Source: Tubiluchus corallicola (Eukaryota > Animalia > Priapulida). Taken from it: a stretch of 64,000 nt of DNA. Position numbers and translations under genes: made by a program. Positions within the stretch are counted from its first letter, which is position 1. Each line of letters starts with the position of its first letter. The stretch covers positions 62,001 through 126,000 of the forward strand of contig JAQGDQ010000203.1 in assembly GCA_030141605.1 (NCBI GenBank). The letters run 5' to 3'. Below the pieces are notes generated by a model. It searched no databases. It saw only the letters and a list, made by a program, of their open reading frames with translations, and was not told the DNA's origin. This document shows, piece by piece, positions 1 to 64,000 of this stretch.

Positions 1-14
1 AACTATCTCAAATT

Positions 15-105
15 GTCTTGTCTTGCTCATCCCTGCCCTGCCCTGCCTTGCCCTATTATGTTCTGTCTTGACCTGACCTGTCCTGCTCTGTCTTTTCCTG
101 TCATG
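15..105. repeat. Degenerate pentamer microsatellite (CCTGY/CTTGT)n
   Basis: Runs such as ccctgccctgccctgcc and cttgtcttg; a similar tract recurs at ~1281-1355 on the other side of the LINE relic. Confidence 0.75.
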
Positions 106-149
106 TTCTATACTGTCTTCATTATGCTGATTGTTTACCTACCATACCC

Positions 150-1240
150 AACAAGTTTGGTTATGTGGAGAATTTGGGTACTGATCTGTGTATTAACATG
201 TTAAAAGAAGTAGTTGACTATTATATAAACCGTCAGAGCACGGTACATACATGTATAACGTTTTAGACGCCTCTAAAGTATTTGATGGAATTAATTATTT
301 CAATTTGTTTTGAAAACTCATTCAAATTGAGATGCCTAATGTTGTAGTTCTTTTAATTGGTTTTTATTACACCCATCGAGGTATGCTGGTAAGATGGGGC
401 CACTATAACTCAGAGATTTTTAAGGTTGGTAACGGTGTACGGCAGGGAGGAAAGATGTCTCCTCTCCTGTTTAACTTTTACTTTAGAGAACTTAGTGGAA
501 ATCTGGCCTCTACTAACCTTGGATGTCAAATTGCAGACATTTATTATAATCATTTGACATACGCTGACGATATTTGCCTGTTAAGTACCACAACACCTGC
601 TCTCATAAAATTATGTGATATATATATATATATATTGATTATGCAGCGAAATGTGATATATTAATTAATGTTGACAAAACAAAGCGTCTGTCTATAATGC
701 CGTCCAATATGAGCAACTTTGAGTTCATAATAGTTACGAAAGCTGGATCTGTTATTGAGCCTTCTCTAGGGATAACAGAGACGATTTAGATGTTATACGT
801 TAAGTAGGCAATTTATTATTCTAGAGCAAATAAGCTGTGCCGTAAATTTTACTCTTGCGCTAATGCTGTAAAACACGTCTGTTCAATTCTTATTGTAATA
901 GCTTCTACTGTATAGCCACCTGGCGACACTTTCACAATTGTAACTTTAACAAACTACAGGTTCCGCTTAATAACTCAATGCGCAAATTCTTCAACTATCA
1001 GTTCGATCATAGTGCCAGGGACCTTTCTGTGACACGTATGTTGGTCTACTTTGATGTTATTTACAGCATTTACAGCCAAAATACCAGACTTTTAATCAGT
1101 GAAACCGTTGTGTAAAACAATATTCGGTAGTGAAGCTTTATTTACTTGCAATGTAAGAAAGATTGGACAAAGAAACTGTACAGTTAATTTTTACATTGTT
1201 GATAATCATTGTTATAGTGTTTGAAGCCAATAAGAAATAT
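150..1240 (+). mobile_element. Decayed non-LTR retrotransposon RT fragment (RTE-X-like) in a HAL intron
   Basis: ORF 332-664 contains GVRQGGKMSPLLFN and YADD RT motifs; upstream LDASKVFD motif; many stops and frameshifts. Confidence 0.8.
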
Positions 1241-1403
1241 TTTTGCAATGTTGTTTTGTTTGTATGCTCGTACCGAATCATGTCCAGTCCAGTCCTGTCC
1301 TGCCCTGTCCTGCCCTGCCATGCCCTGCCCTCTCGTGCCCCGCCCTGTCCTGTCTTATCTAAGTTATTCTAATTTTTTATGCACACAGAAAATTTAATTG
1401 TAG

Positions 1404-2935
1404 TTTCTGAGAATAAAGTCCTATGTCATCCGTCTACTGTGGACAGCTTACCAACAAGCGCTGGTACAGAAGATCATGTCTCGATGGGAGGATGGGCAGC
1501 TAGAAAAGCTCTTCGTGTTGTCGAGCATGTGGAATATGGTATTATTTTTTGTTTTAAACTCCGGGCTTTTCCATTTCACAGTGAATACAAAATTCCCTAT
1601 CAAAGGAGAACTCACATAAATTACAGGTAGCAGTCACCTAAGTCATCTCATTGTTTCTGGGCAATAAATAAGTTGCAGAAATCTACTTCATTCATTGCAT
1701 TCTTTGCGCCAATTAGCTTTCAAAAGTGGATTAAATTTTGTTTTTAAGGTTACTTTTAAGCTCCACGTCAGGACTGGAGTGTCATTAGAGGAACTTGCAT
1801 TGGCCTTTGTCAAGGCAGTTATATCCCTGCTTTGGATATCCTATTTTTTAACTTTCTGAATAGAAATTGGTGTGAACACTCAAACCAAGATAGCTTAAGT
1901 TACACACGTAAGCACATAAAAAAATTTAAGGTTTAGTTTACTGTAACACACCGTTTGTTTATTCTGTTACAGCGCACTTGTATATTTTATATAGTACTGG
2001 CCATTGAGCTGTTGTGCGCCTGCCAAGCCATTGAGTTCTTGAGACCACTGAGAACAACACAGCCGCTTGAAGAAGTATACAGAATCACTCGGCTAGTTGT
2101 CAAGTAAGTTAAGACCATACAATGCTGTATGCTGTCTACTTAGTTAGTTAGTAAAATTCTGTATTGTTTTAAATTATCAGATGAACATACGAAAATGTAC
2201 TAACAAAGATGAGTCGTCAGCTATGCAAAATTCAATAGTAAAATGTGCCAAAGTGAAATGGTGTCAAAATGGCCAATTGAAAATTAGCTTGCGAGGCTTC
2301 TTTAAGGTTTGGAATAGCGCTGGTTTAAGCATATAAAATAATGTGCATTTTTACTTAAACTGATTTGTAACTGTAATTATGTCTGTTATTTGAACAATAT
2401 CATCGACTAACCAGGAATTATGTTGGTATGCTGCTTCGTGACGGACCTGTAGTTCTAATTTGACGGATGACTAGTATCATTCACTGCTACTGTAAACAGG
2501 GCGACTTAACTTAAATATCTTAGCAAATGCACTTTATAACCTTACTGATAACTATACTACTAATTATAATCACTAGATACATTGCCGTAACAAATTTACT
2601 TTTATATTTCAGACCTTGGGATAAAGACAGGTTTATGTCACCTGATATAGAAGCAGCTGTCAAAATTTTACAGGAGGAAAAGGTGACAAATGTTCGTGTG
2701 TTGTTTGATAAATCACCAAAGTACGATTAGGAGCTTTTATAGTTATAGATGTGTACATTTAAGCAGCAAATTATAATGTCATTAACGATGTTTTGTTTTT
2801 ATATAGATTTGGGATGCGGTTAAAGCCATGATGGATCAATATCATATTGAACAAACTATAGATACTTACGTGCTATCACCTACTGCAAGTACTTTAGCAG
2901 ATGGTCCTCGAAAACGCAAGCGACCAAAAACGTAA
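1404..2935 (+). CDS. HAL: Histidine ammonia-lyase, last four exons (5' part lies outside the window)
   Basis: Exons 1404-1538, 1995-2103, 2613-2682, 2807-2935 with GT-AG ends and consistent phases. They translate to [37 protein letters not shown]...[19 protein letters not shown]...[15 protein letters not shown]...IWDAVK...RKRKRPKT*, matching the animal HAL C-terminus. Confidence 0.95.
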
Positions 2936-4333
2936 ACAGCTTAATGTTAACTTATAAAGCGGCAACAAATACTAAAGTACCTCATTCTACCTCCTCAGAG
3001 AAAATCGCCTACTTAAGTAAAAAATGTGTACAACAGTTGTATAACTGATCTTTTGAATAGAACTATATAAGTTAATATATGAAAGTAAATACACTATTAT
3101 TAGTGCCCTAGGCTCCACTTAATTGTTATATCATCATTAAATGCTTTTTGCCAGCTAGGAAGTGATAAGTATCTACATAAAGTAACTATTTTCAGAAAAA
3201 ACCAGCACAAACTACACAATTCTGGATAAAAGATCAAAACAAAACATATATCCGTAAATCTATTATTGGTCTGTTATAGTTTGGCTGTAGACTTATATAG
3301 ACGTTTTTCAAAAACTTTGAAGAATGCAATTAAACGAAAATACATGGGCCTAGACATTTAGCGAAGGTGGATATAGAAGAACTGTATTTTAAAATCGTAT
3401 GATGCGTGTAAAAGTATCTTAGTGTTGATCCTAAAGTAGTACATTATTTTTTGTGCACCCTGTTTTACAGAAGAAGCTTCTCCGATCATTTTTGAAACAA
3501 CGACAAACGTTGGAAGTAAGAGATGTGTACGACATAGATGGTAGGCTGTGCATCATTACACAAAGCCTACAAAACAATGCTCGCGTTGATTAAAGTGGGA
3601 AAGTGATTAAAATTATTTTGATTGAATATCATTTCTAGTTTTCTTATAAAACGACATTTTAATAAACTACTGGTGCTAAACTTTATAAGAATATTTTTGC
3701 CTTTTGTGTTGTATCAAGTTTCAGTTTACTTTTTTTGCAATGTTAATTGTAATTGATGCGGACAGTTTTGACAACACCAAACCCTACGTAGAATGGCTTT
3801 TAACCTAAAAACATAGCCTACATCACGGCAATAATTTTCAACTAATTTCAGTTAATTAATCTGAGATTAGTGTAACCCTAGTAATGCATGACTAATCAAC
3901 GATCGTGTACGACACCTTGGGTGTTTCTTCAATAAAATTTCTCAATACATGCTTTAGTAATTTATCTAATTTGTCATTTGAAGATGATGTCACTATGAGA
4001 AGGTGTCATAGTTGACAGTGATCTAAAAATTTAATTGACACCTTGTATGACTACACCCGAACATTAGCGCTGCCTAGCTGCCGGACTGTTTGAAAACTTG
4101 TTGAGCTTGCTTCGTGGTTTATTGAATTAATTTATACACTAGGAAGAACAATAACGCATTAGAAGAAAACCGGATATATGATTACTGCTAGTGATGTTTA
4201 TGTTATGTGAATCTAGAGCAAATCTAAATTTGTTCTTCATCAGAGAACAAGTGTGGATACCTGAAGTTCATGGGTGTGAAGGGTATCAGATTGAAAAGAT
4301 TTTGCTGCTAAACAGAGGAAATAGCAAATATCA

Positions 4334-7300
4334 ATGGGAATGAACGACCTCCATGCGATGAAAATAAAAGTATTGCTAATAATGGCACTGCTTGTGGTAA
4401 GTTATTTTGCAATAATTGTTCATAACGTTATGTTACAATGTGCCCTTTACGTTACTATTAGAATAAAAACATTTTTAACTGAAGTAACTATATACGTGTA
4501 AGGAATATTATAAAGCTGTTCCTAGTCAAGCCGACCGAGATGCAGAGGTTGGCAAAGTTCAGTGTTATTATTATTTGTTATTATTTATTATTACATTAGT
4601 GTTATTATGTACCTTATAATTGCAACACAATTTCTACAGTGAAATAATCATATTAATGTGAGCTTTTGCATATTAAAGATTTGCATATTAAAATCATGTG
4701 ACGGTTATTAATATCTAAATTCCGGTTGTAAATCTAGATTTTTAATTTTAAATATTATTAACTTTAAATAATATAATTTAAATATATTAAAAGAGGATCC
4801 GTTCACTGAGGCTTCCCACCAGCTCATCAGTTTTGCTCATCAGAACAATTTAAACAATTTCTTTCTTTTCTGCGTTGCAATTAGACAGTCGAATTTTAAC
4901 TCTTGTAAACAAAATTATTCTAACTTTTGAGAATAACGAGCACGTTCTTTGTTTGTTTATAACCTCACCAAAGCGTTCGATGCTGTCGACCACAAAATTT
5001 GCAAATTATATATTATCTGCGGAGTTCTTCAAAGATGGATTTTGGAACCACTTTTAGTTTTTGATTTATATTAACGATTTAAGTAATGTGTCGAACAAAT
5101 TATTCTCTATTATGTTTGCTGATGTTGTAAGTTTTATTGTATGGGAATTTTATTCCCTTACCTCTGTAATACGGGAAACGCTGAACTTCACCTAATATTC
5201 AAGTGGTTCAAGGCCAACAGATTGAGTTTAAATATTAAGAAAACTAATTTTATAATATTTTTACTGCAAAAAATAAAAGGTGTGTTGGAACTGACTGCAA
5301 AATAAGTATTAACAAAAACTTTGTTGACCAATTAAATGTACATTACATTTTTGGGCGTCATCTCAGACGAAAAATTCTCATGGAAAGGCATACAAACTAT
5401 ATTTGCTCTAAATTTAGCAAGGTTGTTGGTATAGTAAAAAATGTAGCAACATTTAAAAAAATGGACTTTATTATATTTTCGCATATCCATAATTACTTTG
5501 ATTATTGTTGTACTATCTAGAATAACACTTGCTTGGATTTCGTTAGATAGATTAATATATATACGAAAAAAGCTCGTTAGATCACTGTCGCTACTGATAG
5601 AACTCGCACTAGTAAATTATTTAAGTATTTAACAATATTGAAAGTGAACGATGTTTCTGGCACGAGACCCAGTTGTTTTGTATATGGGTACATTAATAAT
5701 TTGTCATCAGATGTATATGAATCTAATATCTGAATGTCTGTTTTTAATAATAACGTTCATACTTACGTAACCAGACAACATAAAAAAATTCACGTTCCTA
5801 AATGCAAAGCTAATGTCATGAAACACTCTATTAAATATCAAGGACTTGCTTTGTGAAACAGTCTTCCTTAATCAAGTAAGGATAGCAAATTCTCCATGTC
5901 CTAATTAAGAAATATTACTTTTGATGCTATTGCTTAATATTGCTCATTAACTTTGTTCTGGTAACTTTGCCAATGTTTTGCTTCGATATATCGTGCATGA
6001 ATGATGTATTTAATTGGGATGCCTTCATGCCTAATATTTTCTCATTAAATGTGATTATAATATATTATAATTATTATTGTTACATAGTATCATGTTGGAT
6101 TTGCACAATCAATAGACAAGTGTGAATACAGAATCTCACAAGAATCAACAGTGGCAGGGCCCCTACCCCCGTAGACTACCCCTGCTGCGAAGCTACTATC
6201 TGGAAAAAAGGACGTGACAAGGCATTTTAACATATCTAGTATTTATGTGATTTGAAACGCTCAAATAATAATAAATAAAAATTACACTCAATAAAATCAG
6301 CCAATTTTGTCGCCTTGAAGGCTGTAAGCAAAAGGTCGTAGGTTTAGTGATTTGATAGTAAGAAAAGACCGGCTGCAACACATCTATGATAACAGTCATG
6401 GGCGCCGCCAGAGGTTAAAAAATTGGAGCTAAGGGGTCAGGGGCATCAACGCATTTTCCTGTATTTAAGGACATTTTGAAGGCTTCTGATGAGATCTAAA
6501 TTCTGGTACATAGACTTCGTCAAACGTGAAAAATTCTGCCTTAATAAATGTATTTTACCTACATTTACCTACGTAATATTCATTGTATTCTATTGTAGTA
6601 GTCATGTATCTTAAAAGCAAATTCGTAATGCACTGCAATGCGGATGACCCATTACTTAAGCTTAATTTATTTAGTTTCAAGATTATCTATCCAGCAAAAT
6701 GTGGATAATCAGACATAAAACTGATACGAGACTGTTAAGTTTACAGCCCACCAACTGTTCATACAAAATTTAGTATGTTTGCGTGCGTGCTAAATGTAAT
6801 TTTACTGCATTATAGACCATTTTGCGATTGCTAGAAGCTATTTCCTCGGGCAAGTTCACCTCAAACTCGTGACTCATAGTTTCACTACTACCGTGAAAGG
6901 GGACCCAGGCCCCTTAGGCCCACTCCCTAAATGCAGAAGTGCAATTACAGTTAGCTAACAACTGTCTAGACAACGGAAATCGATAGAAAATCGACATTAC
7001 GTAAGTGATATACAGAAACATGACTTCACTATGCAAATCAGCTGACGGCTCGGTGATTGAGCAAACAAACAAGGGTTGATGTGTGTCTTGGTTTACTGCT
7101 AAAAAAACTTTATTTAGTCACAAAAAATTCTCAAGAAATTCTGTGGCCTGCCGGCGCCCGTGGTAACAGAAAAGAAAAATTTGTTTAACTTCATGTATTT
7201 AACACAATAGTTGAGATGTTAGAGCACAAATATGGGTGTAATAATAGGTGGACATAAAGTTGTTGTTCTAAACTAAAATTAGTACCCTTAGAAACAAGCG

Positions 7301-7573
7301 ATCCCGACGAAGCCTGGGTCGAAGAGATTTTATTCAAAAAATATTTGCAAGAAGTTTTAATGATTTCGTATTTCATTGTATTTTCAGGTTGGATGCCAAG
7401 CTGCCGGATACGGAAAACCAAGTTTTCAAAAATATGTTTTCTTCCGACGTCACACACTTCCATTTGAAGACTTTAACGACTCCACCTACACGGATCATTA
7501 TCTTCCATATGGAGGGCCGTCGTATCTGTTCAAATCCACATCTTTCGGTGGAGGTGGCTACGGAAGGCGTTAG
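4334..7573 (+). CDS. Candidate two-exon orphan gene: small secreted Gly/Tyr/Phe-rich peptide precursor (82 aa, or 74 aa from MKIK)
   Basis: Exon 4334-4396 (MGMNDLHAMKIKVLLIMALLV, donor GTG|gtaagt, phase 0) joins exon 7388-7573 (acceptor ttttcag|; VGCQAAGYGK...SFGGGGYGRR*). Splicing creates a continuous signal peptide; in-frame TAG upstream at 4322-4324; AATAAA at 7648-7653. Confidence 0.7.
4780..5930 (+). mobile_element. Decayed CR1/L2-group LINE RT fragment
   Basis: Broken motifs LTKAFDAVDH (~4963), MFADV (~5112), WFKANRLSLNIKKTNF (~5203), FLGVI-DEK (~5349). Confidence 0.75.
6397..7162. mobile_element. Non-autonomous hAT-like element (MITE)
   Basis: Inverted termini catgggcgccgcca / tgccggcgcccgtg; flanks ataacagt and gtaacaga are a 6/8 match to an 8-bp target-site duplication. 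Confidence 0.55.
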
Positions 7574-8352
7574 CAGATGACAGGAACTTTTATTTTATAT
7601 CCATGAATACATCAGCGACATTGTGATACAAAACGCTTCACTCTCGGAATAAAATTACACTATCATCTTATAGTAGCAATAACTGTGCAGGATAATACTT
7701 ATTCTTATTAATCATATCAGCTTCTGTTCTTACGTTATTTACAATATTCTTAAGTGTGTTTGTTAAACTCAAATTAGGCCTATCTACAGATCAAAGTTCA
7801 TTTCAATTTCAGGCCCATTTTCATCATATTTTTACAGTTGTATCATGATATAATAAATAGTACACACTACTAGTATTTTCATTATGTATTTGATTTCAGA
7901 CTTTTATAGTCCATAAGATAATTAGTCAGTAGTCTTTAGTCATTTATTTCACATAACACATTTATGACAATTATTCCATGTGAGCACAATGAGTGTAGTA
8001 GACAAAAATTCTGGATGTTTTTACTTTTCCTTTTTTACATTGCGGCTTTGGAAAATTAAGAACCTCTATGTAAAGAATTGCAAGTAAAAATTCACAGAGT
8101 TAACATAGTCTACAGAGAACATAGCGAGCTTATTTACAAAAAGATGTTAATTAAAATGAGTATATAAAATTCTTTGCCACGGGCATAAAATGTTTATTCT
8201 ATTCCATCATTATTGTGTAACAGGTTATTAATAAGAGTATTTTGGTTCAAAAACAGAGAACAGAATGTAGCTTTCTTGGACGTGTGCACAAGAAGCTAGG
8301 TACATTTCACCTACATCATTATTAAAAAGAAAGGGTTTTTAGTAAGTTTCCT

Positions 8353-8575
<223 letters not shown>

Positions 8576-9716
8576 TATAGAATATTTTTAATGTATTTTA
8601 CATGATGATCAAATGCATCTTACAAATAACAGATTATCAAAATTACTAAAAAAATACTTCATAAGATATTTAAGACAATAGCACATTGATTGGTTAAAAG
8701 TACATTGAATATGACAAAAAACAAAAATTATTAAAAGCACTGAAAATTTAGCAAAATAATAAAAGCAATGCCATAAAACAGACACAATCGTAAAAAATAC
8801 AAGATTAGCTCAACCACAGAAGGCTTCATTAAAATAGTAAGTTTTTAGATTTTTTTAAATTATCAATTGACTTGACCACGCGTAACAGTAGAGCCAACGA
8901 ATTCCGCAATTTGGGGGCAGCAGAAGTGAATGATTTATCACAGCATGTGACTAGTCTGGTACGTGGTACTTCAAGATTACTTCTGATTGAGCTAGATCTT
9001 AATGCTCTGCGAGGGACATATAGTATAAGAAGGTCTGATATGTAAGTAGGAGCCAGATCATTGATTGCTTTGTAAGTTATCAAATTTATTTTAAATTTAA
9101 TTCTGTACTCAATAGGCAACCAGTGCAGTTCTCTGAGCATTGGATTGATATAGTCAAATTTCCGACAGTGAGTGATTAACCTAGCAGCTGAATTGTGTAC
9201 GTGTTGAAGCTTTTGAATTTGGTAGACAGGACGACCATATAATAAACTATTACAGTAATCCGGTCGGGAATTAACAAAAGCATGCACCAGGATTACACAA
9301 GTATCTTTCATGAGAAATGTTCCAATTTTTGATATATTTTGCAGACAAAAATATGAAGATGTATAAACACTGTTAACGTGAAAGGCCATCGATAGACAAT
9401 CGTCCATAATAACACCAAGGTTCCTAACATTACTATATATCTCGATACGATTATTGCCAACCACAATGGAGAACTGACTAATTTTTGAAAGTTGATGCCG
9501 AGTTCCAAAAATAATAATAACATCCATTTTGTCATCATTTAATAATAGTTTTAGAAAATTATTTGACATCCAAACACGGATTTCAGATACACAGTTTTTC
9601 AGAATTTCCCATGAGTTACTATAATCCGAATTGTTGGTTTCTATTGCAAGATATAACTGAGTGTCGTCTGCATAAAAATGGAATGCAACACCATGGGACC
9701 TAAGAATATCACTCAA
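8576..9716 (-). mobile_element. 5'-truncated L2-like LINE (C-terminal RT region plus 3' UTR)
   Basis: ORF 8829-9716: FHFYADDTQLY, WMSNNFLKL, VRNLGVIMD, HAFVNSRPDYCNSLLYG, LHWLPIEYRIKFKI, all typical of L2-clade ORF2. Confidence 0.9.
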
Positions 9717-10874
9717 GGAATTATCAGGACAGTAATGCTTCCATGTCTATGTTAATGAATTTCCTAGATGTCTTAGCTAAAAGCCAAAACTATGGGTAGA
9801 CAATGTAAAAACCTACAAGACCATACATGCACCTACATACAGGTATTGCTTCGATCATCAAAATACTGCTTACCAAACCTACTGACAAAAAAACAACAAG
9901 GCATTCTGTGCTTCGTATAAGATCTAGCAAAATACTTACTGGGTGGTGGATTTTTATCGCCAAATTATCATTTATTTTAGGATTGGAGCCATACTTAATT
10001 GAATTTCCTGTGTTAATCACATATAGAGTTGGGAGACTTGATTCTTGTGTTTGTTTACAAAGGCTTTATTCTTTTCCAAAAATCCGATTCTTCGGGTCGC
10101 TGCCGTACATCTTGTTGAAGTACGCATTAACAGTTTGTTTTGCTCCACTTGTAAATGATGTTTCAGCCAACTTGAGCCAAGACTAGTACACCTGCTAGGG
10201 AATCTCTTGTAATGATTTAATAAAATTAACAAGTTTAAAGTTTTTGTTCTTTATATCATAACTGTATGTTAATATATGGCTATCAAAATTAATAAAGAAT
10301 AATTAAGTTAAGTCAACCTAGCTCCGTACATGAAACCAGGAGCACGTGGTGATTCCATTATGTAAAGTAAAATTACAAGCAGCCAATCTGGCCTTATCTC
10401 GTTTTACTGTATTCCTTTATAATTCACCGAATCATTTACTTTATAATTTATCGAAAGCGGGTGTGAGCGGCTGGGGCAGCGAAGACGTTATCGAAGTGGT
10501 ACTACAAGAAAATTAAACTGAATCAACGCCTGGCGCTGTAGTCATACGTTCAATTCGTTTCAAGATTGTGTATTTTCAGAGAGAGGAGAAACTTTGAGCA
10601 GACTTGTTTGCTCGTTTTTTTCGATTAATTTACTTTTAGCTTGTACGTAGAATTTTGCAGATAACCAAAGTTGTAGTGAGTTAGACTGGCAGGTAGAATC
10701 TTAATCATTGTAACCATTGTTTGTATTAAAATTGAAACTAAAATAGTAAAAATTTATTCAATCTTAAACATCATGTACCAGACCTGTATCGTCGTGTTCT
10801 GTAAATAAGTCTAATCGTAATAGTAACCTATGACAATTTTTATGATTAAACATTCAAAGTTTCAAACCATGTGT

Positions 10875-11551
10875 GGCGCTATTACACTTTCGCACCGCCT
10901 AGCTTTTCCTGGCCTATTGGTTCTTTTCACGCCTGCAGGCCAGAAAGCAGACCAACAGGCGTAATATACACCATATTCCCATAATATTATTGCTTCTTAC
11001 GCTTTATAAGTCCAGATTAAAATCATACATTACTTACCGCCGCCATTACGCAAAAAGCTCCACGTGAATAACCGTGTTTGTGTAAATGCGCAATCGCTCT
11101 CGCGCAGTGACGTATGTGGCCCTTAACCTGTATTTTTAGTTTCTTTGCATAATTTATGATTATTATGGTTGCAGCCACGGGAGTTTGTATCGTATTACAG
11201 TGTTCCCACATATTAGATTATAAAAGTAAAGGTTTTTTCTTTATTTCGTAAATGCGGTGAAGATAAAAGTGTGTCACGTGCCTTTTAAGCTAGGCCCTGA
11301 TAATGCTTAAACTAGTACGAAATTCGTCACGTGACTACACACACAAACAAGATGGCGATATGCCCTGTATAGGTGTAGAACTGTGAATACAGCGTAATTA
11401 TTGGTAATTATACCTAAATATATGATTAAATTACAATTAGATTAGCGGAAACATTCACTGATGAAGTAAGAATAATAGAATGATGACGTACGAGCCTAGA
11501 AACGAGTAATAACCTAGAAAAAGCTAGGCGATGCGAAAGTGTAATAGCGCC
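10875..11551. mobile_element. Non-autonomous DNA transposon (MITE, 677 bp) with ~30-bp TIRs and perfect 8-bp TSD
   Basis: Left end ggcgctattacactttcgcaccgcctagctttt; right end aaaagctaggcgatgcgaaagtgtaatagcgcc; ccatgtgt duplicated at 10867-10874 and 11552-11559. Confidence 0.9.
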
Positions 11552-12104
11552 CCATGTGTTTAGACGGTCGTCCATATTTTATTTCTTGATTGGAAGTTTA
11601 GTTATAGGCTGCCCGTGTTTGATAGTATCTTGATTTGTTCGCACTTGCAAACGTATCTTTATTGCAATTGTGTATAAAATTTTAGTTTGCGATACTTGTA
11701 GACTCTCGTTTTTCATCTAAACTAAACTAAACATCACTATACACTTCTATGAGCAATGAGTTTTCAAAACTTCAGGGCTTTTATGAAAAAGCTCTTGTAG
11801 GCTAGTGATTATTTTGCCCACAAATCAGTACCTGAATGACTGATTCGTAATGCTTCAGATTTAACGCAGTAGAAAAACTGGCAATGAATTCGGTACTTGA
11901 AATATTTGGTAAAGACGAAATTACAGCAAAAATTATGTGAATTTAAGGTTGTTTAGGTGCCTACTACCAAATTTCTGCATTGGGCAACATAAATAAGGTC
12001 CCACTTATAGGCTTACATACAGCAGTTTTCCACTCCATTGGCTGCAAAGGAAATTCGCACAGTTTTTTCCTGTAGCTTGTTTAATATAAAATGGTTTTTA
12101 CAGA

Positions 12105-12153
12105 AGGAGAGAGAGAGAGAGAGAGTGAAAGAGAGGAGGGGGAGAGAAGGGAG
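12105..12153. repeat. (GA)n microsatellite
   Basis: gagagagagagagagag with a purine-rich continuation. Confidence 0.8.
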
Positions 12154-12509
12154 ATTGTTATTATTAAATCTAATTTATTCTTAAAGTATGAGATTTAATA
12201 ATAATAAATATCTCTCCTCTCTTTCTCCATGCATCCAGAGAGAGAGCATGTGTGACACGTAGATAAACATTCAAACAGAAAGACGACAGACGGATAGCCA
12301 GGTAAATTGTTCTGTAAAAGTATAAATGGAGGAAATAGATGCATAGATAGACAGACAGACAGACAAATGATGGATACATAGAATTCTGCTTTTGTAAGCA
12401 ATTTTTCCAAAAAATTGTGCAAAGTATATTGCATTAAATCCTAAAAGCAATTAACAGCTTATTGTCAACAAGTTTTCCCCTTTTAAAAAAAGTTTTTCCG
12501 TTTTGTCTG

Positions 12510-13030
12510 TCATTGTGCGCCCAATAAACATGTGGCGCATACAGGAAAAATTTTGCCTGTCAGTCTGGCTAATAGTTGCAACAAGACCATTGCTAATGAT
12601 GTGATAACAAAGCCCACTTCTGATTGGTTGCATACAAAAAATCCTACTTCCCTACTTTGTAGGAAAAAAGATTGCTCAGATGTTCATCTGCGCAGCTGGT
12701 GATTTTTCCACACGGTTTGTCACATTTACTGTGATGGGATTCTGTGAGGCTGCATACCTACAAAAGATGCTTGATGGTTTATGTAGCTTACAGAATTCAG
12801 TTTTAGCTTGTTAAAGAATCAATGGTTGCTCCAAAGTGACTCAGAACCAATCTTACCATTGCTGAGCAGGTGACCTAAGGTAGTTTGTGTGTATTCGCTG
12901 TGAATTCCACTCGTTTTATTTCGTTTGATTCCATTTTAATTTAGTTCAGGTTCTTGTTTTCCACATGTGCCGCTGAGCGCAGCGAGTGCAATGCAAATGG
13001 CGTCGCTTGTAGTTTTCCATGTAGGTAGCA
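12510..13030 (+). promoter_or_regulatory. Putative promoter and non-coding first exon(s) upstream of SNF8
   Basis: CCAAT (~12521) and ATTGG (~12624) boxes, acttcc ETS-like site, AAATGGCG YY1-like site at 12995-13002, local CpG enrichment, and candidate donors aag|gtagtt (12880) and cat|gtaggt (13021). Confidence 0.45.
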
Positions 13031-13584
13031 CAATAATAATAATAGCTTATCTACATCTAGTTTACTTAGTAACAGTTTTTGGCATTTTCATTTAGGCTTT
13101 GCTTTTACATTACTTCATAAATGTTTTAGTGGTAATGTTTTGATGCTTATCTGGGCTTAGTGTGCACAATTTTTTTTGCGCTGACAGTAAAATTTTTATA
13201 CACACAGCTTTAAGGAAACACTGGTGCTTAACCGTTTATCTCCTTCATGGCTGTTTGTAGCAGCTGGTATAAATTTTAAACTGAAATAGCACTGGTAGCA
13301 TCAACATTGTATAAACGTAGTTTGTTATTCACAACAGTTATATGAGGATCAACCTGCCAAAAAATGGGAAAATGCACAAAATTTATTTATAGACTGAGAA
13401 AAGCAGCCATAATTTTATAACTGTTGATAATATCACTTACATGATTGGCACATGCTCTGGATTAGACTATTTACCTTACGTAAACAGCCTGTTTTTAGCT
13501 CTAAGCTTTGTGGGTGTAACTAATACATGGAATACTTTTTAAATCCGTATCAAAAATCCTTTATATTTCCCTTTAAGGCTCATA

Positions 13585-14328
13585 ATGCGGAGAAGAGGTG
13601 CTGGTGTTGGAGCCATTAACAAGTCTAAACTTGCCCAGGCAAGATATCGTGATAAAGGGTATGAGCTAGCTGCAGACGAATTGGAGCAAATGTCACAGCA
13701 ATTAGAAGCTTTCAGAAATAACCTTGAGGAGTTTGCAACCAAGTATAAAAATGACATTCGCAAAAATTCTCAATTCCGCCAGCAGTTTCAGGAAATGTGT
13801 GCCTCCATCGGTGTCGATCCCCTTGCGTCAAACAAAGGTTTTTGGTCCGAGGCACTGGGAGTTGGCGATTTCTACTATGAACTGGCTGTACAGATCGTTG
13901 AGGTTTGTTTAGCGTCAAGGCATAGAGATGGCGGCTTGATGAAGATGGATGAACTGCAGAGACGACTTGTAATATCTAGGGGTAAATCACGCCAAGCTCA
14001 GGACCTATCATTGGATGATGTACTACGAGCTGTTCGTAAACTAAAGATTCTTGGTAGTGGCTTCGCTATTATTCCAGTTGGTGCGGGATATCTTGTTCAG
14101 TCAATTCCTGGTGAATTAAATATGGACCATACTCTTGTGTTACAGGAGGCACAGGAGACAGGTTATGTTACTGAATCATTGCTACAGCAAAAATTAAGAT
14201 GGGAAAAAGAGCGTGCAAAAAGAGCTGTCGAACATATGGTAAAAGAGGGTCTCATCTGGGTGGATGATCAAGCTGCAGGAGAACGATACTATTGGTTTCC
14301 TGGTCTTTTTTCTGAAACGACGTACTGA
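13585..14328 (+). CDS. SNF8: ESCRT-II subunit SNF8/VPS22/EAP30, coding region intronless (247 aa)
   Basis: MRRRGAGVGAI..., FRQQFQEMCASIGVDPLAS, FWSEALGVGDFYYELAVQIVEVC, VQSIPGELNMDH, EGLIWVDDQ, YWFPGLF; full length for the family; acceptor ctttaag| at 13576-13577. Confidence 0.97.
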   Translation: MRRRGAGVGAINKSKLAQARYRDKGYELAADELEQMSQQLEAFRNNLEEFATKYKNDIRKNSQFRQQFQEMCASIGVDPLASNKGFWSEALGVGDFYYELAVQIVEVCLASRHRDGGLMKMDELQRRLVISRGKSRQAQDLSLDDVLRAVRKLKILGSGFAIIPVGAGYLVQSIPGELNMDHTLVLQEAQETGYVTESLLQQKLRWEKERAKRAVEHMVKEGLIWVDDQAAGERYYWFPGLFSETTY

Positions 14329-15267
14329 TGGCTGTACCGCAACATGTGACCTGGAACAAACAAATTTTAATAAGTTGATGGACAGTGGCGCTAACTAGCA
14401 TGACCTAGCATTACTCAATTTCAATGGTCTCAGCTTTGATTTCATTATTATTCTGTTCCTGAGCAACTGAAATGTATACGTCCCTCTCCATATTGTAATG
14501 CCGGATTTCCATAACATTAGATGTAGTATAGGCCTGTATTGTCAACCTTGTCCATCACCAACAGCCAACTTATTTGTTTGGTCAAGGGCACTTTTCTCAT
14601 TATAAATTAACTTTGCTATAGAATAATAAATTTACTGTGACAAGAAGAATTTTAAAGATTTGACTCTTGTAACTGGATTTTACTGGTTCACAGTGAATGA
14701 GTGTAGGAAATAAGTCTCTTGTAAATTGTAGATTTTGTAGCTGTATATTGAAGACAAGCTGGTAATTACTTTTACTGAGACACATTTCATAGTCAATTTA
14801 AAAATAAACAAATCTGCCCGTGTAACAACAGGTTTTGCTTAATTAGATATTAGTTTCACTGTCTTACTCGAGCATTGAGCGGCACTGTCACATGTCAGGT
14901 TTAAGGTCTTTGTGCTCACGATACTGCTCTGTTTAGGGTTTGATAGATCCCCGTTTAAGGCAGATGTTGTCAGGCACAACATTAATTAAAATCTGCATCT
15001 GCATTAATTCACAAAAACAGGGTTACCAAGATTATAGACTGTAGCTTGTTTTTATTCTTTTAAAAATTGATTTAAAATGTGTGATTTTTTAATGTTACTT
15101 GTTGCATAATGTCTGTTATAATAGTGTGCTACTAATGTTATCTGCTGGTACGTGTAGTTGTTTTTGCTAAAATGTAAAAAATCCCATTGAAATGATTGCT
15201 TTCTCATTAATTGTATTACAATTCAATGGTCAATGTTACGAATTTTCAATTTAGTATTCAATTTCAG

Positions 15268-15289
15268 ACTTGCAAGCTTAATAAATTAT
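15268..15289 (+). other. Candidate 22-nt non-coding micro-exon between SNF8 and UPF3
   Basis: caatttcag|acttgcaagcttaataaattat|gtaagt: consensus acceptor and donor 22 nt apart. Confidence 0.4.
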
Positions 15290-16114
15290 GTAAGTTTAGC
15301 AGCTTCTCGTGTTACTTGCTAGTACAAAGAGTTATCATGACAAATTACTATGGTATCAATGCTATTTACGATATTCAGTCAAAAGAATAAATTTTGTTGC
15401 ATTTGTATAAGAATCCCTTTACTGTGTCCAAGTACATGTAAGCTTGATTTCACTCGCCTTAATTGTCTGCACTTTTTTCATTATTAAAACACTAACTATA
15501 ATTATGTAATCGCATTTTTTGAGAAAATCCAATGATTACATGTAACAGATTATCAATGTGAAGATACTTAGTAAATTCCAGCATAGATGTAATTAATTAT
15601 TGTATCATTTATTGCATTTCTCTATCACTATGAGAAAGAATGAAGAGCATAAAACACATTTGAAATGTTTTCTTGCTCCCATAATTACATGGAATAAACA
15701 AGTTAGCAAGCAAAATTCAAGAATGCAAAATACTAGCTGAACCAAAACTTCCTGTAACAGACACTGACAAGAAACTGAAAGAGTGACATTCATGTCATAA
15801 TTAACAATTAAAATTAGTAAGTAATTTTTAAGAACACTAGTTAATAGTTGAATAAGTGCATAATTTGGAATGGTCATTGACGTAGAGCTCAATGTAGTAA
15901 GTTCCTCTAACTAATAAATAATGTAAAACTAGAACATTAAGTTTTAAGAAGGCTAGGTGAGTTAGAGGCAGCGGTGCGTGATGTTTCGAATAACTAGACC
16001 CATTATTTTGAGCAGCAACTATTGTACTGCAAGCTGTGTAAGTACCACTGCAACTAGATATTATATCATGTGTAGTTTTGAGCAATAATTTTTTTTGTTT
16101 AGATATGAGCCACA

Positions 16115-17707
16115 ATGACACAAGGGCAAAATGAAACACCAATGACAAGGCTAAAGAACAAAGAAAAAGACGCTACTATGACTAAAGTAGTGATACGACG
16201 CCTGCCACCTTCATTAACAGCTGAACAGTTTCTCGAGCAAATATCTCCTATACCTGAAAACAACTTTCTGTACTTTGTGAAAGGTGATATGAATTTGGGA
16301 CAAAATGCTTTTTCAAGAGCTTACATTAACTTCACTAATGCAGATGACATAATAAACTTCAAGGACAAATTTGACGGTTATGTCTTTATGAATAATAAGG
16401 GTGACGAGTTTCCAGCAGTTGTAGAATTTGCCCCATTCCAAAAAATTCCAAAGCAGAAGCAGAGAAGGAAGGACACTAAAATTGGAACAATTGAGGAAGA
16501 TTCTGATTATAAAAAATTCTTGGAGGAATTGAGTAAACCAGCAGAAGTTGTCATTCCAAGTGTAGATAACTGGCTGGAAGAAATTGAAGCAAAGGAGAAA
16601 CTGCAGAAAGTTGGAGCTGCAAAAGTGACCACACCACTAATTGAGTATATTAAACAGAAAAAGTTGGCTAAGATCAAGCTGCGAGAGGAAAGGAGAGAGG
16701 AACGGCGCCGTAGGGAAATAGAACGGCAAAAGTTACGCGAAAAAGAACGGCGCCGGAAACGTCTTGAGAAAGAGAAAGCTATAGTTGAGAAGGAGCGGCA
16801 GCAGCGATTTGAACAAGAAAATGCTAAACAGCTAAGGAAGTCAGGAACAGTAGAAAAAAGTGGTAAGTCGTTTACGACAAAATCAAACTCGGGGTCAGAA
16901 AAGCGAATGGAACAAAGCAACAGTGGTAGAGAGAGAGAATCATCTAAAAAAGGACAAGGTGACAATACACTTAAAGATAAATCACAAAAAGATGGTAAAA
17001 CCGATTGGCAGGAAAGCGAGGTGCACAACGACAGTGTAAACGATAATGCCAATGAAAACTATAGGAAAACATACAGCGGGAATAGAAGGGATTATAAAAA
17101 CAAGCAAATGGCTGATGGTGATGATCAGAGTTATGAGAAAAGTCGAAAAGAATATGATAAAAGTAGAGGAGACATTGGATATCAGTTTGAGAAAGAAAAG
17201 AAAGATGCTGAGAAGAAAAATACAGAAAAGGGCAGGCTTGAAAAAGAAGAAGGAAGCAAAAAGTTTTATGATGAGCGAGATGGATCTGAGGAAAATAAGC
17301 GAACAAGAGGTGGATTGGGAGACAAAAGATACGATCGAGGAAGAGTGAATGAAGATAGAAAAAAATCAGAGAAAAGTGAAAATATGGATAACAAGCACGA
17401 CACTGGAAAGAGACCAGATGCCTCAAATGTAAAGTTTGACTTGACTGGCAAAGATGAAAAGAAAACTTCTGAAGTGCAAAGTAGTGGTGAAAGTTTTGTC
17501 TCGATGAACAAAAATCCAGTGAAAAAACCGAATGACCAGAAAGGAGAAGTTAGCAGCAATGAACAGCAGCGAGTTAGGAAGCCTAAAAGACCTGACCTGC
17601 CCAGATACCAACCAGGACAGAGATCACGACAGATGGCTACTATGGAAGAAACTGCTCAGAGAACCAACAACAATTCTAGCAATCAAACTGCAACATCAGA
17701 AAATTAA
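16115..17707 (+). CDS. UPF3: Nonsense-mediated decay factor UPF3, coding region intronless (530 aa)
   Basis: Smg4/UPF3 RRM-like domain (TKVVIRRLPPSLT...FSRAYINF...FDGYVF...AVVEFAPFQKIP, GTIEEDSDYKKFLE, TTPLIEYI), charged coiled coil, and C-terminal EJC-binding-like motif RVRKPKRPDLPRYQPG; acceptor ttttgtttag| at 16101-16102. Confidence 0.95.
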   Translation: MTQGQNETPMTRLKNKEKDATMTKVVIRRLPPSLTAEQFLEQISPIPENNFLYFVKGDMNLGQNAFSRAYINFTNADDIINFKDKFDGYVFMNNKGDEFPAVVEFAPFQKIPKQKQRRKDTKIGTIEEDSDYKKFLEELSKPAEVVIPSVDNWLEEIEAKEKLQKVGAAKVTTPLIEYIKQKKLAKIKLREERREERRRREIERQKLREKERRRKRLEKEKAIVEKERQQRFEQENAKQLRKSGTVEKSGKSFTTKSNSGSEKRMEQSNSGRERESSKKGQGDNTLKDKSQKDGKTDWQESEVHNDSVNDNANENYRKTYSGNRRDYKNKQMADGDDQSYEKSRKEYDKSRGDIGYQFEKEKKDAEKKNTEKGRLEKEEGSKKFYDERDGSEENKRTRGGLGDKRYDRGRVNEDRKKSEKSENMDNKHDTGKRPDASNVKFDLTGKDEKKTSEVQSSGESFVSMNKNPVKKPNDQKGEVSSNEQQRVRKPKRPDLPRYQPGQRSRQMATMEETAQRTNNNSSNQTATSEN

Positions 17708-19140
17708 AATGCTGTTCAGTAAGGCCAGTATTATAATTGCACCGTTCAATTTGTGTTATCTTTTCATCTCTTTTGAAGCATGAACAGTCTGAACTTTTTT
17801 TAAATTGTTTTTTGGCAAACAAAGAAATTTGTTTTTATTCAAACAAAAATAATTGATTTTTGTTCATTTACAGGTCAACAAGATGACTACACTTATTTTG
17901 CTGATGCCTTTTCTAACAAATTCTATGGAGTTTGTTTTCACAAATCTTGTATATAGAACTATGAAAATTTGGCATTTTTAGAACTATTTTTTACTTTGAA
18001 ATATACCAAACAATGTATATGCAGTTTATTCATCTCATTTAAATGTTTGTGCCATTTTGCAGAAATCAGTCAAACAAGATTTCGGTGTAAATAATTTATT
18101 TTTGGCCGACAGAAGGAAGTTTCAGTCTTCTTATATGACTGCTGGTAAGATTGCTTTCTCTTGTTTTAGTGACACTGTTGTGTCAAAATTAAAGCGAACA
18201 TAAATAGAAATTTTGACATTACAAGCTGGTAAATTACCATTCAGCCCACAGGTATTAATGTTGACAGGGCCAGAAATTTGATAATTATCAAAGATAATCC
18301 TCCAACATTAGATAGCGCATCAGGGATGAATGCATACTCTGTGAAAAAACAAAACAGAGAATGGCAAATGAGATCATCCAAAAACTGTTTACTAGTGACC
18401 ACACATCCATTTTCTAACTAGCTTTAGTACTGCGTAACTTTCATAACCATGCATTACACCGAGACTTCTCAGTTATAGCGTTCCAATGAAAATGATGGAA
18501 AGTTTACAATAATAAAAAAGTTTTTGTATGAACATCATAATACATTATACAGAAGATCAAAACCAGAAAATAAAAAATTTATTTAATGTGGGTTCTGGTA
18601 GCCAACATACATCACCAATAACATCAGCCATATGGCTATAAATTAGTAAAAATCGCCAACACAATTCGAACACATAAATGTAAAATCAATGAAAACCAAT
18701 ATAGCACTGTTTACAAAAAGAATAATAGAAAATAACAAACAGTAATGAAGAACAAATAAAAATATATACTACTAGCTATAGAGTTTTGTTTCTTGATAAA
18801 CTGCATACTTTGACCCATTTGAAGTTTAGCAAATTTCTTTCATTCTGAGACAATATCTATTACTGTACATGCTTTTTCATCGTACTCCGTTTGGCACATT
18901 GAGAGTTGGTATGGTCGTCTACACTCTAATATGGTGAAACTGTGGCCTAACTAAATATCAAAAATGAGACACTGAACCAGCAGAGGCGTCTCAGTTGGAT
19001 GTAACCTTCCTCAATGGTGAACAGACAAACTGACTAGAAGCAAGTTCTTGACAGTCATTCCATTTATTTACTAAACTGATATTTATATAGGAAATCAAGA
19101 TAACTAGTAGTAGTACTGCGAGATAAGAATAATAGTAAAT

Positions 19141-19332
19141 ATTTATAGTTAAAAGCAACACAACTTTATTAAAACTTTACATTAAAAAGTTAAAATCATG
19201 CCAAACGTTTTGACAGGCTACTACTGTCATCATCAGTGATAAACAAATAGCAGCAGCCTGTCGAAACGTTTGGCATTATATTAACTTTAATGTAAAAGTT
19301 TTAATAAAGTTTTGTTGTTTTTAACCATAAAT
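19141..19332. mobile_element. Long palindrome resembling inverted Penelope-like element termini, with a minimal hammerhead-ribozyme core
   Basis: About 85-bp inverted arms. The minus strand reads CTGATGA-t-gacag-tagtagc-ctgtc-aAAACGTT; the plus arm reads ctgtc-GAAACGTT followed by AATAAA. Confidence 0.6.
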
Positions 19333-20975
19333 GTTTTTAAGTTCCTGTAATAAAAATTGACTTCATAAATATGTTTTGTAAATTGTTTAACAAATGGGAA
19401 AGTACACACCACCAGAAGCATCACACTCACAGATGGATGAATGCACTCCATGTGCTGCGAAAAGTTAATCATGCATTTACTTTAAACTATTTACAAAACA
19501 TTTTGAAAAACAGCAGTATCAGAGGATGCAGTTATGGTTAATAAATTCTCAATTAAAATACGTTATCACAAAATTTAAGCAAGCTCATTTTTCTTGAATT
19601 GCCTCAGAAACTCAAAGTAACTGTTTTTCAAATATTATAAACTTAATTTCGTGGTCGCGATGGGATGAGAAGCTCCAGACAGGACTGAATGTTCGGGAAT
19701 GGATTCAAGATTTGAAGGCGGTTTATAGGGTTGGAATTAGAACTACCCAAGCCCTAACACCTCTAGACTAGACCTTTACCTTGTGAAGATAAGTTATGCA
19801 TATGTAGTAGCTCCATGCAAGATGAGCAATATGTTGTAACACTTTGCGAATTGACTATTTGCGAGAAGCTCAATTTAAAATTTCACTAATATTGAAGAAC
19901 TTTTCTTTATTAAACCACTACTTTTTGGCAAATTTAAATACAGATGTTTTAGGTCTGCAGTCCAGTTTGAAATGTTTACATTAATTATTTCTTGGAATGA
20001 TAGTTTTGTCATTTGCTTTGTTATTGAAATTGTACCGAGAAATTTTCTTGGTCAGTTTTTTGACACTAAACTTACTACTTCTACTAACAGCTGCTTTAAT
20101 TTGAGCTAAACATGAAAGTTCAGATTAGGAGTCTGCAAGAAAGATGTGTTAACAGACACCAGTTAGGTTAACACTTAAACACGTGCTAATTCCAACCTTA
20201 TTCATTGTGACTACTCAGCTGTGTGAATCACGGTTAACATTTGTTAAGTGTGAATAACCATTAACAAACATATTAACATGCAATTTTCTTACACAAAGCC
20301 AAGTAATTAATGCAACAAACAGCTGACTTAGCCATGGTAACCTAAAATTAATAAACCGACCTATATATGAGACTATTAAGACATAAACATAGGATTAGCC
20401 CTTTTAAGCCATTGTTACTAAAAACTAAAGTACCTGAAGACTTTACCTTTGATTTAATTGTAGCACTTTAGTATTGATTATTAACTACAAGACATCCACC
20501 CTTTTCACTTAAATGTTCTTTCTTGCTGACAATTCTGTCAATTTTATACACTTCCTTCAATCACTTGTAGCATGAAACCAAATGTCTAAAAATACCATTA
20601 AACAGTCTAAACAAAATACCCCCTATAAAATACAATAGAGTACATATAAAGTATAGAATTATAATCAATAACATAATTGTATAAAAATCTTTCATCTGTT
20701 TGTATTAATAACTCAGAAAAAGTTAAGAACAGTTGAGTGGTTTACTGCTCAGCATCTGAATCAGAGAAATACCCTGCCTTTAACAGACAGTATATTACTA
20801 GGTTTGTTATAAATGACGTTGTCATGGAAACTGTAACAAACAGTAGGTAATTTTCTGGAAATAGTAGGGTGCGCCAGATAGGCAGTCTTACATCTTTGTC
20901 ACCAGGTGGTGTATTTACCGTGAAACTGTTTTCAATTTTAATGCTACTCCAAGGTGTTCTAGATTTCACTGATTG

Positions 20976-23900
20976 TCATAAGCCAACTGAATTTTCCAAA
21001 ATATCCCAGTAATGACTTTCCAAGGGGATGAAAAATCGCCTTTCTAGTGGCACTTCATCACACTGTAGAAAAGAAATAAATTTGAACTTAGGAGAAAAAT
21101 GGATAAAAGTAAAAGCAAAAATATAATTTCGTATTCCTGAATTACCCATAAGCAAGCATCATAACAATTATTTAGAATCGTTAAGAACAAAATGCCCTTA
21201 AGAACTAAGATTTTACAGATCACCGTGATAAACAAGTTTTCTCAGTTCACGAGGCCATTGGAAGTATCTTAATTCTTGATATCACAATTTTCAGTTGCAT
21301 TGCAAGACAGATGCAAAAATATGCCTCTGTGCAATTGAAGACGTTTCACTGAGTATTGAAAATTTTCTAAAAATAAAATTTATTTGGCAACCTTTTCAAA
21401 AAACATACAAAATTGAATAAAATGGTTGTATAATTTTTGGCCTGCATTTTTCTGAGATTTTATCGTGGATTCTTCTACCAAAAGTAATGGCGAGGCCTGG
21501 AATTAGAAGAAGAGAAGCCTTAGCCTCTCCTACTCATGAGATCCCAACCATCCCCATCACTACAAAAAAACCGAAGAGTATTTTAAACAAAATATAGTGA
21601 AGCCAAAAGTGATGACTGTTGTTTAATATTCACAGTTCCTTCTCTAAAAGACGTAAGGCCTTTTAAATAATGTAATGAATAAAAATACATACATACTAAA
21701 AGAAAAAACTGAACCATTTTTTCAATAAAGGAATCTTTTAACATTTTATAGAATAAGTACCAATTTTTGGAAAATTTAAATTGTAAATTTGCTGTTAACT
21801 TTAAACTTTATTGCTTATTTACTAACAAACTGGTCAGGATTATCTGACAGTGACAGTATGACTACTTTACATTGTCATTAAATCTCAAAAATCTGTCTCT
21901 CAAAAATAATAAAAATTTCTCGCTTAATACACAATCTTCAACTGATACATATCTGCTAATTAAAGTTTACTCAGACTCAGTATATAACACTTTAGGGTGA
22001 TACTTACTGACAACCTGAAGTATTCCACATTTTCATGCCAATAAATTTAATTTCAGTGTAATTAATGGAAGGGAACAAGCTGGTTGGCTGATTATGATTC
22101 AATGGCTGAGGTGATTTGGTTCCACACAGAAATAAAAAAGATGGCCATAATTGGAGGCATATTAAAAAATTCCAAACTTTGGCACCGACTCTTTTAGGTA
22201 ATTGTCTAGGGTACTACAGTACCAAGTTTTAATTTCTCTACCTTGGTGATTTTTGAGAAAGAAGCCAGCAAAGCAACAATTTTAGAAGTTTTGGCTATCG
22301 CTAGACACACAGTGGTCACCATGACAACCAAATGTTTTGCTGCCCAACTAGAGCAACCCCACCTGCTTTTGTTTGGAATCAGATCAGCAATTTCCGAAAA
22401 GTAACATATACAGATAGTTAGGCAGAATAAATCACAGATATTCCTAAATCACAGACATGTAATGAAAATTCCCGGAGGCTTGTTTAAAGTTGGCAGCAGG
22501 TGTAGGAATGACTCATGGCAGTGAATATTATACACCTTAGCCAGAGGACCATCTAAATTTTGAGGCCCTTGGCTTCATTGTATATAGCCTATATTGGCAT
22601 AACAATACTTTATGGGCCTCCGCAAAAAATAATCCATTGGACGCTACAGGCTCCTTATCAGTCAAAGGTAAAATTTCACGACTTGTTCATGCATTTACAA
22701 ATACCTTCATACATTTGTGCTGATTGACACATATACACAATTTATTCCAAGGTAGATTTACCTACTATAAAATGTTAATATTTACAAGTTTTTTACGTTG
22801 AACGTTTTAAAGCTATCATTTGCACAAGGTTATTAGGATGAGATCACATAATGCACTAAAAGAATTATATACAGTTTTAACATCAGTAAAGTTACTTACG
22901 TTGTTTTCTGAATTATTCACAATTTTGGCATCAGTAACTCCATCTATCACTGTTAATACCTCCTCTTTTGAATATTGACTTTTCATTTCGCCTTGCCAGG
23001 GCATCTTGCGAAATTCTCGTTGTACGGGGAACAAATGTCCTTCTGTCGTAAAGATGTAGTTAAGCGCATGCTTATTCACATGATTGTCCACATCAAACAA
23101 CTAAAACAAAAAATTAAAATTAAAGAATAGCTTTAGTTTCCTTTATTTCACTTCTCACTAAGTAAAAACGCTGATACAAATGCATGAAATGAAGGACAAT
23201 AGAGGCATAGAGGTCGATGGAGCCAATTTGCAATTTCTCAGCTCATTTAAAATTACGAGATCGAGAATCAACCACCAAACAACTGAAAAATTAGGTTGAA
23301 TTTTGGTTCAATTACAATTACATGTGTGTCAGTGCCCTCAATACCCAGCACAAAGTTATTCAATTAGCCTATAAAAGTCCTCATAAATCTTTGATTCTTC
23401 TTGATGTAGAAATGAAATCAAATTAGTAAAAAAACTTCCAATAAAATAACATATAAGTGCAATATGTACCAGATATAAGTATTTACAAGTTTCACTCAGA
23501 AAAAAACTTTCCATACGATCTTCCAAAGACATATCATCAACATCATGTATGGTTGCATATCCACACCTGAAAATCAGAAAAACGTTATTTCATCTTCAAG
23601 GGATGACGAATGCCGTTATACAGGGTGTTTCAAAAGGTCAAAATACGTTATGATTTCTAATTTTCTTTTTTACATTTTTGTACAATCCCAGCAAACTCTT
23701 ACATGAATCAAAAGAGGCTTTGGCAATTCCTTTTATTTATTTTTTGACTGGAATACCATTGCTATGGCAATAACAGTAATGTTAGAAATGTGGTGCAAAT
23801 TTTCTGCCTGCCAAAAGGACTAAATTCCACAACATTCTTTCACAATTAATAATGTAGTTTTCCAGTGCCACTTTGCCTCACCACTGATGGACTGGAAGTG

Positions 23901-26900
23901 ACTTTCTCAATGCAAAGTAAATTACTGGTCTCTGACTGTCTTGAGGTCCTTGAATGAGGTGGTAAAATTAGGAAAGTCTATTAGTGCAGTAGTTCTTTTC
24001 AGATTTTTGTGCAACTTGACTAAAAAATATTGACAAAGTTTTAGTTTATCTGTACTAATTTCTGCTTTGGATTTGTTTGTTGAAAATATAGAAATATAAA
24101 GTAAATACTTACTTCAGAGACACCCTGTATATAAGCTATTAAAATACACTCACTACAATAGTTACACAGATTACAGTATTTAAAATCTACAGAACCATGA
24201 TGGAAAAAGAACTCACAAAAGTTATGCTGAAGATTTTTTTGCACGGTTTGGCATTTAGCAAGACAATACCTGGTACTTAAATGGACAGTTCTAGAGGAGC
24301 TTATGAAAGGAAACAGTGACCCACCATCTGATGTATGTATAACCACCTTCAACAAAATAAATAAATGGGGAGCCACAATACCAGATGAAAATGTCCAAAA
24401 AAAGCAGTTTTCTCAGCTGCCACCTGTTCATTTGTTGACCAGGTTCAGCATCGCTTAACCCAGGAGTTTTACCCTTCTAGAAAATAAGGAACGAGTATTA
24501 ATACAGAATGTAATTGATAAAAAGTTGTCTAAAAACATTCTAAAGGAAAGTAAATGAAGCATGCTGTATACACATCCGATGTGGCCGAGATACCTCTACT
24601 AGTTCATTAGAGGAGGCTATCCTTGCCAATAAGGCAAGCTTCTGCCATGCTACAAACATTTCATCAAGTGGCCTGCCTTTCTGTACTTTACTACATGCAG
24701 TGCACTGAAGTGTGCAAAAAAATTTTAACTTCATTTTTATAAAAATCAAAATACATCTCAACTGTATAACTTCATAGACTTTGATGACAAAGTAAGTATG
24801 TAAGTAAATGAATTTCAAGTAAAAGTAATGAGGTAATTAATTAATACTTATTAAAATGACAAATAATTTTATTAACGTTAGCAAATGTCTTTACCTGAGA
24901 TGCACATTTTTTAAATATATTTGTGGACATTACTTGACATTATTCGACGACAACAGTAACAGTTCTTAGACAAAATCATTAGCATTTATTTTTAGCACTG
25001 TATTTAGTCAAATAAACATTTATACACTTCTGTTGTACAGATATACCCGGAATGAAACATTTTTCTGCACAAAAACGACCTCGGCACATCAGTACTACTC
25101 CTACTAGCAAAACTGATGAATTTACATACTAGCAAAACTGACGAATTTGCAAAAAGTTTCAGAGGCGACAATTTCAGATAGAGTGACGGGCCTTACATCC
25201 AGCACAATGGTTAGAACACAAAAGAAGGGGAACATGAATGCAGGCTATACTTGCTTCGGTCCTACTGAAGGATACAAAAAGACCATAATAGACGATTAGC
25301 ATAACTATACACAGGAATTGAATATACGTATTTTAATTATACCATTAACATTTATGTAACTATATGCAATTATACAATCTACGACAACTAACCCTCAAAA
25401 TATTAATTAATTTTCATCTGTTCTTCTATTAAAAAAAATTTCAACTTCATTGTGGTGCTTACTTTGTTTTCGTATACTTTTCCAAATTGAGCAATATTTC
25501 GCGACCAACGTGCAAGTAGAAAGGATTTTTTGTAGCCTGATATAAAAGATATGTTGATTCCACCAGTTCTGGCCTTAAAGGATAAAACCTAAAATAAATA
25601 AAAATGCCAAAAACAAGCAACAGAACAGCTGATGAAAATAGTAGTGATTTTGCTGGTCTATGTATCTGCATGTAACACGCACGCACGCACACACATAATA
25701 TATATATATACATACATAATATTGTTACGAAGGCAAAATGCCATTTATTTTCACTTGCCACCCTCACATTGTGATGGCTCGATCCATTATAAAACGTTTG
25801 CATATCAGCATAACATACCAGGTATAAAGCTGCTGGTATAAAATGGCCTTGTCAATTCAGCAGGTATGGACACGTGCTTTTACCTTCACAGCACCTCTTC
25901 CACAAGCAAAGACCACCACAATGAGGTACAAAGGATAAGTTTACTGGCGAGAGATTTCTACAAATCTCTGTCTGCCCTTATGCAGCTGACATACAACACA
26001 CATATCCATGTATCCATGAACAAAGAAAGTTCATCATCATCTTGGCATTGAATCCAAACCATTCAGTATCTGAAATACGAAGGAACAAACCGACCAGGAA
26101 GCGACCAATCAGTGCCCCTGGTGGTGAGGAACCAGCATCGTTGCAATATATATATATATATCAATCCGTGCTTATCTGTGGCATGAAAAGTTCAACTCAA
26201 AGTTTACATGAGTCGTTTTTGTTTCTTTGAAGAAAGGCGGGATTAGATTTTCTTAATGTAAAACAAAAACAAAGCTTTATAAACTGCTGTGGCTTCTCTT
26301 TTATCTGGCAGCAATTCCTATCATACATATGTGGGATCATACCTGACTTCAGGGATTTTCATTCGCCAGTTATATCGTTCTGGTAGTACACCATATCGCT
26401 TCCATATTGAATAGTAAAGAGCATGAGCACAAATTGCCTCCTCTATGTCACCATTAAGTATCTGAAACACGTATCAAAACAAAAGTTACAGCAATACAAT
26501 TCAAATTATTCATAATATTAGTGACTTTTCTGCAATTTATAATGTATATATTTGCTAAACATTGATTATGTATTTAGTTTTTAAGTTTTAACATAAATAG
26601 GGTAATATACACATGTACACAAAATCTATCTGAAGCAACTGATGTCTAGCAAAAGGGGTGCCACAAAATTTGCAATAAAATATTTGCGGAGATAAATAGG
26701 GTATGCTATTTGTTGGTAAAGTTTAATTATGTAATGGCCCAGGACTTGAGGATAGTACAACATCTTTACAAAGCAAAGCAACAAGATATTTTTATTTAGC
26801 AGAGTATTCTGCAAACTGAGATCTGACTCCAGCAATAATCATTTATTTACTATAGGATTTAGAACCTAACTCATTATCAAGGATAATGCTCTAGGATGAC

Positions 26901-29900
26901 GCACTAAAAGAGAAGGAAGGAAATAATGGAATAGACATGGAAAGGGCTTAGCTATTGAAGTTAAAAAACACCAAACCTAGCCAATAGTAGCATCCATTGT
27001 TATCAATGACAACACCGTGGGACTCATGTTGCTCTATGTTTAACATGAAGCTGTAGCTGAGAAGGTCAGTCTGTGTTCAACATTGCAGGTCACAATGCGA
27101 GCACAAAGGTCACTCTACTGGTGATGTCCTGGTACTGCATGTCACAATGCGAGCATAAAGGTCACTCTATTGGCGATGACCTGGCACTGGAGGTCGCAAT
27201 GCGAGCACAAAGGGTCACTCTTTTGGTGAATGCCCGGTACTGCAGGTCACAATGAGAACACAAAAGGTCACTCTTTTGGTAAATGCCTGGTATTGCAGGT
27301 CACAATGCGAGCACAAAAGGCACTCTTTTGGTAAATGCCTGGTGCTGCAGTCATTAATGGCTGAAAGTGCCTTCACCAGAGTTTCCTGAGATAGTCTTCC
27401 ATTCAAGGTGTTTCGATGATATCAGCGCCAATGTTGAGAAAAGCATGCCACTTTGGTCCATTGGAGAGAAAGTCCTCTCAGTGGTCCACATCAATTGGTG
27501 TTTGCCTTCAGATCACACCATCTCCCACATGAGCTTGTCCGACATTTAGGTGCCAGTTCATTGGTGAAATGCTGCAGTGCATAAGTCACACCTGTCTACA
27601 GTCTTCTCTGCAGCAGAGTGCATAAGTCACACCTGTCAACAGTCTTCTCTGCAGCAGAGTGCATAAGTCACACCTGTCTACAGTCTTCTCTGCAGCAGAG
27701 TGCATAAGTCACACCTGTCTACAGTCTTCTCTGCAGCAGAGTGCATAAGTCACACCTGTCTACAGTCTTCTCTGCAGCAGAGTGCATAAGTCACACCTGT
27801 CTACAGTCTTCTCTGCAGCAGAGTGCATAAGTCACACCTGTCTACAGTCTTCTCTGCAGCAGAGTGCATAAGTCACACCTGTCTACAGTCTTCTCTGCAG
27901 CAGAGTGCATAAGTCACACCTGTCTACAGTCTTCTCTGCAGCAGAGTGCATAAGTCACACCTGTCTACAGTCTTCTCTGCAGCAGAGTGCATAAGTCACA
28001 CCTGTCTACAGTCTTCTCTGCAGCAGAGTGCATAAGTCACACCTGTCTACAGTCTTCACTGTAGCAGAGTGCATAAGTCACACCTGTCTACAGTCTTCTC
28101 TGCAGCAGAGTGCATAAGTCACACCTGTCTACAGTCTTCTCTGCAGCAGAGTGCATAAGTCACCTGTCTACAGTCTTCTCTGAGCAGAACACCCCAGTGC
28201 ATAAGTCACACCTGTCTACAGTCTTCACTGTAGCAGAGTGCATAATCCCTGCTACAGTCTTCTCTGCAGCAGAGTGCATAAGTCACACCTGTCTACAGTC
28301 TTCTCTGCAGCAGAGTGCATAAGTCACACCTGTCTACAGTCTTCTCTGTAGCAGAGTGCATAAGTCACACCTGTCTACAGTCTTCTCTGCAGCAGAGTGC
28401 ATAAGTCACACCTGTCTACAGTCTTCTCTGCAGCAGAGTGCATAAGTCACACCTGTCTACAGTCTTCACTGTAGCAGAGTGCATAAGTCACACCTGTCTA
28501 CAGTCTTCTCTGCAGCAGAGTGCATAAGTCACACCTGTCTACAGTCTTCTCTGCAGCAGAGTGCATAAGTCACACCTGTCTACAGTCTTCTCTGTAGCAG
28601 AGTGCATAAGTCACACCTGTCTACAGTCTTCTCTGCAGCAGAGTGCATAAGTCACACCTGTCTACAGTCTTCTCTGCAGCAGAGTGCATAAGTCACACCT
28701 GTCTACAGTCTTCTCTGCAGCAGAGTGCATAAGTCACACCTGTCTACAGTCTTCTCTGCAGCAGAGTGCATAAGTCACACCTGTCTACAGTCTTCTCTGC
28801 AGCAGAGTGCATAAGTCACACCTGTCTACAGTCTTCTCTGCAGCAGAGTGCATAAGTCACACCTGTCTACAGTCTTCTCTGCAGCAGAGTGCATAAGTCA
28901 CACCTGTCTACAGTCTTCACTGTAGCAGAGTGCATAAGTCACACCTGTCTACAGTCTTCTCTGCAGCAGAGTGCATAAGTCACACCTGTCTACAGTCTTC
29001 TCTGCAGCAGAGTGCATAAGTCACACCTGTCTACAGTCTTCTCTGTAGCAGAGTGCATAAGTCACACCTGTCTACAGTCTTCTCTGCAGCACAGTGCATA
29101 AGTCACACCTGTCTACAGTCTTTTCTGCAGCAGAGTGCATAAGTCACACCTGTCTACAGTCTTCTCTGTAGCAGAGTGCATAAGTCACACCTGTCTACAG
29201 TCTTCTCTGCAGCAGAGTGTATCCATTAGGAAGACCATCTTTAAGATTAATGAGTTCAATTTGCCCAAATTTCAAATCCGAGTTTTTCATCTCCTACAAG
29301 AGCTTGCCATCTGCTGAGCCCCATCTGTTTGCACTTGGATTCAGAATTATCTTTTCATACAGCAGCAGATGTGGCATGAACTTTGGTCAGGGTTGGCTCA
29401 AGATCGCCAAGGGACAGGAAATTTCACTATACTGTGCTCTTTTACAAAGATACTGGTTGCCTACCAGCATGTCAGCACCTCTGTTTGTCAGTCTTTACAT
29501 AGTCAGATTGTTTGATAAACTGCATGTTTATATGCTCATAGTTATAGAGAAAGAATATGAATTTAAATTTGAACATAACCAAGCTACCTGTGTCAGTTCA
29601 ATGCGTTCTTATAGAGGATAATACTTAGCTAGCTTTCAGCATTGTGATAATAGAAATGATTTAGATATTATTCGACAAGGCCTTTGTTCTATTGCACAGC
29701 AAACAAACTCATTAGAAAATTTGTTTATTGTACGAATGAAATAAAGAAGCAATTATTTATTGTGGAGAAAATTTGTATGATTATAATCTGCAACAGTTAA
29801 AAGTACCGTATAATATACAGATGAGGAAATTCTTTAATTGCAACTATGATTTTAGTGCTAGATCTATGTCTGTACAACTAAATTTAAAATACTTTGGTGT

Positions 29901-32900
29901 AATACATCGAAAATGTGTGTATAGTCGTTAACCCATTTGAATAGCAGTTCTAATGTAATTTGCATGACAATGTTTAAAAGTGATGTCCGTTTCAAATCAG
30001 AAAATACTAGCGATCTTTATTATATAGGCAAGAAAGTGCATTATGTCTTTGGTAATGCAGCGAACTAAAAAACTAAAAAGTAATCGAGATTTAGCTAACT
30101 GAAACTTTATATTATCATCAAGTCATTTACCTGTTTATTTATCTATTTATAAATGTATATAATTGTGTGAAATTGCATGTATTTGTAATAATATGAACAA
30201 AACTGTTCAAATTTAGTAAATCAATCAATCAATCAGTCAATCACCGTAGTGAAATTAAAGAACAATTCTATTCTGTTTTGCAAATCATAGCAAATAATTG
30301 GAAATTGAAATTGTCAAATGGGTTGGTCTTAAAGTGTTGTTCTTCAATAATTTCTTGAAGGTACAACAGATTAATTTTCTGAAGAAGAAGCATTTTATAC
30401 CACTTCTTTCTCATATTAATGACAGAATAAATGAAACATGAAAGAAAGTCAAATTAAGTAATTTCATGTCATGAGAAAGAGTGTCATTGTCTTACCATTA
30501 CTCCAGGGAAAGCAGCCTGTAAAGAGTCTATCCATGTGGTAGCTGTCTGACCACTGGTCATGTGTACATTCACGTATAATGGATGATCACCTTCACCTTC
30601 ATTGCACTTTGTCCTTCTGCAAATGCAAGAAAGAGCAATGAAAAGTTAAGCTTAAATTTGCAAAAATGCCTTTCAAAAACATTTTATGAAATTAAAATTT
30701 GCAAGTTAAACCTGGGGTCTAAAGTCTTCTGCCAGTAAAAACTGTCATTTACAGCAAAAGCCCATTTAAGGGTGATCAGGAGTGACTCAAATCAGGCTGT
30801 TTCAACTGGAAAATGGGACCTTCATTACAAACAACATCACCTACCTACAAGAAATTAACTAGGAAGGATGTTTTTGTGGAGTCAAGGATAAAAAGAGCTG
30901 ACCAAAATTTCTTTATTTTTACATACAATGGCAAGTAGAAATTTAGAAGATCAGATGATCAGAATAAAGTTTCACACTGATCAACTGTGTTTTTTTTTAA
31001 ATATCCATCATAAGACTTGGACAAGGACTGATACAAATGATACGTGCATATTAACCAGATTTACTGTAATCTATGTTTAGGTGCGTCTGGAGTACTGCAA
31101 AACTTGGTAATTGATAATAATGTTCGATACAATTCACCCCAAACAAAGCCAATGATCACTCAAGATAAGTGAATAAAGGAAGAAAGTAAAGATATGAATA
31201 GGTATCCAGAATAAAAAAAAATTTACATATCTAATTTGCTGGAGAAAAAACTATATAATATATATATAATGTTGTAATGACAGCTAAATGCCATTTATTT
31301 TCAGGCCCACCCCCTACTTTTGTGCTGCGTGCTATAAACACAAATTGGCCACACAAAGAGATAACTATTACTCTAAATATACATTATATGTGTAAGCAAT
31401 ACAGTGCAGCACAAATACACATCTGCTCAATCAAAGATAAGTGAAGACTGTATACAAAAGTTGTAATAATTTATAAAAGGTGAAAATTTGAAGCTAAATA
31501 CATTCCTTGTGACATTAGAAAAACAGTGTTAACATTTCATCACCAATCAAATGAATCATCAGGCATCACTAAGACAAGTAAAACAAGTAAAACATAAAGC
31601 TTTTATTCTTCTCATTGTTATAAACAGAGATTTAGTCACCACCCACATGCTGTTTAATGTAAAAACATTGTGAGCAGCCATTTAGTCAATCGACAAAACA
31701 ATGGCAACTAGCAAAGGTACAATATCTTATATTCTGTGGTTACTGCCTCACCAAATTAAAGCAAACGAGCAATATCTAAAAACAATTCTTGCTTTTTTCA
31801 ATTTTTTCAAGTGTAACAGACTAAATAATACTTGCCCTTTCCTCATAAATTCCTTGACAGATCTGTAAGCTTTTTTGAACATCATCAGGTCACTGACATC
31901 ACCAAACAAAATGTATGACTTGAGCAAATATTCATAGAATGAGTCATGACCAGCACCAATGCCACTCAGCTTGCCTGTCCATTCACCAGTCATCATATTA
32001 ATCACATTGCCTAAAATTAATTAGACAGTACAACATACAGCGTTAAACAAATAAATTTAAATCAGGTATAATTAAACAAGTATATGTTTATATACCACAA
32101 CAAAAAGAAGTGGTTCTAATAAACTAAGATCAATGAATTCATTGGCTAATAGGCAAAAAATTTATCTTTACAAGAAAAAATATTTAATCAAACCTGAAAA
32201 TACAAAATAATAGCATGTGGATATGAAAATCCAATGTTTTGACACATCAGCAACTAAAGTCCAGTACAAATTAAAATATAAGATGAAGGATTTGTGAAGA
32301 TGTAACATTTAACATCCCAAAGTTAACCTAAGTTAACTAAATGACTAAGTAAGATGGTGATGTAGCAACCTGCCTTGTCATCTAACAACATCTAAAGGTT
32401 GAAAATCATCATTGCCTTTAACACACTATACTTACTACTAATAAACGAAAAATTATCAACCTAATTTACCAAAAAGATTTTAATCACTATTAACAAATTA
32501 AGCAACACTTGCTCACTGAAAGTTACATAAACATTCTACAGATAAGGTTTCAATTCATTTCAGTAAGACACTGTATAAAGATGGGAATTTTTCTCGTAAA
32601 ATATAGTACAAAGTGAAACGTTATTGAATAAATAAATGACTTCAATGTCTTGAGTGGGAAACAGCACTTGTAATTTAGTAGAATTTAGATTAATTAAGAC
32701 AAATGCTTTATATGATGGATTATCTAACTCAATGCTTAGATCATATAAATCATTCAGAGCAAAGTTTGCCTTGACCTTTGTTTGCATCCCAGCTCCAATC
32801 AAATCATTTGCACACTCATCTGCTGTTTCTCTCTCTCTCTCTCTCTCCCCTCTCTTGCTCACTCACTTTCCATTTCTTTTTCTCAAAGTTTGCTTACGTT

Positions 32901-35900
32901 TCATTGCAAAAATTTCATATTATTACTCTTTGGAAAATTTAATCACAGACTGGTGAAGTCAGACAGTATGTAGTACTTTGCAATTTAACACTTGAGACCG
33001 TTTGAACTATGGTGAGAAAAAATACATTAAAAGTTTAAATGTTTTTACCTCAGTTATATTTGAAACAAGCATAAGAAACACCTCTTTGGTTTTACAATTA
33101 AGTCAGGTGTTACCTAATAATCCAGTGGTTTTATCTCGATGTTTCCACAATCCTTGAATTGCACGCCTAGCTGAACCTTCATAGACAGGATCTCTGAGCA
33201 AACGACTTAGTACCCCCATCTCTAGCATTAATGATCCCGCACCAGCTGTGCAGGTCGTATTCCACGAATTCTTAGGTATTCCTTTTTTCAAGTTTACCTG
33301 CAAAATGTTTAGTTACAGTGGACGATATTGTGCTCTGCTGTTGCTGTTGAATTTTAATATCTGTTTAACCTTCATTCTTACTGCTGTTGCAAAAACAACC
33401 AAGAGGTTCAGCGGTCAAATATGGATCATTAAAACCATGTTGTAGTTGACAAATCAACTCAGAAATTTAAACAGAAAATTAAAGTGAGAAGTAGCCAGAA
33501 CCCTTCGTATATAATGCATTCTCATGTTGAATATAATTACGAAACAGGTGATCAGGTGATACATGCACCTGTCCATCTGTTTACTGAACCTATGAGGCTA
33601 TTCCATACCAACTACTTATAACTCTACGCAGTGCTGATATGGCTTTGTAATGGCTACAACCATCACTATTTAGAGGCAGATCGAAAAGAGATGGCATTTC
33701 AGCCCGTATCAATATTAAATACAATCAGCATTGTTAAATGACAGTGTCAAAAATTAATCAATGCTAAAACAAACCATAGCTAAATGATGGTAAAACATAT
33801 TTTTCTTAATGGTACATTTCTACAGACAATTCTTTCTCGAAAGTACTAGTTACAGTATCATATCATAAGAAATTGATAATTTTGGTTTTTATACTGCACA
33901 TGACAAAACAGCATTCTTACAATGCAAAAACAAATACCTTCATACGGCACATTATAGCTGGGCCTGGTAAATTCTAAAAACACTCAGCATATGACATTTA
34001 CATCAGTTATTCAAAAAACAATTCTGAAGTTTTTCTAGAAACTTTATGAATTTGACTGACAAGTCGCTTTTGTAGCCTATAGCACTAGGGGGTTTGCAGA
34101 AGATTACTTACAGATTATACACATATGACTTGTCAAGATCTTAAACACTCAGATCGAATACCTCTATGGCTTTTTCAAGCTTTGAAATGGTATAAAAGTT
34201 ACTTGATTTCAATGTGCTATATTTTCAAGTTACCCTTGGGAAGGGAATCATAGTGGGTGTATTGTCAAATGCTGGCAGAAGTCTGGAAGCCAAGTCATGA
34301 GCAAGGTCAAGCAAGTCGTTATCATAACCAGGAGGAACCAGATCACCAAATGGCTGCTGTGGGTCTGTGATGATCATATGAGCAGATAATAATCCACCAA
34401 GGACTCTGAAATACATTAACAAAGTAATGTGCAAGAAAGACGTTTTATGTAAAAAAGTAGAACAACTTTATGGTAAAGATCAAGATGCTTAAAAAAATTG
34501 ACAAATTTTATTTTGTAAATATTTTGTTGCCTAAATTTCATAAATTATCGATTAAACTTGGTTTTATTCAAATTACGCTTTAGCATTTCGGTTGATTTAG
34601 CCTGGATAGCTTAAAAGCTTCACAGTCATCAGCACTGAAAATATGCTGCATTGCTGTAAAAAGCATGCTACAAATGGTGCAGAAAGTTAAACTATATTTA
34701 TGCTTTATTTGAACTATTTTAGTCAAATCTTTTCGGCAATTTTTAACATCTAGGAGAAAAATAGGCAAGCTGGATAAATACTCCCAAAAATTACGAAAAG
34801 TTTTGGCTATGAAACCAAATAATTTTCCATAAAAATGAAGTTGAACCAAAAATGCAATTATCGGCAAACGGAAACAAAATTTTTGTTTCGGCAACATCCC
34901 TATATAATATCACTCTTAGCTGAGTACTATTTAAAAGTCTACTAGCTAAATCTCTTCAGTTTGAGATGTTGTAAAGTTTTTGTCATAAAATTTACATTAG
35001 TCATGTGATTGTCGTTTATTATAAATTCGGATGCAATTTTAGAGTAATTAGCATTTATATTAGAATAAACAACAGTATCAAAAAGATGATGAGTAAATCT
35101 TCATAAGTAAATGCATTTATTTCTAGAAACACAACATTTTGGTAGCTTTTTATGCCATTCTCAAGTGCTTAAAAATTTAGAAAGATTACTATTGGCAACA
35201 GTAATAACTAAACATTACTGAACACTACGAATGACATTATGCATACCTTATGTTGGCTTCAAATACTTGCACGGTAGTGTTTTTCTCAAAAGACAAGTGT
35301 TCAATTAAAAGAGAGACTGCATTTTTGAACTCCGTTGTGTTGCCCATTACCTATATTAAACAATACATTTAGGTTAATCAATATGAGTTTCAAATTTTCA
35401 ATTAAGTAGTTAATTTACTTATTTAAAGTAAATAAGCTTTTAAACTACTTAATGTAGTTCAATGTTGATTCTATCAAAACATATCATTATGCAAAGATTA
35501 GCCATAAATTCAATGTAACTCAAATTCAAAGCCACTAATGTAACGATGTTTCGGAGTTTAATATTTTTTAAATATAGAACATCACCATCATCTTGTGCCC
35601 ATCACATCTGGGCAGGCATTGGGTAGACATTGGGCAGGCAGAATTCTAAAATAAAAGAAACCTGCCTTTTAGACAGGTAAACACAGCAGTAATACAGCAA
35701 AAAACAAGACACTTCTATGCATGTGGCTTGTCAGCACCACTTCCTCTTCAATGACTGATATGACAGCTAGAAGAATGTACCTAAAATTAGTTATGAGTTT
35801 TGGTTCTCTCAATCTGTATTTGTGTTTGAACTTTCTTACTGCACCTCTTACAATGAATGGCTTTATTCTTATTTAAAAACTAAGTAAACCATTCCTTAAG

Positions 35901-38900
35901 AAAAAAAGAAAACAATTTCGATTTCGTGACAATCACAGTTGAAGGTTTTAGGTCATTCAATAATTTGGCATTAGTTTATCTGTGCAAACTTGGAGGTGGC
36001 TCAAAGACCATACTATTTTATAACTGAAATCAGTTTAGAAAATACAATTAATATTTACAAGTGGCTTGCAATTGCAGTCACAATTAAAATAAATGGATAA
36101 CAAGAATCTTTATATTTAGAATTTCACAAATTACTTGGATATTGTCAAAATTTACGTAAAAACTAGAAGAAACACGAGTGTGACTGTCAGACGTAAATGT
36201 AAATTCAGTGGCACTTACAGCTAATGTGTCCAGAACATCAATGAGTGTCAAACAGTAATCTCCCAATACATCATTAATATTAATATTGTAGCTAAAAAAC
36301 CAAACAAACAATAAAATTTGTATTTAATTCATAATATGAGTAAAAATGATTAAGAGTTATTGGTAAATGAGGTTAAAAATTAAGAATATGGATGTGGTAA
36401 AGAATATGGTAAAGGCAATAGTTAAAATTGCAGTAAAAAATAATAATAAACAGTGCATAATTGGCTGAGGGTAGCTCACAAGACCAGCAAAATGTTCCAA
36501 GGAAAGTGCACTATTATGTGTATTACATCATTAGTATTTTTGTGTGTAATTATGAATGCTGCCTATTTCTGTAAATCAACTACCTAGTGAAGCTGACAGT
36601 TATCAAACATATCAGATTTTCATTTATTTATACGGAAAAGAGTAATTCAGTATTGAACAAACTCAGACACGTACTTGTGCATGTTATATTTACCAGCACA
36701 CATTCACTTCATACAACTTTGTGAGTGAGAGAAATTAACCTTGGTTCCAAACTTAGTTCATCTTATGTCGTATATAAATATGCCTGTCATGAATGTGATA
36801 GATTTTACGCATGGCAGACCACAAGACAACTTCAGGTAGGAAGGAATGAGCATAATACAGCCTAATAGTGCACTGTTTGTTGAAAATAGTTGCAAATGTA
36901 ATGTCAATGTTTTGAAGGAAGATTTAGATGTTGGGAATAAGCTTCATTGGTTTGCTCATAAATGAAGCATATCTCACTAAATTGAAAAACGGAGGGATAC
37001 AGATATAAATTATTGTAATTTCCATTCCAACCTTATTTGGCATGTGAGGTTGTTTCAAATAGGTTTAGACCAGTTTAGAATGCAAAGTAGTTATCATTAT
37101 GTTACCATGTATGTTGAACATGGAGTCTGGTACTTCAAAACATCAGTCAAGGGATGTTTTGTAATTGTGCATTACAAATAACTTTTGGTCAAAATTTATT
37201 TGTCTTTACTACATTTACAACGTTAGTTGCAACCTAGAGTTCATTACTGTATTTGGTTTTCTGACATTTCTACCTGTTTGTTTTGCAAAAGGCATAGTGA
37301 ATGTAACACTCAACAATGGTCATTTAGATCAATAAAAAATAATGAAACGTTTGTAACTGAAGCATCGTATATCACCTACAACTTTAAGGAACATAGCTCT
37401 ATCTAGAACAACAATTAAGTTATGCAGGTTGAAAAGTGCAGTGTGATACCTAACATACATAATATTTATTAAACAGTTAAATTTTTTATAGTTATTTTGG
37501 TCAAGCATATGAAACAAACTATATAAGTGGTTATAAAAATATGAATCAAAATTACTCGACTGAGATTTTTTCAAGTAATAGCTATAATTAAGTTACCGAT
37601 GTCAAGCAAGCCACAAAAATCTAAAAGGTCTATCATTAGTTCCTCAGTTTGGCACATCGTAGTTTAGGACACTTGCTAAGCATGATATTAAGAGGATTGA
37701 TAAGCAGCAACAAGAATCCAGTTTTCATTGACAATTCAAATTCCACATAAATAATATCAATTGCTTCCTAAAAAGCCTAATCTTAAATATACAGTTGTGC
37801 CCACCACCATAAGTTTCTATTTTGTACTGAGATTTTAAAATTGTCAATTATCAGATGCTGTAATAATGCTAGCTTAGTTTCTGGTTCTGGAAAAATGGAA
37901 ATGTCCACTAGCACTATGCATAAGTGTAGAACTTGGGCAAAAAATGAAATGAGGTTATTAAATATTTCAGAAGCTAAAATAAGAAGTGGAACTGATTTCT
38001 TAAATTATATTTGGATAATACCAGGTATGTTCAATTACTGGATAAATTTTCACTTCTAGATAACTGAGAGATATTTGAAGCCATCAATGCAGCATAACGT
38101 CCACTTTTGCACATTAGTCACAGCAGTACAAGTGCAAGTTCCTACACACTTCCACTTTTGCACATTAGTCACAGCAGTACAAGTGCAAGTTCCTACACAC
38201 TTCCACTTTTGCACATTAGTCACAGCAGTACAAGTGCAAGTTCCTACACACTTCCACTTTTGCACATTAGTCACAGCAGTACACGTGCACTTTTGCACAT
38301 TAGTCACAGCAGTACACGTCCACTTTTGCACATTAGTCACAGCAGTACAAGTGCAAGTTCCTACACACTTCCCTGTACAAGCTTATAAAACTTACGTAAA
38401 GTCACGCATAGAAATTTTTGCACTAATGCACAAAATACTTTCAGTCACATTTTTTGTTAATAATTCATTGTTTTTAGTGACAGCATGCCATTATTGGCTG
38501 TTCATTCCGAGAATGACGACCGACACTGACCACTGACCAGCTTGATATTTTCAAATTGAATTGACACCAGTTTCATTGTCTTTCTCGGCATCCTCACAGT
38601 TGACATTGATAGCAAAGGAAGTCAGCTGATTCGTAAACTTGTAAACAAAGTTGCAGAATGCATGAGAACTGAAATTCGATGCATGTGATACACTTAAAAT
38701 GCATGTGACACATGCCTAATGCATGAGATTTGGCAGGTCTGGGGCTGGAAGGGTGCAGAACAGCCAGTTACTGTAATTCTGCTGCCTGCAGAAAATCAAT
38801 AAAATGTTCTCTTCACAGCAGCACATCTATTTATAGAGCGATATCGCTCACAATAACTGTAAAAATATGTACAAATGTTTAGATAAACATTCTACTTCTC

Positions 38901-40337
38901 CAAAGTCCACAAGTGGTTTTATTAGCAGAAATATTCGACTGCATAGAGACAAATTGGTGTAGCTGTCCCCCGAAAAGTAATAATTAGGTTGTAACTTTTG
39001 AGACTGGTAAATATTACAATGTATTTGAATAAAAATATTTTAAGTATAAATTTGTGTCCTCCACCAGAAGATATCTCACGCGTAATACGAGATTTTCCGG
39101 CCAGTCAGTGGCCAAATTAAACAATATAGTACCCGAGTGAAGTGACATCCGACTCGGAATTACAAAAGATTCAAGTTTTGTAATGGGATCTATAATAAAT
39201 ATCTTACTTGTATAAATTCAAATAGCAAATAAGCAGGTTTAGTGGATGCTAATTAACTAACATCATTGATAAATTCAAGCAAAATTTGTAAAATGGAAAG
39301 CCCCATGTTAGCTATAAAGAAAGATTTATTGTTTAAAATTTCACCAGCAGAATTATTGTGAAACATTCCACTTAAGCCTGGTAAAACATCTGGTGAACTA
39401 AATGAAGAATTAGTTTTTAAAGAAGATCTTTAAAGACCAATGAGTCCGTACCTCCATATTTCAATAAAACTTCACGTACTCAGAATAATTAAGCCTATAC
39501 TTAGAAGTGTACTCATTTATATATTCACCTCACAAGCATAAGTTCCACACGAAACTAAGCCAATTTAACCAAGTGTAGAGATGCAGTATTGTGAACTAAC
39601 TGCACTAAACCATGTTTTGATAATCAGATTCACTTACGTTTTGATCAATAACCACTCAGTTCAGCAGAACATTTAATTGAAGATCAAAGCAGAAATCTCA
39701 CTTTCCACTAAATTACTCTTCACACAAGCGGAATTGAATCTGTATAAGCAACTGAAAGCCATTTCTCGTAGAAAACGCATTCTGCTTATCTCCAACACGG
39801 AAATTTTGTCAATGAAAAGTTTGACATTGATTTAAAATTTCAGTATTTATATATAATACACTTTGCGATTTTTTTAGATATTGTATAGCTTCTGCTTGGT
39901 TTCACCTGCACGCCTGCAAACTAATAGTTTCGTCTTGGTTTAGGCATACTGTGTCAATTCAATTCATAAAAATTGAGAAAAATCGGATTAGGTTAAGAAA
40001 ATCAGTTTCTTGGATATTATTAGTGCACAACCCTACAGAAATTTATAAATTTTCCATGCATACACAAAATTGATCTATCATCTACTTACGGGTTCCTGTG
40101 ATCATGTCCCCGACCTGAACAGTTGACAGGATTCAACTCGTCATCGGGAAAAGCATATTTCATGTAGTTGTCATAACCAAAATGAAACATGCTTTTTGTT
40201 GCAGTCAACATTTCCAAACGCTCGGAATCAGAAAAATAACCATATTGGTTAGTATACGAATCATGTCTATAGTAGGTGACGTCACCTAACGTAGACAGTG
40301 TGAAGCAAAAAGCAAACAAAAATAGAAATAAAACCAT
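20976..40337 (-). CDS. EDEM1: ER degradation-enhancing alpha-mannosidase-like protein 1 (GH47), complete, 12 exons, 568 aa
   Basis: Exons (minus): 40337-40090, 36291-36219, 35350-35247, 34405-34234, 33297-33114, 32010-31836, 30616-30496, 26461-26343, 25588-25463, 23566-23470, 23100-22900, 21062-20976; total 1707 nt, phases consistent. Motifs [98 protein letters not shown], and an EDEM1-type tail [14 protein letters not shown]...VGL*. Confidence 0.95.
23621..24127. mobile_element. Tc1/mariner-type non-autonomous element in EDEM1 intron 9
   Basis: ta|cagggtgtttcaaaag ... cttcagagacaccctg|ta: inverted termini with TA duplication. Confidence 0.7.
25723..26145 (+). mobile_element. Probable solo LTR (Gypsy-like) in EDEM1 intron 8
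   Basis: TG...CA ends with short inverted repeat (tgttacga / tcgttgca), ATAT on both flanks, internal TATAAAA; a related start (aatgccatttattttca) recurs at ~31273-31320. Confidence 0.6.
27084..27350. repeat. Minisatellite, ~52-53 bp unit, 5 diverged copies
   Basis: tgcaggtcacaatgcgagcacaaaggtcactct...ggtac repeated. Confidence 0.85.
27576..29219. repeat. Minisatellite, 41-bp unit, about 40 near-identical copies (EDEM1 intron 7)
   Basis: agtgcataagtcacacctgtctacagtcttctctgcagcag repeated head-to-tail; irregular stretch at ~28160-28255. Confidence 0.97.
36480..37830 (-). mobile_element. Highly decayed LINE fragments in EDEM1 intron 1
   Basis: Minus-strand remnants resembling an APE domain ([14 protein letters not shown]) and an RT C-terminus; no open frame. 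Confidence 0.35.
38098..38372. repeat. Minisatellite with 51-bp and 30-bp unit variants
   Basis: ccacttttgcacattagtcacagcagtacaagtgcaagttcctacacactt x3, two shorter 30-bp units, then one more long unit. Confidence 0.9.
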
Positions 40338-41539
40338 TGCCCCATGGACACCCAAGCAACATTATTTTTTAAAAAATAATAAATTCAAATCACAATCTCC
40401 GATCAGCTACGTCCGAGCTATTTCCTATCTTGTGCTTTCGTTATAACTACATTCAGAAAACGATGTTCTTGTACATAATTACGTTTATGTTAAGTATTAA
40501 TTTTATATAATTGATGATGTGGCCCAAAAAAGTTTGTAAACAAGAGAAGTAATGACCGTAATCTTCGAACAGTTTAGCACTTCGCTGCAAGTCAAGTCGA
40601 GCAACTTTTTCCGCACACGATGGCAAGACTGGCAAGTAAGTAAGTACCGTATCTTTATTTAATCACCCTTTTTACAAGAAAAACACATGAAACGATAATA
40701 TGATACAAAGTGACAAAATTATTAAATGAATAAATTATCTGAGTTAATGATAGTCAAGCGATTGGTGAAAGGGTGGCGAAAAACTAAAAGTTACCAAAGT
40801 CAACCACCCTGTAAATAATGTTGCTATTAGTAATTAATTATAAGTGCAAATATCTTGACGAAGTTTTCAGAATAAGGTGTGATAAATGGAGCATAAAGCT
40901 TACGTATGGAGCGTACCAAGTTGCTTAAGTAAGTAAATGATGAGTGTACTAAAATAGGACTATTGAGATTTAGATTTAAATTTAAACATGCGTATCAAGG
41001 ACATAAAGACATAATAAATACATATAACGTATTTATGTAATGCAAGCAACGCAAAGATCGAACTCTACTGACACACTATCAACATGCGATAATAATTATC
41101 TACTCTACTTCAAAGTGGAAAAAGTGATCAGTCCCTGGATGACTTGTCCTCTATTTTTCTATGAAATTTGTGAATATCTGTGATGTGCAGGGCAATGCAT
41201 CTAGCATTTTGCCCATTGTTTCGTTCAACTTGTTTAACTACATAACGCAGTTATACTGTCGTGATAAGGTTTTAAGCGAGTATACAAGTAAACCCCATAT
41301 TTTTCTACAAAGTAATTGTCAATTATCAAGGATTTAAACTCTACAGGGGTTGGTGCGGCAATCACCATAGCAGGCAAATTATGCCATTCGCTCACTACTC
41401 TCACGATAAATAAATATTGTTTAGTGTTACACTAAAATTACTAAATTAAATAGAGGACAAATTTACAATATGCAAAACCTTATAATGCGCACAATCTACA
41501 CTGATTAGTAAATGAGTCTATGATACACATTTCTCTACA

Positions 41540-42760
41540 TCTCCCCCTTTAGATGTCATCTTCCTCAATAAGACGTTAAGGTCTTCCATCAGTGCGACCC
41601 AATCTCATGCAGTTGGTTAGTGATGGTGTTGTATTTTGCAGAATGTCACGTTGTGCAGCAGAACCATCTTCCTCCAGACAGGGGCGCACATTTCCTGTAG
41701 ATTCTGGTAGAGTTAATTTCAATGACTGTGCCATAGATGTCCCACTTTAGTGACATGACTTTGAATTACCACTTTATTGTCGATCACGAAAGATCAGGCA
41801 ATGGCTTAGCACATACGTCATATCTAACTTTAGCAGACTGTCTTATAGTTCTATAGAAGCCCCTTGTTAATATATGATTACACTGTATTTAGTGTGTTTG
41901 CAAATATTCATGATCATTATCCTCGTCGTCATCGTCATTGTCGTCATCATCATCATATTGTCGTCATGGTCATCATCATCATCATCACCATCATCAACAA
42001 CAACATCATTATCATCATCATCATCATCGTCATCATCATTATCATCATCATCATCCTTGATTCTTTATGTTAATTTTATAGCTTATAAAAGCTGGCACAG
42101 TAGCAGTGTATACACAGTAATATACACACCAAGAATATTGTCATGCTACTTCTTTTTTTACTGAAGCTTTCGCTTCAGCTTGTTTTACCGGTTGTTGCCA
42201 ATCTTAAGAAAAACCTTTGTAATGAACAGGTTTCACGACTTGTACAATATGTCCAGGCAAAAGTCCATTTACTTTAGGTGTGCTACGATATTGAAGAATT
42301 GCGGCAGCCCATTTATCATCATCAATTCGGCTGGATCTAGGGTCCCAACACCTTCTGATAAGCTTTTTCATGCTTTTAACTGCAGCTTCAGCAATTCCAT
42401 TCGATTGAGGGTAATAAGGTGTGCTCGCACAATGCTCTACACTCCCTCATGAAAGAATATCCACAAACACTTCTGAAGTAAATTGTGGACCTCTATCAGT
42501 CCAAAGTGAGTCAAGAACGCATGTTTGATAAAACACTTTTCGAAAAGCATTAATTAACCAAAATAATGGTCTGAAGTAATGAGAAATTCACGACCACCAT
42601 GTGAACTAAAATCAGCAGAAAGATACTGGAATGGGCAGGAAGCTTTTGCACGAGAGGCAACAGGTTCCTTTTGTTGCAAAGGAAGCTCCTCTTGGCGAAA
42701 TAGGTGAGTGAAAAAGAGCTTAGGCTGCTCTGTGTTCGCGACCATCACACCAGTTGCACA
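41540..42760 (-). mobile_element. Gypsy LTR retrotransposon relic (integrase to polypurine tract)
   Basis: PFQYLSADF..GGREFLITSDHY and LWTDRGPQFTSE integrase motifs; pol end RLIEEDDI*; PPT AAAGGGGGAGA followed by TGT (LTR start at 41539). Confidence 0.75.
41912..42055. repeat. (CAT)n/(CGT)n microsatellite within the Gypsy relic
   Basis: catcatcatcatcatcaccatcatcaacaac... Confidence 0.85.
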
Positions 42761-44653
42761 TCAAATTAAACAGCATTATTTTTGCTTTAAAACATTGCAC
42801 GCGTGGGTTCTCGATTTCATCTAAGCGATGATATATATATATCATACATATACTATACCATATCATATATATACATACACTAATACATTAATGATACAGT
42901 GTTATACAGTGTTACATATTGTTGTTTATTTAAGCAAATTGCAAGAGGCAAAGAAAAACTAAACTTAAAAGAACCATTCTACATCGCAACTATGTGGTAC
43001 AATGGTAAAAAAATGATACAACAGCGCAACATACATACATATTATTTAGTATTATTACAGTTAATCAGTCAGTCAGGCTTGCTTTAAGTTGTTTCAGTCG
43101 GGTCTGTCTTCAAATATCTTATGGACGAATCTAGCATTGATTTTAATAACGTCTATATTTTGTGACGCATTTAAAAGGACGAACTGCTCTTTAGGAAACA
43201 TAAAACTAAATTTAGGACAAAAAACAGAATGCAAAAACATTCTTCTCTTATACAGTACAGTGGGTATTCAGTAATTACATGAAACTCATCCTTTACTTTG
43301 TTTAGGCAAATTGTAAAGAACAGTTGTGAATTGCATAGTTAAAAGCAGCGTTGCTAAACTGTCAAAAATTATAACAAGAAAAATGCATTTGCCGTTGTCG
43401 AAATTATTACGAAACATGCCAAATCACTAATATATCACAATCAGTAGCGAGAACATTTTCTTCAATGTGAGCACATCTAGGCCTTGTTTCTGTTTGAGCT
43501 ATATGGTTAAAAAAATTTTTTAGTTCAACAATAATATGAACTAAATTTTGCAGATCAATTAAAAACTTTAGATATATGTAAATAATAAAGATTTCTTTTA
43601 CAATATTTAAAAATGCTTCAAATAAAGGTTTTGTTTTTAGCATGAAGGTGTCAGAATTTTCTTCAATGGTTTTGTCTGTTTTTTGGCTTACAAGCTCACA
43701 GTGTAGTAACGAAAATCCTGGTGATGGTGAACCTTTTTTCTGTGGGAAGAGCGACTAGCAAAATGTACACCGTGGCTTGGTAAAGATGTGATTGAGCTTA
43801 GCATCATGATTGTTAGCGACGACATTTTTTACGATCCATATTACGATTGTAATTTTGATTGGAATGATATTTCTTCACCAATTTTTTATCTCTTTTATAT
43901 GTGTAACAGTGCTGCTCATGTCTGTGCAACAAAAAAAAACTAAACCCAGATTGTAACTTTTTGTTGCGCAGTTTTTTAGCTGCATGTCGATTTTATATCA
44001 TGTATTAGTTTTTATTGCCGGTTTGCAATGCTTTGCGCTCGTGTTCCCAAATGATATATCATGTCCAAGCGTGCCCAAGTAGTCATCGTAGGCTTCAATT
44101 ACAGTTTAGTATAATGTTGCGACTACACAACTCGCAAAATCAATTTCAAGGTACAAACCGATCGATGATAAACAGCTGCTTGCCACACACAGAAATGCAA
44201 AACTAATTGGCAAACCTTTCTTATTCCATGGTGTTTCAATTACAGGTGGCCTGAAGGAAGTTAACAACAATAGCTACATTGAAGAACGGTAGTTAACATA
44301 GGTAGTACAGCGCAAATGCAGTGTCGAAAACAACACAAAAATATTTTTATGACAGCGTTTTGAGTGAACTAAACTTGATGTTTGATTTTTAAGCGAATGA
44401 AGTTTCGTAGTAAGTACAGAATGCAAGTACATAACCCACATGGCTGTATGATTTTGGTGTCGGAGGTGCTACATTTAAATGTATAAAAATTACGCGTTTT
44501 TTTCATTAACATTCTGGTTAACACGAAACAAAGAATCAACAGGACTGCTCGTTTTCGTATAGAAACAGAATGAATTTCAAAGATCATTATCTTGCAAAGA
44601 TCTAATTTTTAAGTTTTCTAAATAACGGTCCAGTTGTGCGTACTGGAGCCAAC

Positions 44654-47600
44654 ATGCCACTGGAAATACCAGCAGGTTTGGCCGAGTTACTTCAAGATTT
44701 CACAATAGCTGTCCTGATGCAGCAACCAGGTAAGCGTCCCTCATTATCTGTAAATAACAGCAACATGCTGGCGGGCTTGCTGACAAATGAACCAACGACT
44801 ATGAAGAAATGAATGGTTCATCTAGACATACGAATGTTACTTAGATTAAAAGGACAACGAGAGATCAATTTATCGTTTTATAGTTTTGTTCATTTATTAT
44901 GGGAACCGTCATTAAAGTAAAATTGAATTATACAACACAAGGATGTTTCGCTGCGTTTGATAATCTTTGCAGATTGCGCCTACTTATTGAATTAGAGAAC
45001 GCTAATTCACAGTTAGATTTATTATTGTAGTCTCAGTAAATGATAACGGGGATATATATATATATATATATATGATTGCATCCGAACTAATGCAACTCCG
45101 AGCCTGTGTGCATGGGTGGCCACCAAAATGTGCACGTGGGAGGCTTCATCTGACATTTCATCACTAGTTATTTACTTTTTTGAAAGAAATTAGTTTTCCG
45201 AAGCTGGTTTTCTGTAGATGTAGCGTCTCATCTCTCAGAATTATATGATTAATAACCCAGAATAATTGATTAGATTCTGGTTCCGCCACAACCCTTATAT
45301 TAAGTAGGCCCTGCCACTGAACATTAGATCCAAGTACTAGTTATTTTGCGAAATGCTGAAAAATAAATAGAACCCTACTCTCAATACAGTTTAACGGTGG
45401 CATCCGCGTGAACGTAAATATTTGCTAAACAACTGGAAGAAACTGTTATGGAACCACACCTGTAATTTTACTGCAATTAATTGAAACCACTAAAACCCTA
45501 AGAACGTGGGCACTCTAAAGCTGGGCATCAAAATTACTACTTGAGTTGTAAGAATGTAAAGCCAATGATACACGGCCGCCCTGTACGTGGCCGCAGTCGC
45601 GGTTCGGCGGGTGTTGAAAGATCTGATACACGGCCGTCTGTATGAAAGAGCGCGCAGCAGTAATGACAGCCGTAATGACGAACGTACAACCAAACATTTC
45701 ACCGGCATTTAGTTTTAGTACTTATGGATAGTGTTGTTTTAATGTTCAAAATTAGATCTATAATCAATTATTTAGGAGATTATCTTGTTTTTAAGCTCAG
45801 TTTTTGTGTCACTATTAGGGTTCTCACCACTCCTGATTTAGCCCGGAGTTTCCTGAAATTCAACCATATATCCGTAATTCGGTTTGATTTTTGAAAAATT
45901 GTGAAATCTTCTGATTTCGACCATCACATTAATATTTAAGTGGAAAAAACGGAAATACATCTTGCGTTTTATTGAACCTTTGCAAAAGGCTAAGCTAAAA
46001 ACTGCAATATTTCTGTTAAATAAAATAGTAAACTTATCAAATCATATTTAAATGGTTACATGGCTTCCGTTAAAAGCAGGATGCAAGTTGTATTCCGGTT
46101 TAAGTTTTAAATTCACGTAACATAAACCATCTATCTACTTACAGCATTCTAATGCAAGTCGCGGGAAAAGCAAAAACCAATGCTGGAATAATGATCCCTG
46201 ATTGGATAAAATACTTGGCCGGCCGTGATACGCCGTACAAAATAGAACTCATTTCTATTTTAGGGCGGCTGTTGTCTTCATGGCCACTTCGTTAAATTCC
46301 GTGTATCATCTTTGATTTGAAATTAATGTAGTCTAATTTGGGCGGTCCTTTTATCAGGTCGGCTGGTTTGTGTATCGTTGACTTAAGCAATCCGCGATTT
46401 CATTGACTAGAATGTCAGCACTGTAAAGCTAGACATTGATGCAACTACTTGAAACCAGAAATGTGAGTACTCTAGAGTTGGGCATTGAATTCTAGGAACA
46501 TGTCCACTCGGTTTCAAGTGTTGGTTTCAGTGACTAGCTGTAGACTGTTTACATTATTATGATTCAAGCAGTGATTTCGATGCCCAACTTTAGAACCCAT
46601 ACGGGGTATATGTAACTTACTTTGCCATCACCTAACAGTTTCAAAGGTCGAAGCTATAAAGTGTGTTGGAATTTTGGTTCCAGTGGATAAGAGTGACGGT
46701 CCCAACGAATTCGACCCAAAAGAAAACAGTTGTCCAGTACGCAAAGCTGATAGAATACTGATTTTACGACAGCAATTTTTGGGTGCTACGTGTGAAAGTA
46801 GCGGCTATAGCTATTACTACCGGGAGACTCTCTTACCTACATTAGGGCAGCCCACATAACCTGCTTTTTACCTAGATCTTAACGTGACAGCGTTTGTTAT
46901 TCATAGTAATATAATGTCTCTTACTACTGACAGTATAGAAAATATATTTAATCATTTTCCTCTTCAAAGTATTCCAGCTTTCAAGAGAATTTTTGACGTA
47001 TAATCCGTTGTGAGGTACTGTATTAGGGGATAGCCTGCTCGTAATAGCTTAGCTGACTGGGGTTTATAAATAAGCTATAGTATATAATAGTACATACAAC
47101 CACGTGGACATTGAAAGGAATTTAATTGATACATTTTATACTAGTGTAAAATGCGCACTGCCCATAAGCGGGGAGCAAAGTATTCACATGCTTATGAAAT
47201 ACCAGGTTGGAATGAATGTTAGACTAGAAATATGCGTATTTAAGGTATGTGTAACAGGCTCTGGTACGTAGGAGCGTTTTGCCCGACCCTCCAAAGTTCT
47301 GGGTTCGAATCTGGTTGACTCACAATTTTTCAGTGCCTTTCTCGTTTTGCTAATTAGCTAAAATGTTAAATGTTGATTTCATGTAAATTTCTAGGTGTAT
47401 AAATTATTCCTTATCACAGTTCAATATTTAAAATCTATTAATGAGTTAGGGCCAGCTAATTAGATTACATTGATTAGTACTTGGATATGTGGCTCTGATT
47501 AATTGCGCGCTATGGATATGAGAATTCAGATCTGATCTGCTATGTTGGGGGGGGGGGGGATGGCAGAGCATTTGACATGATACCACAAAGTTATAGGTTC

Positions 47601-48987
47601 AAATCCTGTACCTTGTAATCCAGTTTCCTCTTAGGCGTTATGCAACACTCAATTTTTTCACATGTTTAAAAGCTTCGATAATTTTGACAATAAAATTTAT
47701 GAAGTGTAGTTCTTTACATGCTGATCGAAAGCTTTTTCTCAGAAGCGCAGTGTCACAATGGCGCAAGTTCGATTCCCGTTTTCTCAGCTTACAGTTCCTC
47801 ATTTAGTATCTCCTTCCTCCATATTAGGAACTGTGATTTGCCAGAATTAAATTATTAAATTATTTAAATAAATAAATAAAATAAATAAAGATCGTTGTCT
47901 CCACGAATTACTATAATCTTCTATAGTGATACATATAGAAAATAGTATAATAATACAAATATGAAGTTAGGAATCCATTAGGCTTGCACGTTTAGACAAA
48001 CTTTTGCAATTTAATTAATAAAAGTATAATATTGTTGCGAATTTACTTAATAAACGGGCTGATTTTACTATAACTAACACTATTTTAACGTGCTATTTTG
48101 TAATCTATCATGCAGTTGTTACGGGGCTGTCTCTCGCCCGGTTTTACGTTTAAACTTTCTCACTTAAGGGCACAGAATATGCGACGCCTTTATGTTATTT
48201 AAAAGTCACTTTAAAACAAAATCACCCCTTTAAATTAAAAAGTAAGAATCATACTTCCTTGCGAATCGCAAATTCTAAATGCTGATTGGCTTAAATTTAA
48301 TTACTTGTTCCTCTTGCCTTTTCAATCATAAAGTTTTGTTCACATTTTCAAGACGTTAACTGTCTCGAACTGTTAACTTTAATACTGTTAATGTTTTCAA
48401 AGTTTGCTGTTTTTCAACATTTATTTGGTTAGTCAAGCATTTTAGTCGGGTCTTATGGTGTTCTCTTAAAGCTGACAAATGTCTGTCACTGCGTTACTTG
48501 ATTTTACAAGATGTGATGTACGAACTGGGGCAATCTGCCCACCGTCTCTTGTTGAAATCCTTCCATGGGTTCTTGCAACTACCTTAGCAGGGATCACCCT
48601 ATCGGTTTAACTCTATCATATGCTCTATGCAGACGTAAGTTCTGCGCAGGCGCTTTCAAGTGTTCAGTGTTTCACTGTAATATTCCTCATAATTACATGT
48701 CCTCTGTTGTAAACATTCTTGTCTTAACTAATTCTGTAATAGTAATTCGAATAATAGGTTTGTTAGTAACATTATGAACTATGGTACTGCCACTGGTATC
48801 AACTACTAATTTAGTCCAGCTTTTTAACTTAACGCGATATTATATGGAATACTGTACAAAATTATATGTAATGTCTATCCTGTAGGTGATCTTTTGGACT
48901 TCGCCACCGAATACTTCAACAAACTGAGTAAAGAGGCAAGTGTAAAAAGGAACACGTTTCTGGATGAAAATGATTCACCTATACTAA
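44654..48987 (+). CDS. PRKAR2: cAMP-dependent protein kinase type II regulatory subunit, first two coding exons (D/D domain); remainder not seen in window
   Basis: Exon 44654-44729 (MPLEIPAGLAELLQDFTIAVLMQQP, donor gtaagc, phase 1) plus exon 48886-48987 (GDLLDFATEYFNKLSKEASVKRNTFLDENDSPIL, donor gtaagt); closely resembles the RII docking domain. Other RIIa-domain proteins cannot be fully excluded without the cNMP domains. Confidence 0.8.
47255..47800 (+). mobile_element. Three degenerate tRNA-derived SINE-like heads
   Basis: B-box-like ggttcgaatc (47302), ggttcaaatcc (47596), agttcgattccc (47766), two with weak upstream A-box-like segments; no complete cloverleaf. Confidence 0.4.
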
Positions 48988-49927
48988 GTAAGTACTCATT
49001 GTCTGCATGATAAATATGAAAATCTTCTCACAAAAAACAGAAAACGGTAATTGCAAAATCAATGTTTTGAAAAACCCTAATAATTTTTATAATGTCAAGG
49101 ACGTACTATCGTCCTTTCGTAACCAGGTCAAATTTACGCCAAATTTCGAAAGTACGCGGGGTTTCGTACAGGGCACACGACACAGGACATTAGCGTTACT
49201 AACAAGGCGTCAAAGCGAAACTGAAGCTCACAAAACTCAAAAACTCTAATAATAACGGAATAAACTTTATAAGTCTAACTCGGCAGTTAAACTATTTATA
49301 AAAGCTGTAAAATTTAGACATGTGATTAGCGAAAATGTGCATGTAGGCCTATTTACTAGTAACATTATTAGAACCTTAGAAGGAACTTTTCATATTTATT
49401 CTTGATATTAAATTAAAAATTGAAAATTAATTTGCACTCGCATGCCTTTACACTTATCATAAAATAGTAAAATTGTTGCACGATTGTACAGTATTACGGA
49501 AAAGTGTACGGATTAGATAGCCCTAGTTATTACAACATTAATCTATATATTTAACTTCCATATCTTAAAAAGTGTTAAATGAAGCCAAAAATATGCTCTA
49601 TAGGAAACTGCATATTGGAACTGTCAGAACACTTCCACCTTATTTGCTGATTAGGATACACTTCATTATCGCGGATTACAATTTACAGATTTTCGGAAGC
49701 TTCAGTCCAGAAACAAAGATGGTGATTGGTTTCATATTTAGGCATGTTTTAACCAGGTGACACCTAGTCCATTTCTACTCTAATGGTTTGCAGCCCAGAC
49801 GCTATTTCACTATGTGTGCAACTACTGAAACAATTCAAATTTTCCATTACACAACAATTCACAATAAAATTTGCACCATACTCATAAATACATTCTGTGT
49901 ACATATAAAACTATAAAATTACCCACA

Positions 49928-50045
<118 letters not shown>

Positions 50046-50336
50046 TAATTTAATTTAATTTTAAGTAACTATAGCGTAATTAAAGTTATAACGTAATTTA
50101 TTATTACACAACGTAATATCAAAGTAATAATAGTAATAATGAAAAGGGACGACGTGTACGAAAAATGTTTGCTTAATATTGAAAGAACTAGATTCGGAAA
50201 TGGATAAAAAAGAAATACGAGACGGCTCGTCCGACGTGCGTATTATGCTAGTGGGTCAAACTTTATGTAGCATGTTGACAGGTTGACCTACGATTATAGG
50301 AGGATGTTTTTAGAAGTACTGAACGAATAATGAGAT

Positions 50337-51250
50337 TATGACGGGCTGTCTTGACACTGGGGACATTCTTTCCAATAATTTCTTAGACATGGCGTTCTTA
50401 AAAGGAAACCATGGGTGTTATAAACAGCTTTTAATTACATAACAGAAAACAAAAGTTCTCCATTCATAGCCGTAACACTTAATCTCTTATTCTTCACTAT
50501 AGATAGCAGCACCATGTAATAGCAGGTTATTACTGTTCTCTTCTTGTTCAAGTTTAATTGTTGTGAAACAAAATTTAACACTAAAATCTAACACACAACG
50601 CATTACAAATTTAACTTTACAACAGGATTAGGAGTACATTCAGAACGTCTCAAATTAACAGGTTTACTACTAGCATCTTTGTTGGGATTTATGTCACTTT
50701 TACTGGGAGAAACAACGACATTACTTTTATTAGTAGTTTTAGCAAGAACAACTGACTTAGCTTTATCAGACACAACAGGCAATTGGACACAAGTAGTGTT
50801 TACTACAGTTTCATTATCAGAACTAGTTACTGGTACAGATGTAACAGCTTTAGAAGTTGCAAATGGAAGCCTTACATCACAGTTGTATGGTTCGGTATCT
50901 TTTCATTCAGGTACACGACCAGGTAAAACACCATCAACATGTACAAGTCTATTTTTACCTTGAATTCTTACCAAATTATTCACACAGCCTTTCTTTGACA
51001 AAATACATACTAACCATTTTACGCCAGGGCTACGGTTTTCTATGGGAACAGTTTCACAAACCAAAAACTGGCTTTATTTTCCAGAATGCAAATCATGAAA
51101 AAATTCTTAGCTGGTTTACTCTCAACATCACTTTGTAAACTAGGTTTCATAAGTGTAAAACATTGTTCTTAATCGTCTTTTAAAGAACAATTCAGTAGAT
51201 AAGACCTACTGAATTGTGTGTTTCGGTAAGCTAACAAACAATTAGTAATT
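50337..51250 (-). mobile_element. Gypsy relic: integrase C-terminus and start of 3' LTR
   Basis: Minus strand: STELFFKRRLRT, RSPGVKWL...LVRIQGKNRLVHVD, pol end PVNLRRSECTPNPVVKLNL*; TGTTACGG LTR-like start at 50477. Confidence 0.65.
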
Positions 51251-54200
51251 CTATGAGACAGAATAGTATCAGTACTATTACTATTACTAAGTTCAATAAC
51301 TGTTATTATTTAATTCCTGCTCTATTGATAAATTATCTTTCAAAATGTGTTCTGCTGTTCGGATTATTGCATTTACTGATCATTCGCTGAGAAATAGATA
51401 TCCAAAAGTTATTTTAGCTAACAATGGTAGCCACTTTTTGAAATGGAATACTTCATCTAAAGCTAAATCAGCGGCGACGAACAAGAGTTTGTTATAGAAT
51501 CAAGTGAACTTTCATACGAAGAGTGTGAACTGTTCGCTGCAACTGATTCTAGTCTTGTCCTTTAGTCAAAGAAATTCAACCGAAGCTATTAAATCTTAAT
51601 TTAGTTAGTCTGAATTCTAGCAGCACACGAAAGTTCAAGCAGCACAAGTTGCTGACAACATTTTATACATATTTGGAAAACAAAAATGAACAAATACAAT
51701 TTAATATAACCCACAATCAAATCAGTAGAATTTCCATCAGGGTCGCTACATTCTAAACGGAAAACGAAGGTCGTCATAAGTTCATCCGCACTTTAAGTTT
51801 GCCTCTGCAAATAAAAAAACTCGCGTACAAAAAAAAAGAAAAGTGAATGTGAAAAGTGAAGACTCAGAGCACAAATGACTTTTGGCGTCTTAAAAGTTTG
51901 TTAATTACAAAGGAATAAGAAACGAATAAATCAACAGAAACTCGGCTGACAGACTACAGTTTGCACATTTTAAGGCTTCGTAAATATGAGAACAGGTTTC
52001 TCTGATATAAAAATATGTACCCATATCAGACAAATTGGCCATTCCAATAGATCACTAGTATATAAAACTTGTAAGTCTAGAGGTCAGCGAGACAAACAGG
52101 CCGCCAGGCCAAGACACCCAAAAAGACCTTGAAGAGAAAAAAGAACGAAACATAACAGCGCTAGATAAATAGGGAAAAGCAACTACAAAACACATAATAT
52201 GCTCTGTTGTTAACACCACCTACAATACTAGCAAATGCCATTGAACGACATCGTATAGCATATACCCGTTTAAGATTACAATGACACAGACTCAAGGTGG
52301 AAATGGAAAGATGGTATGATGAGACTAGGTTGTGCCAATATGGGCAAGTTCAAGCAGAGCATCATGGGATAGATGAGTGTCCATTAACGGATCGTGTTAG
52401 GAGACAATGCCACAATGTAGATTACAGTAATTTAAACGAATTCTCTTCAAAATAGGCTTAATACGTTTAAATTGTGCTTTAAAATTTTAAATAAGTTTGA
52501 TATTTAACAGGTATATAATTTAGTGTTTTATTTTAATATTTTCTTCATCTTCTGTGGTGTGTTTAATGATAGCCGTGTAATAATTATTTGACATAGGCTG
52601 TAACCGTAAAGATCACTTACCCCATTTGTATATGTAATGTACGTGTAACTATTATTATGGTCAATAAATTAACTAACTAACTACATGGAACGATTCTTGA
52701 AGGAAAATCGTGATGGATTTGCTCATAGTCGAGTTGACTTTGACTCATAGCAGGATGATTTAACTACAGATGCAACTGAAGACAATGTCACTGTTCCAAT
52801 ATCTGTAATTGTTTTTCATTAGTTACTCTACGACAAGATTGTTGCTGCAATAATCTCATTAAACGTGTTCCTGGATTGGCACTGCCACTGTATTGTTGTC
52901 GAATGAAATCATCATTCCTTTGAAATGGCGTACGCATAACCACCACCATGCATCGTAACAGTTCGATATGACCAAGTGAAAGCACACCTGCACAAACAAA
53001 CTTTTGACTGTTTACAGCTACGTGTTGAGTCCAAAATAACCACGGCTAGCGTTTACATGAAATAACCATAGGTTACAACAAAAATCACAGAAGTGTAGTC
53101 AATACTATAGTATATGAAAGTCTCTAAAGTCGCAACAAAGTTCGAATAAGTAAAGCAGTCTTATTGATGAACGAGGGTGCGGTGCTCAGTTAATAAATAG
53201 AAGACGGGCGATTTCTATGTTGTAAGGTTTCTTAACGTTCTTACACATAAGCTGAATATTACTGTAGCATAGTCTGTAATCCATCCGTGCATAACATGAT
53301 CTTGGAAAGTGTACGACACTGCTGTACCTGACAACCACCTAAAGTGCTTTTACTTTCACTTTGATTTTACTCTACAAAAAGTGGCTGAAAAGTCTGTAAA
53401 CCTCTAAACTTGGTTAAACTCGTGCACATCTGTTTGCCGATCCGATATAAAAGACTATCAGTTGTAATACCAAACCGGTGAAATTGTAGATGGAATTTTG
53501 ATCATGCTGGTGATACACTGAAATTGTCTGTAGTGTGTCTAGTCCTAGGCCAAGCGGAATAAAAAAGTGACTAGTCATAAGTGGCTAGACGTATCTTGAG
53601 CCGATAGTGAACCAGGAAGACTTGTGAGAGCCATTTCCCAGTCCAAGTTGCAGCTGCCATCATCACAGTTGATGATTGTGTTCATGGTTAGAAGTTGCCG
53701 ATGCTTTGCGGATGCTGGTGTGAGCTGTGAGCTACGTTCGGACTTCTCTTTCATTTCATTATCCTCCCAGGGGAAGGGTTTGAAGAATAAGTAGATGTTT
53801 TGTCTTTTTGCTCCGCTGTTATTGCTATCTCTTATGAAAACGTTCATTTGAATTCTGGAACGAGTTAAGAAGTCAATAAAACTAGTAAAAAGTAATCATA
53901 ATCTTTTCTTCCATTTTATAAGAAATTTTGCTGTTGAAATGCATAAATTGAATATGTAATTTTGTTTAACATGAAAATGAATAATGCCTAAGCAGATCCC
54001 CGCAAAATGTAACATCAAGCTATCGACTCGCTGCTTCAACATTGCAACGTCTTTCAAAACCAGATTAATTGCCCCTGTATCGTTAATTTTACGGGTTCAT
54101 ATGCCTTCTGGAAAATTACAGGACAACAATTGCCCACGCCTGTTGCACATTAAGGATTTTATTGTGCAAGTTTGTCTGATTTGTGGATGAAAAAATGGAG

Positions 54201-54974
54201 GTAAAAAATTGCAACACACCATAAAAATTTACTAGCTCGCAACATACGTGGATGATGACTGTCGAAACAAGAACGAATACGAGAATGATTACTAGGTTTT
54301 TATCATAACAGCAGACGAGTCAAGTCCCTCGATGCATAGAGTCAGAGGAAAACTCAAGAGGGTACAAAGGCCATACAAGGCTGCGATGGTTTCCGGCGAT
54401 TACTAAACAGCACCACAGCGAAAAGCATCTATCACTTCTTTCAATTCCTAGATGCGAGCCTACCAGCGCCATATTGGATTAACACTGTTAAAGGCAAATG
54501 CAAAAACTATAAGCTACTAGTGCATAAAGCTAAAACAAAAGCAATGATTCAGTACACTCATTCACATAAATATTTTTAATAGCTACGTAATACACAACAT
54601 AAGCACAATACAATAAGTATAATAGATAATTTTGTCAAACAAAAGTTACACCAAATTGTCACAATTTACACATACATACATATGAATATGATACATAACA
54701 AAATTTACTTTTTTTATGATTTACAGCTTATGAGTTGGAACTATATAGCTAATGAAGTTAACTTGGTTTTATTGTAATATAGATTCTCTTTCAATTGTTG
54801 GAGACGCAGTTTTATAAAATATGCAGTAAAGAAGTTAGCACCATATGCGCGAGTTGGTTTTTGAAAACTACTTAATTGGTATTGTTTTTATTCTGTTTTA
54901 TATTGATTGTTTAAAATTAGGAGGCGTGAGTTCCACAAATAAATTGCTGGCTTGCTTAGTGAATTATTACCAAA

Positions 54975-56600
54975 CTAGCTAAGGCCCCGCAAAAAGTTTT
55001 CCGTATAAATACACTTATAATCAATAATACGTGAACATCCTACATAGTCCTCCTTTATAGCGCAAAGCCATTAGCAGCTTTTACTGAATTAAAGTTATAA
55101 GGTTATAAGCAAAGTATGGATGACGTCAGAACAACAGCTTTGCGTCTGCAGTTTTCCGGCCGAAAATCGCCTGAAATGGAACCTCCAAACAACACAGCTC
55201 CCTATGGTGGATGTTTCCTAAAACGTAGCTTACACCATCGTGTATCCCTGTTTTTCCTCTTTCTAAAAAGTGATATGTCTCCTTCCAAGAGTCCCACCAG
55301 GCGCCGCTAGGACGTTTTTTCTATAGGCTGTTTGGCCAAAACTTCGAAAACATCAGGAGTTCGGTCCGGGAAAACGCCGGTCACGTAGCCCTCCCGCGAA
55401 ATCTAAATTATGACTATGACACCCACCGTTGAATGGGCTATCTAACCATTACTGACACTGCCCCCGTCACGTTCCTGTTCTCTAGAAATAAGAGGTATAA
55501 GTTGCAATTTTTTCAAAAAACGGCTGAAGAATGTCCATTTTTGGAGGTTTTTCGCCCTCCGTTCGTCCCAGTGGGCCCGATTCGAAAAATAAACCACCCC
55601 AATGGCAAATCTGTGGACCCGGACCTTTCGTTTGATGTATTGATCGCCGAAAATGGTGCCGTCGTCGGTTTTATATATATATACCCATATACCACCGAAA
55701 TTAATATATAGACTAGCCAAACCCCGCAAAAAAGAATTTTGCACATAAATGAACACACAGTCTACACCACACCACCCACACCATACCACCCCACCACACT
55801 ACCACACCACACCGCCCACACTTTCCACACCAGTCACACCACAGAACCCACACCACACTGCAGCGCACCACACCATACCACCAAACCACAACACCCACAC
55901 ACCACACCACCTACATCATACCACACTACCCACACAACACCCACCACCCCAAACCCACCAGATCACATGGTAATTATATTGATAACGATGATGATGATGA
56001 TGGCGACGACGAGCATCAACACCAACAACACAGCAGCACAGTGAAACCATGCAAAATATTTTGCACAAAATTGAAATTGTATGTTATGATAAATGTTCTT
56101 ATACCCACCAATGATCAATGATACACGCACATTCTACGTAGTGTTTGCAAGCTGCTCATTTTGATGGACTACTATTATAACACTTACATTAGCAGCTTTT
56201 ACTGAACAAAATTATAGGCAGAGTATAATTAATGACGTCACAACAGAGGCTTTGCGTCAGCAGTTTTCCAAGCGAAAATCGCCTGAAATGGAACCTCCAA
56301 TCAACTCATTACAGCTCCTCACGCTGGGCGTGTTCTAAAAATAAAGAACTATATATCGCCTTCCAAGAGTCCCACCAGGCGCCGCTAGGACATTTTTTCT
56401 AGGCTGTTTGATCGAAATTTCTAAAAAATTGGGAGTTGGGTCCGGGAAAACGCCCGTTGCGGGACGCCATAGACCTCTCGCGAATTCTAAATATGACTGT
56501 AACACCCACTGTTGAATGGGCTATTCAACCATTGCCAGCACACCCATTCCGGATCTCTAGAAATAAGAGGTAAAAGTTTTGCAAAAACGGCTGAAAATGG
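54975..56600 (-). mobile_element. Head-to-tail dimer of a non-autonomous Helitron-like element
   Basis: Copy 1 spans 55712-54975 (minus strand TC...CTAG|T). Copy 2 3' end CTAG at 55716-55713 abuts the copy 1 TC. About 430 bp of internal sequence is duplicated (55070-55530 vs 56189-56600); subterminal gcaaaa..ttttgc hairpin. Confidence 0.7.
55752..56040. repeat. CA-rich low-complexity (CACCA)n tract followed by (GAT)n
   Basis: accacaccaccc... inside Helitron-like copy 2. Confidence 0.85.
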
Positions 56601-56619
56601 TAAATGGATCTAATTAATG

Positions 56620-57250
56620 CTACTGAGATCAAATGATAAACTGCCAGCCAGAAATTTTCTATTGGAATTAATGGAGAAAAAATTGAAAGAAAGGATCATG
56701 CCAAATGTTTGGGAATGTATATTGATGAATACTTAAATTGGAAAATTCATATTATTTAAATAAAAAACAAAATAAGTAAAACTTTCGCTATACTCTATAA
56801 ATTACGTAATGCAATGAATGTGAACGATATAATGACAATTTATTATAGTTTGGTTTACCCATACCTGATATATGGTTTAATGTTATGAGAAAGTGTTAAC
56901 AAGTCAAACTTGCAAGTATTCAAACAACTCAAAATAAAATACTTAGTACGATACATTCGGGATCGTATGACTATTCCCCTAGTGTCATCTGTCAAATATC
57001 AAAAACTCTAAAAATTAAAGAACTTAATGAACACTTACTGCGTTTTATTTTTATGTCATTATAAATTTTACCATGGTTTCAAACAAATTTATTTTAAATA
57101 TTTGAATCTGGTAAAGAGATTACTAGAATTCCAATACGCAAAATTTCTTTCTTGTGCTGACTACAAAATTAAAGCAAATTTTTAAAACACAAATTTTTTA
57201 CAGCGCCGTTAATTGCAATAAGTATTCTATGGCGCCTAACAACAATTAAA
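56620..57250 (+). mobile_element. Decayed LINE RT C-terminal fragment
   Basis: KCLGMYIDEYLNWKIHI and YYSLVYPYLIYG motifs; frame broken. Confidence 0.7.
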
Positions 57251-57660
57251 TAAAGGCATCAGCATTATAATTAAAATTTAAATAGATCATAATAAAACCC
57301 AGTGAATTAAACCAGACACTGTACACAACGTGAAGTAGTGAACTTAGTTCGAAAAGGCTAAGATGTCCTTTTTTGAAATGATAATTTTTAAATCACTTCA
57401 CTGTGATTTAAATATGCAAATTGGATTCCTTGATTCCAAAATAATGTATTATCACTAAAATAGCTCACATAGGATGAATAATGAACAAGTTGTCAGTTGT
57501 CAGTTGTCCGGTGCACATCGTTTGTCTCGTGCTCCGGTTGCTAATTATACCAGTTAGTGTTGAATAGATAGTGATTAGGCCGTGAGGCCAAGGCTGTACA
57601 AATTTACTTATGTTAAAAGATACTACGTCGAACAAAGTATATGTTAAAAGACATACATGA

Positions 57661-59214
57661 ATGGCAAGGAAAAGTTGCACGCTTTGCAAAAATGCAAAAA
57701 ATCCAGTAAATAAAAATCAGCTATTTCTTGCAACGTGCGAAAGGTGCTTCAAAAAACATAGGCAAACGGCGAATATGGGAAATGATGGACACGAGGCGGC
57801 AGAAATTGTGTTTCCCGACTTCGTACTTGTTGGTGATCCAGAGGGCGAACGATATAAACAAATGCTAATTGCCTTGCAAATAAAAACCAAAAATGAGGAA
57901 AAAGAGAGTAAAAAGACAATTCAATGCTTGGAGTCAAAACTAGCTGCCAGCTATAAAGAGCAGTCAACTCTCATCGAAAAGGTTCATAAATTATCAACGG
58001 AACTCTCTGAACTACAAAAAAGAAAGCGAAATGTAAGCAACCAAACAAGTGATAATTCCTCCAAAGATCCCAGTCACACAGATGAAGCAAGTCAAACTTT
58101 GCTTGTGAATGGAGACACCTCCTCATCGAAACACGGCAATAATGACCTTCCATCGCAGGGTGAAACCTTGCAGGAAAAGGAAACTTACAATGCCACAATA
58201 ACTGTGAATCAAAGAAGGAAAAATCATAAGACCATACATGCAACCACTCAAACGCTAGTCCTGGGAGACTCACGGACCGTATACTTAAATCCAAAGGACA
58301 TCGGGCAAAACGTCCAGGTACACTCATACAGAGGCTTAACATTAGAAGAGTTAAGCACAAAAGTGTTAAACCATTATCCAGCTATGAAACTTGAAAATGT
58401 GATCATCGCTTGTGGTGTAAATGACATAAGACGGCTAGCGCAAAAATGAGACGAGGTTGGACAGCAAATCGACAAAGAATCATCAGTTAGAGACATCATT
58501 ACAATTGCAGACAACTGTGCAAAAAACATTGCAAGTAAGTTTAAAGCTGCAAACATTTTTATTTGTAATATACTGCTGACTTCAAAAAGTAAGCATTTTA
58601 ATGCAAAACCATGTAATATCTTTCTGACAAACGAGCTTATACGCTCTTTCAATAATGATCTAGTCTATTTAGCTAACAAAGAGGGCTATTTATTGTGCAA
58701 CATTCAAAGTCATTTTTTAGCTGAAGGGTTAATGGCAAGAGACGGTTTACATTTAAGTCGTGCTGGTGTATCAAAATTAGCAGAACGACTGAACTTATGT
58801 TTACACAATGATCCTAAACGTTGGTACGTGAAAACAAGACGCAAGCCAATGTCCCATACAAACCCATACCAACACAATTATGCAATTTCGCGCCTAAATA
58901 ACTCGTTTAATTTAAGTATTAGTTCATCTCACAATACCAGCTATTCAGACGCAGTTAAGAAACCTGGTCTTCTCCCAACGCCAGTAATTAACGACCCACA
59001 GCGAACCTACTCCGTTTCGAACCGGAGAGAGCCATCTGAACGAAGCAGTTTGTACTACACAGAATCGGCTAAAGCTCATTATCCTAATAAATGTTCTACA
59101 ACACTGCCAAGCCAAAATGAACCGCTGCTGTTAACTCAGGAACCAGTTCTAAAATCCGAGATTGAAAACATACTAACCAAAGCCTTTAAAGAGCTTATCT
59201 CCAAGTTCATATAG
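57661..59214 (+). pseudogene. LINE ORF1: Cys-pair Zn finger, coiled coil, SGNH/GDSL esterase (517 codons, one internal TGA)
   Basis: CTLC...CERC; heptad-rich segment; LVLGDS, ACGVND, RDGLHLS. Frame is continuous except TGA at 58447-58449. Confidence 0.85.
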
Positions 59215-59310
59215 GCCTAGTATCGTTTAGCTTGGTTTTAGACATTACTCTGAACTTTAAAGCTAGTCTGCGTAAACCTGTTATAAAACTCTTTTTTTTA
59301 CTATTCTATT

Positions 59311-62300
59311 ATGATTTTAATGATGACACTGAATAACAGAAAATTTTTAGCACTGCTGCTAGTGAATTTTTACATAATATGGCAAAATAGGCCAATCCAT
59401 CCTAACTCGTGTAAAGATTATAACGTAACAATTGTGTATACTAGTATTATAATAACAATTATCTCACCCACGTTATTACATAATAGGAAATATTTACTTC
59501 TTATAGTACTGTATTCTATACAAGCCCTTTTACTCGCAACCGATATTAGTATCCTTATGATCGTTCTAAAATTAATTTACCACGCATGTGTAACGTTCTA
59601 CTGTGTAAGCTTGATACTATGCTGCCGTATTACTGCAAAAAAACTGCAAGTTAAAGTTATTTTATTTGTGTTAATAGGTACATTTTGGAAACCATACGAA
59701 TTTACTTCTTGTATCATAGTTGATATTTCTAACGTATCTTATCATAAAATTACCAAATTTATTTGTGATTATGGGAGCCTTTGTATATTTAACGCCAAAT
59801 ATCAAACAGTTAAGTTCTTTTATTGTAACTATGCTTACGTCTTAGTTATACTACGTACATTACTATACATACTAAAACTGAAAATGATCTACGTAACAGT
59901 AATTTGTAATGTAATGACTAAAGGTAATTTAAACAACTTTTTCATTGCTTTTCCTGTAAATAGCGATAGAATAAGACACTCTATGCAATTTATTTTAAAA
60001 AGATTTGTATCCATCTTAAAAGTTGTGTACCTCGGTGCTATAAGACAAATGCGTCATGTCAATCTAAAATACGTAGCACTAAAAAAATTGGAAAAATTAC
60101 AGATTTCATCTAAATTTGAAAGCACTCTATACTCATGTTCTGAACTGGCTTACATTTTAACCATAATTCGTTTACTACTTATACTTGGTGGTATCGAAAC
60201 TAACCCTGGACCCATTTTGCCAAATAATAATAATAATAACACCAACAATAATAATACCAGTGATGAGCTAAAAGAATTCATGATTACTTATAAAAAGAAC
60301 ATCAAATTTCTAAATATAAATATTCAAAGTCTCGTCAAAAAACACTGGCTGCTGAAAGATACAATTCACGCCACCGAAAATCTGATTGTAGGCATAACAG
60401 AAACTTGGCTACATAAACAAATACTTAGCAACACTATAGAATTACCTAATCACACATTAATAAGAAGAGATCGATGTAAAAATAAGAAAGGTGGAGGGGT
60501 TGCGATGTATATACCTTCACACCTGAGACCACAAGAAATGAAAAGCATCAGAACCGGCAAGATTGAATCTGTTTGGTGCAGCATTGAGAACTATGTAATA
60601 GGAACTATATATAGACCACCCAATCTCAAACACAAAACATTTTTCAAATACTTTAGTGAAGAACTAGAACGCAGTGTTTTCGAAAATAAAAAGTTCTTAT
60701 AATGGGCGATTTCAACCTTGATATTTTAGCTACAAACACACTGGCATACAAAACATACACCGAGCTCTTAAAACAATATAATGTCCACATACTTAACAAC
60801 AATAAACCTACTCGAATTTCTAAAACATCAGCCACAGTAATCGACCATTTCATTTCGAATAGTAACAATAATTTCGTAGCATATGATACTTTTCCGTGTG
60901 ATTATTCAGATCATCATTTCATAATATTAGTAGATAAAATGACCCCACAGCATAATAATAACCAAAATTCAGTCTGGCATTTAATGAGAGACTACGCCCA
61001 ATACAACAAACATTCATACTTAATCGACTTAGCAAAAATGAACTGGACCTCCGTATATATGACTGATAAAATAGATACACAAGTTAATATTCTGACATAT
61101 AATGTCGAATATTGCCTTAATGTACATGCACCATATAAAAACGTAAAGCAAATCCCACAACAAAGCAAACTCTATAACGAAAGTACCTGGACAACACCTG
61201 AACTTGACAAACTAAGAATAGCGAAAAACAGAATGTATAATATATGGGAAAAGAACAAAACTAAAAACAATCATAACAATTATAAAAAAAAAGAGAAATC
61301 AATTTAATAATCTTAATAAATGCTTGAAAAATAAACATATACAACAACAATGTAAAAACGCAACAAATACCAAAGAAAAATGGAAAATTATTAACAATGT
61401 AATAAATAAATGCCGTAACAAACTAATGCGTGTTGACGAAATTAAGATCAACAACACTGTTATTACAAAACCCAAAGATATTGCCAACGCGCTAAATGCA
61501 ATATTCCTGAATCTTGGAAATTTTAAGGGAGTGGCTTCTCATATTAGCAATAATATAATTAATAAATTAAAAAACAAATCGTCTAACACAGTATTCTCGT
61601 TCAAAAGCGTCACAGTAGGAGAAATTAACGACATATTAAATAACCTAAGTTCCAACAAAGGGAGTGGACCATCAGATATTCCTATCAAAATTCTAAAAGA
61701 TAGCGCATCTGTAATAGCCCCGCATATGACTTACATTACTAATCAGATAATTATGAGAGGCGAATTTCCAACGGTATGTAAAATGGCAAACGTGACTCCA
61801 ATCCATAAAAAAGATCCAAAATGTGATCCCATGAATTATCGCCCAATTTCCGTAATCCATTGTTTCGGTAAAGTTTGGGAAAGGGTAATTTATGATCAGA
61901 TAAATTCATATGTAAATAAACATGAACTTTTATCAAAACATCAGTTTGGCTTCCGTAAACACCATTCAACCATTGACGCCCTAATACACACAACAGAAAA
62001 TTGGAGACATAGTTTAGACAACAAGCACTACATTTTAGCAGCATTTTTGGATTTAAGTAAAGCTTTCGATAGCATTAATCACGAACTACTTTACGATAAT
62101 TTAAAACAAATCGGATTAGATTCGATATCGTTAAAACTGATACAAAATTATCTCAAAGATAGACAACAACGAGTAAAGTTAGATACAACCAACTTTTCTG
62201 ACTGGGCCACGTTAAATAGAGGTATACCGCAAGGAACACTACTAGGTCCGTTATTATTTTGCCTATATATAAACAACATATCCAGTGTATTAAAACACTC

Positions 62301-63274
62301 ACAAATAACGCAATACGCTGATGACACTACAATCTACATAGCCCATGAAAATGTCCAAACTGCAAAAAATTATTTAGAAGAAGATATAAAAAAATATAAA
62401 TATGGCATTTAGTCATTACAAGCTAAAAATGAATAATGACAAAACAGAATTCATGATACTGTCACCCTCATTAAATACTAATGATGCATCATCAACCACT
62501 TTGACAATAGATAATGCTGTAATCAAACAAACTAACAATGTTAAATTCCTGGGCATACAAGTAGACAATAATCTTTCATGGGATGATCACTTTAATAACA
62601 TATACACAAAAATGGCATCTAGCACATCATATCTCCGACAAGTTAAAGGGCAACTAACAAAGGACACTAAAACACTAATATATAAAACTTTAGTTCTACC
62701 ACACTTCTTATATGGATGTACGCTACTTCAAAAAACCAAAAGAGAAAATTACTTAAAATTAAATCTCCTTCAAAACTATGCGTTGAGATTGATAGCTGGG
62801 TACTCATACAAACACAAGGCAGGTAGACAAAAATTCAAAGCTTCAACAACTAACCTGAGAAAAACTTTAAAATTCCCAATCATTGAAGCACACAAAGAAT
62901 ATTTTACTCTGCTTTTTATATTTAAATACATTAACAACATCAGCAAACCATTCCAGAATAACAGATTTACCTTTTTTCCAAATCCTATCGTTAATTCCAG
63001 AACATTCAATCTAAAACAAATTAGGACAAATACCCACTATGGAACGAACTCTGTAATCAAACAAGCAATTTTACTTTGGAATTCTCTACCATTACAGGTT
63101 AAACAAATCAAGTCCCTATCAGCATTTAAAACAAAATTAAAATCACTAATATTAACCAGATATGAAATACCATCACACCAGTACGACAACATACACACTA
63201 ATTCCGAATTCATATACCCACGGCCATATTTATTAAATCATAGTTTTTTATTTTTTTTATTTTTTTGTGTATAG
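59311..63274 (+). pseudogene. LINE ORF2: hydrophobic leader, 2A-like motif, AP endonuclease, reverse transcriptase (three frameshifts)
   Basis: NINIQSL, GITETWL, GGGVAMY, IYRPP, GDFN, IDH, SDH (APE); NYRPIS, QFGFR, FLDLSKAFDS, GIPQGTLLGP, YADD (RT). Frameshifts near 60690, 61290 and 62390. Confidence 0.9.
60151..60213 (+). other. 2A-like (StopGo) ribosomal skipping motif
   Basis: YILTIIRLLLILGGIETNPG|P directly upstream of the APE domain; differs from the D(V/I)ExNPGP consensus by G for D. Confidence 0.75.
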
Positions 63275-63439
63275 TTGTAAATATGTTTGATTTTATTCGT
63301 CATTACTGCACAGTAGTTTAGATTGCACTGACGCATTTGCCTTCAGCAGTGTAAGTTTTTATTAACTAACACTGATTGATTATCTCTATAAAGTTTTTAT
63401 CAGTGATTATCAATGTTTTTAATGGCAAATAAATAATAA

Positions 63440-63800
63440 AACAAGAATGCACTCAGTAGAAAGCAGATCTCTGCCAAAGTCGAACAATGGTATTCTTATT
63501 CATCTGATTTTTTTGATTAAAAAATTTAATACAAAGATAAACAAACAAATATACAATAATGTACATGTGTTGGCATTATATAGACTAGCAAAAGACTCAC
63601 ATATTTGTTCATTAAATGAATTTATAATCAATAATGCTCGAATGTTCCACATGGTGTTTCTCTACCTTTTCACCAATAATTTTGGGGGTAATAGACTGAC
63701 AAATATATACGTATCAAGTCATTATAAATTATAGACAACGTTACACACTTTTACAAGCGTGAATTTCTAGAAAAGGAACTGGAACTAACACGCTGTTGTT
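63440..63800. mobile_element. Terminus of a probable Helitron/Helentron-type non-autonomous element
   Basis: aaaacaagaatgcactcagtagaaagcagatctctgccaa resembles the ACAAGA-type terminus with subterminal hairpin (gcag-at-ct-ctgc); recalled resemblance only. Confidence 0.35.
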
Positions 63801-64000
63801 TGTCATGGTAGAGGTAATAAAAAAAGAACTAAACACTCCCTCTGAGATCTCCATGAACGTTTCTTGTATGTAGTTTTGCTAATAAAAGAACTGGCGAAAA
63901 GATTCCCGTTTTGGCAGTCTTTCTCCACCAAATTTGCGCAATTTTCCCCTGTACTATTTGTACGTACATTCCACAGGTGCCATAATACTTCATTACACAA

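What the first reader, a model, noticed from the sequence alone, without database searches (positions are those of the whole stretch)
59311..60210. LINE encodes a 300-aa multi-hydrophobic-segment protein fused to its APE-RT through a 2A site
Seen: ORF2 opens 300 codons before the 2A motif. This leader has roughly 5-7 long Leu/Ile/Val/Tyr/Cys-rich stretches bounded by basic residues, and an internal repeat (LNNRKFLALLL / LHNRKYLLLIV). It is T-rich, unlike the A-rich APE-RT region, and stays stop-free over 900 very AT-rich nt, which is unlikely by chance. Established: 2A-like motifs occur before the APE domain of some non-LTR elements, and LINE ORF1 esterases have been linked to membrane binding. 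Inference: the element may make a third product, a polytopic membrane protein released by ribosomal skipping, which could anchor the RNP to membranes or aid vesicle-mediated spread. I know of no characterised LINE membrane protein of this kind.
Basis: partly seen in the sequence, partly recalled or inferred. Interest (0 to 1): 0.8.

Follow-up and report, generated by a model that had tools for sequence, protein, structure and literature searches.

The report
Oversized greasy leader before LINE 2A
A young jumping gene (LINE) opens its enzyme-coding frame with an unusually long, 300-codon, greasy stretch that has no known relatives and ends in a known type of ribosome-skipping signal; it is likely a disposable leader that is cut off and limits enzyme output rather than a new membrane protein, because much of its greasiness follows from its T-shifted DNA.

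Summary
A CR1-group LINE (esterase-type ORF1, APE-RT ORF2) has 300 stop-free codons (about 22 stops expected) from the first ATG after ORF1 to a GIETNPG|P 2A-like site. High-depth sibling contigs keep this frame, so it belongs to the active family. The 'new polytopic membrane protein' reading is only weakly supported. Four segments pass Kyte-Doolittle 1.6, against 1.7 in random open frames of the same composition (p 0.07), and one of them is the 2A helix. Mean hydrophobicity is only modestly above such nulls (p 0.006-0.04), the stop-riddled +1 frame is nearly as greasy, and silent sites are T-shifted like the element's UTRs. No homologue or confident fold was found. Synonymous enrichment among sibling variants is weak (15 of 40; 25-30% expected). 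Pre-2A leaders in 11 other LINEs are 50-267 aa and often signal-like, so this is an oversized form of a known feature. Best reading: ribosomes re-start at the first AUG, so the leader must stay open; the 2A then frees part of APE-RT and throttles output. Related GGIExNPGP peptides skipped in 9 of 15 published tests.

The parts
57488..63441 (+). Full-length, recently decayed copy of a multi-copy CR1-group LINE (5' boundary approximate)
   Evidence: Contigs of DNA runs cover the whole stretch with a 3' depth ramp; many loose ends at 63433 beside AATAAA at 63428-63433 and 63435-63440. The 5' start at the (AGTTGTC)x3 repeat is inferred; no target-site duplication found.
57661..59214 (+). ORF1, 517 codons: N-terminal CxxC pair, coiled-coil-like region, SGNH/GDSL esterase (GDS, GVND, DGLH motifs); interrupted by TGA at 58447-58449 in this copy
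   Evidence: Pfam Lipase_GDSL_2 E=2.3e-4, below the curated cut-off. Motif reading is from the sequence and recalled knowledge of SGNH blocks.
59215..59310 (+). 96-nt inter-ORF spacer, 44% T, without any ATG
59311..60210 (+). 300-codon ORF2 leader: hydrophobic, basic (33 K/R, 10 D/E), no homologue found
   Evidence: searches
59329..59391 (+). N-terminal signal-like stretch (residues 7-27; basic RK then LALLLVNFYII)
   Evidence: Best 11-mer hydropathy 2.56; p=0.12 against a composition null; marginal insertion estimate
59419..59703 (+). Cluster of hydrophobic segments at residues 37-57, 62-82, 87-107 and (marginal) 111-131
59818..59880 (+). Hydrophobic segment, residues 170-190; weak resemblance to the pre-2A helix 105 residues downstream
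   Evidence: p 0.006-0.06, post hoc
60154..60213 (+). 2A/StopGo-like 20-mer ILTIIRLLLILGGIETNPG|P, with 4 Leu at positions -19 to -10
   Evidence: motif classes from PMC12846837 and PMC13405545
60211..61307 (+). Asn-rich linker (AAT repeat 60223-60256) and APE endonuclease, frameshifted near 60687 in this copy
   Evidence: Pfam Exo_endo_phos_2 E=2e-4; BLASTP to APE-RT proteins E 3e-18; sibling contigs differ by an indel at 60687
61222..63274 (+). Reverse transcriptase and C-terminal region, frameshifted near 61284 and 62388 in this copy
   Evidence: Pfam RVT_1 E=1e-32; indels in sibling contigs
63275..63441 (+). T-rich 3' UTR (43% T) ending in AATAAA repeats

Best explanation
The 300 open codons ahead of the 2A-like site are likely a disposable, fast-changing leader that must stay stop-free because ribosomes would re-start at the first AUG after ORF1, and the 2A-like site is predicted to cut the leader off part of the time while limiting how much endonuclease-reverse transcriptase is made. 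Steps: (1) SHOWN: ATG 59311 is the first ATG after the ORF1 stop, 96 nt away, and is in frame with APE-RT. (2) INFERRED: ORF2 is entered there by termination-reinitiation, so any stop in the leader kills the element, and this alone explains the open frame. (3) SHOWN: the leader DNA is T-shifted even at silent sites, like the element's spacer and 3' UTR. INFERRED: it grew from UTR-like sequence, perhaps with internal duplication, and much of its hydrophobicity is a by-product. (4) INFERRED from published peptide screens: at the Leu-rich GGIETNPG|P some ribosomes skip and resume, giving Pro-APE-RT, while others release the leader and stop, or read through. (5) INFERRED: the greasy leader probably engages SRP and the ER, so free leader and uncut fusions would be membrane-bound or degraded. 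The net effect is a low dose of free ORF2p, i.e. self-restraint. A modest selected excess of hydrophobicity, for example to route waste to the ER, fits this model.
For: Open frame far beyond chance and kept in high-depth sibling contigs; the 7 listed indels and 1 stop variant are minority rows. No ATG in the spacer (chance of none is roughly 0.2, so only consistent). Fourfold-site AT skew is -0.05 in the leader against +0.14 to +0.34 in the six other coding parts (Fisher p=0.008 against the rest of ORF2); spacer and 3' UTR are 43-44% T. The +1 frame, with 41 stops, has mean hydropathy 0.63 against 0.75. Random open frames of this composition give 1.7 segments at KD 1.6 against 4 observed (p=0.07). 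T-rich non-coding DNA tends to encode TM segments (PMC7005711, abstract). No homologue among 1.84 billion representatives (one spurious tandem-repeat hit), and no similarity to 11 other pre-2A LINE leaders. Odon et al. propose 2A as a down-regulator of APE/RT (PMC3708506). Snell and Matreyek report that 3-6 Leu in this helix go with reduced protein, and that 59% of ORF2p 2As tested reduced abundance. Of the five tested peptides closest to this one (13-15 of 20 identical), 1 skipped and resumed, 2 fell off with reduced protein and 2 did not skip (7 of the 15 were counted by script, the other 8 by eye at 12 or fewer).
Against: Mean hydropathy stays above every null: p=0.0055 (independent bases), 0.025-0.044 (Markov order 1-3), and z=+2.5 against -1.4 to +1.0 for the 11 comparators. 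Codon-position bias also exceeds the open-frame null (p=0.018). Variants shared by several sibling contigs are 5 of 9 synonymous (p 0.05-0.10), which hints at protein-level constraint. A 300-codon leader is a large mutational target for something disposable; most comparators manage with 50-141 residues. Reinitiation, skipping and ER targeting were not measured.
Confidence: 0.5

Rival explanations
1. The leader is a selected, multi-pass membrane protein released by StopGo. It would work with the lipid-binding ORF1 esterase to hold the RNP on membranes or load it into vesicles.
For: 4-6 hydrophobic segments with basic flanks and few acids. Hydropathy excess p 0.006-0.04 and codon-position bias p=0.018. 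15 of 40 listed variants are synonymous against 25-30% expected (p 0.05-0.19), rising to 9 of 16 in a post-hoc subset that omits this copy's own differences and the old low-depth contigs (p 0.007-0.03). ZfL2-1 ORF1 esterase binds liposomes (PMC3905857, passages). 4 of 11 comparator leaders start with a significant hydrophobic stretch (combined p=5e-4).
Against: Silent-site T shift and a nearly as greasy +1 frame. Segment number and clustering are not above nulls (p=0.07; residue shuffle p=0.73). No homologues and AlphaFold2 pLDDT 44.8 with no helical bundle (single sequence, so weak). No conservation with other pre-2A leaders. No functional data.
Confidence: 0.25
2. The 2A-like motif is largely inactive here, and ORF2p is made as one membrane-tethered fusion of about 1,300 residues that is released later or works from the ER or nuclear envelope.
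For: The only tested peptide with the identical GGIETNPGP core was 'nonskipping' (PMC13405545 supplement). Many CR1- and Crack-clade 2As had little or no activity (PMC3708506).
Against: 9 of 15 tested GGIE peptides skipped and resumed and 2 more released the upstream chain. G at this position is a functional variant. No 2A core substitution appears among the 40 of 45 sibling variants shown.
Confidence: 0.15
3. ORF2 really starts at Met225 or Met247, giving a normal 54-76-residue pre-2A leader. The upstream 224 codons would be a remnant of a captured gene or a separate small ORF that has not yet decayed.
For: Met247 (nt 60049) and Met225 (nt 59983) fit the 40-80 aa spacing reported for 2A LINEs.
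Against: Both have pyrimidine at -3 and lie behind 12 or more upstream ATGs. No donor gene was found. Sibling contigs about 7-9% diverged already carry the leader colinearly (records 14, 18, 20). No stable RNA structure suggesting internal entry was found (one window at z -2.7, downstream of the 2A).
Confidence: 0.1

Closest known systems
2A-bearing APE-type non-LTR retrotransposons (Rex1, L2, L2A, Crack, CR1, Ingi clades; Odon et al. 2013, PMC3708506; read parts 1-4 of 6), especially those that keep ORF1 (CR1-26_BF, CR1-53_BF, CR1-1_LG)
   Same: 2A-like motif in the N-terminal region of ORF2, directly before APE; ORF1 present; proposed down-regulation of APE/RT.
   Different: Reported 2As lie about 40-80 aa from the ORF2 start, against 300 here. 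The core is G-I-E-T-N-P-G-P instead of D(V/I)ExNPGP. The leader is hydrophobic over most of its first 200 residues.
ORF2p-associated eukaryotic 2A-like 'leucine stall-helix' peptides (Snell and Matreyek 2026 preprint, PMC13405545; abstract, passages, section 13, supplement files 1, 3, 4 searched)
   Same: Leu-rich helix before G(D/G)xExNPGP; variable N-terminal sequence before the 2A. 7 of the 16 ORF2-like rows that I saw have the 2A starting at residue 163 or later.
   Different: The long extensions named in the text are Josephin or OTU deubiquitinases and pentacotripeptide repeats. None of the passages seen describes a multi-hydrophobic orphan leader.
Esterase-type ORF1p LINEs such as ZfL2-1 (Schneider et al. 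2013, PMC3905857; passages)
   Same: ORF1 = coiled coil + SGNH esterase, no RRM detected.
   Different: No pre-2A leader appears in the passages seen; membrane binding there comes from ORF1p, not from ORF2.
Signal-sequence 2As of sea-urchin NLR proteins (Roulston et al. 2016, PMC4981915; passages)
   Same: A hydrophobic N-terminal sequence ending in 2A splits product between the secretory path (uncut) and the cytosol (skipped): a working model for this leader.
   Different: Those are about 26-aa peptides in host genes; here the leader is 300 aa in a transposon and ER targeting is untested.

Membership tests
APE-type non-LTR retrotransposon (LINE) | ORF2 with APE endonuclease followed by RT | tested here: met
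   Pfam Exo_endo_phos_2 E=2e-4 and RVT_1 E=1e-32; BLASTP to APE-RT proteins
APE-type non-LTR retrotransposon (LINE) | Dispersed multi-copy family with 5'-truncated copies and a 3' A-rich or simple tail | tested here: met
   3' depth ramp, hundreds to thousands of contigs laid, loose ends at 63433 beside AATAAA; depth is only a rough guide to copies
CR1 group (CR1, L2, L2A, L2B, Rex1, Daphne, Crack, Kiri) | RT phylogeny with named references | tested here: inconclusive
   In a 20-row tree without named references the RT has no supported sister (best identity 40%) and falls outside the QHGF and QSAY/SAAFD sets, which I read from memory as CR1 and L2. Crack/Daphne-like motifs are a recalled resemblance; those labels are themselves not monophyletic (PMC13343379).
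Esterase-type ORF1p class | SGNH esterase preceded by coiled coil, no RRM | tested here: met
   GDS, GVND and DGLH motifs; Lipase_GDSL_2 E=2.3e-4, below the curated cut-off; no RRM hit
2A/StopGo peptides | Core (D/G/C/N)(V/I)ExNPGP | tested here: met
   GIETNPGP at residues 294-301; core definition in PMC12846837
2A/StopGo peptides | Hydrophobic, Leu-rich helix upstream of the core | tested here: met
   4 Leu at -19 to -10; helix at 276-292 in the low-confidence model
2A/StopGo peptides | Measured peptide-bond skipping | not testable with these tools
   Proxy only: 9 of 15 GGIE peptides skipped; the identical-core one did not
Polytopic membrane protein | Several membrane-spanning helices beyond what composition gives | tested here: inconclusive
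   4 segments at KD 1.6 against 1.7 in nulls (p=0.07); 5 by rough insertion energy against 1.5 (p=0.013); mean hydropathy p 0.006-0.04
Polytopic membrane protein | Conserved sequence or fold under purifying selection | tested here: inconclusive
   No homologues; pLDDT 44.8; no Foldseek match at E 0.001; synonymous share 15 of 40
Polytopic membrane protein | Membrane insertion shown experimentally | not testable with these tools
   Needs expression and fractionation

The most novel reading that the evidence does not exclude
This LINE has built, from its own T-rich inter-ORF spacer, a de novo multi-pass membrane protein that is released by StopGo as a third gene product. With the lipid-binding ORF1 esterase it would assemble the RNP on ER membranes or load it into vesicles: an env-like function in a non-LTR element, and a case of a TM-first gene birth inside a transposon.
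Probability: 0.2. Interest if true: 0.8.

Novelty: new variant of a known kind. Interest (0 to 1): 0.38.

Why it matters
2A sites at the start of LINE ORF2 are known, but what the piece ahead of them does is open. This element is an extreme case: 300 open, orphan, greasy codons in a young family. That makes it a good test object. Swapping the leader for a neutral open frame would tell whether pre-2A leaders are throw-away throttles or real membrane proteins. If the latter, LINEs would have a third, membrane-acting product that could bear on RNP localisation and horizontal spread. If the former, it shows how reinitiation plus StopGo lets junk sequence grow inside an essential frame.

Tried and rejected
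No whole genome is held for this window and no second copy lies in the window, so siblings were read only through contigs of public runs. Homologue searches for the leader found nothing: word-indexed searches at near and shorter lengths, and full HMMER of 1.84 billion representatives (one E=9e-4 hit, a tandem-repeat pseudo-ORF). The 'longer' length class was searched with residues 270-463 only, giving 9 APE-RT proteins of which none of the 9 has NPGP. ESM Atlas: no usable hit for residues 1-300, and only 0.85 hits to unnamed short proteins for 170-345. Pfam (only Med22, below cut-off), NCBIfam and PDB sequences gave nothing for the leader. AlphaFold2 without alignment gave pLDDT 44.8, and its Foldseek search in the viral library found no match at E 0.001; the model is too poor to weigh. 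Metagenome scan: 1 distant locus, L001, with too little upstream DNA, from a scan that stopped at 2 of 64 parts. Viral contigs: no RT relative, and none of the 122 motif loci encodes APE or RT like this element. Rfam found no match, and the sliding folding scan showed no structured region in the leader. No RNA holder was listed, which is no evidence on expression. No splice-like joint across the leader is listed (15 of 37 joints shown). A three-fold duplication of the leader was tested: only the B-C pair was above shuffles (p about 0.007, post hoc), with A-B and A-C not. No target-site duplication was found. Literature searches turned up no description of a multi-hydrophobic LINE ORF2 leader; the library lacks most subscription papers and Repbase. 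The Rao et al. supplement (PMC12338488) held none of four GG(I/V)E motifs. Three files of the Snell supplement (main PDF, media-3.gz, media-6.csv) could not be read and may list more ORF2 leaders.

Full report
ANATOMY. The window is AT-rich animal-type genomic DNA. Between about 57490 and 63441 lies a full-length LINE on the + strand. ORF1 (57661-59214) has a CxxC pair, a coiled-coil-like region and an SGNH esterase (motifs GDS, GVND, DGLH; Pfam Lipase_GDSL_2 E=2.3e-4, below cut-off), with a TGA at 58447-58449. A 96-nt spacer without ATG follows. ORF2 starts at 59311 with 300 codons, then LLLILGGIETNPG|P (cut after residue 300, nt 60210), an Asn-rich linker, APE and RT (Pfam E=2e-4 and 1e-32). 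This copy is frameshifted near 60687, 61284 and 62388; sibling contigs differ from it by an indel at each place. The clade could not be fixed. In a 20-row RT tree without named references the element has no supported sister (best identity 40%). 'CR1 group, Crack/Daphne-like' rests on recalled motifs.

IS THE OPEN LEADER REAL? Yes. It has 0 stops in 300 codons against 22.7 expected; none of 2000 shuffles had fewer than 10, and no shuffle or Markov sample gave an open frame over 158 codons. It is part of the family. Four runs hold 59-68% of the element's words (2 studies; one may be the source sample). In run X2 the listed high-depth contigs over the leader (depth 2051-3501) have no gaps, while contigs 7-9% diverged lie at depths of 166-191 in X2 and 18-22 in X3. 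Read loosely, that is 11-21 young copies, though the tool warns that depth is no copy number. All 7 indel rows are minorities. Three of the places (59637, 59818, 60081) are homopolymer runs seen in X3 but not in X2 of the same sample. The single stop variant is in a low-depth diverged contig. This copy differs from the majority at 7 leader sites and has 4 lesions in 4.6 kb of other coding sequence, so only 0.8 would be expected in the leader. The open frame therefore reflects the active lineage.

IS IT A MEMBRANE PROTEIN UNDER SELECTION? The evidence is mixed and leans weak. Four segments reach Kyte-Doolittle 1.6 and six reach 1.4; a rough insertion estimate (recalled scale) gives 5 favourable and 2 marginal, one being the 2A helix. 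But stop-free frames drawn at random from the same bases are already greasy (mean hydropathy 0.26, 1.7 segments). The observed values exceed that with p=0.0055 for the mean, 0.07 for segment number at KD 1.6 and 0.013 by insertion estimate. With Markov nulls the mean excess is p=0.025-0.044. Hydrophobic residues are not clustered more than in residue shuffles (p=0.73). The +1 frame of the same DNA, with 41 stops, scores 0.63 against 0.75. Fourfold-degenerate sites have AT skew -0.05 against +0.14 to +0.34 in the other six coding parts (p=0.008 against the rest of ORF2), like the T-rich spacer and 3' UTR. So the T shift is a property of the DNA, not only of second codon positions. T-rich non-coding DNA is known to encode TM-like segments readily (PMC7005711, abstract). 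Among the 40 of 45 variants shown, 15 are synonymous, 24 non-synonymous and 1 a stop, against 25-30% synonymous under neutrality (p 0.05-0.19). Those shared by several contigs or at multi-copy depth are 5 of 9 (p 0.05-0.10), and a post-hoc subset gives 9 of 16 (p 0.007-0.03). This hints at constraint but does not show it. No homologue, family or confident fold was found. The reported LNNRK/LHNRK repeat is at chance level. A weak similarity between residues 161-187 and the pre-2A helix 266-292 (p 0.006-0.06, post hoc) may mark an old internal duplication.

COMPARISON WITH OTHER PRE-2A LEADERS. A degenerate 2A pattern found 29 loci in prokaryote genome contigs. Twelve encode APE and/or RT downstream; I infer that they are eukaryotic contaminants. 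One (L128, broken) and the 17 without APE or RT were dropped. In the remaining 11, the leader from the first Met is 50-141 residues in ten and 267 in one (L148, mostly hydrophilic); two are open at a contig edge (L137, L149). None is more hydrophobic overall than its composition predicts (z -1.4 to +1.0, against +2.5 here), but 4 of 11 begin with a significant signal-like stretch (combined p=5e-4; this leader p=0.12). None aligns with this leader. Odon et al. place 2As 40-80 aa from the ORF2 start and propose down-regulation of APE/RT (PMC3708506, parts 1-4 of 6). In the Snell and Matreyek table, 7 of the 16 ORF2-like rows that I saw have the 2A at residue 163 or later, and their text names deubiquitinase and repeat domains in such extensions. 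Earlier unreviewed notes of this scan describe 100-153-aa hydrophobic pre-2A leaders in other genomes; these are leads only. So a hydrophobic or long pre-2A leader is a recurring layout, and this one is the longest hydrophobic example that I saw.

DOES THE 2A WORK? GIETNPGP fits the expanded core (D/G/C/N)(V/I)ExNPGP, in which G is as common as D (PMC12846837, passages; also PMC6249498, passages). Of 15 GGIE peptides in the Snell screen, 9 skipped and resumed, 2 fell off with reduced protein and 4 did not skip. The closest (15 of 20 identical) fell off with reduced protein, and the one with the identical 9-residue core did not skip. Four leucines at -19 to -10 put this peptide in the range linked to reduced protein. 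Partial skipping with throttling is the best guess.

MECHANISM. Shown: geometry, open frame, family membership, composition. Inferred: reinitiation at the first AUG after ORF1 (known for other two-ORF LINEs; Odon introduction) forces the leader to stay open. The 2A releases part of the ribosomes' output as Pro-APE-RT and lowers the dose. The greasy leader probably draws the nascent chain to the ER, as shown for signal-like 2As of sea-urchin NLRs (PMC4981915, passages), so that free leader and uncut fusion are sidelined. I give this 0.5; a selected membrane protein 0.25; an uncut tethered ORF2p 0.15; an internal start 0.1.

NOVELTY. Searches found no paper describing a multi-hydrophobic LINE ORF2 leader, within a library that lacks Repbase and most subscription journals. 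The 2A-before-APE layout is known, so this is a new variant of a known kind: notable for its size, with a one-in-five chance of being a de novo membrane protein. Interest 0.38.

Noticed in passing
window 58447-58449: In-frame TGA splits ORF1 inside the esterase. It is not among the 40 of 447 variant rows shown, so whether it is private to this copy or a family feature (read-through) is unresolved; a diverged contig lacks 3 nt at 58449.
   Followed up: partly
window 59330-60225, run X1: In run X1 (kind not on record) contig depth over the leader is about 25, against 45-180 over ORF1 and 300-440 over APE/RT, with no cover at 60106-60225. The tool warns that contig depth cannot rank parts, so this is no evidence; a raw-read RNA run would settle it.
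   Followed up: no
window 59791-59871 and 60106-60186: Residues 161-187 resemble the pre-2A helix 105 residues downstream (p 0.006-0.06, post hoc), a possible relic of internal duplication; the DNA word TTTACT(T/A)CTT(A/G)TA occurs three times in the leader.
   Followed up: partly
window 56550-57260: Decayed C-terminal RT fragment of another LINE directly upstream of the element (read).
   Followed up: no
window 8829-9746 (-): 305-codon open C-terminal RT fragment of an L2-type LINE (FYADDTQLY; clade name recalled).
   Followed up: no
window 13543-14328 and 16109-17707 (+): Two long uninterrupted host ORFs that look like VPS22/SNF8 and UPF3 (names recalled, not tested), each apparently in one exon.
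   Followed up: no
window 27576-29222: Tandem array of about 82-bp units at about 96% identity; also a 200-nt inverted repeat at 19137-19336.
   Followed up: no
P0002: APE-RT protein with an N-terminal OTU-like domain (DGDGHCL motif, recalled) and no NPGP, echoing the DUB-ORF2 fusions in PMC13405545.
   Followed up: no
L126: A single frame of about 2,000 codons with RT/RNase H-like sequence and two near-identical GDVEPNPGP 2A motifs, in a contig filed under a bacterial MAG.
   Followed up: no
L140, L144, L147: Three 2A LINE leaders share an N-terminal motif of the form (W/Y)RxxxG(L/N)(F/H)Y; the window's leader lacks it.
   Followed up: partly
L124-L152: At least 12 of 29 loci from prokaryote genome contigs encode animal-type LINE domains, i.e. 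probable host contamination of MAGs.
   Followed up: partly
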